From NCBI GenBank assembly GCA_049515895.1, contig JBEKTQ010000021.1, positions 1 through 64,000 on the forward strand: DNA of 64,000 nucleotides, written 5' to 3'. The notes beneath the pieces were generated by a model. The model was not told the origin of the DNA, searched no databases, and saw nothing but the letters and a program-made list of their open reading frames with translations. Positions 1-64,000 of the stretch are shown here, piece by piece. This DNA comes from Candidatus Bathyarchaeia archaeon. Lineage in GTDB: Archaea; Thermoproteota; Bathyarchaeia; Bathyarchaeales; Bathycorpusculaceae. Each line of letters starts with the position of its first letter. Position 1 is the first letter of the stretch. A program made the translations under genes and the position numbers.

Positions 1-1781
1 ACAGTCGGCGAAGCAGCCACAGTAACAGAAGGCGTGTTAGACTGCACCATAAACGGAGTAGAAGCACTGTCAGTCACCCTACAATAAATAGTAGCTGAAC
101 CAGCAGAACTTGGCGTATAAACGTAAGTTGTACCCGTCTGACCAGAAACAGCAGAACCAGCCAAATACCACTGATAACTCAAAGTCCCTGAACCACCAGA
201 AGCAACACAACTAAACACCTGAGATTGACCAACATCCATAGTAACCGGAGTAGGAGTCACCGCAACAATCTGAGCAGCATTCACCGTAACCGATGGCGTG
301 TTAGACTGCACCATAAACGGAGTAGAAGCACTGTCAGTCACCCTACAATAAATAGAAGGAGAACCAGCAGAACCAACATAAACGTAAGTTGTACCCGTCT
401 GACCAGAAACAGCAGAACCAGCCAAATACCACTGATAATGCAAAGTACCCGAACCGCCAGAAGCAGCACAAGTAAACGTCTGACTCTGACCAACATCCAT
501 AGTAACCGAAGTAGGAGTCACAGAAACAGTCTGAGCAGCATTCACCGTAACAGAAGGCGCAGAAGATTGAGGTGAAGTCGTACTTGAACTATCAGTAACA
601 GTCACAGTAATCAAGGGAGAACCTGCGGAACTAGGAGAATAACTAAACGTCGACGCAGTCTGACCACTCTGAGCCACACCACCAACATACCACTGATACC
701 CCGTATAACTACCCGACCCACCAGCAGGAGTAGCAGTAAACGTCTCAGACTGACCAACATCCATAGTCCACGAAGAAGGAGACACACTAACAGAAAGGGG
801 AAGCGCTGGTTTAATCGCTTCAACTATCATCGCCCAATCGCTGGTTGAGACTGTCCCAAAGGCGACCGATTGGCTAGAAAGTGTTCCGGATACAATCCTG
901 TATTCGGCTGCTGTACCTGATGATCCAGCATGTTGAGCTTTGATCAATGTTCCAGTTGTGCCTGCTATGCTTCCGGCTGTAGCATCAACAGTTGATCTGT
1001 GGCCTTCAAGTCCGATTATCATATCAGCAGCAGTCGAAGTTGACACTCCGGTAACGGTAGGAGCACCACTACCGGCGGAGGCTGTTCTTGCAGATCCGTC
1101 GAACGGGCTGGCCGCGTTTGCTCCCGAGATACCGAACACAACCACATTTAGCCCACTACTGTCACTGCTGCCGAACGTTACCGTAACCGAAGTTAGTGCT
1201 GAGCTGGTAGGAACAGCATAGAATTCCCAGATACGATCATGACTACTCTGGTCAACGTTTGCACGAGCGGGGGTCCAAGTCAGGCTACCGCCAGACACAC
1301 TCGAAATAGTGTTGCTGCTGTATGAGGACGCGAGTACGATTACCACGTCATTCACTTTACAGTTGAGCGAACTCACAGTAACAGTCGCCGAACTCGTTGA
1401 AGAACTGCTTCCCGAATTATCTAATGCCAAAACTGAATCTGTGAATGTTGTTGTTGCTATATTCATTCCGTCAGTGGCCGTTACGTCAAAGAGGGGTGCA
1501 CCAAAATTATCTATTTGATAAGTAGCGGTAAAGTTTCCGTTTGAATCTGAGATTACGTTGAAGCTGCTAACGGATCCGTCAGCCTGCTTAGTAACGTTTA
1601 TGGCCACATCAGCATTGGACATGAAGCCTGTTCCGTATATGGTTACGACATCACCAGGGTGATAGTCGGGTTTGTCTGTCCAGATTGTGGCTATTTGGCC
1701 TTTAACTTGTATTGAAGATACTATCATACTGAATGATAACAAGATAAAAAACGCTAATACTATAACTTGAGTTTTTTTCAA
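1..1781 (-). CDS. Large secreted/surface protein with tandem Ig-like (PKD-like) repeats; runs off the window start
   Basis: Not in the ORF track; translated by hand from TTG at 1781 after a purine-rich RBS: MKKTQVIVLAFFILLSFSMIVSSIQVKG (signal peptide), WTDKPDYHPGDVVTIYGTGF, then ~88-aa repeats of the type TMDVGQSQTFTCAASGGSGTLHYQWYLAGSAVSGQTGTTY; no stop seen before position 1. Confidence 0.88.
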   Translation of the reverse strand, partial: MKKTQVIVLAFFILLSFSMIVSSIQVKGQIATIWTDKPDYHPGDVVTIYGTGFMSNADVAINVTKQADGSVSSFNVISDSNGNFTATYQIDNFGAPLFDVTATDGMNIATTTFTDSVLALDNSGSSSSTSSATVTVSSLNCKVNDVVIVLASSYSSNTISSVSGGSLTWTPARANVDQSSHDRIWEFYAVPTSSALTSVTVTFGSSDSSGLNVVVFGISGANAASPFDGSARTASAGSGAPTVTGVSTSTAADMIIGLEGHRSTVDATAGSIAGTTGTLIKAQHAGSSGTAAEYRIVSGTLSSQSVAFGTVSTSDWAMIVEAIKPALPLSVSVSPSSWTMDVGQSETFTATPAGGSGSYTGYQWYVGGVAQSGQTASTFSYSPSSAGSPLITVTVTDSSSTTSPQSSAPSVTVNAAQTVSVTPTSVTMDVGQSQTFTCAASGGSGTLHYQWYLAGSAVSGQTGTTYVYVGSAGSPSIYCRVTDSASTPFMVQSNTPSVTVNAAQIVAVTPTPVTMDVGQSQVFSCVASGGSGTLSYQWYLAGSAVSGQTGTTYVYTPSSAGSATIYCRVTDSASTPFMVQSNTPSVTVAASPT

Positions 1782-2702
1782 TTTTATCTTTCCCCTTTTT
1801 TCACGTAATCTCATGTTTTTTAGAGACCTGTTTGTGCGAAGGAAAAGCTGCAATTGGACATGCCAGTTGACTGCTTTCTAGCCTTCTCCCTGTCTCCTCT
1901 TTTTGTTTGTGAGGGACTGCATTTAAGGGAGATTTCTTGCAGGCGAATATGTCAGGTTTCGGAATAGTGCCTACGAACGTTTTAGGCAGTCTGAAAAGCA
2001 GCGTCAACGATTGGTCAAAGTAGGCTAACGCTACTACAAACGTATCCTTTTGCAGCTTCTCCTTCTCCCCCTAAACTAGGGTCTCTCTAAGCCACCTGCA
2101 TCGGATTTTGAATAAAAACACCTATGGAAAAGTAGATTAACCTTCTATGCTTGCATGGTCAACTTTGCGCTTTATTTTCGCCCTTGGACTGCAGGGAACC
2201 ACCAAGCTGAGTCGAGGTATCCCAGTGGGTATTGTTGTTCCAAGCGACCAGGCAAGGAAGACTAAACATCAATGTATGCGCGCTTCAGCGCTGAAAACCG
2301 GCCTGTAAGGGGAAAAATTCGCGTGTTGGGGTTTTTTAATCTAAAAGGGCTAGCTTTCTTACAGAAGAAACATCAACTCGTTTCACAACATGGCTCATTT
2401 ACATCATTTCCAAGCATTCAATGCAAACAATATCGTTAAATTGACATTTTTATGCTGCATTTCTCAAATAATCTGAATAATTTCACTCTGTTTTATAACA
2501 TTTTTCTAGAAAACCAATCGTTTCTTCTAGAAAAATTACGCAATTGTGAAACTGGAGCAAATACACCAAAACTTGCATTAGCAAAAGAGTTGAGATGCCA
2601 AAAGGCAAGGATTGCCCGCGCCAACCGAAAAGCCAAAAAAATCAAAAAACTAAAAAGCGCTAAAGACACAAAAAAATTTTTGGCTCGGCGCGAGAATGAA
2701 AA

Positions 2703-3038
2703 TTACGGCTGCCTGATTGGCTGTAGGAGTTTGGGTCCTTCACAGTATTGAGTTAGCCGCTCGCGTTCGCTGATCAGGGCGTCAAACAATTTTTCGGCCC
2801 TGAGGTAGCGTTCCTCGAAGTTTTTGTATTGCCGGAGGAATTCTCGTCCACGCTCAGTCAAGACGTATCTGGAGCCTTCAATGCGTACAAAGCCGGTGCA
2901 GGTAACGATGTCGAGGTATTTTTCCAGGAGGCTGAAGCTTAAGCCTGCCGAAAACATAATCTTGGTTTTGCTAGCTCCTAAACGGGCAGCTTCCAAAATG
3001 GCTGCGACGAGGCTGACGCGATCGCGGTTCTTACCCAA
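2703..3038 (-). CDS. Winged helix-turn-helix transcriptional regulator (HTH_45/ArnR1-like)
   Basis: KNRDRVSLVAAILEAA...SKTKIMFSAGLSFSLLEKYL...YVLTERGREFL is the typical pattern; start moved from 3095 to TTG 3038. Confidence 0.8.
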   Translation of the reverse strand: MGKNRDRVSLVAAILEAARLGASKTKIMFSAGLSFSLLEKYLDIVTCTGFVRIEGSRYVLTERGREFLRQYKNFEERYLRAEKLFDALISERERLTQYCEGPKLLQPIRQP

Positions 3039-3344
3039 CAAAACCACCCTTAAGTTGGAATTCGCGCAGAATATTTTCTCGGGAGCCAAAAGCAAAAATC
3101 AAAGAATCAAACGATTCAAAGTACTTATTTAGTCTTCTCTTGAAACGAGATATTGAAGCCATCCTTTCTCCCCGATCCTTCTCCTTACCAACGCAAAACT
3201 CAAAAAAACCTTATAAGGGATATTTCATTTGACGCAATATATCTAGAAAAATAACACAAGTCTTCCATAGCCAACTTAGCCTCAAAAATCACGGTTTACG
3301 GAATCTCCACTTCTTTTAAGTCCTTCTACGTGAGCCCTAAGAAC

Positions 3345-3453
3345 CAGCAAGGAGGAACGAAAAGCGCGTAGGCGAACGGAAAGGGACTGGAAGAAAGGCG
3401 GAAGAACGGGAATCCTCGCGGTGGAACGGGAGAAAACGCGAAAAAACGCAACC
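3345..3453 (+). repeat. 10-bp-period array (GAAAnAACGS type) ending in a truncated anchor AACGCAACC (copy A0)
   Basis: gaagaacggg aatcctcgcg gtggaacggg agaaaacgcg aaaaaacgcaacc; matches part of the 14731-14840 array unit by unit. Confidence 0.7.
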
Positions 3454-3544
3454 GAGGATCATAGATGGCTATGCATAACTCTCAACCGATTGGCTAGGTA
3501 TCATTTTTCCTTGACAATTTCACAATGGCTAAGACTAAACCTGC

Positions 3545-3659
3545 GATTTTGAGGAGATTTCGGGAGAAATTGAGAGATTTTGAGAGATTTCTAGACGCAA
3601 CCTGAAACCAATCCAAACCCCATTCCAAGAAACCAACCCATTTCACAAAGAACAAATTT
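3545..3659 (+). repeat. Anchor plus 10-bp array element (copy A, GAGAGATTTT-type array)
   Basis: gaggagattt cgggagaaat tgagagattt tgagagattt, then GACGCAACCTGAAACCAATCCAAACCCC...CAAATTT. Confidence 0.85.
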
Positions 3660-4159
3660 ACTGCCCCTCACAACAGGCCAAAAACAAACCCGGGCTCAGA
3701 CATATACAAATCTGAAATATTCCCAAACCCGAAACTTCACTTATATCGAAACATCGGCTTTATAGGTATTCAAAGGAGAGGAAGTCGGCAATATGAAACC
3801 GTTGGAAGTAAGCAATGGAAGTAATCGGAAAGTTGAAGATTTGTTGAAACAGTACATCATAGAAAGAGTGCGAATGCTCTGGTCGGTAAAACCGATTCAT
3901 TTCTGATAGATTAAGCTCTGCAAGCAATGAAGCATTAGTTAACTTCAAAGACTGATTATAGTAACGATAAAAAACAACAGCCTGTTCCCCGTGGCCTGGG
4001 CCATTATTTTGGTTGACTGCAAGGCGAATATCAGGCTTAATTTGGTTTCCCAGTTAGAATTTGGTTTAGACTCTGCATTTTATCATAAACGTGAATTCTG
4101 AATCTATACGCTGGCTTCTGACGTCTTATATTCGCGAATTTCTCACAGTAGAGAGCATC

Positions 4160-4978
4160 ATGCTAGAAATGGCGAGTATTAAGCAATCAGATAGTGAGAT
4201 CTACGTCATGAAGTGCCATACGTGTGACAGCGTTATTATTTACCCTGAAGGGTTGGAGGGCGAAAGGATCTGCAGCGGCTGCGGACTTGTTTTAGAGGAT
4301 ACGCCTTCGATTAGAAGTTATGCGCAATGGGCACCCGAGTGGCATTCGAACTGGAATGAAGAAGACTCAGAAACGCTCAAGGAATGGTTAACCGTACTAA
4401 GATCGGTTTCCTGCCAACTAAACATTCCAAACTACCCCTACAGAGAAGAAGCAGCACGCACAATAAGAAAACAAAGACACAACTTATTCAAGTCGCAGAA
4501 GCTCTCAAAAAACAAAAGAGCAACAGTAGCCGCCCTAATACATTTGACACTTAAAGAATACGACAAGCTGCGTCCATTAAAAGAAATAAGCAAAGAACTC
4601 AGCCTCGACCCAAGAGAAGTTATGAAGCAAAGCTGGCTACTAAACAAAACAATAAACACGGAAAAAGAAACTCTGAAAACTCAAAGAAGAACAGCAACAG
4701 ACTACCTGCATGAATACGCAGGAAAAATAACAGAAGACAAACAGCTAATCCTTAAAACCGACGAAACACTGAACAGAATAAGAAGATCAGGTGGAAACCC
4801 AATTGGCCTGGCAGCAGGCGCATTCTACAACACATGCAAAAACAACAAAGTTAAAATCTCGAAAGAGAAAATAGGCGAAATATTCCATATTTCAGCTAGA
4901 ACCGTCTACACGAATGAAGCAAGAATCAGAAAACTAAAAGGATCGTTTAAAGCTGCAGGACGAACGTTCTCGCCGTAA
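4160..4978 (+). CDS. Transcription factor B (TFIIB)-like paralog
   Basis: Zn ribbon CHTC...ERICSGCGLVLE, a PEW motif, and two cyclin-like repeats (ATVAALIHL; NPIGLAAGAFY...ISKEKIGEIFHISARTV); start uncertain. Confidence 0.8.
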   Translation: MLEMASIKQSDSEIYVMKCHTCDSVIIYPEGLEGERICSGCGLVLEDTPSIRSYAQWAPEWHSNWNEEDSETLKEWLTVLRSVSCQLNIPNYPYREEAARTIRKQRHNLFKSQKLSKNKRATVAALIHLTLKEYDKLRPLKEISKELSLDPREVMKQSWLLNKTINTEKETLKTQRRTATDYLHEYAGKITEDKQLILKTDETLNRIRRSGGNPIGLAAGAFYNTCKNNKVKISKEKIGEIFHISARTVYTNEARIRKLKGSFKAAGRTFSP

Positions 4979-5078
4979 CAAAGACGAAATAACCTCAATT
5001 TTTTAAGAAAAGCCCAAGCGCCCCCATACTATCGCAGATTTCTTTCGCAGTTTATAAGACATCTTTGTCAATTAAAGC

Positions 5079-5471
5079 TTGGAAGAAAAATATCAAATGC
5101 TTAGCCAAATCGAAGAGCTCCATTTAAGGCTCGACAAACTTGAAAAACAGAAAGATCAAGAAGTCTTGGCATTGGTAGAGATACTATCAAACGCAACGTT
5201 TTTTGGAGAGCTAAGAAAAGCCAATTGTCAGTATGCCATGGATGGACAATGCGCCCTTTTTGTTTTGCAAGAAGAAGCAAAAAACAAGATACCGATTGTA
5301 AGTGAATGCAGAATCAAGCAATGTGAAGAATCGGCTAAGCACTTTCATATTGAATTGTCAAATATCACTTGCACACTCTGCCAGGAAGCAGAAGCGGAAC
5401 TGTTAAGCTCTTCGCCTACTAAGAAAACTAAAATTGAAGTTAATTCTCTCGAAGAAACAGGGGTAGAATGA
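5079..5471 (+). CDS. Hypothetical Cys-rich protein
   Basis: 130-aa ORF with six Cys; its stop overlaps the next start (ATGA), suggesting translational coupling. Confidence 0.65.
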   Translation: MEEKYQMLSQIEELHLRLDKLEKQKDQEVLALVEILSNATFFGELRKANCQYAMDGQCALFVLQEEAKNKIPIVSECRIKQCEESAKHFHIELSNITCTLCQEAEAELLSSSPTKKTKIEVNSLEETGVE

Positions 5472-7663
5472 ACATAATGAATAAGAAATTAGTAACCTTG
5501 ACAATTATTTTGGTCCTGTCAGTTTCAGCATTTATTGCATTTAATCAAAACAGCGCTACCCATGCAGCAGCAAGTAATCCCTTCCTCAAGATTTACGTTG
5601 CGCCAAGCAGCGTACTTGCCGACAATAATGTTTACAACTGCATTTTCGTACAGTTTATTGATTCCAGCGGACAACCCTTTAGAGCGCTGCAGGATACAAC
5701 TATAAGCTTGTCCTCGTCGCTTACGAATATTGGAACAGTGGATCCGACAATAACTATACTCAAAAATACAACTTACTCATCAGCAAACTTCTACACCACG
5801 CTTAATCCCGGAACAACAACCATATCAGCCTCAGCAACGGGCTACTCAACGGTGCAAGCATCTGTAACTACGGTTACACCGATTCCATCTGCAATAGCAG
5901 TTTATGGGTTTCCATCAATTCTTCCAGCCGACGGAGGTACTTATCCGGCTATAATGGTGCAACTGCAAGATTCAAGTGGTTTACCGGAAAGGGCACCACC
6001 AGATGGCGTAAACGTATCACTGTTCTGCTCAGACAGTAACATAGGCACCGTTAGTTCCAACGTGACCATTCCTTACGGGCAAACCTACGCCATAGCCAAT
6101 TTCACTACAACCCCAACGACTGGCAGCGCAACAGTCACCACTCTGGCAAATGGATACGCAACCCGACAAATGACGATTGCAACAAGAAATGTTGTATTCA
6201 GTCCTGATAATCCTAAATACCTTAAAATCTTTGCAGGACCCACTGAAGTTCTAGCAGATAGTAACTCATATCCACAAGTTGCAGTTGAATTACAAGACAG
6301 TCAAGGAGACATTGCGAGCATGGTTAATTCAGACGTCTTGGTCAGCTTGATTTCAACGGATACGAACATAGGGCAAATAAATCCAACTTTAACGATTGGC
6401 CCCGGTTCACAATTTCTAACTTATTCCATAGCCACTTTCAACACTACGTACACAGCAGGATCAACAAATATCGTTGCTGCAGCAACTAATTGGACCGCAG
6501 CTTCACAGTCAATAAGTACAGTAGAGTTTATTCCGCCAAAATTAGCTGTCTACACTGTCCCATCATTACTGCCAGCGGACAAAGCAACATATTCGGCTGT
6601 AATAGTGCAGCTACAAGACTCACAAGGACGCCCAGCAAAAAACCTTGAAGGAGACGTAAACGTCAACCTCTTTTCAACAGAACCACAGATAGGATCCATC
6701 AACTCAACACTAACAATCCCCTCGGGTAAAACGCAAGCCACAGTAAACTTGACGACGACAAATGCTCCTGGGTCAACCACAATCACAGCCCAAGCCCCAG
6801 GCTACGCCATAGGTCAAGGAACAGTCACAACATACCTCATCGACTTCTCACCCCTCTCTATAACCTTAACAAGCAGCGCACAAAGCATCACCAGTTCAAA
6901 TGCGACACAGATAACAGCATATGTCAACGTTAACGGCAGCCCAATAACGGGAGCGACAGTGGCCTTCTCGTCGAATGATGGCGGATTATTTTCAGCTACC
7001 ACTGAACAAGGAAACGGCTACTACCAAACAAATTTCACGGCAGCAAGCTTCTCCCAGACAACATTATGTACCATTACAGCAAGCGCTTCAAAAACAGGAG
7101 CATATATTAGCTCACAGAATACGATGCAAATAACTGTAACACCAGCGCCAGCAGCAACTCCAGCACCAACCCCAACACCAACGCCAACTGCTACTCCGAC
7201 ACCAACACCAACGCCTTCATCAAACTCGACCACAAAGACCGCGGCGACATTAACTTTGCGAATCCTTGATGACAACGATAACCCGCTGAACGACACGCTT
7301 GTTTCCTCAATAACTCAACCTGCGGGAATAGGCACGTTAGTTGACTTGACAAACGCAACGGGATACGTCACATTCCAAAACGTCACAGCCGGATCATACA
7401 CGTTTAAACTGGTCAAACAAGGGTACCCCACAACCAACGAAACAATAGACTTCCCAGGCCAATCTTTAACACTTGACATAAACTTGGTCAACGGCAAGAT
7501 AACCACCCAAACCAACGGCACATCAATAATGTTAGTATTAATAATCGTCGTGGCAGCAATCGCAATTGCAGGAGCAAGCGGATTCCTAATGATAAAAAGC
7601 GGAGAAAGATCAAGGACGAGAAAAATAAAAGAACTCCAAAAACAACTAAACCCAAAAACCTAA
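5468..7663 (+). CDS. Membrane-anchored surface protein with Ig/invasin-like repeats
   Basis: Signal peptide, four repeats of the type P..LPAD...Y....VQLQDS.G, a Pro/Thr linker, a carboxypeptidase-regulatory-like domain, and a C-terminal TM helix with basic tail. Confidence 0.85.
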   Translation: MNIMNKKLVTLTIILVLSVSAFIAFNQNSATHAAASNPFLKIYVAPSSVLADNNVYNCIFVQFIDSSGQPFRALQDTTISLSSSLTNIGTVDPTITILKNTTYSSANFYTTLNPGTTTISASATGYSTVQASVTTVTPIPSAIAVYGFPSILPADGGTYPAIMVQLQDSSGLPERAPPDGVNVSLFCSDSNIGTVSSNVTIPYGQTYAIANFTTTPTTGSATVTTLANGYATRQMTIATRNVVFSPDNPKYLKIFAGPTEVLADSNSYPQVAVELQDSQGDIASMVNSDVLVSLISTDTNIGQINPTLTIGPGSQFLTYSIATFNTTYTAGSTNIVAAATNWTAASQSISTVEFIPPKLAVYTVPSLLPADKATYSAVIVQLQDSQGRPAKNLEGDVNVNLFSTEPQIGSINSTLTIPSGKTQATVNLTTTNAPGSTTITAQAPGYAIGQGTVTTYLIDFSPLSITLTSSAQSITSSNATQITAYVNVNGSPITGATVAFSSNDGGLFSATTEQGNGYYQTNFTAASFSQTTLCTITASASKTGAYISSQNTMQITVTPAPAATPAPTPTPTPTATPTPTPTPSSNSTTKTAATLTLRILDDNDNPLNDTLVSSITQPAGIGTLVDLTNATGYVTFQNVTAGSYTFKLVKQGYPTTNETIDFPGQSLTLDINLVNGKITTQTNGTSIMLVLIIVVAAIAIAGASGFLMIKSGERSRTRKIKELQKQLNPKT

Positions 7664-8155
7664 TTTCACTTTTCCCATTTTTAGACCGTTTTTACTGTGT
7701 CATTTTTATGGATAATTTCTTTATAGGATATGAAATAGTTCAGCAATCTGGCGGCTTCTTCATTCTTAAATATAGCCTGTGATTCCTTCAACCTATTCAC
7801 CCTTCAACTTGACGGATTTTAACTCGCCTCTCAGAGAATAAAACGTTTCATAATATGCGCGGATATGTCTCACTAATTCAAAAAGGAAAAACCACTTTGG
7901 GTAAGCCTTCTTTACTCTGCAAAAGCAAGCCGATTAAAACTCTAAATAAACATAAAAAATTAAAGAATCCAGAAAAAGATCCCGAAAATTAGGAAACAGC
8001 CGCGTAGAATCCAACCTATTGCAATATTCCTTCAGGTTAAATCTGGACAAATTTGAGTTCTTCGGTGGGATGCACTTGTAGGAGTATCGTTACAGTCACA
8101 TTTGTTTATACATTACTGTATGGTTTATTATGACATAATACAAAAGGGGTTCTGA

Positions 8156-8689
8156 ATGGTTCATCAAAGCATTAGGAAAGTACCTCACAAGATCAATGAA
8201 GGAACGGTACACTTAATTCAATCAATGGTCAACCCGAGCGGCAATCATACCCGCAGAAAAATAATGACCGCTGCAACGTGTTTATTGGCCATCGTTGTTT
8301 TCAGCGCCGTCGTTGCAGCTCTCGCCACGGACAAAACTATTGTCTACGCGAACCCCTTGAGCAGCCTCGGAGCAGGGGTTTACTGGGATCAAGCTTGCAC
8401 AAATAGGACTCTTTCGCTCGTTTGGGGAGCAATGGAGCCTGGTTCAAACAGTACTTTAACGATATATGTTAGAAATGAGGGCAATTCGGCGGCTTCGCTG
8501 ACATTGCAAACATCAAACTGGAACCCACCAATCGCCATGAACTACTTGTCTCTAAAATGGAACTACACGGGTCAAGTCCTTAGCACAGGTCAAGTAATCC
8601 CTCTCGAACTAACCCTAACTGTTAGCCCGACCATAACTGGAATAACTAATTTCAACTTCGGCACACTCATAACCACAAGCCACCACTAA
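8156..8689 (+). CDS. Hypothetical exported beta-sandwich protein
   Basis: Hydrophobic N-terminal helix followed by GVYWDQACT..WG...PG....TIYVRNEGN. Confidence 0.7.
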   Translation: MVHQSIRKVPHKINEGTVHLIQSMVNPSGNHTRRKIMTAATCLLAIVVFSAVVAALATDKTIVYANPLSSLGAGVYWDQACTNRTLSLVWGAMEPGSNSTLTIYVRNEGNSAASLTLQTSNWNPPIAMNYLSLKWNYTGQVLSTGQVIPLELTLTVSPTITGITNFNFGTLITTSHH

Positions 8690-8964
8690 CAATTTAATAA
8701 TCAGAAGCGCAAAGATCATTGATTCAGGCTTAGGCAGACGAACAAAAACAAATCGTCCAAGCTCAATTCATTAGCTTCTTTGAATCCGAGAAACGACTAT
8801 CCGAAATTGATGTTAATCTCCGAGACTTATGAAGAAAGTAACCCATCACCAATTTGCAGTAAATTTCTAGTTTGACTGTTACCCTACTGAAAAACGCATC
8901 AAGTTTTCCATCTGTGTTTATATTCAAATTCTTTGTCAAATGAAAACAGGAGAGAAGGCAGCTA

Positions 8965-9186
8965 ATGCCCGAAGGCGAAAAAACAGACAAGACCTTGACG
9001 AATGAACCTGATAACGTTCTCAAGCCGAAGAGTTTCTACAAGGGAACGGCGGAAACAATAGGCGCACTTGATATTTTCTCCAAAAAAATGAAGACGGAAA
9101 ATGCAGGAAAACCCTGCGATTTTGAAGACTCCTGTTTCATTTCCAAATCCAAAATGGGTAGATGCCCCTGCGAATGCTACAGATAA
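8965..9186 (+). CDS. Small hypothetical protein with Cys-rich C-terminus
   Basis: Purine-rich RBS upstream; ends CDFEDSC...CPCECYR. Confidence 0.45.
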   Translation: MPEGEKTDKTLTNEPDNVLKPKSFYKGTAETIGALDIFSKKMKTENAGKPCDFEDSCFISKSKMGRCPCECYR

Positions 9187-9410
9187 AAAACAACCTAATT
9201 TATATAAAAATAAACCCGTTTCATGAATAGAGCAAAACTCCACAAAAGTCAGTCAATGCTTTAATCTAACTCTCTTTCTGAGCGGAATTTTTTGTTGAAG
9301 GGTGAGGTCGAAGGCCAACCATTAGACTGACTGTTGTTTAGGAAACAGCACAACCGTCTATGAGACAAAAAGTCCCCTGCAGATGAAATAGGGTCGCAGC
9401 AAACGGGAAA

Positions 9411-9558
9411 GGTCGGGGATAGTCGGGATGGGTCGTTGCGAGTCGTATTGGGTCGCTGCGAGTCGCAGTGGGTCGAATGGAGTCGTTTTGGGTCGCAACC
9501 TGCAACCAATCCAAACCCCATTTCAAAGAAGCAACCCATTTCACAAAAAACAAATTTT
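9411..9558 (+). repeat. Anchor plus 10-bp array element (copy B, alternating GGTCG/AGTCG-N5)
   Basis: Nine in-phase RGTCG units from 9411; the ninth (9491) runs into GCAACCTGCAACCAATCCAAACCCC...CAAATTTT. Confidence 0.9.
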
Positions 9559-9620
9559 CTGCGACGAAAAACCGCAAAACCTGCCCTCAATCTTCTCGAC
9601 AAGATTTTCCTCGCGATTTT

Positions 9621-9758
9621 AGATTCTTCTAGATTTTTCTAGATGTTTCTAGATTTTTCTAGAGCTTTATAGATGTTTTTAGATGTTTCTAGATGATAGT
9701 TGAAGCCGATCCGAGCTCCAAACCAAGAAAGCAACCCAAAACACAAACAACAAATTTT
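9621..9758 (+). repeat. Anchor plus 10-bp array element (copy C, AGATKTTTCT array)
   Basis: Eight in-phase AGA-started units, a diverged core, then AAGAAAGCAACCCAAAACACAAACAACAAATTTT. Confidence 0.88.
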
Positions 9759-9805
9759 CTACCCAAAAAAAAGAAAATGAAGGTTGCACGCCGTAGCTTG
9801 TTCGC

Positions 9806-10468
9806 TCAAGTTAGTTTGGTGCCGCATTCGCCGCAGAAACTGGTGCTTGCAGGGTTTTTGGCTCCGCATTTGGGGCATACTTTCAATCCTAAGGGTGCTC
9901 CGCAGTTGTTGCAGAATTTGCCTGAGCCGGCTGGTTTTCCGCAGACTGGGCAAATTGTTTGTCTTTGTGTTATTTCGCCTGTGTAGACTTGGGTGGCTTC
10001 TGCTTTTTGTTTGATGTCCGCGACCATTTTTTCGGATCTGGCAGCAGCTACTTCGGTGCTTTCTCGTGGGGCGTCTTCTATGCATAGTCCTTCTTGTTCG
10101 TTCCAGTCGTTTTCGCAGACGTATTTGTGGCATCTTGGGCACCTGTTGAAGTGGCCTTTGGCTTCGTTTTGTGCAAGCTCAAATGCTTCTTCGTGTTCCT
10201 TGTGCCATTCCGGCGTCATGCCCTGAAATCGTTCACTCATGGCGTTTGCGCCTTGCTGAGCTGCATAACCTCCGCTGCCGCCCGCTAGTTGTGACCCTAT
10301 CGAAGCGACTTGGCCTATTCCTTTCCAGAATCCTCTTTTCTTGTAGGTTTTGCTTGCGATGAAGTTTGTTTTGTAGCCGTCGTTGCAGATGTCGCAGTTG
10401 AAAGTGAATTGGAATCCTGCGTCTGTGCTAAGGTCTTGATAATTTCGAGTAAATGGTTGAAGTGGCAT
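9806..10468 (-). CDS. Zinc-ribbon (double zinc ribbon) domain protein
   Basis: CDIC, CPRC...C and a C-terminal CPVC/CNNC/CPKC/CGEC set. Confidence 0.85.
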   Translation of the reverse strand: MPLQPFTRNYQDLSTDAGFQFTFNCDICNDGYKTNFIASKTYKKRGFWKGIGQVASIGSQLAGGSGGYAAQQGANAMSERFQGMTPEWHKEHEEAFELAQNEAKGHFNRCPRCHKYVCENDWNEQEGLCIEDAPRESTEVAAARSEKMVADIKQKAEATQVYTGEITQRQTICPVCGKPAGSGKFCNNCGAPLGLKVCPKCGAKNPASTSFCGECGTKLT

Positions 10469-10474
10469 TTTGTT

Positions 10475-10810
10475 TCATCTCCCTGTTATGTTTAGGGGTT
10501 TGCCGCATTTTATGCATTTCTCTCCGAGCGGCGGCTGTTCGGTCTTGCATTTTGGGCAAATTACTGTGAGTCTTTTGTCGCAGTTTTGGCAGTAGTCGCC
10601 GAAGAATGTGGGTTTTCCACAGTATGGGCAGTTTATTTGAAGTGTCAAGCCGCAGTTGCTGCATCTGACTTGGCCGGTTTCGATGGGGTTTCGGCATTTT
10701 GGGCATCTTTGAGGTCCTACTGGGTTAACTTTTCCACAGAAGGGGCAGACGTTATCATCTACAGAGACTAGTTTTCCACAGAATTTGCAAGGATGTTTGT
10801 AACCTGGCAT
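10475..10810 (-). CDS. Poly zinc-ribbon protein
   Basis: Eight CxxC motifs in 111 aa. Confidence 0.85.
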   Translation of the reverse strand: MPGYKHPCKFCGKLVSVDDNVCPFCGKVNPVGPQRCPKCRNPIETGQVRCSNCGLTLQINCPYCGKPTFFGDYCQNCDKRLTVICPKCKTEQPPLGEKCIKCGKPLNITGR

Positions 10811-12217
10811 TTATTGGTCTTCTCCTTTGCTCCATTTTTCGTTGTCATCTATGCTTTTGGCGTTGAAGGCTAATAAGCTAGCGACATCGGCTTTCCATTG
10901 TTCTATGGAAGTATGGATTACTCTGCCTACAAAAAGGTCTCTGGGGGTCTTGAGGGATGGGATTTTTGCTATCGCGAATCTATATTGAGTGTACCGCGTG
11001 CTTTCAAGCTGGTTTTCTGTGAGGTAGATGGGTTCTCTTCTGAAGTTGATTTCAATCATGGATCGGTTGATGTTTTTGATAAAATCTTCTAGTCTTTGGG
11101 CTAAATCCTCGTCTTTGGTTTGTGAATACTCTTTTCTTCCTGCTGCTCTGAAGAAATAAGTTGCTCCTGTTGCGGCGGGTTTTTGTTCTTCGTTTGAGCT
11201 TTGGTTGGTTTGTTCCACTGACTCTAAACCGGTGCTGTTGGTTGGTTGCCCTTTGCCATTTGTTGTTTTGTCTGATACGTTAAACGCTTCGAGGGCTATT
11301 GCATTGCTAAGTCTATTTGTTCCTGGGTTAAGCAGGGGAAATAGCATCCAAATGTAGGTTCCTGTCAATTCTCCCATAAGACCGCGTTTTATTCCTACGC
11401 ACACTTGATTTTTTGCAGCCAGTGAATTTAGGAACCCGTACTCCGTGGTTAAGCCTGCTTCATCGATTTTTTTTGTAAGTCGCCGCCAGAAGTCCGATGT
11501 TTGCTGTTCGATATCTTTTCTTTTTGCTGCTTTTCCGTCTCGCATTAGGGAGGCTATTTTGTTTATAGTGATGGGATTTGCCTCTGGGATTAGTTCTTTT
11601 ATGTTTTGTTGTGTTCTGAGAATCATTTTGTTTATTGCGTCAGAGAGGGCTTTTGCGAATGGATCGAAGTTTTGTCCGAGTAAAGTGAGCTCAATTTTTT
11701 CTAAGAATTCGTTTGTTATGATTAGTTTGTAGTCTTGTTTGTTTACATTGGTTATGTAGCAGTATGGGAGGCGGATGGGCTCGCTTTTTTGTGGCAAAAT
11801 TACGATTGCGGTGTCGTAGAGGCGGATTTCGCAGTTTCCGGATTGGGCTATCTGCTCATTAGGGTCAAGTTGTGCGTATTTTGCCTCGAAACCAGCTTGG
11901 AGGAGTGACTCTTCCATGAGTAAATATTTTAGCATGAGCTCATTCCGGAGCTTGTAGAGTTGGAAGAGGAAGTCTTCATATTGGTACCCTAACCCCCAAA
12001 GATTCAGTTTTTCCTTGGAAGTTAAGAAGAGGTCAATTTTATAGTCGTAGTCTGATATGCCGACGATGTCCGTGTACATGAATAGCATGGGTTCCCCGAA
12101 CATGACCGTCAGTGTAAGGTATCGTTCATCGAAGGTGGCTCTTGCTTCTCCTTCGTTCTTTATGTTTGACAGTTCGTCGTATAGTTTGTAATTAACTGCA
12201 ACTTCCATTTGTGTCAC
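10811..12217 (-). CDS. Hypothetical protein, possibly with PH-like domains; first gene of the zinc-ribbon operon
   Basis: 468-aa ORF abutting the next gene; two similar beta-rich segments each containing DYK. Confidence 0.7.
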   Translation of the reverse strand: MTQMEVAVNYKLYDELSNIKNEGEARATFDERYLTLTVMFGEPMLFMYTDIVGISDYDYKIDLFLTSKEKLNLWGLGYQYEDFLFQLYKLRNELMLKYLLMEESLLQAGFEAKYAQLDPNEQIAQSGNCEIRLYDTAIVILPQKSEPIRLPYCYITNVNKQDYKLIITNEFLEKIELTLLGQNFDPFAKALSDAINKMILRTQQNIKELIPEANPITINKIASLMRDGKAAKRKDIEQQTSDFWRRLTKKIDEAGLTTEYGFLNSLAAKNQVCVGIKRGLMGELTGTYIWMLFPLLNPGTNRLSNAIALEAFNVSDKTTNGKGQPTNSTGLESVEQTNQSSNEEQKPAATGATYFFRAAGRKEYSQTKDEDLAQRLEDFIKNINRSMIEINFRREPIYLTENQLESTRYTQYRFAIAKIPSLKTPRDLFVGRVIHTSIEQWKADVASLLAFNAKSIDDNEKWSKGEDQ

Positions 12218-12380
12218 CTTTTGTGATTAGTTATGCGTTAGTGAAATATCTAATTTTGCAAGATAGTCTGTGCGTTGCAACAAGGTAGGTTAGGTGGTAA
12301 ATTAGTGCTCGCGTCCTACCAACGCTCATGAGCTGTCCTCCTTCAGGGGAAATAGAACCGAGTACTCAACATAAACGTCA

Positions 12381-13082
12381 ATGAAAATAGCGCATCACAG
12401 GCTACGACGTCTAACACTTCAGAGTAACGTTTTTAGCGATGCTTCAGAGATAAAACTTGTAGAAGGCGCTTTTGTGTCTGGAACTCCGCTGGAAATCACG
12501 TTTGATTTTGCCAAGGCTGTACTCGCGCTTTTTATTATTGTGGATCCATTTGGCGACATCCCCATATTCATAAGTTTAACGGAGAATATGTCTGACGGGG
12601 AAAAACGAAGAGTGTTTAACACGGCCACTATCGTTGGTTTGGCTCTTCTTCTTGTATTCTCGATTACCGGGCAAGAGATTTTTGCACTTTTCGGAATTTC
12701 CGTCTACGGTTTCGAGGTTGCTGGAGGCATTCTTCTGCTAATTATTGCGATTAGAATCCTGATTTCAGGCACGCATGAGGCGACGGAGTCCCCTGAAAGC
12801 CTGGGCGCTGTGCCAATAGCTATGCCTCTCCTCGTAGGTCCGGGAGCCATCACAACCACGATATTGAACTTGCAATTTTACGGGCTACTTACAGCTGTGG
12901 GAGCAGCCGTAGTCGTGGTGCTAATAACCTGGGTCATTTTAAGATTCGTGGGTTCGATTTACCGAGTCTTGGGCAAAACGGGTTCACTTGTCATCGCAAG
13001 AGTTGTAGCGTTGCTGATCGCTGCGATAGCCACTCAATACATCTTGATTGGGATAATGCACTACCTTGTTCTGTCTCATTAG
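12381..13082 (+). CDS. MarC family integral membrane protein
   Basis: LFIIVDPFG.IPIF, AGGILL and AVPIAMPLLVGPGAITT motifs; the true start is probably ~30 codons downstream. Confidence 0.92.
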   Translation: MKIAHHRLRRLTLQSNVFSDASEIKLVEGAFVSGTPLEITFDFAKAVLALFIIVDPFGDIPIFISLTENMSDGEKRRVFNTATIVGLALLLVFSITGQEIFALFGISVYGFEVAGGILLLIIAIRILISGTHEATESPESLGAVPIAMPLLVGPGAITTTILNLQFYGLLTAVGAAVVVVLITWVILRFVGSIYRVLGKTGSLVIARVVALLIAAIATQYILIGIMHYLVLSH

Positions 13083-13225
13083 AACCGCAAAATCAGATTG
13101 TCGGCTTGGCAACCGCGCTACAGCATTCTACGCGCCGAGTAGTTTCTGCTCATGCAGAATAAGGTAATAAAGAAAACCTTGCCCTACGTGGGCAATCATG
13201 AAGTAGATTCGCGTGAGAGACGGCC

Positions 13226-13414
13226 TCATTCTGCACGTATGAGTAGAAGCGGTTTGGAAGCTTCTTTTTTCATTATTTTTCTTATTTCAACCTTATCGAG
13301 ATCTTCCGCAGTCTTCGTGGTCTCATCATGCGTATTATCTGGGAGAATGAGGTGAATCTCGCCATTTGGAGATTGTTCTCTAATTGTTCGCCAGTTTGGC
13401 AAACATATCACCAT
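13226..13414 (-). CDS. Small hypothetical protein
   Basis: 62-aa ORF with plausible composition, divergent from the candidate ncRNA. Confidence 0.4.
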   Translation of the reverse strand: MVICLPNWRTIREQSPNGEIHLILPDNTHDETTKTAEDLDKVEIRKIMKKEASKPLLLIRAE

Positions 13415-13660
13415 AGAATATACTCTCAGGCTCTTAACTTAATGTTTTTGGCGAAGTGTACTTTGCTTGTTTGCAAAGCAGGCATGCTTAGTTCTGTTTT
13501 CAGAAATAATTGCGTCATTCATGTCAAATTGACAAATTTATGTTAAAAGCTAATTTCACCACAAAAACCTCTTGGACTAAGTTAGCTGGGACAACCCCTG
13601 TTGGTGAGAAAGGAGTTCTTTACAAGACAAAAAACGCGTTCAATTGCCGATTTTTTGTAC

Positions 13661-13676
13661 AAAATTTGTTATATTT
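13661..13676 (+). promoter_or_regulatory. Putative BRE/TATA promoter of the structured ncRNA
   Basis: aaaatttg-TTATATTT ends 22 nt upstream of the first base of the closing stem (13698). Confidence 0.5.
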
Positions 13677-13697
13677 TACCAATACTATTAGAATGGC

Positions 13698-14013
13698 GTA
13701 GGTTGAGGAGCACGCTTTAAAGGCGATGTATCGAGACAAAGAGCGTACCAGTTAAAACAGCGGAAAACTGGTATGCGACTAAGACTCTGTTTCGATGGGC
13801 TGAACATTGGACGCAGTGCATTGAGGCAATGAGCGTGTCAGTCAAAACAGCGAAAGATTGATACGCGGCAAAGACAAGGCTTCGATGGGCTGAACATCAC
13901 TATATGTTGCAGTGAGGCAATGAGCGGTGCAGTCAAAACGGTGAAAGACTGCACAGCGACAAAGACATAGCCTCAATGGACCGCGAATATGTTAAGGCTT
14001 AGACTCAACCTAC
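13698..14013 (+). ncRNA. Unrecognised structured RNA: three tandem ~90-nt units inside a terminal stem with a bulge-helix-bulge motif
   Basis: Terminal inverted repeat GTAGGTTGAG/CTCAACCTAC; units at 13729-13803, 13819-13893 and 13910-13984 have conserved loops and compensatory stem changes; G-U pairs indicate the + strand; a pyrimidine tract follows at 14015. Confidence 0.8.
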
Positions 14014-14322
14014 ACTTCTCTTCAAAACAACTTAAACAACATCATTCTTGGTTCAGGAAAATCACGTTTCCTTCTTACGTTTAGACAATCAGCAATCTAA
14101 TTCTTAATTTACAAGCAGCCTTCAAAGAATTGTTAAAGAATTTGAAATCGAGTTGTATGGCGTAGCGCTGTTTAACGGCGCAAGGCTATTTTTTACTAGC
14201 TAAGAGTAGGTGGTTATGTGGTACGGATTTGGTTAAGATTTGAGTGCAAATCTGGAATATCGATTAATAATCTGTCGCTAAGAAGAAATTGAAAACTTCA
14301 ACACATAAGGGAGGCTCGAAGA

Positions 14323-14565
14323 ATGAAGCAAATACAGGTGTATGTATTGGATTTAAACAAAATAGATGGACGCGGAGATTTTTTATGTCCAAGATGTGGA
14401 AACGAAATTTCTCCTGACGACCCCACTGAAACGGCTTATTCCATTCTTGAAGCAATTGTCAGCAACCACGGTTTGGATGAAATAATAATTCGCTGCAACA
14501 AATGCGAAAGTGAACTCCATTTAACTGGTTTTTCTCTGCTGCAAAAACTGAGCGTACACTTTTGA
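14323..14565 (+). CDS. Small zinc-finger protein
   Basis: GGAGG RBS; DFLCPRCG.EISPDD...IRCNKC.SELHLTGF. Confidence 0.8.
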   Translation: MKQIQVYVLDLNKIDGRGDFLCPRCGNEISPDDPTETAYSILEAIVSNHGLDEIIIRCNKCESELHLTGFSLLQKLSVHF

Positions 14566-14730
14566 CCCCCTCAAAAGAGGCGGAAAACTATGCAAAAATC
14601 CCTTCAAAAAAATAGAAGTGAAAAAACACAAAAACCTAACTGGGAATGCCCTGAAAAGCAGAATGCATCTTCGGGAGCCTATGTTAATCACATTTAGAGA
14701 GCAGACATGAACCAGGAAAAGCACGAGCAG

Positions 14731-14902
14731 AAAAGAACGCAAGTAAACGCGAAAGAACTGGGAAGAACGGGAAACAACGCGAAAGCACGGGAATCAACGC
14801 GGTGGAACGGGAGGAAACGGGAAAAGACTGGAAAAAACGTGACCTGCAGAAGGTCCAAGCTCTGAACAAGAAAAGCAATCTGAAAAGAGCTTCGCAAGTT
14901 TT
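14731..14902 (+). repeat. Anchor plus 10-bp array element (copy D, GAAAnAACGS array)
   Basis: Eleven in-phase units, then ACGTGACCTGCAGAAGGTCCAAGC...AAAAGCAATC (diverged anchor). Confidence 0.82.
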
Positions 14903-15060
14903 GTGTTCGTCCCTGGGCAACTTTTCTTCACAAGGAGACAAAAAAATCGCCGGAAAAGCACCTCTGACGCACGTTCTTGAATCTTCGATTTTTGACGGTA
15001 TTTGACTTGGGTAATGTTAAACGACGGTGGTGGCCATCTATTGACTTTTGTTGACGTTAG

Positions 15061-15217
15061 GACTTTAGGAGACTTTACCAGACGATGGAGGACTTTGGGA
15101 GACTTTGGCAGACGATGGCGGACGATAGGAGACTTTAGGAGACGATAGGAGACGCAACCTGCAGCTGATCCAAGTTTCTCCACAAAAAAGCAACCCAAAA
15201 CACAAACAACAAAATTT
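15061..15217 (+). repeat. Anchor plus 10-bp array element (copy E, GACKWTRGGA array)
   Basis: Nine units all starting GAC, then GACGCAACCTGCAGCTGATCCAAG...AAAGCAACCCAAAACACAAACAACAAAATTT. Confidence 0.9.
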
Positions 15218-15341
15218 GGAGCGAAAGAATAAACTTGCAAACTTGGCGACTACCGTTTTCCTTCGCAACCTGCTTTTGGCGTCTTTTAAGAAGGAAAGAG
15301 AAATAAGCAGACGCGCCACCAATATTTTTTGTTTTACAAAG

Positions 15342-15902
15342 GTGATTTATGCGTCTTCGAAAACTCAAGTAAACATATCCTCAGCAACCCGGCTTCTTCA
15401 TCCGATGCACATAGTGTTGGTTTCATGTGTCGGGAAAGCGGGTAAACCCAATATAACAACGCTTGCATGGGCGATGCCGACCTCAATTAACCCGCCGCTT
15501 GTAGCCATCAGTCTGGCGCCAACACGGCATTCACACGCACTTATTGAGGAGTCGGGCGACTTCGTTGTGAATATTCCGACGTTGGAGATTCTTCAAGCCG
15601 TCTATGCCTGCGGTTCATTAACGGGAAGAAGCTTTGACAAATTCAAGAAAACAAACCTAACCCCGATTGCCGCTAAAAAAGTTAAAGCACCAGCGATACG
15701 CGAATGCGTAGCGCACCTTGAATGCACGGTAGAAGATAAATTCACCACGGGCGACCACACGGTTTTCGTCGGAAAAATAGTCGAAGCCTATGCTGACCTA
15801 GGCGTCTTCACCGAAACCTATGACTTGAAAAAGGCTCGCATGCTCTACCATCTGGGCGGCAACAACTTCGCAGTGCTTGATCCCAAAACCTACAAGCCCT
15901 AA
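15342..15902 (+). CDS. Flavin reductase-like FMN-binding protein
   Basis: KPNITTLAW.MP.SINPP, FVVNIP, ECVAHLEC and GDHTVFVG motifs; start uncertain. Confidence 0.9.
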   Translation: MIYASSKTQVNISSATRLLHPMHIVLVSCVGKAGKPNITTLAWAMPTSINPPLVAISLAPTRHSHALIEESGDFVVNIPTLEILQAVYACGSLTGRSFDKFKKTNLTPIAAKKVKAPAIRECVAHLECTVEDKFTTGDHTVFVGKIVEAYADLGVFTETYDLKKARMLYHLGGNNFAVLDPKTYKP

Positions 15903-16003
15903 GGCTATAACGGTGGAGCTTTGTTTGCGGGGAACCCTTTGTCAGCGGTTACGCATTTAAGCTTCTACCGCGTAATCCCAACACAGCGAAAAAGTGAGCA
16001 GCA

Positions 16004-16909
16004 ATGGCCTACGACAGGGAAGAAATTGAAAAATTCCGTATTTCCGGACGAATTCTGCGCGAAACAAGAGAGGAAATGAAAGCCAATGTTAAAGAAGACA
16101 TGTTAATAATCGATGTCTGCGAAAAAGCCGAGGCGCTAATCCGAGCTAAAGGAGGCAAACCAGCTTTCCCCTGCAACGTAAGCATAAACGAGGTAGCAGC
16201 GCATTACACTGCGACGCCAAACGATACGTCACGGATTCCTCAAGGCTCCACCGTTAAGGTGGACCTCGGAGTGCAAGTAGACGGCTACGTCACCGACACC
16301 GCGTTCACTGCATGCTTTAACCCTGAGGGCAGGGCAATGGCTAACACGGCGGAGGCAGCTTTGAAAACAGCCATCGAAAACATCCACGGAGACATGGCGC
16401 TCGGTAAAATCGGAGGCTTAATAGAGACCACTATTAGAAACCGCGGGTTCAAACCCATCTCGAACCTCACAGGGCACTCGGTTGGAAGATACTTGATTCA
16501 CGCCGGAACGTCTATTCCCAACGTAGCTCAACCAGTATCGCTTACCAAAGTCAAAGTCGGAGAAGTCTACGCCATTGAACCATTCGTTACTTTACCAGAC
16601 GCCATTGGCCGCGTTGACGATAGCCCGCAGACAACCATTTACCGCCTGCTTAAAGCGAAAGCCGTCAAGACGGAATCTGCAAAAAAACTGCTCAAGCACA
16701 TCGAGGCTAATTTTAGGACATTACCTTTTGCTGAAAGGTGGCTAATAGGGGTTGTTCCCAAAGAGCAACACGGCGCTGCCTTCAAGGAGCTGCTTTCTTT
16801 AAAAGCAATAATGAGTTATCCCGTTTTTGTTGAAGTGAGTAAGAAACCCGTTGCCCAAGCTGAACACACTGTGCTCCTAAACGAAGAGAGCTGCGAAGTT
16901 TTGACTTAG
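16004..16909 (+). CDS. map: Methionine aminopeptidase, type II
   Basis: AFPCNVSINEVAAHYT, KVDLGVQVDGYVTDTA, NLTGH, AIEPF and AQAEHTV motifs. Confidence 0.96.
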   Translation: MAYDREEIEKFRISGRILRETREEMKANVKEDMLIIDVCEKAEALIRAKGGKPAFPCNVSINEVAAHYTATPNDTSRIPQGSTVKVDLGVQVDGYVTDTAFTACFNPEGRAMANTAEAALKTAIENIHGDMALGKIGGLIETTIRNRGFKPISNLTGHSVGRYLIHAGTSIPNVAQPVSLTKVKVGEVYAIEPFVTLPDAIGRVDDSPQTTIYRLLKAKAVKTESAKKLLKHIEANFRTLPFAERWLIGVVPKEQHGAAFKELLSLKAIMSYPVFVEVSKKPVAQAEHTVLLNEESCEVLT

Positions 16910-16918
16910 GCGTTCAAG

Positions 16919-17179
16919 ATGGCAGCCTATGAAGACTCAATCTTTTACGAACCGAAGAACATTGACGATTTAAGGGGATTTCTGAAAACTAACAAAGAGA
17001 AGTACCATGAAATTTGGATCGTCCTAATTAAAAAGGAGAAGGCCAACCCTCAGCCTGTATCTTTCAACGAAGCGGTCAGTGAAGCGATCGCGCAGGGGCT
17101 TGTTGATAGCCGAACAAAGACTTTAGACAATAGCAGGTATGCAGTTCGTTTCACAAAAAGAAAAAACAAGCTAAGTTAG
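16919..17179 (+). CDS. YdeI-like short protein (N-terminal domain only)
   Basis: EIWIVLIKK...VSFNEAVSEA...GLVDS....LD..RYAVRFTKR resembles the YdeI/OmpD-associated N-terminus. Confidence 0.6.
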   Translation: MAAYEDSIFYEPKNIDDLRGFLKTNKEKYHEIWIVLIKKEKANPQPVSFNEAVSEAIAQGLVDSRTKTLDNSRYAVRFTKRKNKLS

Positions 17180-17631
17180 ACATTGTATTTCTTTTCCTTA
17201 TCTTTGACTTCCTTGTATATCGCAGTTATCATTTGCTTCCCAGAGCATTTTTGACATGGCGCATCAAGTTCCTTGTAGACGAAGTCTCCGCGTTGGAATT
17301 CTCGCACTGTTTTGGCGTCACAGCCTACGCTGCTGCATCCAATGGTTGTCATTACTTTTGGGATTTCAATTTTCATTTCTGATATTTGCCTCCTTGATTG
17401 CAAAAGCGTGAAAGAAGACATTGAAAGGGCTATTGCGCCAATTACGGCAAGCACTCCTGCGGCTGAGTAATCGCCTGATTGGGTTGAGCCGGTGGCAGTG
17501 GTTCCAGAGTAATATAGATTGGCCGCCAGTATGAGCGCTATTGCAGCAAGAGCCATCACGGTCACGACGATCATGGTTATGTAATTTGAGATTTTTTTAG
17601 TGGATGCTGATGCTTGGTCATTTTTTGTCAT
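17176..17631 (-). CDS. Membrane protein with C-terminal Zn-ribbon-like domain
   Basis: Two TM helices, then C....C...VREFQRGDFVYK....CQKC....ITAIY. Confidence 0.75.
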   Translation of the reverse strand: MTKNDQASASTKKISNYITMIVVTVMALAAIALILAANLYYSGTTATGSTQSGDYSAAGVLAVIGAIALSMSSFTLLQSRRQISEMKIEIPKVMTTIGCSSVGCDAKTVREFQRGDFVYKELDAPCQKCSGKQMITAIYKEVKDKEKKYNV

Positions 17632-17645
17632 TCAATTTATCCTCC

Positions 17646-18815
17646 TTATTGTCCGACTCCGATAGAGTTGCCAACACCGACAATTATGATTCTGTCGCCT
17701 TCCTTGGTTCTCTCTAAGACCACGCTTCTAATCCTTTCAATGGCTTTGTCTACTGCATCGTTGATTTCCTTGCGCAGGGGTGAAACCGCGTCCCCGATGT
17801 CTTCCTTGATTATTATCGCGTAGTTTGGAATCTTGTATTTTGTAAGTTTCTCTTCAATCTTGTACTGGTCAACGCCTGGGCCGCCGATTGCCGCGCCGAT
17901 TCCTTCTGCAACTTCGCCGACGTCTTCGCCCTCCAGCTTTAGACCTGCATCAATCATGATAACGGTGGCGATTTTGCCTTCATTTTCTTCGATGACTGCT
18001 TCAACAGCGTCGCCCGGTTTCCCGACGTTGCCGCCTGGGCCTTCAGCTTTTATGATCATGGCTGTGCGTCCTGCAAACGGAACTGTTGCCATGACGCAGT
18101 CTTTTTGCAGTTTGCGGGTTTCGTATCCATGCATGAGTTTTGCCGCTATCAGTGGGCCTGCTCCGTCGCCGATAGGTTCTCCATAAGCGAATGCTTTGAG
18201 TGCGCTGGCGTATGCTTCGGCTTCTTTCATGACCATGGGCAATATCATTTGTAGTTGCATTATTACGTATAGGCTTAGGGTTTTTTTGCCTTGTATGTAA
18301 TAGTGTCTGACCACTTTGTAGATGAAGTTTAACGCCATTGCGGCTTCCAAAGTGTTCTCTAAATTGTTGACTTGGACTTCGTCGCTTGCTGGCGCCATGA
18401 GTTTAACTTCATCTTTCATCCTCTCGTCCCTGACGTCAAGGATGTGATCAAGCTTGTAAACCACTCCGGCCGGATCCATGTTTTGGGGGCCAATCGTGAA
18501 GTACTCTAAGAAGCGGTCGACACGAGCAGAAGGGTCAGCGGTTGGTTTGCCGATTTCTTTTATAGCTTCTATAGTGACTTTCCGACCTTCCTCTTTAATG
18601 TACTTAAGTTTATGAAGAGAGTTCTCCACCTCACGAATCATAACGTACATTTGGATTCTTTGACCATAGAAAATTAGAACTATGAAGAACACGTATGAAA
18701 GCAGGCTCAGGTAGGTTAGCCATGTGTTTGAACCGCCGCCGAGTTGACTTGCGTGTACCGGCAGCGCTAACGACATTACCCGCGCAAATGCGGCGCTCAC
18801 TGGAATAAGACTCAA
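17646..18815 (-). CDS. DUF1512 family protein
   Basis: PIGDGAGPL, KAEGPGGNVGKPG, IDAGLKLEGE, GAAIGGPG and a C-terminal GVGNSIGVGQ. Confidence 0.85.
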   Translation of the reverse strand: MSLIPVSAAFARVMSLALPVHASQLGGGSNTWLTYLSLLSYVFFIVLIFYGQRIQMYVMIREVENSLHKLKYIKEEGRKVTIEAIKEIGKPTADPSARVDRFLEYFTIGPQNMDPAGVVYKLDHILDVRDERMKDEVKLMAPASDEVQVNNLENTLEAAMALNFIYKVVRHYYIQGKKTLSLYVIMQLQMILPMVMKEAEAYASALKAFAYGEPIGDGAGPLIAAKLMHGYETRKLQKDCVMATVPFAGRTAMIIKAEGPGGNVGKPGDAVEAVIEENEGKIATVIMIDAGLKLEGEDVGEVAEGIGAAIGGPGVDQYKIEEKLTKYKIPNYAIIIKEDIGDAVSPLRKEINDAVDKAIERIRSVVLERTKEGDRIIIVGVGNSIGVGQ

Positions 18816-18896
18816 CTATTACACCACTTCTCAAAAACAATTAAATCTTAGTTATAAAGCTATGCCAAATCTACCCGCAAAATTTTAGGATGAAAA

Positions 18897-19021
18897 GTGG
18901 CTGCCAGCTTTCCCAGGTTCACGTGGCCTAAGACCACACTACAGCTGGAAACGGAGCACGGTTTAACTTCTGAGTTCGGAATGGGATCAGGTGGAACCCG
19001 TGCCCTTTGACCGGGAAACAC
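18897..19021 (-). rRNA. rrf: 5S ribosomal RNA, unlinked from 16S/23S
   Basis: Minus strand contains CACCTGATCCCATTCCGAACTCAGAAGTTAAACCGTGCTCCG and ends GGGAAAGCTGGCAGCCAC; length ~120 nt. Confidence 0.93.
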
Positions 19022-19099
19022 AGGTTTTCTGATGATTTCTTGGAAGCGAAGAAAATTTAAGGGAAGCAATCGCAATAAATTGTTAGCGGGATCAAAGGG

Positions 19100-19705
19100 A
19101 TGCTTGATTCAGGAAAAGCTGGAAATCTACGAAGGGCCGGATTGACGGGTATATTAGCACCTATCCTTGCGTTCAGCTGCATACTATTATCCATAGCATC
19201 GTACCCGAACTTTAGCTGGACAAACAACGCTCTAAGCGATTTAGGCGTGGTAACGGGCATAACTGGACCACTTTTCAATTTTGGAATCTACACCAGCGGT
19301 TTGTTAGCTCTCAACTTTGCTTTGGCTGGCTTGTTTACCTATCTTAAGAAAAGTTTGGTTGGAAAAGTTGGAGCTTTGACCTTTGCGGCGGCAACAGTGG
19401 CGCTTATCGGCATAGGCGTTTTTAATGAGAGCTTTTCTGGAACGCACTACGCCTTTTCTGTAGCGTTCTTTGTTTTGGCGCCCATTTCACTATTTATTAT
19501 TGCGTGTGCGTTTGTGCTGGAAAATCAAGTACGGCTGTCTGTTTTCACGGTTTTGACTGGGATAATTGCTGCTCTGCCGTGGATATTGTTTTTTGCGATT
19601 AATTATGTTGAGGGCGTAGCTATTCCCGAAACTGTGTCGGGACTTGCTGTTTCGGTTTGGGCGATCACACTTGGCTACAGAATAATGAAACATGCAAAGC
19701 GCTGA
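19100..19705 (+). CDS. DUF998 family membrane protein
   Basis: FSWTNNALSDLG motif, GVFNE...H and VAIPE; multiple TM helices. Confidence 0.85.
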   Translation: MLDSGKAGNLRRAGLTGILAPILAFSCILLSIASYPNFSWTNNALSDLGVVTGITGPLFNFGIYTSGLLALNFALAGLFTYLKKSLVGKVGALTFAAATVALIGIGVFNESFSGTHYAFSVAFFVLAPISLFIIACAFVLENQVRLSVFTVLTGIIAALPWILFFAINYVEGVAIPETVSGLAVSVWAITLGYRIMKHAKR

Positions 19706-20716
19706 TTATTTCTTGTTTTTGCCGGCATTATCAAAGTACATTTGAGCACAACAATAAGAAGAAAAAGAAAACCGTTGGTCTTTGCTTTCCGCGTATTTAA
19801 TTGCTTCCTCACTGGGAAATGCAATCGCATCGACTCCGGCTTTTAATGCTAAAACGTCGGTTTTGGCTCGCGCTTCGCCTTTGGGTCTCATGCAGCCCAG
19901 AATCAGCGGTGTCTCTGGAAACATAAGCCGTGCTGTTGCGAGGACTTTGGCTATGTCTTCCGGTTTGGTCGGCGCAGTTTTCTCCATGGCTGTTCCATGT
20001 ATAGGCATGAAGGCTATTATCACCAGTGCAGAAGGGTTAACGTTGGTTATCATTTTGAGGGCTTCTAACTCGCCTTCTAATTTGCCTTCGTTCAACCCGA
20101 CGGTGACATGAGGCATGAAGCTTAGCCCCGACTTTTCGAGAGCCTGCAGCGAGTCGCTGTAATCTTGCGGGGTTACACTTAGGTTGAGGGCTTTCCTTAT
20201 CGTTTGGGCAGAGCCGAGCACATCGATTAACGCCGCGTCGACTCCCGCCTTCTTTAGCGCAACCGCTGTTTGAGGCTTTATTATGCCGGTGTGAACAAAA
20301 ACGGTTAATCCGAGTTCACGCTTGATCTTCCCAAGCGCGTCTATGAACCCGTCAAGAGGTACAGATCCGTTGGGTAAACATCCGCCGCTGACAAGGCAGC
20401 CTACCGCTCCATCCCCCTTAAGTCTGGCGCATAAATTGAAGAGTTCCACAGGCAGAAGCGCGGGATGCATGGTTTCAAGGACTTTGCCGCCGCAGTGCCT
20501 GCAGTTTAAAGCGCAGCTTGTGCCCGTTACGGAAATTGTTGGGAAACTCGTCGGTGAAGAGCAATAGTATTGCGTTTTGTAGTAGGTGAAGCTTGGCGCG
20601 TAAAAACGGACCTCGTGAGGTCTTGGCGCAAAAAAGCCTGATTCCAGCAAGTTTACGAGTTCTTTTTTGCTTAAACTCCAAGCTGTTTCGGGCGAGAGCT
20701 GCGGCATAATTTTCAC
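19706..20716 (-). CDS. lipS1: Radical SAM protein, probably LipS1-type lipoyl synthase subunit
   Basis: ISVTGTSCALNCRHC plus GCMR and C-terminal CC motifs, as recalled for Thermococcus LipS1. Confidence 0.72.
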   Translation of the reverse strand: MKIMPQLSPETAWSLSKKELVNLLESGFFAPRPHEVRFYAPSFTYYKTQYYCSSPTSFPTISVTGTSCALNCRHCGGKVLETMHPALLPVELFNLCARLKGDGAVGCLVSGGCLPNGSVPLDGFIDALGKIKRELGLTVFVHTGIIKPQTAVALKKAGVDAALIDVLGSAQTIRKALNLSVTPQDYSDSLQALEKSGLSFMPHVTVGLNEGKLEGELEALKMITNVNPSALVIIAFMPIHGTAMEKTAPTKPEDIAKVLATARLMFPETPLILGCMRPKGEARAKTDVLALKAGVDAIAFPSEEAIKYAESKDQRFSFSSYCCAQMYFDNAGKNKK

Positions 20717-20814
20717 CCTAAGAATTCTTTGCCTCGCTTAATAGTGTAACGTCCAGTTCTCGGCATTACTCAATTTCCAGGTTTGCTAGTGATTTAGCAC
20801 GTGGAAAATCCGGC

Positions 20815-20942
20815 AAAATTTGTTGTTTGTGTTTTGGGTTGCTTTGCTTGTTTAGGGCTTGGATTGGCTGCAGGTTGCGTCTAAAAATCTCCCCAAATCT
20901 CCCAAATTCTCCTTAAATCTCCCGAAATCTGTAAAATTCTCT
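20815..20942 (-). repeat. Anchor plus 10-bp array element (copy F, GGAGATTT array)
   Basis: Minus strand: agatttcggg agatttaagg agaatttggg agatttgggg agattttta, then GACGCAACCTGCAGCCAATCCAAGCCCTAAACAAGCAAAGCAACCCAAAACACAAACAACAAATTTT. Confidence 0.9.
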
Positions 20943-21152
20943 GAGAACGTCAATAACGAAGAACCTATTATTTGATAAGAAGACGAACGGTTCCGAAGTC
21001 CGTCTTATATTAGGCGTTACGGGGGACAAGACCTTAAATATTAGGCGCCGCAGTTTTTGGGATAGAAGAGAACTTGAAGCTTTTGCAGTTTCATTGAATT
21101 ACTCCCCAAATCTTTAAAATTATCCAAGCCACTAATGATTTGAGAATCGTAA

Positions 21153-21422
21153 ATGAACAAACAAGAAGCAGCCTCTTTCCTAAAAGAGCTATTAGCTCAA
21201 TGCAAACTAGGTTCAGAATCATTTATTTTGTTAGAGCCCAACCCCAAAGATAGCCGCTCAACTGGATACACAATCAAAATCAAGACAATCTTGGAAAATG
21301 AATGCAGATGGCGCTTGCGAGAAATCACAAAAAAATATGATTTAGCGGTGATAGAAGAACAAAATCAAATAATAGTTTACAAACCTAAGTCAAACCACTC
21401 TGACAACTTAATTTTAAAATAA
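21153..21422 (+). CDS. Hypothetical protein
   Basis: 89-aa ATG ORF with a TATA-like TTTAAA about 35 nt upstream. Confidence 0.65.
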   Translation: MNKQEAASFLKELLAQCKLGSESFILLEPNPKDSRSTGYTIKIKTILENECRWRLREITKKYDLAVIEEQNQIIVYKPKSNHSDNLILK

Positions 21423-21753
21423 TTGAATTACGCAATGGTGAATTCGGTTAACATGATTTCACTAGCTGAAAAGCAATAATGTATTCGGTCATGGGAGCAA
21501 GCTAAACAACGAAATGGGCAGTTGGCTGCGTATTCTCAAGTATCTTCCGAGCTCGAATAAACAATTAATCGATCATTTACTTTTTGCAATCTATTTTGTT
21601 TGTAATACCGCCGCTGCGCGTGTAGTATCAAATATGCCTTGTTTCTTCGGCAGCAGTTGAAATATTCCAGTTTCTGACCTATTCAGGCTCTCGAAACATC
21701 TCTTATATCATGACACTCGACATCTTAAGTTAACTAAAAAGGAGAAGGAAAAA

Positions 21754-23529
21754 ATGCACAAACAACAAATCGTAATAATCGTATTTCTAATCGCCTTATC
21801 AATCTGCGCATTCACAAACATTCAAGCCAAAGCCTGCTCAGCTAATGAATACAGTGCGAGCATATCGCCAACAACAACCTATACAGGCCTAACCGGTGTA
21901 TCATACACTATAACATTTACCGACACCGGCACCACCAACATGGGTTCCGGGGCAATAACTATTCCCACGGGCTATTCTGCAGTTTCATTAATTAGTGAAA
22001 CAGCGTCAGGAGGCCAGACTTGGACAGGATCAATATCTTCTTCAACAATAAGCTTTTCAGCAACTTCTTCCAGCGGAGAAATAACTACTGATCAAACAGT
22101 TAAAGTGGTTTTCACTGCGACAAATCCCTCGTCTGCGGGTTCATACACTTGGAAAACTTCAGCTTACAGCAACACAGGCCAAAGCGGGACAGCGTTTACT
22201 GAGGATCCAGTCACGGTGACGGTGATCAATGCTCCAACTCCAACTGTGAGTCTGTCGCCTACTTCGTGGACTATGGATATGGGTCAGTCTGAGATGTTCA
22301 CAGCAACTCCCAGTGGAGGTTCAGGTACATACACAAGTTACCAGTGGTACGTCGATGGGACTGCTCAAAGCGGTCAAACTGCATCAACGTTCAGTTTTGT
22401 TCCTGCTTCCGCGGGTTCTTACTCGATTACCGCAACAGTTACTGACAATTCAGGTGCGACTTCAAATCCGTCTTCTGCTGCTACGGTTACGGTGAATCAA
22501 CTCGTCATTACGGTTACTCAAACTGCAAACGGTCTGATTACTCCTGGAACGAGCAATGTTAACTATGGTGACACTCCAATCTTCAACATTACGCCTGCTA
22601 TTGGCCATTACATCGCGAGCATTACTGCTAACGGTGCAGCGGTGGCTGTCACTTCGCCTTCGGGTCAGACATACCAGTTTAGCGCGGTTTCAGCTAATGG
22701 TACATTGACTGCAACTTTCGCGATTAAAATGTGTAGCCTCACTGTTAATGTTGGCGTTGGTGGTTCGTCAAATATTGCCTCAATGACGGTTAACTGGGGT
22801 TCATTGGAGAACTTCGTATTTACTTCTAACTTAGGTCACAGTGTCTCTGACGTTAAGGTCAACGGAACCATTGATGAAGGCGCGGTTTCTTCTTTGAGTC
22901 TAACAATTACTGCCGATACAAGTGTCGACGTGAGCTTTGCAATTAACACATACACGATTACTGTCACTCAGGGCGCTAACGGTGTCATTGCTCCTGGTAC
23001 ATCTATTGTTAATTACGGCGATACTCCAAGCTTCACTATTACACCAAACGCAAACTACTACATCGCTAGTATAACTGTAAACGGTGCAGCGGTGGCTGTC
23101 ACTTCGCCTTCGGGTCAGACATACCAGTTTAGCGCGGTTTCAGCCGACGGCTCATTAACTGCAACTTTCGCGATTAACACAGAAACGCAAACCTCAACTC
23201 CGACACCAACACCAACTCCCACACCTACACCAAGTCCGACGCCAACACCGACTCCAACGATAACTCAAACATCTACTGAAACGTCAACCTCAACAGGGAC
23301 AGGATCATCAACTCCAACACCGACAGTAAAACCAACTCCAACACCAACAGCGAAACCAAACCCAACACAACTCCCAACAGCTACACCACATGCAACACCG
23401 AAACCAACACCACTGTATGTCGTACTAGTCGCCGTCATAATCTTCGCAGCAATCATCATTCTATTACTCTCAATGCTAGCCATCAGACATCTAAAACGAA
23501 AAGTGAGCAAAGCATTACCAAAACCTTAA
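21754..23529 (+). CDS. Membrane-anchored surface protein with Ig-like and InlB-B-like repeats
   Basis: Signal peptide, PKD-like module, GxIxPG..VNYGDTP.F.ITP..Y.I.SIT.NG repeats, Pro/Thr linker and C-terminal TM helix. Confidence 0.88.
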   Translation: MHKQQIVIIVFLIALSICAFTNIQAKACSANEYSASISPTTTYTGLTGVSYTITFTDTGTTNMGSGAITIPTGYSAVSLISETASGGQTWTGSISSSTISFSATSSSGEITTDQTVKVVFTATNPSSAGSYTWKTSAYSNTGQSGTAFTEDPVTVTVINAPTPTVSLSPTSWTMDMGQSEMFTATPSGGSGTYTSYQWYVDGTAQSGQTASTFSFVPASAGSYSITATVTDNSGATSNPSSAATVTVNQLVITVTQTANGLITPGTSNVNYGDTPIFNITPAIGHYIASITANGAAVAVTSPSGQTYQFSAVSANGTLTATFAIKMCSLTVNVGVGGSSNIASMTVNWGSLENFVFTSNLGHSVSDVKVNGTIDEGAVSSLSLTITADTSVDVSFAINTYTITVTQGANGVIAPGTSIVNYGDTPSFTITPNANYYIASITVNGAAVAVTSPSGQTYQFSAVSADGSLTATFAINTETQTSTPTPTPTPTPTPSPTPTPTPTITQTSTETSTSTGTGSSTPTPTVKPTPTPTAKPNPTQLPTATPHATPKPTPLYVVLVAVIIFAAIIILLLSMLAIRHLKRKVSKALPKP

Positions 23530-23619
23530 ACACCCCTTTAAAACGCCCATTTTTGGGCTCTTTTTCTTAATCTGATTTATTTAGGGAAAATTTTTATTCA
23601 AACAAACATATCTCAAACT

Positions 23620-24597
23620 ATGACTAGATTCCTTTCATGCGGGGAACTTTATGAAACGATTCAACAAAAATCCCTAGAAGCTAAAGAGATTCTATGGGTA
23701 TGTTCCCCGAATCTTGGATTGGACGCGCACAAAATCTTCTCCCAAGAGATCCTAAAGAATCCTCCAGCAGATATTCGATTTGTTTTCAGAGTTGACGATG
23801 CCACGGTCAAGAGAGGCGAAGTCAATCCCTATGAAATACAATATTTCTCGGAGCATTTCAATGGCAGCAGCATCAGGACACATGAAAACTTTCATTCGAA
23901 CATTTACATTTTCGACCAATCCGCATTAATCACATCAGCAAACATGACAAAAACCGCTTTTGAAAACAACATTGAAGTTGGAGTCCTGATTGAAGGGTCA
24001 GAAGTAGATGAAGTAAAGAGCTTCTTTAATCAAAGTCTGTGGACACACGCAAAAACGATAAACGACTTAAAAAGATACAAGCAAGCATGGAACATCGCCC
24101 AAAAAACTTGGAAAAACAGTAATGTGAAAAGAGCCAAGCCTCAAACGGCAATCAGGGATTGGACCAACGATTATACCAGAACTTGGTATATAGGTATCCT
24201 CAATCGAGTGTCGTCAAAGAATGAGCGCAAGATAAAGAAAGAAACAAATTGGCAACCTGAACTCTCGCTAGCGGGTGACATCGGTTATAATTGTTTTAAG
24301 GAAATCAAGCTCGGCGATTTAGCCTACGTGATTGACTTAAGCAAGAAACGCGGAAAGATAGAAATTGAATTAGCACGGGTATTTGACAAAAGCAGGGTAG
24401 AAACGGATCAGGGCGACCTTCATCTTGCCTACGAAATAAAAAACTGCTACTCAATAGAGAGGCAACAATTCTATGAAATGTTGGAAAACTCAGATATTAA
24501 GTCTAGAAGTTGTGAAAAATTACTTGATGAAGATCAACTAATGCAAATTGCCAATACACTTTCCTCAATCAAACGTAAACGGAAACCTAAACGATAG
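23620..24597 (+). CDS. Phospholipase D-like (nuclease-type) domain protein with altered HKD motif
   Basis: CSP, FHSNIYIFD..ALITSANMT..AFENNIEVGV. Confidence 0.8.
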   Translation: MTRFLSCGELYETIQQKSLEAKEILWVCSPNLGLDAHKIFSQEILKNPPADIRFVFRVDDATVKRGEVNPYEIQYFSEHFNGSSIRTHENFHSNIYIFDQSALITSANMTKTAFENNIEVGVLIEGSEVDEVKSFFNQSLWTHAKTINDLKRYKQAWNIAQKTWKNSNVKRAKPQTAIRDWTNDYTRTWYIGILNRVSSKNERKIKKETNWQPELSLAGDIGYNCFKEIKLGDLAYVIDLSKKRGKIEIELARVFDKSRVETDQGDLHLAYEIKNCYSIERQQFYEMLENSDIKSRSCEKLLDEDQLMQIANTLSSIKRKRKPKR

Positions 24598-24740
24598 CAA
24601 TTTTTGTTCTTTGTGCTTTTAGATTGCTTTCTTTGTTTGGGGCTTTTATTGATTGCAGGTTGAGTCAAAAAAAGTCAAAATTAGTCAATAAAAGTTAAAA
24701 TAAGTCGAAAAAAGTCAAAATAAGTTCAGAAAATTCGAAA
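24598..24740 (-). repeat. Anchor plus 10-bp array element (copy G, TTTTGACTTW array)
   Basis: Plus strand tgagtcaaaa aaagtcaaaa ttagtcaata aaagttaaaa taagtcgaaa aaagtcaaaa; minus-strand anchor GACTCAACCTGCAATCAAT...AAGAAAGCAATC..AAAGCACAAAGAACAAAAATT. Confidence 0.85.
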
Positions 24741-24824
24741 AATCTTTCTCAGAATTAGGTATCGAGAACTGAATAATAACGATGAATAAACTGATAGGAT
24801 CTGCTAACAAAGAAACATTCATTT

Positions 24825-25931
24825 TCAACGTTTTATGTGATACTGTTCGATCACGTCTTTGGCCCTTTCCCGTCGTGACCTGTGCGCTTCTAGGAATTTG
24901 TTGAGCTTTTCAGCTATGTCTTTCTTGCATTCGCCACATAGAATTTCGCCGCCTCTGCATCTTCGTTCTCGCTCTGCAAGCTTGCCACTGTCCTCTTCGA
25001 ACAGATAGAAGTAGTATTGGAAGATGCTGCATACCGTGGGGTCAGCGCCTGTTTTCCGCTGCTCCGCCGCCGTACCCTTGCCGCCGGTGAAGGCGTTCCA
25101 AATCTTCTTCTTGACAACGTCCGGCGGATCCATCGTGAATATGCTGGTTTCAGGCATAGAGGCACTCATTTTTCCGCCTGCACCAAGCCCGGGTAAGAAG
25201 CGACAATGAATTTGTGCTGGCTTATAATAGCCGAGTTTTTGCGCTATGTCACGTGTTACTCGCCAGTAAGGGTCTTGATCAATGGCTGCTGGGATCAGTG
25301 CTGGGACGTTTTCGCCCGTGAGTTTCTTGTGAATGAAACATGGGGCGGCTTGGATGGCTGGCCAAAAGATCCAGCCGATGTTGGTGCTGTCTTGGAAGCC
25401 AAAGCTGCTGCGTGCGGTGCTGTATGTGATGCGTTTGGCTACTTCAAGCGTGACGTCGTAGAGCAAGTCGATGTCTTGCGTGTCGTAAATGATGAAAGTG
25501 TTTTCAGGCTTGAAGCCGAGGGCGATAAGGTCTAGCGCGTTTTCGTAGGCGTATTTACCGGTTTCCTTAAGGTCTGCTTCATCATCTATTAAGAATTTTT
25601 CGTCATCCGTAAGCTGGAAATAAAGCCGTGTGTTGAATTTTTGTTGAATATGGAGGGTGAAAATCCACGGGACAAGGTGTCCGATGTGCACGGGTCCGGA
25701 TGGTCCTCTGCCCGTGTAAAGGACAAATTTAACACCTTTGTCGTAGAGTTCAAGCACGGTGTCTAAGTCTCGGTGGCTGAAGAATATGCGCCTTTCGAGC
25801 TGGAGGTGCAATTTGTCCGTGTGTGTTTCTATTCTCTTAAGCAGTTCGGGTGTGATTGGTTGCGTGCCGAACTCGCGGATTAGACGCTCATAATCTACTT
25901 TGCCCTTAACTTCCCACGGAGTTACGACCAT
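24825..25931 (-). CDS. trpS: Tryptophan--tRNA ligase
   Basis: YTGRGPS, HIGH, AIDQDPY and KMSAS motifs. Confidence 0.97.
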   Translation of the reverse strand: MVVTPWEVKGKVDYERLIREFGTQPITPELLKRIETHTDKLHLQLERRIFFSHRDLDTVLELYDKGVKFVLYTGRGPSGPVHIGHLVPWIFTLHIQQKFNTRLYFQLTDDEKFLIDDEADLKETGKYAYENALDLIALGFKPENTFIIYDTQDIDLLYDVTLEVAKRITYSTARSSFGFQDSTNIGWIFWPAIQAAPCFIHKKLTGENVPALIPAAIDQDPYWRVTRDIAQKLGYYKPAQIHCRFLPGLGAGGKMSASMPETSIFTMDPPDVVKKKIWNAFTGGKGTAAEQRKTGADPTVCSIFQYYFYLFEEDSGKLAERERRCRGGEILCGECKKDIAEKLNKFLEAHRSRRERAKDVIEQYHIKR

Positions 25932-26067
25932 TTCGTTGTTTTCGTCAGCTTTAGATGAAGCCGTCTTATTTCACCAGTGCCTTTCCAAAAGATTGGTGTC
26001 TAAGTGATATATGCTTTTTCTGCTAAAGGCATTTGATTTTGGGTTCAATTAACTGTTTCATAGGACT

Positions 26068-26595
26068 TCAATAGGTTTCTCTGTGCATTATCTCGCTTAA
26101 CGGTCGCCTGCTCCTAGCTGCGGGTTTCTCTTCAGGGTACCCTACGGGAATAAGGGCGACTGGACGGATATCCTTGGGAGCGCCAATCAATTCCCGCACT
26201 TGGTCTTCCTTGAATGCGCCCACCCAGCATGAGCCTAAACCAAGGGAGTATGCTGTCAACAGGATGTTTTGAGTGGCTGCGGCTGTGTCTTGAAGGCAAT
26301 AAAGTGTTTTGCCACGTTCGCCATAGCTTTCTTCAGCGCGTTTTTCGTTGGCGCAAACTACAATCACAACCGAAGAGTCCTCAATATCTTTTTGGCCGAA
26401 AGCTGCCAGGCTAAGAGCCCGCTTCATATCTTCCGAGACGGCAACGACAAACTCCCATGGCTGAACGTTACCAGCCGAAGGCGCCCATCTTGCGGCATCA
26501 AGAAGCTTCTCCATGGTGCCCGGCGGTAGCTCCTTCTTCTTGAAGGCTCTTATGCAGCGCCTATTCTTTATAGCTTCAAAAATCTCCATCGACAT
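26068..26595 (-). CDS. Nitroreductase family protein
   Basis: RRCIRAF, APSAGNVQPWEF and LGLGSCWVGAF motifs; start moved to ATG 26595. Confidence 0.93.
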   Translation of the reverse strand: MSMEIFEAIKNRRCIRAFKKKELPPGTMEKLLDAARWAPSAGNVQPWEFVVAVSEDMKRALSLAAFGQKDIEDSSVVIVVCANEKRAEESYGERGKTLYCLQDTAAATQNILLTAYSLGLGSCWVGAFKEDQVRELIGAPKDIRPVALIPVGYPEEKPAARSRRPLSEIMHRETY

Positions 26596-26992
26596 CTGGA
26601 CTACACCAATACAGAGTATCTGTCTTTTCAAATAAAAACAGTTCCCCTTTTGGCATTCGTTTGTGAGCCAGCGTAAAAGTCTTAAGCCTTGTCGACCATC
26701 CAATTTTAGGATGATGAGCACTAGAGTCACTGAGCCTTAGGCGGTGATATTGACTCGACGGGCGAACTGACGAAAAAACCAAAATGCAAAGCCATTAAAA
26801 TGGGCTGAGAAGGCTTGCTCAGGGGGAGAGAAGGCACACCGAGACTATGTTAGCCTATCTTAAATTTCCGGTCTCCTTGAAGACCAAAATAGCAATTTGT
26901 AAGCAACCATTATATACAACTTTTTTGCCATTGCTAACTACGAAGCCCCAATTCAAAGCCCAGAAAGAACGACGGTGCTAAGTGATTCTTAA

Positions 26993-27778
26993 ATGTGTGA
27001 AATAGGCAAAGTTGACTTAATTATGTGGACTTTTAACAGCGAAAAACTTTTGCCTAGCGTGCTTCAAAGAATCTCGGAAGTCATACCTGCAAACTGCGTA
27101 AACAGAAAAATTGTCACTGACGATTACAGCACTGACCGAACGGTAAAGATTGCAAAAGAGTTCGGGTGGGAAGTACATCTTAACAGGGGCAGGGGGTTAC
27201 AGGCCAACAAGCAAACAGCACTAAGTCTTGTTTCAACTTCCATCTTTGCCAGCTTTGAGCATGATGTCCTTCTAAGCCGTGACTGGTGGAGAAAAGCCTC
27301 TGCGGCAATGAAGAATCCGCAGGTAGGCGTTGTTCAAGGCATAAGGCTTTCTACTGAGCCAAGGCTGAGGAAACTTGACGCTTACGAATACCAAAGAAGA
27401 CCGGACAAACGCAGCGTTGACAACAATCTCTGCAGAACCGAAGTTGTGAGAAGATTTGGTTTCTGCGAGTCTTCAAGCCCTGCCAGAATGGCAAGAGCGG
27501 GGTATTCATGGCTTGTCATGTCAGATGTTGTTTCCGACCACATAACCAGAGCCAGCTTACCAGAGACCATTCAACACGACATGCGCATTCACTTGTTATC
27601 CTTGCCATCCTACACTAGCGGAGAAAAAGCGAATTGTTTTCGGTTGCTGATGACCAGCCCAGTTCGAGCTTTAGCTGTCGTTCGGAAAACCAAGTGCTAC
27701 TCGATGCTTCTTTTTTATCCGGTTGACCGGTTAGCGATTTTTTCTGCATATTTCACGAGAGACCGAAAAGATTGCTGA
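26993..27778 (+). CDS. Glycosyltransferase family 2 protein
   Basis: TFNSE..L, IVTDDYSTDRT and FEHD motifs. Confidence 0.85.
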   Translation: MCEIGKVDLIMWTFNSEKLLPSVLQRISEVIPANCVNRKIVTDDYSTDRTVKIAKEFGWEVHLNRGRGLQANKQTALSLVSTSIFASFEHDVLLSRDWWRKASAAMKNPQVGVVQGIRLSTEPRLRKLDAYEYQRRPDKRSVDNNLCRTEVVRRFGFCESSSPARMARAGYSWLVMSDVVSDHITRASLPETIQHDMRIHLLSLPSYTSGEKANCFRLLMTSPVRALAVVRKTKCYSMLLFYPVDRLAIFSAYFTRDRKDC

Positions 27779-27869
27779 AGTTGCAGCGGAAAACTTATCT
27801 GTGAAGCAACTGTGAATTGCATGGTTAAACGAAAACTTTAGGCGCACGTGAATCGAGGTGAATTGAAAA

Positions 27870-28166
27870 ATGGTTGAAACGAAAACTGTTGAAATGAAGG
27901 TTGACGCGTCAGAACTCAAAGGCGACAAGAAGGACCTGGTTTCGAAGCTGTCAGATTTCCTCAAGGACAAAACAGGCGGAGAAGTCTCCTTAGCATCGGA
28001 AGTTGTAACAATTAAAGGCCAAGGCGAAGCCTTAAGCAAAAAGTACATTCGGGTTACGGTGAAAAAGTTCTTGCACAAGCATGAGCTAACAGAGCAGTTC
28101 AGAGTAATCGGCGGCGAAGAGAACCTACTAAAAGTTAAAGAAAGAGTAACGGGCGAAGAAGACTAA
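27870..28166 (+). CDS. rpl22e: Ribosomal protein eL22-like
   Basis: FLKDK...LSKKYIRVTVKKFLHKHEL...FRVI parallels eukaryotic eL22 FSKRYLKYLTKKYLKK..LRDWLRVV. Confidence 0.75.
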   Translation: MVETKTVEMKVDASELKGDKKDLVSKLSDFLKDKTGGEVSLASEVVTIKGQGEALSKKYIRVTVKKFLHKHELTEQFRVIGGEENLLKVKERVTGEED

Positions 28167-28297
28167 ATTCCTTCCTTTTAAACTTATATTAATCAAATTT
28201 TTCTTGGTTCAAAGATCTTGAGAGCGCAACCTGTACTATTATGTGAACAGCTTGTTCTAATGCGTAGCATTAAATCAAAAAACGCCATTTCTAAACA

Positions 28298-28504
28298 TTG
28301 CACAAGCAGGCGGGAGATTGGAACTTGAGCCACAAAACCATCGCCGTAAGCACGGCAATTATCGTTATTTCACTCGTGACTTTGACCGCGCTCTTTGCTG
28401 AAACCTACGCCACGCTGCAAAATATTAACCCCGTAGCCGCTTTGGCAGCCGTAGCAGTCGTATTAATAGGTTTAGTTTGGTTCAAAAAAGCATGCAAATC
28501 CTAA
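28298..28504 (+). CDS. Small two-TM membrane protein
   Basis: Two hydrophobic helices and a basic tail. Confidence 0.55.
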   Translation: MHKQAGDWNLSHKTIAVSTAIIVISLVTLTALFAETYATLQNINPVAALAAVAVVLIGLVWFKKACKS

Positions 28505-28529
28505 AAAGGAAAAAGTAGAAAGAAGCAGT

Positions 28530-30974
28530 TTACTTTCGTTTCAGCATGTTTTCCAGGATTGGTTTTAGCTTTGCGTTCTCAATTTGAATCTTTTCTTTGC
28601 CGAGCGCTTTTCGTTGCTCGTCGATTTCTTTGATGACCTCAGCGTAGCGTATGCCTTCAGCCGCTGAAACATATTCGACGCGGAACCGTTCGGGACTCAT
28701 TCCTAGTTTGGTTAGCATTCCTTTGAGTGCATCTGTTCGCGCTTTCATCTTGTAGTTTCCGCTGATGTAGTGGCAGTCATATGGCAAGTGGCATGCTCCG
28801 ATCAGAACCATTCCTGCCCCGAGCCTAAGCGCTTCCAAAATGAATTCGCGCGCAACCCTGCCGCTGCACATTACACGGATGGCTCTCACGCTTGAAGGGT
28901 AGTCGAAACGGCTAGTCCCTGCTAGGTCTGCTCCCGCGTAGCTGCACCAGTTACAGAGGATCGCGAGGATTTTGTCTTCAGGCTTGTCTTCGAGCGCAGC
29001 GCGGATTTGAGCTATGATTTGAGCATCTGTGAAGTGCATCTGTGTTATAGCATGCTGCGGGCATTCGGCAACGCATGTTCCGCATCCGTGGCAGCTGGCG
29101 GTGATTATTTGCGCTGGCTTAGGCTTTTCAAGTCTGATTGCCCCGTAGGGGCATTTGTCAACGCAGATGCCGCAGCTTTTGCATTTGCTCTCGTCGATGA
29201 CAGAAATGATTGGTTCAATCTTCCATTTTGGCTTGCTGATGACTGTTGCTGCACGTGAAGCGGCGCCGCTGCCCTGGGAAACGCTGAAAGGAATGTCTTT
29301 TAAGCCTACGCATGCGCCAGCATAGAAGACTCCGTCAGTGGGGGCATCCATCGGTTTAAGTTTAGGATGGGCTTCCATGAAGAAGCCGTCTGCGCCACGT
29401 GACAGGTTGAGTATTCGTGCGATGTCTTCTGAGCCTTTTTTAGGTATGGCTGCCGTGGCGAGCACGACCATGTCCACGTCGACCTCGATGGGTACCCCGA
29501 GGATTGAGTCTTCGGAGTGAACTGTTAAATTGTGAGTTGTTGGGTCTTCGTCGATGCGGCTTACTCGTCCGCGGATGAAGTTTACGCCTCGTTCTCTTGC
29601 GCGATCATAGAATTCTTCGTAGCCTTTGCCTGGGCTACGGATGTCCATGTAGAAAACGTAGACTTCAACATCTTCCTTGTACTTCTCCTTGATTTGAACC
29701 ACATGCTTGAGCGTGTACATGCAGCAGAAGTTGCTACAGTACGGGTACTTACTCTTGTCTCGGCTGCCAACACACTGGATAAAAGCTATTCTATGCGGTT
29801 TTTGACCGTCGGATTGCCGAATCACTTTGCCTCCTGTTGGGCCAGCAGCCAGAATCAGCCGTTCAAACTCCATGCTTGTGATGACATTGGGGTATTTTCC
29901 GTATCCGAGAAGCGGCATGTCGTAGGGTAAATAAACGTCAAAGCCAGTGGAAACAATGATTGCGCCAACGTCAATGTCGACTTCTTCAGCCTTTTGGTTG
30001 AAATCGATGGCTTGTCGGTCACCGCAGACTTCTTGGCATTTGAAGCATTCAATACAGTAATCCTTGTTGATCGAGTAAATCAACGGCACAGTTTGGTCAA
30101 ACGGCACGGAAATTGCTTTTCTTGTGCCAAGGTTCATGTCCCACTCGTTAGGGTACTCTATTGGGCAAGCGTCTTTACATTCGCCGCAGCCGGTGCATTT
30201 ATCTTGAATGACGTAGCGCGGGTTTTTGCGGATTTTCACTTTGAAGTTGCCGATGTAACCGTCAACTTTAACAAGCTCTGAGTTAGCCAAGATTGTTATG
30301 TTCGGGTGGCGTCCGCAATCCACCATTTTTGGGCCTTCAATGCAGATGCTGCAATCAAGCGTCGGGAAGGTTTTATCTAAGGCTGCCATGTGCCCGCCGA
30401 TGCTCTGGGTGCTTTCAACCATGTAAACTTTGAAACCCATTTCGGCAAGGTCCAATGCCGCGTTCATTCCTGCTATTCCGCCGCCGATGATGAGCGCCTT
30501 GTTGGTGACTGGCACCTCAATTGTTTGCAGCGGCTGCATAAAACGTACCTTTGCTACGGCCATGCGAACGGCATCTTTAGCTCGCTGAGTCGCGCCCTCA
30601 GGGTCGCTCTGGTGGCACCATGAAGCGAACTCCCTGATGTTCGCCATCTCATAGAGGAACGGGTTTAAGCCTGCTTCAGCAACAGTGCGTCTAAAGGTGG
30701 GTTCATGCATTCTGGGTGAGCAAGCGGCGATGACAACGCGGTTCAGTTTCTGCTCCTTTATGGCTTTGCGGATTTCTTCCTGCCCTGGGTCGGCGCATGT
30801 GTAACGGTTTTCTTTTGTGAAGACGACGTCAGGTATTGTTTTTGCGTACTCGACAACTGCTTTAACGTCTACTGTGCCAGCGATGTTTAAGCCACAGTCG
30901 CAGACGAAGACGCCGACACGTAACTCTTCAGGTTTTGGAGTTTCTGGCTGTTTGGGGATTTGCGGTGAAGCCAT
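28530..30974 (-). CDS. hdrA: Heterodisulfide reductase subunit A fused to MvhD
   Basis: VFVCDCG, AACSP, NIREF.SW, GGGIAG, LDKTFPTLDC, QCVGSR and ferredoxin motifs; C-terminal MvhD motifs CNWCSYAGAD, VMCSGR and DCHY. Confidence 0.95.
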   Translation of the reverse strand: MASPQIPKQPETPKPEELRVGVFVCDCGLNIAGTVDVKAVVEYAKTIPDVVFTKENRYTCADPGQEEIRKAIKEQKLNRVVIAACSPRMHEPTFRRTVAEAGLNPFLYEMANIREFASWCHQSDPEGATQRAKDAVRMAVAKVRFMQPLQTIEVPVTNKALIIGGGIAGMNAALDLAEMGFKVYMVESTQSIGGHMAALDKTFPTLDCSICIEGPKMVDCGRHPNITILANSELVKVDGYIGNFKVKIRKNPRYVIQDKCTGCGECKDACPIEYPNEWDMNLGTRKAISVPFDQTVPLIYSINKDYCIECFKCQEVCGDRQAIDFNQKAEEVDIDVGAIIVSTGFDVYLPYDMPLLGYGKYPNVITSMEFERLILAAGPTGGKVIRQSDGQKPHRIAFIQCVGSRDKSKYPYCSNFCCMYTLKHVVQIKEKYKEDVEVYVFYMDIRSPGKGYEEFYDRARERGVNFIRGRVSRIDEDPTTHNLTVHSEDSILGVPIEVDVDMVVLATAAIPKKGSEDIARILNLSRGADGFFMEAHPKLKPMDAPTDGVFYAGACVGLKDIPFSVSQGSGAASRAATVISKPKWKIEPIISVIDESKCKSCGICVDKCPYGAIRLEKPKPAQIITASCHGCGTCVAECPQHAITQMHFTDAQIIAQIRAALEDKPEDKILAILCNWCSYAGADLAGTSRFDYPSSVRAIRVMCSGRVAREFILEALRLGAGMVLIGACHLPYDCHYISGNYKMKARTDALKGMLTKLGMSPERFRVEYVSAAEGIRYAEVIKEIDEQRKALGKEKIQIENAKLKPILENMLKRK

Positions 30975-31909
30975 TATTGTGCCTCCTTTAATGCAGGGAA
31001 TCTTTTTTCGACTGCAATGCGCCTGCTTTCACCTGCGATGGCGCGGAACTCTTTTGCTGCGTCAGCTGGCGAGGTCATTCTCTCTAAAGCTTTGTTCCAT
31101 GCGCCAGAGCGGATGGGCGTGTGGTGCACTGTTGTGCGTTTAACTGTCAGTGCTTCAGGAACGGGACAAACGTTTTTGCATGCGCCACAGTAAGTGCAGA
31201 ATAAATCGTTAACGTGAACTTTCTTGTCTTCTCCAAGCGTTAGCGCGCCTGGAATGGGGCAAACGTCGAGGCAGTCTTTGCAGCCTTCGGGACATTTCTC
31301 TTGAGCAATGGCGATTATTCCTTCGAAGGCTTTCTTGACATTTATCACGCCTGACCCACATTTGAACTCGCATACTCTGCAAGTTGGGCAATAATCCTTC
31401 TGAATGTTAAGGTTAACTTGAATACGTTTTCTGAAGCTGGGAGATAGGTCCGCTGTGTTTTCTACCGGTTTGCCGTCAAAACCAACTTTAGAAACCGTAA
31501 TTAGCCCAAGTGGACAAGCCGTTTCGCATTCAACGCATTCTTTGGGGCATTGTGCAGTATCCACTTTTATGTCGCGAACGAGTTTTGGGTAGCTGTCTTT
31601 CGCCAACAAGGAAAGGTCATGGTTTCCATTCAAAGTGACCTTGATTGCGCCGTAGGGGCACGTGACGTCGCAGATTCCGCAGAAATTACATTTTGCCAAG
31701 TCAACGTCGACTTTGGCTTTTTTAGTTTTTTCGCCCGCGGTCTTAGGCTGCTTTTGTGTCGTTATCGCCTCTTTAGGGCAGGCTAATGTGCATATTTGAC
31801 ATCCGACACAGCGTTTTTTGTCAAGGGTTAATTTGTAATTCTTAACTTGCAAACCCCACTCTATCGTCAAGGCATCAGCCGCATCTTTCTTTACGGTTTT
31901 AAACGGCAT
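30974..31909 (-). CDS. Polyferredoxin (FwdF-like)
   Basis: Six CxxCxxCxxxC(P)-type motifs; stop overlaps the hdrA start. Confidence 0.85.
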   Translation of the reverse strand: MPFKTVKKDAADALTIEWGLQVKNYKLTLDKKRCVGCQICTLACPKEAITTQKQPKTAGEKTKKAKVDVDLAKCNFCGICDVTCPYGAIKVTLNGNHDLSLLAKDSYPKLVRDIKVDTAQCPKECVECETACPLGLITVSKVGFDGKPVENTADLSPSFRKRIQVNLNIQKDYCPTCRVCEFKCGSGVINVKKAFEGIIAIAQEKCPEGCKDCLDVCPIPGALTLGEDKKVHVNDLFCTYCGACKNVCPVPEALTVKRTTVHHTPIRSGAWNKALERMTSPADAAKEFRAIAGESRRIAVEKRFPALKEAQ

Positions 31910-32152
31910 ATCTTTACCACCAAGAGCCCCATTCACACCGAACAGACGGTGCTACATCAACCAACAGGCTATTTGGAAGGAATTGCAGCGCTTTTGATAT
32001 AAATATTGCTTGAAAAAAACCGTCTTTTCTACGGTAAAAAGAAAAAAATAGAGCTTTGCGACTGTAACAGGCGTTATTGCTTGCTTTCTTGCTGGTTTAG
32101 CTTCCTTGCAATGTTTAAATTCAACGTTTACAATTTATCTGAAGGGATTATT

Positions 32153-33334
32153 ATGGCAAACTCAATTTCTGCCGAAGATGTATGTTCAAAAAGCTTTCGA
32201 AGCGTGCAGGAGAACGATCCGCTTTCCCGATGCTTAGAAGCCTTTGAAAAAGGAATGCTTCCTGTCTTAGCTGTCTTGAACGATAAAGGCAAGTATGCAG
32301 GCATGATTACTCGCCGCGCGATTTTAAGATCAAGACTTGACCTCAACGCCACTAAAGTTAAAACGCTGATGAAGACGGCTCCGCCAGTGACTCCTGATTT
32401 TTCAGTGAGCAAAACGGCCAAGTTGATGATTGAAAGCGGGTTAAGGCAGCTTCCGGTTCTTGAGAAAAACAAGCTTTCGGGTTTCATCACTGACGAGAAC
32501 ATTATTCATGCGGCGGTGGCACAGGAGTGGGGAAACACCAAAATAGAGACGATCATGACCCGAGCACCACACACTCTTGAAGCTAACCGTTCTGTTGGAG
32601 CGGTTCTTAGCTTAATGAGGGAGTATGGTATTTCGCATGTTCCAATCATTGATGGCGGAAAACTCGTGGGCATGATTAGCATTGAAGATATTTTAGAGAA
32701 TATCTATTGGCCGCAGAGGCGCCAGACAACGGGGGACATAGTTGGCGAGAAGCTTGAAACTTTGAGCGTTCCAGCTAAAGGAATAATGAGTAGGCAGGTG
32801 GTCACTGTTGAACCACAGACAAGCCTGCGTGATGCCGAGAAAATGATGCATGATCATGACGTTTCCTGTTTAGCAGTTACGTCTAACGAGCGCCTGGTCG
32901 GTGTTGTGACGAAGCTTGATTTTCTTGAACCGATTAGCCAGCTAGAAACCGTTGAACGCAAATTGTCGGTGCAGTTCGGTCTTAAAGATTTGGAGATCAC
33001 GCCTGAGCAGCAAGCCTTCATGATGGATGAATTCGATTCTTTCACACACAAGTACCAGGAAGCCTTCCAGTTAGGCACACTCTTCGTATACATGAAAAGC
33101 CACGGCAACACAAACCTGCGCGGAACACCCATGATCCACTGCCGCCTCCAATTCAGAACCGTCAGAGGCACATTCTACAGCGCAAGCGAAGGCTGGGGCA
33201 TTGAACCCACATTCAGAGTGGCCTTAGACCGCCTCGACCGCAGATTACTGCGAAGCAAAGAATTGCTGGCATACAACCCAAGGTACGCGCGGGATTACCT
33301 GCGTAAAATCGGGTTGCCACAAGAAGAGAGCTAA
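32153..33334 (+). CDS. Four-CBS-domain protein with C-terminal HPF/RaiA-like domain
   Basis: CBS motifs (LRQLPV, ISHVPII, VGVVTKLD); the C-terminus ...IHCRLQFRT.RGTFYSASEGW...FRVALDRLDRRL fits an HPF-like fold. Confidence 0.8.
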   Translation: MANSISAEDVCSKSFRSVQENDPLSRCLEAFEKGMLPVLAVLNDKGKYAGMITRRAILRSRLDLNATKVKTLMKTAPPVTPDFSVSKTAKLMIESGLRQLPVLEKNKLSGFITDENIIHAAVAQEWGNTKIETIMTRAPHTLEANRSVGAVLSLMREYGISHVPIIDGGKLVGMISIEDILENIYWPQRRQTTGDIVGEKLETLSVPAKGIMSRQVVTVEPQTSLRDAEKMMHDHDVSCLAVTSNERLVGVVTKLDFLEPISQLETVERKLSVQFGLKDLEITPEQQAFMMDEFDSFTHKYQEAFQLGTLFVYMKSHGNTNLRGTPMIHCRLQFRTVRGTFYSASEGWGIEPTFRVALDRLDRRLLRSKELLAYNPRYARDYLRKIGLPQEES

Positions 33335-33369
33335 TTCCATCCCTCTTTCTTATGGCAAAGACTTAGGTA

Positions 33370-33556
33370 TATTTTTGTTGTTTGTGTCTTGTGTTGCTTT
33401 GCTTGTTTAGGGCTTGAAGCGTTTGCAGGTTGCGACCCACAACGACTCCCTTCGACCCATTGCGACTCGTAACGACCCAATACGACTCGTAATGACCCAT
33501 CCCGACTATTCCAGACCTTCCCGTTTTTTCGCGTTTTTTAGCGTTCTTTCCCGTTA
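33370..33556 (-). repeat. Anchor plus composite 10-bp array element (copy H)
   Basis: Minus strand: GAAAAAACGS units, then nine RGTC(G) units, then GCAACCTGCAAAC...GCCCTAAACAAGCAAAGCAACACAAGACACAAACAACAAAAAT. Confidence 0.9.
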
Positions 33557-34187
33557 CAAGCATCCTTTCCTCTCGTCGGTCCTTTTTGACTATCGTCCTG
33601 CCGAACATACAGCTAACCAAGGCAGGCAACAACTCAAGATCGCCCCATCCCTATGAAAGCGCCGAAATAAAACTGCCTGGCAAAACGGGTCAACAATCAG
33701 AATTGGAGAGGCACCTTTCCGAACGTAATTGGTCGGATACTGTTTTAGCCAAATAATGATTAGGTTAACTGTAGAAACGATAAACAAGTGCGGCAAGTTG
33801 CGCACATGAATCAAGGCGGCAAAATCGGCATTTCTAGAATGCATCTGAAAAAGGCTTTTGAAATCTTAGCTGAAAAGAGAAAACAGTTCTCAACCGTAAT
33901 CTGAGTTATTTCTTTTTTATTATAAGAGGTTTTACCTAAAACCCATGCTCACCACCTTTACTGCTGACAGCAAACACGCGCAAAACGAAAAGAAAGACTG
34001 GCTTCCAGGAATAATCAATCAGTTTGAAGAATGTGGGTTTGCTAAGGCTCTGGAAAATTAAGGAAGAGAATTCATTAAGAAAAATCTGCATCACTCTTCT
34101 ATGCAGCCATTTCTCTTCGTTTCTTCTAATTGCTTTTTAGGGACTAAAAAAGGGGGAAAGGTGATTTATTTGCTTGGATAATCCAGC

Positions 34188-36773
34188 TTATGGCCGTTTT
34201 CTAAGCATTATCATTGCGAGTACGGCGATTCCCACGATTATTACCACTATTATGGCCAAGCCTATGTACATGACGGCGTTTTGAGTGGCTAAACCGCTAA
34301 GTGGTGTGGCTGTGGGTGCGGGTGTAGGCGCTGATGCGCCGGCATGGAGGTATGTTTCAGCGTAAGATCCATAGTACGAGTTTGTGCCTGCGAAAGTAGC
34401 GAAAACTGTGAAGTTACCTAGTATGATGGGTGTCCAAGTTAGGCTGAATGTGCCGCTTGCATCAGTCGTTGCAGTGCCAATGGGGTAGTGATTTCCATTA
34501 GAATCCAAAACTGCTATCTGCACAGGAACGCCTGTAATGTTGGTTGGCATCGGCTGTTGCATGTAAACAGCTTCCATAAACTGGCTCATGCTAGCGTCAG
34601 AAACGCATGGTAACCCGTTGGGGAAGTTCGCTGCAACTGCATTTTGCGATGCGCCTGCGGAGATGTCTGTAACTGAACCGGTGATCGTCACTGGTGTCGA
34701 TGTTGTAACGCCAACTTGAGGTGCATTAACGGTTGTTTTGCTTGGTCCCATGCCATAGGCGTATACCTGGTTGTCGTAGCCGTTTAGGGCTACAAGGGAG
34801 CCATCTGAAATAGGCATGTCTCCTTCACCGAATGTATTTATGTTCCAAATTAGTTTTCCAGTGGTAGCGTTTACGCAGTAAAGTTGTGCGCCATCAAAAA
34901 CGGGGTCTCCATGACTGACGCCTGTGTTCAAGTAGAGTTTTCCGTCAGCAATGGTCATCGTAGCTTGCTCAAATGGATAGTAATTGAATCCAGGGAAATT
35001 CGTTCCACTGCTAATTCCGTTGAAAGTCCATAGAAGGTTGCCAGTTGCGAGATCGAAGGCGTGAACCCCATCTGAGGCAAATCCATATAGGATTCCATAA
35101 GCGATTTGAGATTGCCACGGGCAAGGTTCTGAACCCCATGGGTCTGTATCGGCTGTGGTGGGGCCCCATATCTTTGCGCCTGTGTTGGCATTATATGCAT
35201 ACCACTGCTCAGCAAATGCGTCATATGCTGTGAATATGCCGTCGGCCATTGGTCCCATCTCGTAGTTGAATCCGGTTGTGGGTCCAGATGGTAGTGTCAC
35301 TTTTTGAACCCAGAGTTGTTGCCCTGTTGTCGCGCTATAGCCTACTTCGGTTGCATAGGTAGCTGTGGGCGGCGCCAAAAAGCTGCCTACTCCTGTATTT
35401 GTGCTTGTAAGTATTATTCCTGAATTGACGTCTACTATTGCCTCGCCTGGGTAAGTTTGAATCGTAAGGTTCCACTGTATGCCTTTTTCCCAGTTAAGAG
35501 TTGCTCCAATTGGCGCACTCCAGACCCAATAGTTTGAACTAAACAGCGGGATCGGTGGGGTATAGTCGCCGTAGGTTCCGATGCAATGTGACGAGTTCCA
35601 CAAAGCTATCCAATTATTTCCTACGATGTAGTCCAGCAATTCGCCACTAGGTCCTTCGACAGTTAGTTGAGAAAACTGCGTTGGATTCAATGCATTAGTC
35701 ATCTGCAAGATCAGGTTTCCTGTGTTAGCGTCATACAGGTACCACGTATTTGCATCAGTAGACCATAAGTAAGGGAAACCTCCTTCCATGTTGGGTGACT
35801 CGTAGTTATAAACTTGGCCGAGGGTAATCTGAGGATATTCCCAGCCTACAACCAAACCGCCAAAAGGTTGGAACGGTTCGCCAGTGCTGTTTTGCCACCA
35901 TAATGTTTGTCCCGTTCGCAAATCTACAGCGTAGAAGCCTTCTTTAGGATTTGTAGGAGCATTATAGAAAAGTACGCCGTTGATAATTATTGGCGGTGTG
36001 AACTCCATTTGATAAGACTTTCCCGTGAAGTAGTTGCTCGTATCGGTTCCGCCGAATTCGCCTCCGATTAAGCCGCCAGCCTCCAAAGGCTTAGACCAAA
36101 GTATGTGAGCACTTCCAGGTCCTGTGCTGTATGCATTAAAGTTTCCTGTCGAGTTGTAGTTTGTTGATCCAAAAGTTGATACTCCTAACGAAAGCCAGTT
36201 TCCTGAAATTCCTGCCCACAAGCTATTTTGTGAATTTATGGGACGTGTCCAGTAGGATGTTGGGAGCTGAGATTGTGAATAAGATGCCGCTGCCTGCTGC
36301 TGCACTAAAAGGCCTGTGGTGAAACCGCTCGCTGCAAAATAATTGTCGATTGGTTGCCCAGTTAATGCTGAAAATCCAGTTACGTGTTGCCCTGGAAAAG
36401 TGAACTTAAAGGTGTAATTACCGATCTTGGCAGGAGTGTAGTATGTCACATAGAATGAAGCGTCGTTGGCAGTGAAAGGCCCTAGAGTTGTGGTTGACCC
36501 GCCAGGCTCTGTGATCAACATTGTGAAACCCTGCCACCTTCCACCTACCAATCCAAATGCAGTCGGGTTGGCTTGCCCCAACCACATTTCTATGGTTACC
36601 TGCTGACCGATGCCGGCAGGGTTTGGCGAAACATTACAAAAGGCATTCGTAGGGAAAGGAGAAGCTGCTGTCTGAGCTTTTGAAGTTGGAATTGCAGTCA
36701 TTATTCCTGAAACTGTCAACAAGAGAATAAACGCAATTGAAATCGCTGCAGTTTTGTTTTTAGGAATTTTCAT
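34188..36773 (-). CDS. PQQ-binding-like beta-propeller surface protein
   Basis: Signal peptide, YWTRPI, HILW, repeated (D/N)xxTGxxxW blades and a C-terminal TM helix. Confidence 0.9.
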   Translation of the reverse strand: MKIPKNKTAAISIAFILLLTVSGIMTAIPTSKAQTAASPFPTNAFCNVSPNPAGIGQQVTIEMWLGQANPTAFGLVGGRWQGFTMLITEPGGSTTTLGPFTANDASFYVTYYTPAKIGNYTFKFTFPGQHVTGFSALTGQPIDNYFAASGFTTGLLVQQQAAASYSQSQLPTSYWTRPINSQNSLWAGISGNWLSLGVSTFGSTNYNSTGNFNAYSTGPGSAHILWSKPLEAGGLIGGEFGGTDTSNYFTGKSYQMEFTPPIIINGVLFYNAPTNPKEGFYAVDLRTGQTLWWQNSTGEPFQPFGGLVVGWEYPQITLGQVYNYESPNMEGGFPYLWSTDANTWYLYDANTGNLILQMTNALNPTQFSQLTVEGPSGELLDYIVGNNWIALWNSSHCIGTYGDYTPPIPLFSSNYWVWSAPIGATLNWEKGIQWNLTIQTYPGEAIVDVNSGIILTSTNTGVGSFLAPPTATYATEVGYSATTGQQLWVQKVTLPSGPTTGFNYEMGPMADGIFTAYDAFAEQWYAYNANTGAKIWGPTTADTDPWGSEPCPWQSQIAYGILYGFASDGVHAFDLATGNLLWTFNGISSGTNFPGFNYYPFEQATMTIADGKLYLNTGVSHGDPVFDGAQLYCVNATTGKLIWNINTFGEGDMPISDGSLVALNGYDNQVYAYGMGPSKTTVNAPQVGVTTSTPVTITGSVTDISAGASQNAVAANFPNGLPCVSDASMSQFMEAVYMQQPMPTNITGVPVQIAVLDSNGNHYPIGTATTDASGTFSLTWTPIILGNFTVFATFAGTNSYYGSYAETYLHAGASAPTPAPTATPLSGLATQNAVMYIGLAIIVVIIVGIAVLAMIMLRKRP

Positions 36774-36911
36774 TTTTCTTTTCCTTCCTAATTCTTATTG
36801 AGCAAGAGCTCAAATGCTCTCGCCCAATGGTGTATGCTTTATGAAAGGTTTTAAATCCTAGAAAGAACAGCAGAGTTCTATCAACTCGTAGTCACCTTCG
36901 CCGGTATTCTA

Positions 36912-37733
36912 ATGAGTTATTTAACGGTTTCAAACGAAGACATCCATGTTCTGAGACAATTAGGGCTGTCTTCTCTCGAAGCCAGAGTCTACATCGCACT
37001 CACTCGCACGGAAAGAGCAACCATAAAAGCCTTATCCAAGAGTACAGATTTAGCACGTCAACACGTTTATCAAGTGATTAATGACTTATTAGACATTGGA
37101 ATAATTGAAAAAATAGTGGCGGCACCCTTTGAGTACTCAGCTATCCCAATAAAAGATGCGATTTTCATTATGCTTCAGCGGAAACAGCATGAATTTTTGG
37201 ACATGGAGATAGAAATTGAGTCAGCAGCAAAGCAGTTGCTTGAACGATACGAAGCAGCAAGCAAAATAAAACGTACTATGTCACAAGAGAAACAAACCTT
37301 TGTTTTTCGCAACATCCGCCTGCATGAAGTCGCGCGTGTGCGTGTCCGCGATTTTTCTGATTGCAGGTCAAGTATCGATTTAGTTATTTTAGAGAGAAAT
37401 TTAGAATCAATAAATGAAGAATTAGGCGATGCATTGAAAAAAGAAGTGAAGATAAGAATGATTATAGGAAATACCGAAAGAAGTAGCTTTCAGTTTAGTT
37501 TAGAAGATTTGATAACAAATCCTTTTTTCGAAGCTAAAGTTTCGCTTAACCAGGCAATTTTTCCACTTGCTATCTTGGACGAGAAACAAGCCGTGATTAT
37601 TACGTCGAAACCAAGCGATTTTCCTAAAGCATCCTATTTAAAGACAAATAACTCTCATCTAATGGCGATAGCCAAAGTATACTTTGAAAAGCAGTGGACA
37701 GACTCCCAAACACTGAAAGCGGCTGGAAATTAG
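36912..37733 (+). CDS. TrmB family transcriptional regulator
   Basis: LRQLGLSSLEARVYIAL...RQHVYQVINDL..IGIIEK wHTH plus C-terminal effector-like domain; divergent from the beta-propeller gene. Confidence 0.88.
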   Translation: MSYLTVSNEDIHVLRQLGLSSLEARVYIALTRTERATIKALSKSTDLARQHVYQVINDLLDIGIIEKIVAAPFEYSAIPIKDAIFIMLQRKQHEFLDMEIEIESAAKQLLERYEAASKIKRTMSQEKQTFVFRNIRLHEVARVRVRDFSDCRSSIDLVILERNLESINEELGDALKKEVKIRMIIGNTERSSFQFSLEDLITNPFFEAKVSLNQAIFPLAILDEKQAVIITSKPSDFPKASYLKTNNSHLMAIAKVYFEKQWTDSQTLKAAGN

Positions 37734-38129
37734 GAGTTTCAGTGTAAAGCGCGTACAACTACAGTAAATCAGCTTTCGCCTCAATGAAAAAGCAAATACA
37801 ACAAAACCCGAAAACGAGTTTAGAATTTGTGAGCTGTAGTCTTAACAAAATAACCTGTCTCTATTCCAGTCCTTTTTCCCTGCAGCAACAAACAGAAAAA
37901 AAATTGTGCCTCAGTTCTTTGTAGCTGTTTTTTTGTCTGTGTGTGCTCTCCTGCTCACCTGCATGCTCACTTGCATGGATGCTTGCTTGCCGCCCGGGGG
38001 AGAGATAGTAAGTAAGTAAGTATGAGTGATTGAGTGATAGAGAAAATGAGTGACTGAGTGACAGTCACTGAGTGATGCAACAAGTAAGTGATGCAGTCAG
38101 TGTGTGATGGAGTTAGTTTCAGAGAGAGA

Positions 38130-38146
38130 GGATTAAAATTTAATCC
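38130..38146. repeat. 17-bp palindrome GGATTAAAATTTAATCC (copy 1 of 6)
   Basis: Perfect 8-bp arms around a central A. Confidence 0.8.
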
Positions 38147-38239
38147 ACACACAAAACGACCTGAAGTATAGGGTGTTGAATAGAATCTACTGGTGTCGGT
38201 TAAAACAATAATTTTAATTGAAAGAAGACAAGACCTTTC

Positions 38240-38527
38240 TTATCTGGTTTTGACGTTGTAGTCTACTTCAAAGATTCTTGGGGTTATTTGCCTGGTTTTG
38301 CCAACCTTCAACTCCGCTTTGCCGCTTAGAGCTTTGATTTGTTGTGCGAAGCCTTCGACGTAATCGAGTACGCCACAGCTGTAGCAGAAGCCCCCGGAAA
38401 ACGAAACCGTGACGCTTACAGGAGTTACTGAAATCTGTTTAACCGTTATTTCCGGGCTTCTGAGCCTGTTGTAGAGAGAAATGGCTTTACTTACGAGTTG
38501 TTCAAGCTCCTGCTGACTAAGAGACAT
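38240..38527 (-). CDS. Conserved hypothetical protein with CxxC motif
   Basis: YNRLRSPE...FSGGFCYSCGVLDYVE; last gene of the pyrD-pyrK operon. Confidence 0.75.
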   Translation of the reverse strand: MSLSQQELEQLVSKAISLYNRLRSPEITVKQISVTPVSVTVSFSGGFCYSCGVLDYVEGFAQQIKALSGKAELKVGKTRQITPRIFEVDYNVKTR

Positions 38528-38536
38528 AGTGTCGCC

Positions 38537-39355
38537 TTAGAAGGGTATTCTTGCGCCGTCGAATCCTAACTTTGAAATCCCCAGTTCCTCTTTGACTTCC
38601 CGCAGCTGCGCAGCTGTGAATACGGGTCCGTCTCTGCAGACTCGGTACTTGCCGATTACGCAGCTTCCGCATAAGCCTATGCCGCAGCGCATCAGCCGCT
38701 CCAAGCTTGCTTCCAATGGCAGTTTGCGTTGTTCTGTCAAGTCGAAGATCTTCTTCACCATAACCTCGGGTCCGCAGGTGTAGATCATGTCGAATTTTTC
38801 CCTATCCAGCAACTTGGCTAAGGGTTCAGTCACCATGCATTGCAAGCCATATGTACCGTCTTCAGTTGTTGTTATCAGGCTTTTCTCGTTGCAGACGCCA
38901 TTGAGCTCCCGTATGAAAAGAAGTTCGTCTTTGGTTTTTGCACCCTCCACAAAGGACAACCGTTCAGTCTTAGCCGCAAGCTGCTTTGCCAAAAACAGAA
39001 GAGGAGCTGTTCCAGTTCCACCGCCTACCAGCAAGACTCTACCTCGGCTTTCAGTGAAGCTATTCCCAAAAGGTCCCCGAACGCCAACGGTTGCGCCTGC
39101 TTCCAAACCGTGGAGATGCCGGGTTGCGTCGCCAACCTGCTTCACAGAGACGGAAACCAAGTCTTTTCCAACTTCCATTATGCTCAGCGGAATTTCGTCT
39201 ATTCCCGGGAGCCAAAGCATCAAAAATTGCCCTGGCTTAGCCTTTGAGCATAGTTTGTCGTAGATTGTGTAGGTTCTTACGGTTGGACTTTCCGTCCGGA
39301 CCCGCACGATTTCTGACGTTCTAATCGTATTAGCTGCGATGAGCGAGGCTGACAA
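38537..39355 (-). CDS. pyrK: Dihydroorotate dehydrogenase electron transfer subunit
   Basis: PGQF, RGPFG, GGGTG, CGP and MRCGIGLCGSC...VCRDGPVF motifs. Confidence 0.95.
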   Translation of the reverse strand: MSASLIAANTIRTSEIVRVRTESPTVRTYTIYDKLCSKAKPGQFLMLWLPGIDEIPLSIMEVGKDLVSVSVKQVGDATRHLHGLEAGATVGVRGPFGNSFTESRGRVLLVGGGTGTAPLLFLAKQLAAKTERLSFVEGAKTKDELLFIRELNGVCNEKSLITTTEDGTYGLQCMVTEPLAKLLDREKFDMIYTCGPEVMVKKIFDLTEQRKLPLEASLERLMRCGIGLCGSCVIGKYRVCRDGPVFTAAQLREVKEELGISKLGFDGARIPF

Positions 39356-40253
39356 TTTCCTTCACACTCCCAACATGTTTCTTTCTCAAGTAAACTTCTA
39401 AGCCTTTAGTTATCTTCTGGAAAACATCCGTGTCCTCCCAAGCCACCGCGGTGCCGACCTGCACGGCTGAAGCGCCTGCAAGCAGAAACTCAACAGCGTC
39501 GCGCCAGTCACTTACGCCTCCGCAGCCTATTATGGGTACATCGGGCAACTCTTCGCGAATGTCAAAGACACACCTTAGCGCCACGGGTTTGATGGCTGCG
39601 CCTGACAGTCCACCTTTGATGTTGCTTAGGATTGGCCGCGTCGTCTCCGTGTCAATCGCCATTGCCTTAAGTGTATTTATCGCCGTTAATGCGTCCGCGC
39701 CAGCTTCAACCGCCGCCTTAGCTGTGACTGCGATGTCTGCGACGTTTGGCGTAAGCTTTACGATGACGGGTTTACTAATTGCCGCCTTAACTTTTTCAAC
39801 GACTTGCGAGAGAAGCTTGGGGTTTTGACCGATTTCCGAGCCTGTAAACTGGACATGCGGGCATGAAACGTTGAGTTCCACGGCATCTGCGCCTGCTTTG
39901 ACGGCTTTCTCAGCGACTGCCTCGTATTCGTCAGCTGTGTATCCAAAGACGCTGACGATTAGCGGAATGCGAAGTATGGTTTTTGCATATTCTATTTCTC
40001 CAGCGTACTCATCGATGCCTGGGTTCGGCAAGCCCATTGCGTTTATCAACCCAGATTCAGCTTGAACCACCGTTGGATTCGGGTACCCACCTCGGGCTTT
40101 TACACCGATGGATTTTGAAACCACGGCGCCTGCCCCGCCTTTAGCAACGCGGCTTAAGGATTCTGCTGAGAAACCCAACACGCCAGAGGCAAGAATCGTG
40201 GGGTTCGGCAGCTCCAAGCCCGCGATGCTCACGCGTAACGGATTGCTTTCCAA
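39330..40253 (-). CDS. pyrD: Dihydroorotate dehydrogenase catalytic subunit (family 1B)
   Basis: INAMGLPNPG, ELNVSCPH, VKLTPN, INT and GGLSG motifs. Confidence 0.96.
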   Translation of the reverse strand: MESNPLRVSIAGLELPNPTILASGVLGFSAESLSRVAKGGAGAVVSKSIGVKARGGYPNPTVVQAESGLINAMGLPNPGIDEYAGEIEYAKTILRIPLIVSVFGYTADEYEAVAEKAVKAGADAVELNVSCPHVQFTGSEIGQNPKLLSQVVEKVKAAISKPVIVKLTPNVADIAVTAKAAVEAGADALTAINTLKAMAIDTETTRPILSNIKGGLSGAAIKPVALRCVFDIREELPDVPIIGCGGVSDWRDAVEFLLAGASAVQVGTAVAWEDTDVFQKITKGLEVYLRKKHVGSVKEIVSLAHRS

Positions 40254-40368
40254 ATTCTAAGTCACCTTTCTTAAAACTAGTTTGCGCAACTAAAAAGATA
40301 AAGCTTCTTTTTCAGCAAAAACTGAACCGAAAGCGCACGCAAATTTTCGGGCAAAGTTTTTTCGAGGA

Positions 40369-41940
40369 CTACTTTGTAAACATAGCCGCGTCCTGAATGT
40401 ACTCCTTCCCAGTTCTCAGCGCGATTTCAGCCTTCGCCAACTCGCTTCCCAAATAAGCCAAATGGAGGGGCTGCACCGCTAAACCTAAATCGACGATTTC
40501 CGTGTAGATAGCCTCTGCCGTTTTGCCCTTGATGATTTTGTCGGGTTTATCCTTCTTTTGGTCTGAGTAATGCGTAGCCACAATGTATCCGCCGACGCGG
40601 TCAAGGATAACTTTGAAAGCTCCCGACGGGTCCAGTTTCGCCGCACCACTTTTTTCAGCATCGATTACAAGCGCTTTCCGCTCCAGCTTTTTGTCGTACT
40701 GTTCTTCCCTGTTTCTTTTGTCCTTAAACAGAAGCAGATCCATGCCGAGGTCTTTAGGAACCGAGCCACGCTTTTTCGCGAGAAACATCATTTTAGCCGC
40801 CGTGGCTTCCTCACCTACGCTGCCTTTCGCCTTGTCGCTTTTCTCAGTTGCCAAAAGGATGCTTGCGCCAACCTCTGAAGAGAGCCGCGCCAACAGAGCG
40901 TTGACCCCGACGGAATCGGCATCTATTAGCTCGGTAACGTTTGAAACACCTACAAACAAAGGGACATCGGGGTTTCTTTGGGCGAACAGATGAAAAGCCA
41001 TAAGCGATTCCAAAATGTCTGTCGGGTCAAGAATTAGGTCAGCAATGCATTTCGATATTCCAAGCCGTTTTGCCTTCGCAATTGTTAGTTCAAGAATAGC
41101 TGCGCGTTCCTCTGCTTTTTTATAGAATACCCCTTGCTGTTGATTAGTGGGAATCACGACGACTGCGACGTTGGAGACATATGTCGCGATTGTTTCAATG
41201 TTTCCTGCGTCCCCGCTTAAAACCAAGTCTGCCCCTGCACGGACGGCCTCGCGGATTTCTGCGGCGTCAAGCGAATCAATGCTGACCGGCACTTTCACCG
41301 CCCGTTTAACAAGCGCCAGAATTCGCTTTGCTTCTGAAGGCTGGGATTCGCCTGCAATCATGCCCACGTCGATGATGTCTGCTCCTGACTTTACGTGCCG
41401 TTTTGCCAATCTCTCAATGGCTACTTCATCCATTAGTGGGGCATCGACGATCTCGGCGAGGACGCGCATTGGAAAAGCTTTGCCGACAGCCAAGTCACCA
41501 ATCAGCATGCTACCAGGCATCTTGAGCAGTTCCACGCGGTTCTGTTCTGCCGTCCTTATCTCCCTCAGCGCTTTTTCATGAAGCTTCTCGCGAAGAAGGT
41601 CGTCAGCAGGCACCACTGTTGAAAGCTTAACTTGCCCAAGCGAATCCAGAACAATCGGCAGGTCGGCGTCGTACCGTGGACCCTTAAAAGCTGGGACGCT
41701 GAGGGCTTTTGAAATGGTTGATGTGTCGCAGCAGATTAAACCTGGGGTTAGGATTAAATCGTAACCTTTTAAGTTGGTTTTTTTTAGCGCTTCACTTATG
41801 GTCTTAGGCGTTAAGAAGGCGGCGATGGCGACGTTCAACGCGAGCACATGGGTTTCGACGTGGCTTTCTTTAGCGTAGCGTTCAACTGCGTCTTTTTCGT
41901 GCACGCTGGTTACTAGGAGTACTTTCATTTTTGACTCCAC
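40369..41940 (-). CDS. Dihydropteroate synthase-like protein with DUF4346-like C-terminus
   Basis: MRVLAEIVDA, GADIIDVG, SIDS, NVTELIDADSVGVNA, DLLLFKDK and HLAYLGSEL.KAE motifs. Confidence 0.88.
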   Translation of the reverse strand: MESKMKVLLVTSVHEKDAVERYAKESHVETHVLALNVAIAAFLTPKTISEALKKTNLKGYDLILTPGLICCDTSTISKALSVPAFKGPRYDADLPIVLDSLGQVKLSTVVPADDLLREKLHEKALREIRTAEQNRVELLKMPGSMLIGDLAVGKAFPMRVLAEIVDAPLMDEVAIERLAKRHVKSGADIIDVGMIAGESQPSEAKRILALVKRAVKVPVSIDSLDAAEIREAVRAGADLVLSGDAGNIETIATYVSNVAVVVIPTNQQQGVFYKKAEERAAILELTIAKAKRLGISKCIADLILDPTDILESLMAFHLFAQRNPDVPLFVGVSNVTELIDADSVGVNALLARLSSEVGASILLATEKSDKAKGSVGEEATAAKMMFLAKKRGSVPKDLGMDLLLFKDKRNREEQYDKKLERKALVIDAEKSGAAKLDPSGAFKVILDRVGGYIVATHYSDQKKDKPDKIIKGKTAEAIYTEIVDLGLAVQPLHLAYLGSELAKAEIALRTGKEYIQDAAMFTK

Positions 41941-42572
41941 CCGTCAATTCTTTTCAACAAATCAGCCAGAACCGAGGAGTACGATGAGTTCGGTGCAACC
42001 CGATTCACCAATAAGTTGTAGTCTCGAATTTTTCTTAGCAATTCGCTCACATGCCCCTGTTCGTTTTGGTCGCGTGCCAGCGCTTTCACGCGGGTTGCGT
42101 GTACAATGGCTTCAAGCGTCAACCCAAACGCACGGCAGTAAACTTGCGGATACCCCTTTTCCGCCCACACCTGCTCAACAGTAAAAACCGCCCGCGTCTT
42201 TTCCTCGCCGTCTGCAGCCAAATCTGCGACGGAAACCTCAACTATTGCATCCGCCAGGCGTAGTTTGGGTGCGTTTACTGCTTGGGCTTTTGTGAACCAT
42301 TCCTTGGGGAGCGCACCGTTTAGGTTTGCCTCTTTAAATGCTGTTCTGTAGTAGGCTTCTACGTTGCCGGTCAAGTTGACAACGGCGCATCTTCCCGTTT
42401 TTACGTTGACAAGGGTTTTGGAGGAATTATAAATGTTAACGGTTAGATGCTGCTCGTCAATGAGGGTGGCGCCCATGGGTGCAGCGTTGGCCGATTCATC
42501 TTGGTTGTAGGTGGAAACTATGGTTTCTGCGATTGCACCTTTTAAGAAGCCTAGATCGGTGAGTTTGACCAT
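41925..42572 (-). CDS. DUF447 family protein
   Basis: ETIVST....NAAPMG and EAIVHATR; overlaps the DHPS-like gene. Confidence 0.85.
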   Translation of the reverse strand: MVKLTDLGFLKGAIAETIVSTYNQDESANAAPMGATLIDEQHLTVNIYNSSKTLVNVKTGRCAVVNLTGNVEAYYRTAFKEANLNGALPKEWFTKAQAVNAPKLRLADAIVEVSVADLAADGEEKTRAVFTVEQVWAEKGYPQVYCRAFGLTLEAIVHATRVKALARDQNEQGHVSELLRKIRDYNLLVNRVAPNSSYSSVLADLLKRIDGWSQK

Positions 42573-42699
42573 CGAACCAACCCAATTGACCTAGAAGGTT
42601 GTGATAATTAAGTATAATTGTTTCCTCCGAAACAACTATTGGAAAATCCCAGAAATCAAAGCCTTTTATACGGTTGCGAGGTGATAGTTCTTTAGTCGT

Positions 42700-43038
42700 A
42701 TGAGCGAGGAAATCACCCCGTGGCTACTACAGTTTGAAAGCGGCAGAAAATGGTTTAACACTTTCAAGTCAGAGCAGACCAAGAGACTTTACACGGAAAG
42801 GTTGGAACACTATTGCAAAACGGTAGGTAAAAATCCAGATGAATTGATTGAACTTAAAATTGAAGGGTTAAAAAACATAAATTCAGTAAAAGAGTGGCAA
42901 GCGGAAAACTTGTTAGATAGCTACCTTTACAGCCCATCGGAACAGTTTGCTAAAAACAAATGTGGAACTGGCAACGCCAAAAAAAGGAAAAAAGGTGAAA
43001 TACTTAATAGTCCAAGTACTTCATTTTCTCTGACCTAA
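42700..43038 (+). pseudogene. N-terminal fragment of a tyrosine recombinase/integrase
   Basis: WFNTFKSEQTKRLY...LEHYC....KNPDELI resembles integrase core-binding domains; no catalytic domain follows and the frame ends inside a repeat. Confidence 0.65.
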
Positions 43039-43147
43039 CTGTTGAACTTACAATAACTTTTTAACATCGGACAAGTTTTAGTAAATTAAGTGAAACGGCA
43101 TGGAAGAAAAACTTAATAACCATGTCGGAGGAAACCGTTATTTAAGT
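43008..43147. repeat. ~140-bp dispersed repeat, copy 1
   Basis: TAGTCCAAGTACTTCATT...AACTTTTTAACATCGGACAAG...CATGTCGGAGGAAACCGTTATTTAAGT. Confidence 0.9.
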
Positions 43148-43625
43148 TTATCAGAAAGATTAAGTTGCCAAAATATTCTAGGCAAGTTCGATTTTATGGC
43201 GCGCGCGCAGTTAGGCTTAACTTTAACGGAGACATGCATAAGAATCAACTTGGAGCCATTAATAGTTGAAGAAGAGAAATAGCATGGAAGTAAATGAAGC
43301 AGAAACTTTTAAGTCCTACAATCAAAAGCTGGAAGAGAAGTACGGTGACAATTGGCTTGGAAAAGGCAAATGTACGGGACTTGAGTTTAAGCGTTGGTTA
43401 GCCCTGCGTGATAATAAAACAGAAATTCCGTGACGCAGGCGCTAAGAGTTAGATTAAGCGCATGCATTAACCATAATTATCATTGCAATTCCTAACAATA
43501 TTCTTAATTATTTCTTATTTCGCTAGGGGTAACTTTTCTCATATTTTTAACCCCCAAAATCCTTATTTTAACGCGTACATTCAAGGGTCCATGTTCTCTT
43601 CTATCGTCTCTGAGAATGGCTCCAA

Positions 43626-43719
43626 AACTTTTTAACATCGGACAAGTTTTAGTAAATTAAGTGAAACGGCATGGAAGAAAAACTTAATAACCATGTCGGA
43701 GGAAACCGTTATTTAAGTT
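43626..43719. repeat. ~140-bp dispersed repeat, copy 2 (3' ~94 bp only)
   Basis: Matches 43055-43148 base for base by eye. Confidence 0.9.
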
Positions 43720-44197
43720 AATCCTTATTCCAGCTAGCTTTGAAATAAACAGCAGTTCCCAATAAAATAAAACATTCTTGCGTTTTTCTTACTTTTCCTT
43801 TTTTTCCACACGCAATAGTTGATTTCTACGTTCCAAGCGTCAAAGTAACTATTGAGTGTAAAGCTTGTGGACTTACGCCTGTCCCGAGAATACAACAAAA
43901 TCCTCAGTCCCATATTTACGAAAGACTTTGACTTTAACGCTTAATCAGAAAACGCGCGCTGGTCTGTCCCTAAAATATCAACATTTAGGTTTGGAATAAA
44001 ATCTTGATTTAACCAACAAACCAACAAACCAACAATACTGCAACCTCCTGTAAACCTGAGAAACCTGTGATCCTTATGGCATGCAATTCACATTTGGCAG
44101 CAACCTACAAAACTAACACAAATACGAAAGCATCAAGAATGTCAACGATTCACAAGCCTGAATTTCACAAAAGAAAAAAAGGGTATGTTTTAGTTTC

Positions 44198-44674
44198 TTA
44201 ATCAATCAAAGTATGTCCTTGGCCGATAAAGAGGGTACTGCAACCAAATGCTGTTACGCAATATGGCTTGCTAAGATCAATAACTACGGTAATGGGCGAT
44301 AAAGGCGTCGAAAACACTATGGGATTGCTTGCAACAGGATCATCGACAGCATAAGGGGAAGCGCATAGTGTTAGAACGTTGCATTTACTGATCTTAACAG
44401 AGGACAGATCAATTACCCATTCGAACCCATGACCATGCACCACAAGCAGGACAAAACCCCCACCGAGGGTGTCGGTTATGGCTGGCACCTCGCCGGGTGC
44501 AAGACCAAACACAACCTCCAAAGTCGCGCAACCACTAATGCAGCCCTCGCTAGTTTTCACATAAGCCCATCCAGATGCCTCTGTATTCGGATAAGTAGTC
44601 GCAAATGCTGGTGTCACAAGCAGACTTAGCATTGAGAGCAACGGAATCAAAACAAGCAAAGCTTTCCTATTCAT
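44198..44674 (-). CDS. Secreted hypothetical protein
   Basis: GGAG RBS and signal peptide MNRKALLVLIPLLSMLSLLVTPAFA. Confidence 0.75.
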   Translation of the reverse strand: MNRKALLVLIPLLSMLSLLVTPAFATTYPNTEASGWAYVKTSEGCISGCATLEVVFGLAPGEVPAITDTLGGGFVLLVVHGHGFEWVIDLSSVKISKCNVLTLCASPYAVDDPVASNPIVFSTPLSPITVVIDLSKPYCVTAFGCSTLFIGQGHTLID

Positions 44675-44910
44675 ACATTATACTCCTTACAATTTAAACG
44701 AAGAGAAAACTAACCCAAAAACTGGGCTCTTCGCCACAACCCCCCCTTCTCGCCCTCATATTTATTCATTTTCAAAAAAGTACTCTTACGATACCAAACA
44801 ATCTCCTCTCCCACAAATTAACATGACTTTTCCTAAATTGGGTAGACCTCAGCAATCATCAACCAAGCCGCGTGATTATTCCAAAAGACGTGTGTGGGGG
44901 TTTGGGTTTG

Positions 44911-44927
44911 GGATTAAAATTTAATCC
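44911..44927. repeat. 17-bp palindrome, copy 2
   Basis: GGATTAAAATTTAATCC, exact match. Confidence 0.8.
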
Positions 44928-44987
44928 AAACACACAAAAACATAAAATCGTCTATGTCTATAGAGTCTTAGGATTGGGTGAGAAAGC

Positions 44988-45215
44988 ATGAAACTCCATT
45001 GTGTGAAATGTGGTCACCTGCTACCAAAAGATGAGAGCGCAAAATCCTTGCTGCCATTTGACGTTTACCGATGTCGGAATTGCGGGGATGGTATGCTTTT
45101 TGATATGGCTACAAAAGAAGCTTATCTGATTCCTAAAAGCCTAGGACTGTTCAAGATGACACTTGAAAAAGTCAAAAAAGCAATCAACCAAATTCCGTAT
45201 GATGAAGATTACTAA
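44988..45215 (+). CDS. Small zinc-finger protein
   Basis: GGTGA RBS; CVKCG...CRNCG. Confidence 0.7.
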   Translation: MKLHCVKCGHLLPKDESAKSLLPFDVYRCRNCGDGMLFDMATKEAYLIPKSLGLFKMTLEKVKKAINQIPYDEDY

Positions 45216-45256
45216 ACTTCCTGCAAGCGTGAACACGCCTGTATGTGTATTAGCAA

Positions 45257-45303
45257 GTTTAAACTAAATTTGTAAACCAGTAATTTTTGTGGATAAACGT
45301 GAA
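45257..45303. repeat. ~47-bp direct repeat, left copy
   Basis: GTTTAAACTAAATTTGTAAACCAGTAATTTTTGTGGATAAACGTGAA. Confidence 0.85.
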
Positions 45304-45570
45304 TGTAGACCTAACACCCTGCACTTTTTGCTTGTTTCTTGCTATTTTCTTGCTTCTTCGCAAAGAAGGTAACGCATATTCACTTTGGTTGGGTTCAATC
45401 CTTCGCGTCCATAATGCGATTCGAACACGGCAAGCTTCAAATCCCAAAGATCCGCGTCACTTAAGCTTCAGAACCTGCTTGGATCATCTTAAGATTCACA
45501 ATCGAAAGAACGTGTCTTCTCAATAAGAGACGGCAAGATTCTGCCGTTTTCTTCTTTGACAAGTTCCCAT

Positions 45571-48500
45571 TCACTTTTTTATTTCTTGGGGAGGGAAACG
45601 AACTGTGAAAGTTGTTCCTTTGCCTTCTTGGCTCTCAAAAGTCACTGTGCCGCCTAAAGCTTCACTCATCCGCTTAACGACAGGTAAGCCAAAACCTTGA
45701 CCCTTAGCCTTTGTCGTGAACATTGGCGTAAACAATTTACTTTTTACACCTTCAGGAATACCAACTCCAGTGTCCTTAACGGTTATGACGACGTCGTTTG
45801 CTTCCTTGTAGGCGTGTATGGAAAGCTTTCCGCCTTTAGGCATGGCTTGAACAGCATTATTCACTAAATTATGCATAATACGGTTAATGTAAGAGGAATC
45901 AACAATAACTTTACAAGCCTCAGTTTCCACTTTAACGCTTGCCTTAACGTTCTCTGGCAACCCGTTCTTTGCTAGCAACTCTTCAATTATCAGTTTTAGG
46001 TCGGCTTCCTCAACACGAGGGTTCAGAGGCCTAGCAAAATCTTGAAGATCAGCCACAATCTTGTTAATATAATCAATGTTCTTTTCAATCTCTTTCAGAC
46101 TCTCTACTGCACTCTTTTTCTCATCGCTTTCCGGAATCAAGGCCAACTCTGTTTTAGCCAAGTAAACATCGCCAGTTATAGCCTGCAACGGATTACGAAT
46201 GTCATGACCAACCATACCAGCAGTCGTACCTATTGCTGCAAGCCTCTCCGAATCTTTTAGCTGCTTAGAACGCTCATCAACAAGATTCTCCAAATTTTCA
46301 GTGTACTGTTTAATCTTCTGCCGCAATTCTTTGTGTTTACTTATGTCGCCACCGTAAATGTTAACGTAACCTTCAGCTGCTATTGGCATAAACAGCAACA
46401 GAAGAGTCATATCGCCAAAGGTTTCCTCAAGCTCAACCTGTTTGTTAGAGTCTAATGCGTCGACAACAAGTTTGTTTATGTGGTCAGGTGCGCGTTCGCC
46501 GACTTTGCTTCTCCATTTAGTTAACAAAGACGCGGCGGCGGGATTACGGTATAAAATGGTGCCAGTCCGGTCGATGCGTAATACAGTGGATGGGTTTTCG
46601 GAAGGAAATTTTGCAAGACTTTCAACTTCGCGCTGGTGCTTCTTGCGTTCAGTTATGTCTGTGAAGGATAAGACTGCGCCGTCAATCTTTTTCTCCTCAG
46701 TTAAATAGGGTCGAACTCGCATTTCATAGCAACGACCTTCGGTGCTTGTGACTTCTCGGTTGACAGGCGTTAGTTTGGTGATCACATCCGAGATTGTCTT
46801 TCTTAAATTTACAATAAGAATCCCTGAATTGATGCTAATGATTGAGTGCCCAACATCGGACGGCGAAATTTTCAAAAGTACTTGAGCTGAAACCGTAAAA
46901 CGTCTTATCTTCAGGTCGTTATCAACAATAATTACTGGTAGGTCAATGTTTGTTTGCAGATTGGCTAAGTCATCATTCAGGCGACCAAGAGCCTGATTGC
47001 GGTTCTTAAGCTCCTCGTTTAGAGTATGCAGTTCCTCGTTTCCCGACTGCAGCTCCTCTTTTGCTGTTTCCAGCTCTTCATTTGTGCTCTGCAATTCTTC
47101 ATTGCTAGATTGAACCTCTTCCATAGACGATCGCAGCTCCTCATTGGTTGCCTCCTGCCCCTCGACAAGAGTTTGCAAAGACTCCTTGGTTGCCTCCAAA
47201 TCCTCCCTAAGTTCGCGAATTTGTCGATCCTTAAGATTTTCCATCTCGACAGGCGAAACTACAGATTCAATTTCTTTAGTTGAATTTATATTCTGTGAAG
47301 TTGCTTCAGTAAATAACACAAGATAAAAAGGTTCGTCGCATTCTGGTATTTTTAGTGGTCTTATCTCGATGTTAATTGTTTTTGCGGCCTCTTTTTGCTT
47401 GAAGCGCACCGTTTCTTTGAAGATTTTATTTTCTTTTCTTGCTCTATAAACAGCAGTCTGAACTTGCGACCTCAACTCTTTCCGAATAATCTTAGTAACG
47501 TTCAGGCTCGCCGCTCCCGATTCAGGCGAAAGATAAGGTGCAACGTCTCCGCGAAAAACAAGTATGTCTAAGCTACTATTAGCCAACAAAGTCGCTGGAC
47601 CATACTCTGTCATTATCAGACGGTCGACTTTCTCTCCTAAAACAGTTAGCAGATCCACTTTTCCAATCGGTTTAGCAGTTTTATTGGCTGCGTAAGGAGT
47701 AAAGGTGCCTTCGCCTAAAATCGCTTGCGGCTGGGTTTGCTTCTTTCTGTAAATCTGGCCTTTCGGGATAATTGGTTCAAACATGTATTGGAATTTGCCG
47801 ACGCTTTCGGATTCGCCTAAAACTAAAAAACCATTCGGCTTTAATCCGTAATGGAAAATCGGCAATACACGCTCGTGAAGATGAGAATCAAAATAAATGA
47901 GTACATTTCTGCACATAATGAGGTCTATGTTGGAGAAAGGCGGATCTGTTGTTATGTCCTGTTTTGCAAATATGCACATGTCACGTATGGATTTTATTAT
48001 TCGGCAATGTCCATTGTCAGAAGTGAAAAATCGTTTAAACCTGTTCTGGGAGATTTTGTCTTCTACACTTTTTGGATATGCTCCTTGGCGAGCTTTCTCA
48101 ATATTCTTTTCATTTGCATCGGTTCCAAAAATTTGAATTCGTATCTCTGTTATGGCTTTTTCTTCTAGGAATTCTCGAAGTGCTATGGCGAATGAATAAA
48201 CTTCTTCACCTGTTGAACAGCCAGGAACCCAAACCCGTATCGACTCGTCGGGAGACCTTTTCGCTACAAGTTCTGGAAAAACCTTTTCTTTCAAAGCCAC
48301 GAAAGTGTTCGGTTCTCTAAAGAAGCTTGTTACGCCGATTAGCATGTCATCAAACAATGCTTGTTGCTCACTTGGCTGTTTCCGCAAATACTCAAGGTAC
48401 GCCTTCATGTTTTCGGCCTTGTTGATGACCATACGGCGCGTGATGCGCCGATTTATGGTTGTTTCTCTGTAATGGGTAAAATCAACGCCGAAAGAAGCTT

Positions 48501-49191
48501 TGAGCAGCATAATGATTTTTTTAAAGTCAGTCTCGACTTTCTCTTGCTCCGACGCCTTTGTTTTGGAACGGACAAGTTGAGGATGATTGGCGATTCTTGC
48601 TAGCTCTCTTGCTATCAGCTCCGGGGATAGAACAAAATCAGGGGTTTCGTCGGCTATGGCGTTCTTGGGCATGTCAGGATATTGCGCTGTGTCTGGGTCT
48701 TGTACAAAGGTTATTCCGTCTTCAGCTTTGATTGCTTTTAATCCTTCGGTTCCGTCATTTCCCGTTCCAGAGAGCACTATTCCAATTGCCCGTGTTTTTT
48801 TCTCTGAAGCCAGGGAAATCAGAAAGTCATTAATAGGTTTGAAAAACTGTTTCTTAGGAAAAAGCTTGATGCATCCGTTCTTTAGAGTCATGGTTGCCCC
48901 TGGAGGAATAACGTAAACTTGATCTTGTTCTACCTTCATGTCGTCCTTGGCTTGTTGAACCTTCATTTTGGTGGATCTTGAAAGGATCTCGGGCAACATG
49001 CTTTCTTGACCAGCAGCCAAATGTTGGATAACCACGAAGGACAAACCCGTTCGGATGGGCAAATTTTCCAGTAATTTCGTAATGGGTTCTAATCCGCCTG
49101 CAGAAGCGCCAATCCCAACAATTGGAAACTCATTTGATGCCTTGGTTTCAGAAGAGCTTTGTGGGTTCAACCCCGCTTTTTTTGTCTTCAT
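45571..49191 (-). CDS. CheB methylesterase / CheR methyltransferase / PAS / histidine kinase fusion
   Basis: GASAGG, QH and GTGNDG (CheB); VTSFFR, GCSTGEE and CRNVLIYF (CheR); EELQSxNEEL coiled coil; HDIRNPL, N box, DTGVG and FTTK.KG.G.GL (kinase). Confidence 0.95.
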   Translation of the reverse strand: MKTKKAGLNPQSSSETKASNEFPIVGIGASAGGLEPITKLLENLPIRTGLSFVVIQHLAAGQESMLPEILSRSTKMKVQQAKDDMKVEQDQVYVIPPGATMTLKNGCIKLFPKKQFFKPINDFLISLASEKKTRAIGIVLSGTGNDGTEGLKAIKAEDGITFVQDPDTAQYPDMPKNAIADETPDFVLSPELIARELARIANHPQLVRSKTKASEQEKVETDFKKIIMLLKASFGVDFTHYRETTINRRITRRMVINKAENMKAYLEYLRKQPSEQQALFDDMLIGVTSFFREPNTFVALKEKVFPELVAKRSPDESIRVWVPGCSTGEEVYSFAIALREFLEEKAITEIRIQIFGTDANEKNIEKARQGAYPKSVEDKISQNRFKRFFTSDNGHCRIIKSIRDMCIFAKQDITTDPPFSNIDLIMCRNVLIYFDSHLHERVLPIFHYGLKPNGFLVLGESESVGKFQYMFEPIIPKGQIYRKKQTQPQAILGEGTFTPYAANKTAKPIGKVDLLTVLGEKVDRLIMTEYGPATLLANSSLDILVFRGDVAPYLSPESGAASLNVTKIIRKELRSQVQTAVYRARKENKIFKETVRFKQKEAAKTINIEIRPLKIPECDEPFYLVLFTEATSQNINSTKEIESVVSPVEMENLKDRQIRELREDLEATKESLQTLVEGQEATNEELRSSMEEVQSSNEELQSTNEELETAKEELQSGNEELHTLNEELKNRNQALGRLNDDLANLQTNIDLPVIIVDNDLKIRRFTVSAQVLLKISPSDVGHSIISINSGILIVNLRKTISDVITKLTPVNREVTSTEGRCYEMRVRPYLTEEKKIDGAVLSFTDITERKKHQREVESLAKFPSENPSTVLRIDRTGTILYRNPAAASLLTKWRSKVGERAPDHINKLVVDALDSNKQVELEETFGDMTLLLLFMPIAAEGYVNIYGGDISKHKELRQKIKQYTENLENLVDERSKQLKDSERLAAIGTTAGMVGHDIRNPLQAITGDVYLAKTELALIPESDEKKSAVESLKEIEKNIDYINKIVADLQDFARPLNPRVEEADLKLIIEELLAKNGLPENVKASVKVETEACKVIVDSSYINRIMHNLVNNAVQAMPKGGKLSIHAYKEANDVVITVKDTGVGIPEGVKSKLFTPMFTTKAKGQGFGLPVVKRMSEALGGTVTFESQEGKGTTFTVRFPPQEIKK

Positions 49192-49356
49192 TTACAAACC
49201 TCACAGCCAATAAAATCGATATAATTCTTGACCGAAATTTATGCTCAGGCTATAATTTAAAACTTGGTACTATCGAATTGAAAAACCGCGCACGAATCGT
49301 TTTTCTACCAACTTCTTAATCGCAGGTGAATCAAGTTCACCTTTTCTTTTACGAAG

Positions 49357-49404
49357 GTTTAAACTAAATTTTGTAAACAAGTAATTTTTGTGGATAAACG
49401 TGAA
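49357..49404. repeat. ~47-bp direct repeat, right copy
   Basis: GTTTAAACTAAATTTTGTAAACAAGTAATTTTTGTGGATAAACGTGAA; one indel and one substitution relative to the left copy. Confidence 0.85.
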
Positions 49405-49521
49405 ATTAAACGATTAGCGGATAAACTTAACTTTCTATCAAGTTGCTTTGAATTGCCTCTCACGGTGGATGCGGGGCGACAGGGAATAATCACCCTCAGT
49501 TTGGCGTTAAAAACGATATTT

Positions 49522-49662
49522 TAGTCCAAGTACTTCATTCTATCTGACCTAACAGACAAAACTTACAATAACTTTTTAACATCGGACAAGTTTTAGTAAA
49601 TTAAGGGAAACGGCATGGAAGAAAAATTTAATAACCATGTCGGAGGAAATCGTTATTTAAGT
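49522..49662. repeat. ~140-bp dispersed repeat, copy 3
   Basis: Colinear with 43008-43147 with scattered substitutions. Confidence 0.9.
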
Positions 49663-50368
49663 ATAATCGTTTCTGAAGCATTAAATACTGGCTTCTTCGG
49701 CTGAAAACGTAACTACTTCTGATTCAGAAGCACACAATATCACGAAAGAACAACTAACTCTGTTTTAATGATGGACTGTTATTATCTTGAAACGCTCGTG
49801 ATACCAAGTCATATGAACCAGAAATGGATGTTGCGGAGCTCGCCAGAATATTTCAATTTCTTACATATTAGTGTACGTGAAATCTGCTTTAAATCGAGTT
49901 AAAGCTTTGAGTGCATAGGAGCGCACGAAATTAGTGCGGGGGGATAGGAGACGGCTAGTAATACTGCCAAAATAGACGAAGTATCAGATGCTCTGCATAA
50001 GGTTTTCTGCGACCACGCACGGGCACAAGCACAGAAAGTACAACCAGAGAAGCAATGATAATTTGAAGGCGGTTTGATATGGAATCTATTCAGCATTCCA
50101 TTTGTTGAGAAGACGAACGCTTTCTTGTTTGTGAATTGGGTAGTTTGTCTGCAAAGTCAAGGAGTTCTCTGTAGTTTTTCCCGGTGTCGATTGCTGAGCC
50201 GAAGCCTAATAATTCGTGCTTTTGAAGCTCATCTGGGATAGTCGGTTGGGGAGACTTCGCCTGTGCATCGAGCACTTTGGCGAAGACTTCGTCTACTTTC
50301 TGGTGTTGTTGTGAAGATATGAGAATAAGATTATCAAAGACTTCAAAAGTTGCTCAACCCTTACTTTT

Positions 50369-50926
50369 TCATTGTTTAGCTATTTCTCTTGTCCAATTAC
50401 GTATAGCGTCTAAGTCTCTTAAGTCATAAACTCCAGCTTTTGTTTCCTTGTAACCAGCCCCCTCAAGCTTTGGCTTAATTGATGATAGAGTTTTTTTGAA
50501 GAACCATGGCATTTTGTTGAAATCATAGCATCCACCAAAGAACCCCAATGCGACTGGATTCACTTTGTATTCAACAGCTTTATCTTCAAGATATTTTCGT
50601 TTGGCATTTTCTAGCTCTTCGTTTTTCTTTTCTCCTTCCGATAGAGGATTTGCGCCACCACAAGAAACAAAAAGGGCTAACTTCTTGGTTGATAATTCCT
50701 TCTGGTGTTTTTTGAGGAAGTCTTCAGGTTCGCTGGTCCATTTACCCATTTGGATTCCACTGCCAACTATGATGAGGTCGAATTCGCTTATGCTTTGGAC
50801 TTTTTCTTTTTTGGCATCGACAATCTTGACCTCATAGCCTGCTTGTTGAAGAGTATCAGCGATAACTTCAGATGTATTCGCAGTTGCTCCATAGCGAGTT
50901 CCGTAAACAATCAAAGCCTTACTCAT
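50369..50926 (-). CDS. Flavodoxin-domain protein (HemG-like)
   Basis: IVYGTRYGAT, DLIIVGSGI and DLRD.DAIRNW motifs. Confidence 0.9.
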   Translation of the reverse strand: MSKALIVYGTRYGATANTSEVIADTLQQAGYEVKIVDAKKEKVQSISEFDLIIVGSGIQMGKWTSEPEDFLKKHQKELSTKKLALFVSCGGANPLSEGEKKNEELENAKRKYLEDKAVEYKVNPVALGFFGGCYDFNKMPWFFKKTLSSIKPKLEGAGYKETKAGVYDLRDLDAIRNWTREIAKQ

Positions 50927-51286
50927 GCTTTCCTCCCTCTGCTATTCTATTTCGTTTGTGATATATAATAAGTGATTCTCAGAAATCACAATTATTGAAG
51001 AACGGTGTGTCAAATTACTCTGGGTTTCCAATCAATCATCAAGTGCATTAAAACTGGTCCTAAAGTGTTTTTCGTGCGAAGCATCAAAAATCCCAAAGCA
51101 AAAGAAAGCGGAACTAAGTTTTGTCAACTTCAAATTCGATGGTTATTGAACAGCTTTTCTGCGGCAAAGGGTCATCAGAACTTTACAGGTGTGGAAGGTT
51201 TTTAAAGGATTGAATGCTCTATTTTCATGAGGATTTTTGAGGCGCCCACCTTTTGAGAAAGCGCTTTTTGGTGGTTAAAAATCAAC

Positions 51287-52663
51287 ATGACAGTTAAAGT
51301 AGCCTTAGTTTACCCTTATTTCCACCCGGCGAACGATAACTCAATCTTTCGTTTTCCACCGCTGGGGTTAGGCTACATAGCAGCTGCCCTGAAGAAGCAC
51401 GGTTTTGATGTGGAATTGGTGGACTGCACTTTTATGCAGTTTTCGGAAGCCGTTGAAAGGGTGAAGCGTGCCAAACCACAAATTGTTGGTTTTTACTCCA
51501 TGTTTTCGATGAAGAAAACAACGCTGGAACTGGCGGCAGCAATCAAGCGAGATTGTAAAGATGACTGCGGCTTGTTTGTGGTTGGCGGTCCAATGCCGAC
51601 TTGGTCGCCTGAAAGTTTCCTTGGCCCCTTTGATGTGGTTGCGGTGGGTGAAGGCGAGGAAACCATGGTTGAGCTTGCCAACTGCGTTTCACAGGGGATG
51701 GCTTTTTCAAGCGTTAGAGGGGTTGTATTTAAGGATGGCGACCGCGTTGTGCACACCGAGCCCAGACCCTTCATCCGCGACCTCGACAATTTGGCCTATC
51801 CGGCTCGTGAACTTTTTGATAACGACGCTTATCAGAAGTATTATCTTGACCGTTTCGGCTACTCGACGTCGTCGATGATTACGTCGCGGGGTTGCCCGTT
51901 TTCATGCGATTTCTGCAGTAGACCAATCTTCGGGGTTGACATGAGAAGCCGATCTGCTGAGAGCATTGTTGGCGAGGTGGAGCAGATTAAGTCGCTGGGT
52001 TATTCGCGAGTCTGGTTTGCTGACGACTGCTTCACCCTCAACCGAACACATCTTCTCAATGTATGCAACGAGCTGGTCCGGCGCGGAGTTGACATAGGCT
52101 GGGAGTGTCTGTCGCGTGTGGACACGATGGATGCCAAGGTGGCGGAGGGCATGAAGCGTGCTGGTTGCCTTCGCGTTTTCTTTGGCATAGAGTCAGGCAA
52201 TAACTCTGTTTTAGGCTTGATGAACAAATGCATCACAACCGAGCAGGCGAAAAGAGCGGTGTACGCCGCTAAGGCTGCGGGGCTCAAGGTCGGCGCCTTC
52301 TTCATCATTGGATACCCCGGGGAAAGCAACAAAACAGTGCTGGATACAGTGCGTTTCGCTTCGGCTTTGCCGCTTGATTACTTGTCGTTCACGTTGCCTT
52401 ACCCGATTCCTGGAACCCCGCTGTACGAACGGGTTAAAGGCAAAGGGGTTGCGATTGATGATTGGGAAGAGCCGAAAAATTACCGTTTGATTAGGCACAA
52501 GCTGCTTTATGCTTCTGGCTTTAGCGAGAGTAAGTTGAAGTTTGCTATTGGGAAAGCGCACGCGCAGTTTTACGGACGAAAGTACTTGGGAAAAGCGGGC
52601 TACAGCATTTTGGGGAAACCCTTTGAACGTTTAACTGACGCCACATTTGAAATTATGCTTTAG
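51287..52663 (+). CDS. B12-binding domain radical SAM protein
   Basis: PPLGLGYIAA, VVGGP, GEGEET, TSRGCPFSCDFC, GIESG, IGYPGE and PIPGTPLY motifs. Confidence 0.93.
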   Translation: MTVKVALVYPYFHPANDNSIFRFPPLGLGYIAAALKKHGFDVELVDCTFMQFSEAVERVKRAKPQIVGFYSMFSMKKTTLELAAAIKRDCKDDCGLFVVGGPMPTWSPESFLGPFDVVAVGEGEETMVELANCVSQGMAFSSVRGVVFKDGDRVVHTEPRPFIRDLDNLAYPARELFDNDAYQKYYLDRFGYSTSSMITSRGCPFSCDFCSRPIFGVDMRSRSAESIVGEVEQIKSLGYSRVWFADDCFTLNRTHLLNVCNELVRRGVDIGWECLSRVDTMDAKVAEGMKRAGCLRVFFGIESGNNSVLGLMNKCITTEQAKRAVYAAKAAGLKVGAFFIIGYPGESNKTVLDTVRFASALPLDYLSFTLPYPIPGTPLYERVKGKGVAIDDWEEPKNYRLIRHKLLYASGFSESKLKFAIGKAHAQFYGRKYLGKAGYSILGKPFERLTDATFEIML

Positions 52664-52761
52664 CTTTCCACCTAAAATTTTCCAAGAAAGAACTGCTAAA
52701 AACTGGTCGGAGACATTTAGCTTCAATTAGCCATAAGGTTAATGTTGCCTGCCATCCAAGA

Positions 52762-53274
52762 TTGCACCAGATGCAGAAATCAATCTTGGTGCCCGCCTGC
52801 ATAAGCTCAATCCGAATCGCAGTCCTGCCTCTCTGGTTCTACCTTTACAATTCAGGAAACATCGTCCTGTGCTTGGCTGTGTTCGCTGCCGCAGCATTCA
52901 CAGACCTTATTGATGGTTTCTTGGCGCGAAGATTGAAGGGGAGCACTAGGTTTGGCGCCTACTACGATGCCGCAACCGACTTTGCCTTCGTGATTGGCAT
53001 TTTCACGTTTTTCAGTTTGAAAGGTTTCTACCCGGTTTGGCTGCTGCTTCTCATAACCGTGTCGTTCGCCCAATTCATCGCTTCAAGCGTCTACGCCAAA
53101 AAACTTCACGATCCTATCGGCAGATTCACGGGTAGTGCGCTGTACATAGGTGTCGTGTTAACGCTTGTCATTCCTTCAAAGGCAACATTCAGCTTCGTAG
53201 AATACGCTTTCTTTGGATTTTTCTTATTGTCGCTTGCGAGCCGCGCTGTAAGCTTTGCCAAAAAACCCGCTTAA
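52762..53274 (+). CDS. CDP-alcohol phosphatidyltransferase family protein
   Basis: DLIDGFLARRLKGSTRFGAYYDAATD fits DxxDGxxAR...GxxxDxxxD. Confidence 0.9.
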   Translation: MHQMQKSILVPACISSIRIAVLPLWFYLYNSGNIVLCLAVFAAAAFTDLIDGFLARRLKGSTRFGAYYDAATDFAFVIGIFTFFSLKGFYPVWLLLLITVSFAQFIASSVYAKKLHDPIGRFTGSALYIGVVLTLVIPSKATFSFVEYAFFGFFLLSLASRAVSFAKKPA

Positions 53275-53536
53275 AACAGCATTTGCAACTAGCTTTTGTT
53301 TAGGTGATTTTTTGTTTGCTCATGCATGCTACACTGCGGTCAAAATAGACAAAACGAAAAGAAGCATCTAGATGAGCAAAATAGGGAACTAACGAACCAT
53401 TTTTCATGTGCCCCAATGTTTTTCATCCAAGCATTTTGAAAACTGAAATTCAAGAACTCTCAAACTAAGAATAAAGAAAGGATTTTTGCATCCCTTCTTT
53501 TGACTCTTTACCTGCAACTACAAGCGAAGGATTTTC

Positions 53537-53992
53537 TTAGGTTTTCTTAGGCTTTCTAAGCATTGAACCAGCATAAAGCCCGATGAAACTAACCACTAAC
53601 CCAACGACAAAGTCAACCGTTATCACAAGTGCTGCATAAGCTGACCAATCATGATTTGTCCAACCACTAGTTTTGAACATGCTCGTTATAGAGTCCTTGA
53701 ACCAAGGGCTCGCTAAGGGATTGGCGATCCAAATCCCGAGGAAGAACATCAGCGTAAAAGCAGACAAGACAACAATACTGCCAATTGTTCTAATTCTCGA
53801 CTCGTCCTGAATCTTTAGCGCAAACACGAAGCCGACAATTAATGAAGCCACCAGCCACGCAATAATATAAGCAAGCAGGTCACTCATCGAGTTAGAGTTT
53901 AGTGGAATAAACGCAACCAGCAAGATAGCGTCAAGCGCTAAGCCAATGAGAACTAAAGAAGCCGTTGCCATAACCACATCACTGAATTTCAA
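53537..53992 (-). CDS. Hypothetical four-TM membrane protein
   Basis: GGAGGAGGTGA RBS before TTG 53992; four hydrophobic segments. Confidence 0.75.
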   Translation of the reverse strand: MKFSDVVMATASLVLIGLALDAILLVAFIPLNSNSMSDLLAYIIAWLVASLIVGFVFALKIQDESRIRTIGSIVVLSAFTLMFFLGIWIANPLASPWFKDSITSMFKTSGWTNHDWSAYAALVITVDFVVGLVVSFIGLYAGSMLRKPKKT

Positions 53993-54406
53993 ACAATCAC
54001 CTCCTCCCAAGCTGAAATGCAAAAATACTATTTTCTTGTTATTAGCTTAAATAATTTGTGATGTCGATTCATTCACAGTTGTTTTTCCGTCACAAATTGA
54101 AGGTTTCATGCAATCAACATGCCGTAGTGAATCATCTGAAACCTCTACCGCAAACTTTAAACCTAAGGCTAAGCTCACACGCAAAGTGAAGTGAGAGAAG
54201 AAGCCGCTGGCAGAGGCTCATCTGACCAAGGCTATCAGACTCACACAATCGCACGCAAACAACAACCCTTGCAAAAAGTTGCATGCGACCAAAAGATCGC
54301 TATTTCTCTCCCAAGAAAACAATCGAGATTTAGCCGCCAAAAGCGGCTCACATCACTTCCAAAATTAACAGCAGACACTACAAGATAAGAATGGAGGTGA
54401 AATTGA

Positions 54407-54718
54407 GTGACGAAGTATTATGTAAAGTGGACAGTGAATCCTCTGGAAATCCCCAAAAATCCAGAAGAAAGAATGAAACTCTGGCAATCAGCTCTCGAAA
54501 TGGTTAAAGCAGACATGAAGGCTGGGATTGTCAAAGAATGGGGGTTTGCTGCTGATTCAAGTGAAGGATTCGGTATCACGGAATTCGCTAACGAAACAGA
54601 CCACGCCGCTTACGCATTAAAATGGATACCAGTCCTCAACAGTGTAGACAAACCAGTTCTTTCAGTGGACGAGTGTTTAGAGGTATTCCAGAAATTGACT
54701 ACTTCGATGAAGAAATAA
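54407..54718 (+). CDS. DUF3303-like small protein
   Basis: GGAGGTGA RBS; KYYVKW...P.NPEER...VKADMKAG.VKEWG. Confidence 0.7.
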   Translation: MTKYYVKWTVNPLEIPKNPEERMKLWQSALEMVKADMKAGIVKEWGFAADSSEGFGITEFANETDHAAYALKWIPVLNSVDKPVLSVDECLEVFQKLTTSMKK

Positions 54719-54848
54719 TTAAATTCACTTCCTCCTCTTTTTTTTGTGCGATATAGGTGATATGCGCGTGGATGTAAGTGGAAGAGAGAATAAGAAAACA
54801 ATTATTGAAAGATCGAAAAAACAAGTCAGAAAAGTATTTTTGGATTTG

Positions 54849-54865
54849 GGATTAAAATTTAATGA
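54849..54865. repeat. 17-bp palindrome, copy 3 (degenerate right end)
   Basis: GGATTAAAATTTAATGA. Confidence 0.65.
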
Positions 54866-54992
54866 AAAAAACATGGTTTTTACTTCGAAATTATTAGTTG
54901 TCGAGTCACGGAAAGATTTTTTTATGCAAGAAAGTTGGTGTGAAGCACTGAGAGAAGGAAAGATAAGGTTTAATCTTTCCCAAAAGCTGCAC

Positions 54993-55883
54993 TTAAGGTA
55001 TCGCAGAGGATTTTTGGAAATCTACGTAGTACCACAACACAGTGTTATTGATAACGGAAACTGTGCGATTTCCATTTTGATAGGGTTTTCCAACCGTGAC
55101 ATTGACCATCTTGTCCCACTGCGGCTCCACGTAAACAAGCCCCCTGTTTGTGGTGTTGAAACAGTCAAGTGCATGACTTTGGTTGCCTGGAAAATACACG
55201 AATGCGTAACCACATTCATATCCCGCTCTTAAGGCGTTGTTTCTAAAGTCAGTGGCGAAATTGACGCAGGTGTAGCTTCCTTCAATGTAAGGATGACTAC
55301 CAGTTTTGTCTGACGCGACAAACTGTTGGGCTTCAGAATAGGTTGGATTCAAAGGGCTTGCGCTGGCAACCAAAGTTGTTGCCAAAATAACCAAGAGAAA
55401 AACTGATAGACCGAGACTCCAGCATTTGCCCAAGCCTTTAGCCAGAACACGCGCTTTTTTCACAATTCTGTTAACGTTTTTTTCTCCTCTCTCGACAAAA
55501 TCAATGCGTGCTTGCAGTTGCTGCCTCAAGAAGGCTTCAAAATTGGGATTGCTTTTCAACTCGTTTACTGGTTTTCCCTTTTGAAACAGGAACCAGACAA
55601 TTAATAGAACAGCAAAAGCCGAGCAATAGAACTTCGCAACCCAAGTTGAGACCAGCAAAAGGACTAACACTCCATAAACTGGAGTCAGCAACAATATCCA
55701 CATCAGCTCAAGCAAGTTATGAGCTTGTAATAAGACAAATCCGAAAGGTGAAAGAAAAATGATAGAAGCGATAAACCACGCGAAATGTTCGCGATAGAGA
55801 GATTTGAGAATTCTGAAAAGAGTGAAGTAAACTAGCATAATAGTAAGCAAAACAGGAGGGATTGCAAGCCACAAACCCACCAT
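54993..55883 (-). CDS. Membrane protein with C-terminal transglutaminase/cysteine-protease-like domain
   Basis: Several TM helices, then YTCVNFA..F..NA...G..CG, SHAL and VYVEPQ.D (candidate Cys/His catalytic residues). Confidence 0.65.
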   Translation of the reverse strand: MVGLWLAIPPVLLTIMLVYFTLFRILKSLYREHFAWFIASIIFLSPFGFVLLQAHNLLELMWILLLTPVYGVLVLLLVSTWVAKFYCSAFAVLLIVWFLFQKGKPVNELKSNPNFEAFLRQQLQARIDFVERGEKNVNRIVKKARVLAKGLGKCWSLGLSVFLLVILATTLVASASPLNPTYSEAQQFVASDKTGSHPYIEGSYTCVNFATDFRNNALRAGYECGYAFVYFPGNQSHALDCFNTTNRGLVYVEPQWDKMVNVTVGKPYQNGNRTVSVINNTVLWYYVDFQKSSAIP

Positions 55884-56056
55884 CGATTACCTTCTTGTTT
55901 AAACTTTTCGGGATTAAACTTGCTGCGTATTCCGTCAACAGCTATTGTGTCGAACTATCTCTTAGATTTATCTGATTAAGACCATTTTTTGGCTAAACCT
56001 TGATTCAATATGATGAATGCTACTTTGCGCAGCATGAACTTTGGATTTGGGTTTTG

Positions 56057-56073
56057 GAATTAAAATTTAATCT
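56057..56073. repeat. 17-bp palindrome, copy 4
   Basis: GAATTAAAATTTAATCT. Confidence 0.65.
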
Positions 56074-56118
56074 TTCTCTCTCGCCTATCGTCGCTGGTTC
56101 AAGATTAGGTGTTGTCAA

Positions 56119-57339
56119 TTAGGCAGTTGGAAGCAATTGATTTTTGCAGGGATCTTTTGCAAACAAGAACACAACGGCGGCTGATGCTACACCGCATATC
56201 CCAAACATGGCATATAGGATTTGAAAGTTGTTCGCGTAAAGGTTAAGCAACAAACCGCTTAAAATTAATCCCGCAATAACGCCAACGCTCCGAAACGATC
56301 CGTTCAAAGACATCATAGTGCCTCGAAAACCCGGAGCCTGTTCGAGAGCCAAACTGTTGAGACCCACAATTGACATACTGGCAAAACCTGCTGATACCAT
56401 CCACATTGCAGCAGAAGCCCACGCGTTAGGCATAAAGGCGATCAAAACTGCGAATATTCCCGAAATTGCACTTGCCACGACAGCAAGAGGTTTCCTCCCG
56501 ATTCGATTAATCAATCGCCCCCCAACTATTACACCCATAATCCCCATTGCTGAAGCGATCGAATAGAAAATCGCCCCCGTGCTCAAAGACTCATGAAAAT
56601 ACAATCTGTAAAACGACACCGCATACACAGGCGCCAAGAACGCGAAGTTAGCAAACGCGGTCCCGATTTGGCAAGCAAGCACGGATTTCTTTGACAAGAT
56701 TTGTTTAAAAGCCTCCAAGTATCGAGGCTTGTTTACAACCTCTTCTTGACATGGTTTCGAGGGAAGAGCAAAAAAGCCAAATAGCAAACTAAATACGGAT
56801 ATTGGAAGGATAACCCACAAAAGAACAGGGCGCCATCCAGCAGCATTAGTAATTAGGCTCGTCATTTGAGGCATAACCAAATTCGCAATAAATACGCCCC
56901 CCATTACTAACCCTACTGCCATTCCCTTTTTCTCCAAAGGCAAAAAATCTCCAATTAAAGCGAAAACCACAATGCCAATCATTGCTGCGCCTATTCCAAG
57001 AAAGAGACTGAAGAACAGAATAGACGCAAAATCTGGAGCGAAAAACGAACCTAAAGCTCCGACGCCAAAAAGCGCAACACCAAGCAAGAACAACGATTTA
57101 TGTTTGAACCTGACTGTCAAAAAACCCATGACAAAACCTACAATAAGACCCACAAACGAGCTGATGGTCAAAATCTGGCTTGCAGTTCCCACAGTAACTT
57201 TTAGCGACGAGGCCACGTTTACCATAGCATTGCTTAAGAAAACCTCAAATGTGAAGGTTAAGAACATGCCCAAAAGCAAGGCAGGCACGAACAATTGGCT
57301 TTTAAGACTTTTCTTAGCAGCAGACCCTTGGATGCTCAT
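56119..57339 (-). CDS. Major facilitator superfamily transporter
   Basis: About 12 TM helices, GGRLINRIGRK motif, GWR and RGTMMS. Confidence 0.92.
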   Translation of the reverse strand: MSIQGSAAKKSLKSQLFVPALLLGMFLTFTFEVFLSNAMVNVASSLKVTVGTASQILTISSFVGLIVGFVMGFLTVRFKHKSLFLLGVALFGVGALGSFFAPDFASILFFSLFLGIGAAMIGIVVFALIGDFLPLEKKGMAVGLVMGGVFIANLVMPQMTSLITNAAGWRPVLLWVILPISVFSLLFGFFALPSKPCQEEVVNKPRYLEAFKQILSKKSVLACQIGTAFANFAFLAPVYAVSFYRLYFHESLSTGAIFYSIASAMGIMGVIVGGRLINRIGRKPLAVVASAISGIFAVLIAFMPNAWASAAMWMVSAGFASMSIVGLNSLALEQAPGFRGTMMSLNGSFRSVGVIAGLILSGLLLNLYANNFQILYAMFGICGVASAAVVFLFAKDPCKNQLLPTA

Positions 57340-57558
57340 GTTTTTCTATTATTTATGTAACTAATATATCAGATTATAGTAATTATGTTTGGACTTTTTA
57401 GAATTTTTATTAAGAATTGGCGCATGATTCCTGTGTTGTAGCGTGGCCTGAAAGTATCTGTATACTAAATGTTGTGATTGAAATAGGTTAACTCTTGAGT
57501 TATTCCTAAATTTGAAATAGCACTCTTATATCATATTACAGATCAGTAAATAAGTAAA

Positions 57559-58575
57559 ATGGCGCAAAATCAAAAATTGCCTTCTGAAATCCTAGCCGAG
57601 CCAATTCTGGTGGGAAGAGAAAAAGAACTTGAAGAGTTGAAAGGATGTCTAGATGAAGCTTGGTCGGGAAAAGGAGTAACCCTCTTTATTTCTGGAGAGG
57701 CTGGCGCAGGAAAAACCAGACTTACAACAGAATTCCTAAACATCGCCAAGAAAAAACAAGTAACTGTTTTAACTGGCTGGTGCCTAAGCGATGTCGCAGT
57801 CCCCTACTTTCCATTCATGGAAGCCTTTGACTCTTACACATCAAGCATAGAAGACAATGAAGTAACGATTGCTAACCAACAATTAAGTTTGAAATCATGG
57901 CTTATTAAGAACCAATCTGAAGCAAACGAGACAATTCGAAACACCTCTCCGCAGGTGTGGAAAGATCAAGTGTTTGTGGCAGTCGCTAAAGAACTGCTGT
58001 TCTTATCAACGAAAAAACCCTTGATTTTGGTTTTGGAAGACATACACTGGGCGGATTCCGCCTCTCTTTCGTTGCTTCATTATCTTGCACGCCAAGCGGT
58101 TTCTGAGAGAATTCTCATCGTAGCAACTTTCAGAAGCGAGGAACTTAATGTACGTGTTGAAGGTCATTCTAATTCCCTGTCCAAAGAACTACTTCTAATG
58201 GGACGTGAGGATCTCTACCGAGAAGTGAAACTTTCCAGTCTCACTCGGGATGCCGTTCGGAGAGTTGCTGAGAACATGTTAGGTGGATCGGTGCAGCCAG
58301 ACCTTGGGGAAAAATTAGCAGCCAACACTATGGGCAATCCTCTTTTCCTCGTGGAATCTCTAAGAATGATGCATCAACAAGGAAGCCTCGCCAAAACTAA
58401 CGGTAAATGGAGTCTGCGCGTTGATAACTTTGAAATTCCCAAAAAAGTCAAGGACGTGATACTGCGAAGATTAGAAGCCTTGAAATCCGATCAAAGACTA
58501 ATTTTGAACGCAGCATCTGTGGTGGGAGAAAAATTTGATCCTAAGTTGATCGCTGCCGTTGTTTCTCAGGATTAA
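57559..58575 (+). CDS. AAA/STAND-like ATPase, N-terminal part of a frameshifted gene
   Basis: LVGREKEL, Walker A GEAGAGKT, Walker B LVLEDIHWAD and GNPLFL. Confidence 0.85.
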   Translation: MAQNQKLPSEILAEPILVGREKELEELKGCLDEAWSGKGVTLFISGEAGAGKTRLTTEFLNIAKKKQVTVLTGWCLSDVAVPYFPFMEAFDSYTSSIEDNEVTIANQQLSLKSWLIKNQSEANETIRNTSPQVWKDQVFVAVAKELLFLSTKKPLILVLEDIHWADSASLSLLHYLARQAVSERILIVATFRSEELNVRVEGHSNSLSKELLLMGREDLYREVKLSSLTRDAVRRVAENMLGGSVQPDLGEKLAANTMGNPLFLVESLRMMHQQGSLAKTNGKWSLRVDNFEIPKKVKDVILRRLEALKSDQRLILNAASVVGEKFDPKLIAAVVSQD

Positions 58576-60850
58576 TGTTGGAGTTCTTACAACATTAAAT
58601 GAGATTGCAAAAACTACCCTAATGATACATTGTGATGCAAGCTGCTGCAGATTTGATCACGCAAAATCTCGAGAAATGATATACGAGGAAATTCCCCCAC
58701 TTCTGAGAAAAGAATATCATTCAAGGATTGCAAAGAAAATTGAGGCTGACCAAGAAACTGAAGGTTTCTCCATAAATGACTTGGCGTTTCATTATGATGA
58801 AGCGGGAAATAAGGAAAAAGCCGTGAAATACTCATTACAAGCGGGTCAAATTGCTCTCTCGCGATTCAGCAACGTGGAAGCCATCAAACACTTCAAATAC
58901 GTCTTGGAGAGCATCGCCCAAAATCCTGAAAACGCTGAAGCAAGAAGAACAGCTCAGGAAGGATTAGGCGACGCTTACTACGCCAACAGCGCGTTCAAAG
59001 AGGCAATGAGAACATTCGAGGATTTGGGCAAAAGCGAAACAGGCACTGTTAAGTTGCGGGCGCTCCGAAAAGCAATGGAGTGCGCATTCCAATGTATGGA
59101 TATAGCTCGTTTGATGGAGCTTGTGAAGGAAGCCGAGCCATATGCTGCCGCCGATCGTTTAGAAAGCGCAAGAGTTCTAATGAGCAGAGGCAGAGTTTAC
59201 ATAATGCGACATTTGGTAACCCTCGCCCCTGAAGATCGCATGCACGCACTTGAAGACATGAGAGCTGCTTTGCGCGTTTTTGAAGAAGAGTATTCTCTTT
59301 GGGACGCCGCTTTAGCCTTGATCGGAGCAGGGACAATGCATCCTTTGTTCGGCGAGCCTCAAAAGGGGATAGCGGAGTCGTTGCGTTCGATTGCGCTGTT
59401 TGAGGAATTGGGCGATTTTCGCTTTCAAATGGAGGCGTGCTGGGCTGCAGGCTTAGTATTTGAGCAGATGCTATTGCTTAATAATGAAGCATTGGGTGTG
59501 CTTGCGAAGATTATAGAAATTGATGAGAAAATGAAGATGGGTGATTATAATAGATTGGTTTACGCGTATGCATTCTCAGCTTCGACTCATGAGCAAATGG
59601 GTGATTGGGAAGGAGCGTTGTCTTTCAGTCTGAAAGCTCTGGAGGCGTCGAAGAAGACGGAGAACTTCATAGCTCCGGGGATTGTTTACGCCAACCTTTG
59701 TAGGGAATATGCTAGGCTTGGAGACATGAAGAATGCGGAAGAATACTTCGAGAAACTCATAAAACTGCCTCCTGAAGTACAAAAGAACATTCTTACAAAG
59801 GGGGAATTAGCTAAAGCTGTCTTTTTTGCAGGAAAGGGTCAGTGGAAGGAGTCAAACCAGTTCTTCAAAGATCACATCGAATCTTTTAAAGTGGACCAAG
59901 TCCGCGGAGATGAAGTGCGTGGAAGATTGTTCTATGCTTGGGCTCTCGAAAGGCAGGGACGATTGGAGGAAGCAAAGGTACAACTCGAGTATGTCCAGAA
60001 GTTGTATCGAGATACGGAGGAAATGTTTGCTCATGTTAGTTTGCAAGCGAATTTGATGGTGCCCAAAAAGGTAGAGGTTGGTCAGATATTTGAGGCGCGT
60101 CTTTGCATCGTTAATGTTTCCAGAGGACATGGTTTGCTGGTTAGAGTTGAAAACGATCTGCACCCCGAATTTAGAGTTAGAAACCTTCCGCAAGAGTATA
60201 CGAACAAAAACGAGTTTTTTGATGAAAAGGAAAGAAAACTTGAACCGTTCCAAGTCACGACACTCAAGGTTAAGCTGGAAGGCACAAAAACGGGTGTTTT
60301 CGACTTTAATCTGAAGGTAGTTTACAGAGATGACTTAGGAAAAATTCGAATATGCAACCCTGAGCAATATAACATCACTGTTGAACCCGAAAGTGCGGGA
60401 GTTGGAAGGCAAGAACTAATTGCGCCCAGGTCAGCAGGCAAACCTCACGTCAAAACCTCCGAAAGCGAGAAAACTGAAGCAGGACCAACTGTTATTTTGG
60501 ATGCAAAGTTTGAATTTGCGTCTGAACCATCAAAGATGGCCTTTGATTATCTGGTTAACGCTTTTATTGAAGATTACATGCGACGCAGAATTGCACAAGA
60601 AAAAGCTGGCTGGAGATCTTTAATGAGAATTATTACTAAGGGAAAGTTGCCGAGGTCCAGTTTGTATGGCTATGGAGGACGCAGGGGAAAAGCGTTAATT
60701 GAGTTGGAAAGTCGGGGTCTAGTTGAAGCTCGATTCTTTCCAGGCGAAAGGGGCCGCGGAGGCAAAACCCTGAAAATAAGAGTCGCTTACGAAAAAGAAG
60801 TAATAAAACGCATAGTTGATAGCAGAATAATGAACAAGAAAAATGCATAA
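58559..60850 (+). CDS. TPR repeats plus Ig-like domain and C-terminal wHTH; C-terminal part of the frameshifted AAA-TPR gene
   Basis: RFDH...RE.IY, LAFHY, TPR-like helices, a beta-sandwich segment and ELESRGLVE.RFFPGERGRGG. Confidence 0.8.
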   Translation: MFLRINVGVLTTLNEIAKTTLMIHCDASCCRFDHAKSREMIYEEIPPLLRKEYHSRIAKKIEADQETEGFSINDLAFHYDEAGNKEKAVKYSLQAGQIALSRFSNVEAIKHFKYVLESIAQNPENAEARRTAQEGLGDAYYANSAFKEAMRTFEDLGKSETGTVKLRALRKAMECAFQCMDIARLMELVKEAEPYAAADRLESARVLMSRGRVYIMRHLVTLAPEDRMHALEDMRAALRVFEEEYSLWDAALALIGAGTMHPLFGEPQKGIAESLRSIALFEELGDFRFQMEACWAAGLVFEQMLLLNNEALGVLAKIIEIDEKMKMGDYNRLVYAYAFSASTHEQMGDWEGALSFSLKALEASKKTENFIAPGIVYANLCREYARLGDMKNAEEYFEKLIKLPPEVQKNILTKGELAKAVFFAGKGQWKESNQFFKDHIESFKVDQVRGDEVRGRLFYAWALERQGRLEEAKVQLEYVQKLYRDTEEMFAHVSLQANLMVPKKVEVGQIFEARLCIVNVSRGHGLLVRVENDLHPEFRVRNLPQEYTNKNEFFDEKERKLEPFQVTTLKVKLEGTKTGVFDFNLKVVYRDDLGKIRICNPEQYNITVEPESAGVGRQELIAPRSAGKPHVKTSESEKTEAGPTVILDAKFEFASEPSKMAFDYLVNAFIEDYMRRRIAQEKAGWRSLMRIITKGKLPRSSLYGYGGRRGKALIELESRGLVEARFFPGERGRGGKTLKIRVAYEKEVIKRIVDSRIMNKKNA

Positions 60851-61060
60851 GATTATTTTGCGCTCTATTCAGTAGAATCAGCAATTATTTAACGCAATAG
60901 ACTGTTTAACGGCGTAAATGTGCTCATTCAGCTGTGATTCACATAATGATCTCTTATTTTTGGTTTTTAAGCAGTTTTTTCGGCGCTTTACTACTAGAAA
61001 AATGATTAAGTATTTTTCTAGACCCAGAACATGACAAAGATATCAGTGGAGGTGAAAAAC

Positions 61061-61663
61061 ATGAAGATGAAAAGAATTATGATTTTGGTCTTCTCATTGG
61101 CTTTGGTTGTGGTGTTTGCTGCGTCTACGCCTGCTTTAGCATGCGGGCCACATCATGAGACTTTCACATGGACAGGAATTGGAGTTGGAACCAGTCCTGG
61201 AACCGTCTATGTGGACAGTAATAAGGTTGAGCATGTAACGGGACATACTGCAGAATGGACGTACTCTGCAGCACCATGGGGGACGGGAGCGCCTACAGCC
61301 ACAAGCACAGAATATTTCACCCTTAATTTGAACACACTCACCGGAACCGATTTTGCGCTGAACGTAGGTACCTACCCAGGGGCAGGAGTCACTAATGGCG
61401 TCGCATTCATTAAATTCAATGGACTTGGCATGTTCACCTGCAATGGACCAACTGTAAGCGCTTATGGATACACAGCAACTACAGGGCACTCATACTTCGG
61501 ATTACTGAATTCGGCTGTCGCAACGCAATTCGGCACGAGCGGGACACTGAAAGGACTGTACGCGGTAACTGAATCATCTACTGGAGTAACCGTAAGTAAT
61601 CCGACAACCCACGCACCTCTGTATACCATCGCTGTCGAAACTTACACGTATTGGTTCATTTAG
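61061..61663 (+). CDS. Secreted hypothetical protein
   Basis: GGAGGTGA RBS, signal peptide ending PALA, Thr/Gly-rich body. Confidence 0.75.
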   Translation: MKMKRIMILVFSLALVVVFAASTPALACGPHHETFTWTGIGVGTSPGTVYVDSNKVEHVTGHTAEWTYSAAPWGTGAPTATSTEYFTLNLNTLTGTDFALNVGTYPGAGVTNGVAFIKFNGLGMFTCNGPTVSAYGYTATTGHSYFGLLNSAVATQFGTSGTLKGLYAVTESSTGVTVSNPTTHAPLYTIAVETYTYWFI

Positions 61664-61887
61664 CAAGACGAACCTGTGTGAACAAGTCTGGATAGAGAAA
61701 ATAGGAATTAACCCAATTTTTTTCTTTCTCATAGGCTTTTTCTACGCTGTGCAGATCTGATTTATTTTCATGAAAACTTTTAAAATCGACTAATTGTGTA
61801 AGGTGACTGACAGGGTTGGCACGCGCACGTGTACCTGGGAGTGAGTACCTAGTCGTAAGCGTGTGCGAGTTCGAGAGAGAGAGAGAA

Positions 61888-61904
61888 AGATTAAAACTTA
61901 ATCC
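61888..61904. repeat. 17-bp palindrome, copy 5
   Basis: AGATTAAAACTTAATCC, with (GA)n on the left and ACACAC on the right as in copy 1. Confidence 0.7.
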
Positions 61905-62148
61905 TACACACACCTTTTACGCTTTCTGAAGGTTTGCGGAATTTTTTATTGAGGTTGATTTGGATAGAAATAATGTGGTGTTGGTATTTGTTGGTAGTAT
62001 TCTTTTGAAGAAGAAAGTTTTTGCGCTCTCTTCACTGTTTTGCGCAAATAATTATTCTAAATATGTTTTCTAGGTTAACACACCTTTTTAAGCACCATTG
62101 GATTTTAGTTCAATCAACAAGAATCACGTGATTATTAAGATTTAAGAG

Positions 62149-63090
62149 ATGGAAATTAGCGTGCTAACGAAGCCAAGCGTCCAAATTGAAGAAATGGCAT
62201 GTTTCATGGACGCCTGCTATAAAGGAAAGGTTTCAGTTAATTCGAAAATAAAACTGAAAGACTTTGATTCTGGGTGGGCGCAAAATGAAGAAGCCAAATT
62301 CTTGGGAAAAGGCAAATTAAAGGAAATGGCTAATACACTGTTAGAGCAGAACCGCCGAGAATTGGCGAAAGCGCAGGAGTTGCTTTATGCAAATAATACT
62401 TACGCTTTGCTTGTGATCTTGCAAGGTATGGATGCAGCGGGCAAAGATGGCATTATCAAACATGTAATGTCGGGAGTTAACCCGCAAGGTTGTCAGGTAA
62501 CTAGTTTTAAGCAGCCGTCTATTATGGAGTTAGAGCATAATTTTTTATGGCGACAGGTTGTGGCTTTACCTGAAAAAGGCAAGATTGGCATCTTTAACAG
62601 ATCATACTACGAAGAAGTCTTGATTGTTAAAGTTCATAGAAATCTTTTAGAAAACCAAAATCTTCCGGCGAGAAAATATAACAGCGAGTTTTGGAAAAAC
62701 CGCTATGAGGATATAGCAAATTTTGAACATCATCTTGTTCGAAATGGAACAGTGATTCTAAAGTTTTTTTTGCATATTTCCAAAAATGAACAGGAAAAAC
62801 GCTTAGTTGAACGATTAAACAACCCTGACAAATATTGGAAATTTTCGGATACTGACATTAAAGAAAGGGATTATTGGGATGATTACATGAAAGCTTATGA
62901 GGACATGATAAACAATACAAGCACGAAATGGGCGCCTTGGTATATTATTCCAGCAGACTATAAATGGCTAGCTCGTTCACTAGTTGCCGACATAATGACC
63001 ACAAGCATACTGTCTTTGGGGATCAAATTTCCCATGTTGAGTGAGCAACAATTTGAAGCAATTGAAGAAGCCAAAAGAAAACTTGAATGA
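62149..63090 (+). CDS. ppk2: Polyphosphate kinase 2 family protein
   Basis: QGMDAAGKDG, GVNPQG, FNRSYYEEVL, LKFFLHISK and WYIIPAD.KW motifs. Confidence 0.94.
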   Translation: MEISVLTKPSVQIEEMACFMDACYKGKVSVNSKIKLKDFDSGWAQNEEAKFLGKGKLKEMANTLLEQNRRELAKAQELLYANNTYALLVILQGMDAAGKDGIIKHVMSGVNPQGCQVTSFKQPSIMELEHNFLWRQVVALPEKGKIGIFNRSYYEEVLIVKVHRNLLENQNLPARKYNSEFWKNRYEDIANFEHHLVRNGTVILKFFLHISKNEQEKRLVERLNNPDKYWKFSDTDIKERDYWDDYMKAYEDMINNTSTKWAPWYIIPADYKWLARSLVADIMTTSILSLGIKFPMLSEQQFEAIEEAKRKLE

Positions 63091-63169
63091 GCATCATAAT
63101 AGTAGACATGATAAGTTATCATTCTAGAAGCAGGCAGGTTTCGTTGGTGACAGATTCAAGCGGTTGTTT

Positions 63170-63186
63170 GGATTAAAATCTAATTC
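63170..63186. repeat. 17-bp palindrome, copy 6
   Basis: GGATTAAAATCTAATTC. Confidence 0.6.
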
Positions 63187-63269
63187 TCTTTTTCATTTGT
63201 TTTGTTGTTCTCCCCGTGGCTAGACCATTACCAATAAATCGTTCAGCTACTTCTTTTTGGCACGGTCGT

Positions 63270-64000
63270 TTGACCAAGTTGGAACAAGAAAACTTCAGCC
63301 TATATCCAAATCTAATTCGTGTTTCAACGGGCACCGCCATAGTTCTCGGGTTGCTACAAGGCAAGCTAGATGCTGAGCCTTCAACGGCATACTTGATGAC
63401 TTACAGGAACGGCAAGTGCACGGCTAACTGTGGCTTCTGTCCTCAAGCTCGCGGCAGCAAGAGCAGCGCAGAGTTGCTTTCCAGGGTTACTTGGCCAACC
63501 TTTTCAACTCCTAAAGTTTTGTCGGCACTCGGAGACAGGTTCAGGAAAGGCAAAATCAAGAGGGTCTGCATTCAAGCCTTAAATTACCCTGAAGTTTTCG
63601 CGCATCTAGAAGCCCTCGTCAAAGAAATAAAAAGGAATGCAGCAGTTCAGGTTTCGGTTTCCTGCCAGCCTCTGAGCAGAACAAATATTGAGCTTTTGGC
63701 GAAAGCAGGCGTTGACAGGTTAGGGGTAGCTTTCGATGCGGCAACCGAGCCACTTTTTGACCAAGTTAAGGGTAAAGGTGCAGGAGGCCCTTACAGCTGG
63801 AGTAACCAGTTCCAAATGCTAGCTGAGGCTTTAGCGGTTTTTGGAAAGGGAAATGTCAGTACACATGTTATTGTTGGGCTCGGCGAGATTGAACAGGAAG
63901 CGGTACAGCTAATTCAGAAGTCCGTTGACATGGGTGTTTTGCCTGCTCTTTTTGCTTTCACCCCCGTTCGTGGAACCTCGCTCGAAAAGAATTCGCCGCC
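63270..64000 (+). CDS. Radical SAM protein, probably LipS2-type lipoyl synthase subunit; runs off the window end
   Basis: Not in the ORF track; translated by hand from TTG 63270: IRVSTGTAIVLGL...STAYLMT...CTANCGFCPQAR...LSRVTWP...LFAFTPVRGT. Confidence 0.75.
   Translation, partial: MTKLEQENFSLYPNLIRVSTGTAIVLGLLQGKLDAEPSTAYLMTYRNGKCTANCGFCPQARGSKSSAELLSRVTWPTFSTPKVLSALGDRFRKGKIKRVCIQALNYPEVFAHLEALVKEIKRNAAVQVSVSCQPLSRTNIELLAKAGVDRLGVAFDAATEPLFDQVKGKGAGGPYSWSNQFQMLAEALAVFGKGNVSTHVIVGLGEIEQEAVQLIQKSVDMGVLPALFAFTPVRGTSLEKNSP

Follow-up and report, generated by a model that had tools for sequence, protein, structure and literature searches.

A probable free-standing archaeal gene for a circular RNA of pseudoknotted modules excised at a BHB motif

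What kind of RNA is made from three tandem units of about 90 nt, found at positions 13727-13987 of a stretch of Bathyarchaeia DNA, and how does it mature? An initial annotation of the stretch analysed here (64,000 nt, hereafter the window) had placed the feature at 13729-13984. The modules that it recognized stand, but it overlooked the stem that closes the array, the bulge-helix-bulge (BHB) motif and the circularization, and the feature proved to be larger, reaching from about 13669 to 14013. We consider it likely that this segment of the plus strand is a free-standing gene and that its only product is a BHB-excised circular noncoding RNA composed of binding modules that would act in trans.

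Each of the three units comprises two helices, the outer P1 and the inner P2, together with a loop of 12 nt and a tail. With Tandem Repeats Finder, a period of 90 nt (2.6 copies, score 234) is detected at positions 13733-13967, and a 325-nt stretch folds with a z-score of -8.0, none of 100 shuffled sequences folding as well. In module 1 (13727-13806; this and all features below are on the plus strand), P1 is formed by 13730-13741 and 13785-13796 and P2 by 13743-13753 and 13766-13776. The two helices are connected by A13742 (J1/2) on one side and by 13777-13784 (J2/1) on the other. The loop (13754-13765) contains the sequence CAGC (13758-13761), complementary to the tail GCUG (13799-13802), which follows the linker G13798. 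Module 2 (13817-13896) repeats this arrangement, with P1 at 13820-13831/13875-13886, A13832, P2 at 13833-13843/13856-13866, loop 13844-13855 (CAGC at 13848-13851), J2/1 at 13867-13874, G13888 and tail GCUG at 13889-13892. Module 3 (13908-13987) has P1 at 13911-13922/13966-13977, A13923, P2 at 13924-13934/13947-13957, loop 13935-13946, J2/1 at 13958-13965 and G13979; its pseudoknot differs from those of modules 1 and 2 on both sides, the loop bases being CGGU (13939-13942) and the tail ACCG (13980-13983). Matches of the three modules to the covariance model described below score 99.6, 100.2 and 98.1 bits, respectively.

The initial annotation had located the CAGC loops and GCTG tails of units 1 and 2, quoted the three P2 sequences and singled out a double change in unit 3 (loop CGGT at 13939-13942, tail ACCG at 13980-13983); all of these agree with the sequence. 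It had further claimed that the stems and the loop-to-tail pseudoknot covary, and had proposed that a covariance model of the three units be searched in genomes. Such a model, made from the window's three units, recovered 57 units in 27 loci, and the covariation was upheld. In the alignment of these units, pseudoknot included, 93.4% of the cells are paired, compared to 74.0% in shuffled alignments (none of 500 shuffles equalled the observed value), and pairing drops to 26-44% once the 3' partner is slid out of register. The pseudoknot itself is paired in 97.3% of cases, with changes on both sides at all four of its pairs. The corresponding values are 98.6% in 123 additional units from public contigs and 98.2% in 28 units that other orders of the class contributed. 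Over the three alignments together, between 90% and 93% of the cells are paired (26-46% in the slid controls). The pseudoknot variants observed are CAGC/GCUG, CGGU/ACCG, CGGC/GCCG, UGGC/GCCA and AGAC/GUCU. Altogether, all helices covary in 208 homologous units (182 distinct sequences), the 4-bp pseudoknot being 97-99% paired. In the helices of the three alignments, G-U is more frequent than A-C (122:24, 318:74 and 58:19); this excess identifies the plus strand as the RNA strand.

The alignments also modify the layout of the unit. While the stems, loop and tail originally drawn are retained, covariation at added pairs indicates that P1 continues through the segments that had been written as AA(U)G and C-N. 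P1 is longer by four pairs, three of which covary, the innermost G-C pair being almost invariant. As a result, the internal loop shrinks to a single nucleotide (A) opposite eight (GNNNAAGA). An extra C-G pair beside P1 leaves a single G separating P1 from the pseudoknot. Lengths are held nearly constant in Bathyarchaeia and in Methanomicrobiales. P2 measures 11 nt in all 48 Bathyarchaeia units and in 32 of 33 Methanomicrobiales units; the spacer ahead of the pseudoknot is 4 nt long in 47/48 and 33/33 units, and J2/1, whose AAGA core is nearly invariant, is 8 nt long in 47/48 and 31/33. The lengths common to both phyla are thus 12 nt per strand for P1, 11 bp for P2, 4 nt for the spacer and 4 bp for the pseudoknot. 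Such invariance of helix and loop lengths across two phyla points to a precise three-dimensional fold. Unpaired bases that are invariant concentrate in two places, namely the bend (A; GNNNAAGA) and the surroundings of the pseudoknot (UGC, AAAA, GAA, G and RACA). The putative bend at the internal loop, already part of the initial annotation, is backed by two features, the 1 x 8-nt loop itself and the unvarying helix lengths in both phyla. Because covariation does not separate intramolecular from intermolecular pairing, we infer, rather than observe, that the pseudoknot forms in cis.

The sequences flanking the modules are strongly conserved among homologous arrays. A TATA-like box (TTATATTT), read in the sequence at 13669-13676, lies 29 nt upstream of a long terminal helix and is presumed to be an archaeal promoter; a TATA-like motif occurs 27-32 nt upstream of the corresponding helix in 49 of 93 homologous arrays. 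This outer helix (h) pairs 13698-13707 with 14004-14013, with 10 of 10 pairs formed in the window. Over 93 arrays it is 94.9% paired, with many pair types per position, and only 19-51% paired when one strand is shifted. Inside it, a central 4-bp helix joins GAGC (13708-13711) to GCUU (13997-14000); it is paired at 99.7% in the 93 arrays, with variants that include GAGC/GCUC, AAGC/GCUU and GAGU/GCUC. The central helix is bordered by two 3-nt bulges, ACG at 13712-13714 (cut between 13713 and 13714) and AGA at 14001-14003 (cut between 14002 and 14003). In 75 arrays, the 5' bulge reads ACG, AAG, AGG or AUG, and the 3' bulge is AGA in 70. A BHB pattern of our own making, scored on the 96 distinct arrays with sufficient flank, is present in 93. 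One of the three pattern-negative arrays (L164) shows, on reading by eye, a BHB with a GGG bulge.

These features correspond to the canonical hBHBh' motif as defined in PMC7714728. The central helix has 4 bp and the 3-nt bulges lie on opposite strands (GAGC:GCUU, ACG, AGA). The flanking helices exceed the minimum of two Watson-Crick pairs on each side, h having 10 bp and the first 3 bp of h' being 95% paired. Cleavage and ligation are seen on RNA contigs as a joint inside both bulges. Finally, the genome encodes both of the enzymes presumed to act: the RtcB ligase (PF01139) is found once, with an E-value of 2.4e-176, and the endonuclease domain PF01974 occurs in two genes. The presence of two endonuclease-domain proteins fits an (alpha-beta)2 enzyme, a type that the same source assigns mainly to the TACK group.

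The joint was read from assembled RNA contigs placed on positions 13500-14200. A junction connecting 14002 to 13714 appears in four of four metatranscriptome runs from four studies (X6, X7, X8 and X13). The contigs that carry it measure 150, 198, 216 and 146 nt, their shorter side being 28-47 nt and no letters being common to both sides; in two of them the similarity to the window is about 99%. Loose contig ends among the sequences of relatives display the identical junction. The position of the joint corresponds to cuts between bases two and three of either 3-nt bulge, the site at which the endonuclease cleaves. Since it lies exactly inside both bulges, the product appears to be a 289-nt covalently closed RNA (13714-14002). 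Further joints arising from the 90-nt repeats were inconsistent, with 13822 to 13733 in one run and 13786 to 13903 in another. The flanks, 13500-13713 and 14003-14200, have zero contig cover in the four runs, an observation that carries no evidential weight.

In the circle, the segment GCUUUAA (13714-13720) pairs with UUAAGGC (13992-13998) to form a stem, H2, and the ligation junction sits in the capping loop UUAG (13999-14002), which is UYAG across homologues. Over 93 arrays, H2 is 92.8% paired over 7 bp in the circle register; in the precursor register, pairing amounts to 95% over 3 bp and 59.9% over 7 bp. The circles predicted from these arrays measure 106-111 nt with one unit (20 arrays), 192-207 nt with two (69 arrays) and 289 nt with three (4 arrays). 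No tRNA is found in the window by ARAGORN, and the "exons" are short, as 16 nt precede the circle and about 11 nt of stem follow it. With exons so minimal and no tRNA, the circle is the gene's only evident product. We regard the biogenesis and the fold of the RNA as well supported.

A second copy of the RNA, 94% identical, resides on another contig of the same genome in unrelated flanks, with the similarity ending at the RNA ends. BLASTN detects relatives in 21 of 41 related genomes (16 of 24 within the genus), and a covariance-model search of five BLASTN-negative genomes added two more. Across the class, 25 of 151 genomes match when 31 of the several hundred candidates per genome are scored. 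Wider searches matched 7 of 151 genomes of the phylum, all Bathyarchaeia and none from the rest of the phylum, and 6 of 151 genomes of the Halobacteriota, all Methanomicrobiales and none from the rest of that group; with 31-150 candidates scored per genome, these absences are soft. A degenerate pattern derived from the alignment matched at least 118 stretches of genome contigs. Among the 80 matches listed, 63 contain modules and come nearly all from Bathyarchaeia/Bathyarchaeota; the other 17 are on bacterial contigs, lack a module and are taken as chance matches, about 20 being expected by a rough estimate. The number of units varies. In 91 arrays it is two in 79, one in seven and three in five, so that the "trivalent" character proposed at the outset does not extend to the family. 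Other orders of the class mostly have the one-unit form. Where an RNA has two units, each bears its own pseudoknot (A, CAGC/GCUG; B, CGGY/RCCG), and in this notation the window's array reads A-A'-B.

In Methanomicrobiales the module occurs in 23 of 121 genomes, mostly as three-unit arrays; one such locus is in a complete genome carrying mcrA. The pseudoknot there is almost always CGGC/GCCG, and the rare CAGC/GCUG and CGGU/ACCG variants are compensated. No BHB is evident in the Methanomicrobiales flanks: when 20 loci were co-folded, the result was a long stem whose internal loop varies, and a 3-4-3 motif was lacking. Circularity may thus be dispensable for the function of the module. The functional core would appear to be the module, with maturation following different routes in Bathyarchaeia and Methanomicrobiales.

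We propose the following scheme. Transcription would start about 25 nt downstream of the TATA-like box, at the foot of the 10-bp end-to-end stem. As sequence and covariation show, this stem, the 4-bp helix and the two opposite 3-nt bulges form the canonical hBHBh' motif; the tRNA-splicing endonuclease would cut both bulges and RtcB would join the ends, the enzymes being the presumed ones and the junction that seen in RNA contigs. The resulting 289-nt circle (13714-14002) would carry its ligation site in the UUAG loop that caps a newly formed 7-bp hairpin. Its body consists of three modules of about 80 nt, in each of which a P1 of 12-14 bp meets the 11-bp P2 at the 1 x 8-nt loop. A bend at this loop, possibly of 180 degrees, would bring four bases of the P2 loop to the four bases just 3' of P1, and each module may then provide a rigid, pre-organised site for a protein or a small ligand. 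Proof against exonucleases, the circle would presumably act in trans, with a valency of one to three depending on module count. Action in trans is suggested by the lack of conserved surroundings, the largest cluster of neighbouring genes comprising 9 of 81 arrays and the second copy lying in unrelated flanks.

As to what the modules bind, we lean tentatively towards a putative protein partner. A putative small ligand is a possibility of lower rank; a candidate role as an RNA-RNA scaffold or in self-assembly appears doubtful, as does, to the same degree, some other function, and a candidate ribozyme seems very unlikely. The initial annotation had offered a sponge, a scaffold or a ribozyme as candidate roles; signs of self-cleavage were not seen, although contigs are unsuited to reveal it. 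A bolder version of the proposal is speculative and, in our estimate, probably wrong in at least some part: the locus would be a dedicated circular-RNA gene whose "exon" stem serves solely for the BHB, and its one to three modules would be aptamers of riboswitch grade that respond in trans to a small molecule or an ion, or buffer it, or else form loop-to-tail assemblies between molecules. According to the same version, the module moved between Bathyarchaeia and Methanomicrobiales and matures otherwise in the latter, possibly through RNase III.

The maturation route, by BHB, endonuclease and RtcB, is well known; the novelty lies in the RNA family and the organization of its gene. The closest known cases, namely the circular SRP RNA of Thermoproteus, tRNA-intron circles and circular pre-rRNAs, have the maturation route in common with the module RNA and differ in the RNA. 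The SRP RNA of Thermoproteus is likewise a stand-alone noncoding RNA gene in which the transcript ends form a BHB that endonuclease and ligase convert to a circle (PMC4731332). However, it is a permuted form of a known RNA and the circle restores its topology, whereas the module RNA matches no known family, is not permuted and consists of one to three repeats. In tricRNAs (PMC4536317), archaeal tRNA and rRNA introns and circular pre-rRNAs (PMC12918454), too, the tRNA-splicing machinery releases a BHB segment and closes it to a stable circle. These circles are by-products or intermediates of tRNA or rRNA, whereas the module circle is the sole evident product. If the proposal is true, the locus would represent a new class of archaeal structured RNA, with a fold outside the catalogued families that is conserved with base-pair precision in two phyla having few or no tractable model organisms. 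It would also be the first case found of a gene whose sole evident product is a BHB-excised circle other than a known RNA, and a natural counterpart to the engineered tRNA-intron cassettes for circular-RNA expression. For structural studies the RNA would offer a small scaffold of about 108 nt that is circular in nature, and it would serve as a test case for the evolution of module number (1, 2 or 3); it also raises the question of what common need uncultured Bathyarchaeia and methanogens have for such a molecule.

Other readings of the locus were weighed against the known families and the data above. Rfam 15 at the gathering threshold gives a single match in the 64-kb window, 5S rRNA at 18899-19018, and none for the feature; at E <= 10, the region and a distant homologue return only rows at chance level (C0299, E = 2.8; mir-3937, E = 0.25). 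Full-text searches of the literature outside subscription journals and supplementary files return no description of the RNA. The initial annotation had pointed to a resemblance to c-di-GMP-II aptamers, in which the hairpin is bent back and the apical loop pairs with the 3' tail beside P1. The resemblance holds for the architecture (a bent hairpin with loop-tail pairing, and conserved purines at the junctions), but even at E <= 10 neither the window region nor the distant homologue gives a hit to the c-di-GMP-II covariance model, or a credible one to any other Rfam model. Furthermore, the module RNA is circular and modular, has no K-turn and is found outside 5' leaders, the location typical of c-di-GMP-II: its neighbours vary and the RNA is excised. 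A K-turn was considered at the P1/P2 loop, where the required register is contradicted by the covariation of adjacent pairs, and at the closing stem, the loop of which is accounted for as the BHB. That the units are tandem riboswitch aptamers, nearest to c-di-GMP-II, controlling a downstream gene in cis would agree with the bent, pseudoknotted hairpin, with conservation at aptamer strength and with a zinc-ribbon gene located 100-700 nt downstream in 14 of 101 arrays. Yet neighbouring genes are not conserved and occur in both orientations, the RNA has its own TATA-like box and is cut from its transcript at the BHB, and no riboswitch model of Rfam matches, making this reading scarcely tenable. 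For a cis-regulatory element in general, as for a toxin-antitoxin pair, the neighbour-gene cluster of 9/81 arrays is too small. Archaeal H/ACA RNAs contain up to three hairpins; every hairpin has an internal loop and is followed on its 3' side by an ACA-like triplet, and the number of units as well as the conserved RACA after most of them recall this class. In contrast to a guide pocket, however, the internal loop of the modules is invariably 1 x 8 nt and near-identical in all units and species, and as such cannot hold varied two-sided guides. The RACA is spaced about 8 nt from P1 instead of following it directly and is absent from module 3, which has GCGAA, and the apical loop is engaged in a covarying pseudoknot in place of a K-turn or K-loop. 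We therefore rate an atypical H/ACA-like guide RNA as highly improbable. A circularly permuted or otherwise disguised known RNA (SRP RNA as in Thermoproteus, RNase P RNA or tRNA) was suggested by the length of about 300 nt, by the paired ends and by the fact that the archaeal SRP RNA model RF01857 matches nothing anywhere in a genome rated 100% complete. It is hardly credible. Normal SRP RNA is found in 18 of 21 relatives, including G001, G003 and G011, which also carry the module RNA; the region shows no RF01857 match, and the genome holds two copies of the RNA, where SRP RNA is essential and single-copy. The genome's own SRP gene is probably unassembled. RNase P RNA is found elsewhere in the genome, ARAGORN finds no tRNA, and the stretches running from unit to unit offer every rotation of the module to Rfam and yield no match. 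Finally, the circle might be an assembly artefact, the RNA being linear with its ends protected by the closing stem. The junction is indeed known from contigs, two other joints, each in a single run, arose from the repeats, and in Methanomicrobiales the homologues end in a long, plain stem. Nevertheless, one and the same joint recurs in all four runs from four studies and in the sequences of relatives, with no letters shared between its sides, and the bulges in which it lies, in each case behind the second base, belong to a motif that 93 of 96 arrays retain; an artefact is thus distinctly unlikely.

There remains the reading in which the repeats neutralise a neighbouring protein, or are processed by it, either in the manner of ToxI or with a zinc-ribbon or RNase III-domain protein as the partner. 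ToxI-type antitoxin RNAs are tandem repeats that fold as pseudoknots, with units of about 36 nt. The module RNA is similar in being repeated and pseudoknotted; it differs in its units of 80-90 nt, in its BHB and presumed promoter, in its occurrence in two phyla and in the absence of a conserved toxin gene downstream. A type III (ToxIN-like) system, in which the repeats are directly followed by the gene of an endoribonuclease toxin, was discarded on the latter ground, the 80-aa protein encoded downstream (14323-14565) being a small zinc ribbon. Genes of this zinc-ribbon family lie 100-700 nt downstream, in either orientation, in the 14/101 arrays mentioned above. Two of the four family members in the genome adjoin the two RNA copies and are distant homologues of each other (pairwise E = 2e-4); the two remaining paralogues have no RNA module nearby. 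A rough scan of small downstream ORFs for two CxxC motifs scored 4 of 95 arrays and missed the family, whose second motif is CxxxxC. Across the class, the spread of the zinc-ribbon protein departs from that of the RNA: in f21 and f23, the RNA is present in 4/5 and 3/3 genomes and the protein in 0/5 and 0/3, while in f6 the protein is present in 4/4 genomes and the RNA in 0/4. The protein is consequently a lead only. With the gene near so few arrays, with these distributions in disagreement and with arrays not followed by a toxin-like gene, a neighbour-directed RNA appears improbable, and we retain the free-standing gene for a trans-acting circle as the preferred reading. The RNase III domain was not found in the window's genome, and in Methanomicrobiales it is present in 115 of 121 genomes irrespective of RNA detection. 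A divergent RNase III-domain gene nonetheless lies 50-140 nt away from the RNA in 8 of 20 Methanomicrobiales loci, and constitutes a lead for its maturation there. Both the zinc-ribbon and the RNase III-domain genes near the RNA are each restricted to some lineages.

The genome holding the window carries another three-module copy of the RNA (L002, G000:C1:206149-206460), which is 94% identical to the window copy. The flanks of the two copies are unrelated and L002 has its own bulge-helix-bulge (BHB) splicing motif. Adjoining the window copy is a gene at 14323-14565 (+) for an 80-aa zinc-ribbon protein (CPxC...CxxC), a distant homologue of the family whose genes lie directly downstream of 14 of 101 arrays of the RNA, an array being the set of one to three modules at one locus. 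The family has four members in this genome, two of which adjoin the two RNA copies; these two proteins share only 32% identity across 53 aligned residues, a figure that drops to 21% when they are taken from the multiple alignment. Since the RNAs are 94% identical while the neighbouring zinc-ribbon proteins reach only 32% and the flanks are unrelated, sequence comparison suggests that the window locus and L002 are old paralogous loci whose RNAs have been either homogenised or strongly constrained.

Within the 64-kb window, a stand-alone 5S rRNA gene was found at 18899-19018 (-; 65.4 bits), and no further rRNA or any tRNA. The segment leading up to the RNA gene (13083-13668, approximately 590 nt) contains no convincing ORF, just frames of 62-72 aa, and the two of these that were scanned gave no match in Pfam; an Rfam search of the portion of this segment starting at 13300 also yielded no match. 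Archaeal SRP RNA (model RF01857) had no match across the host genome, which is reported to be 100% complete, and was clearly matched in 18 of 21 relatives. The SRP RNA gene of the host probably falls in an assembly gap.

The module also occurs at four loci (275528-275705, 729971-730049, 740184-740262 and 1993931-1994011) in the complete genome of a member of another family (G040:C1); three of the loci hold a single unit each and one holds an array of two. A member of the zinc-ribbon family lies at 741436-741636, 1.2 kb downstream of one of these loci. On a contig filed as Limnocylindrales bacterium (locus L037), an RNA of the typical Bathyarchaeia form was found, with two units, a BHB and the adjoining zinc-ribbon gene; this contig is probably archaeal and mis-binned under a bacterial name.

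Among Methanomicrobiales, the module is present in 23 of 121 genomes. The arrays mostly have three units and are enclosed by a long conserved stem (GCCUCAG.../...GGGGC); no BHB is evident in the flanks of loci L204-L223 (genomes G313-G428), the 20 loci over which neighbouring genes were counted. Eight of these loci have a divergent gene with an RNase III domain, located 50-140 nt upstream of the array. Downstream, a DUF5591 gene is found in six of the 20 and a DUF6908 gene in five, four of which have the DUF5591 gene too.
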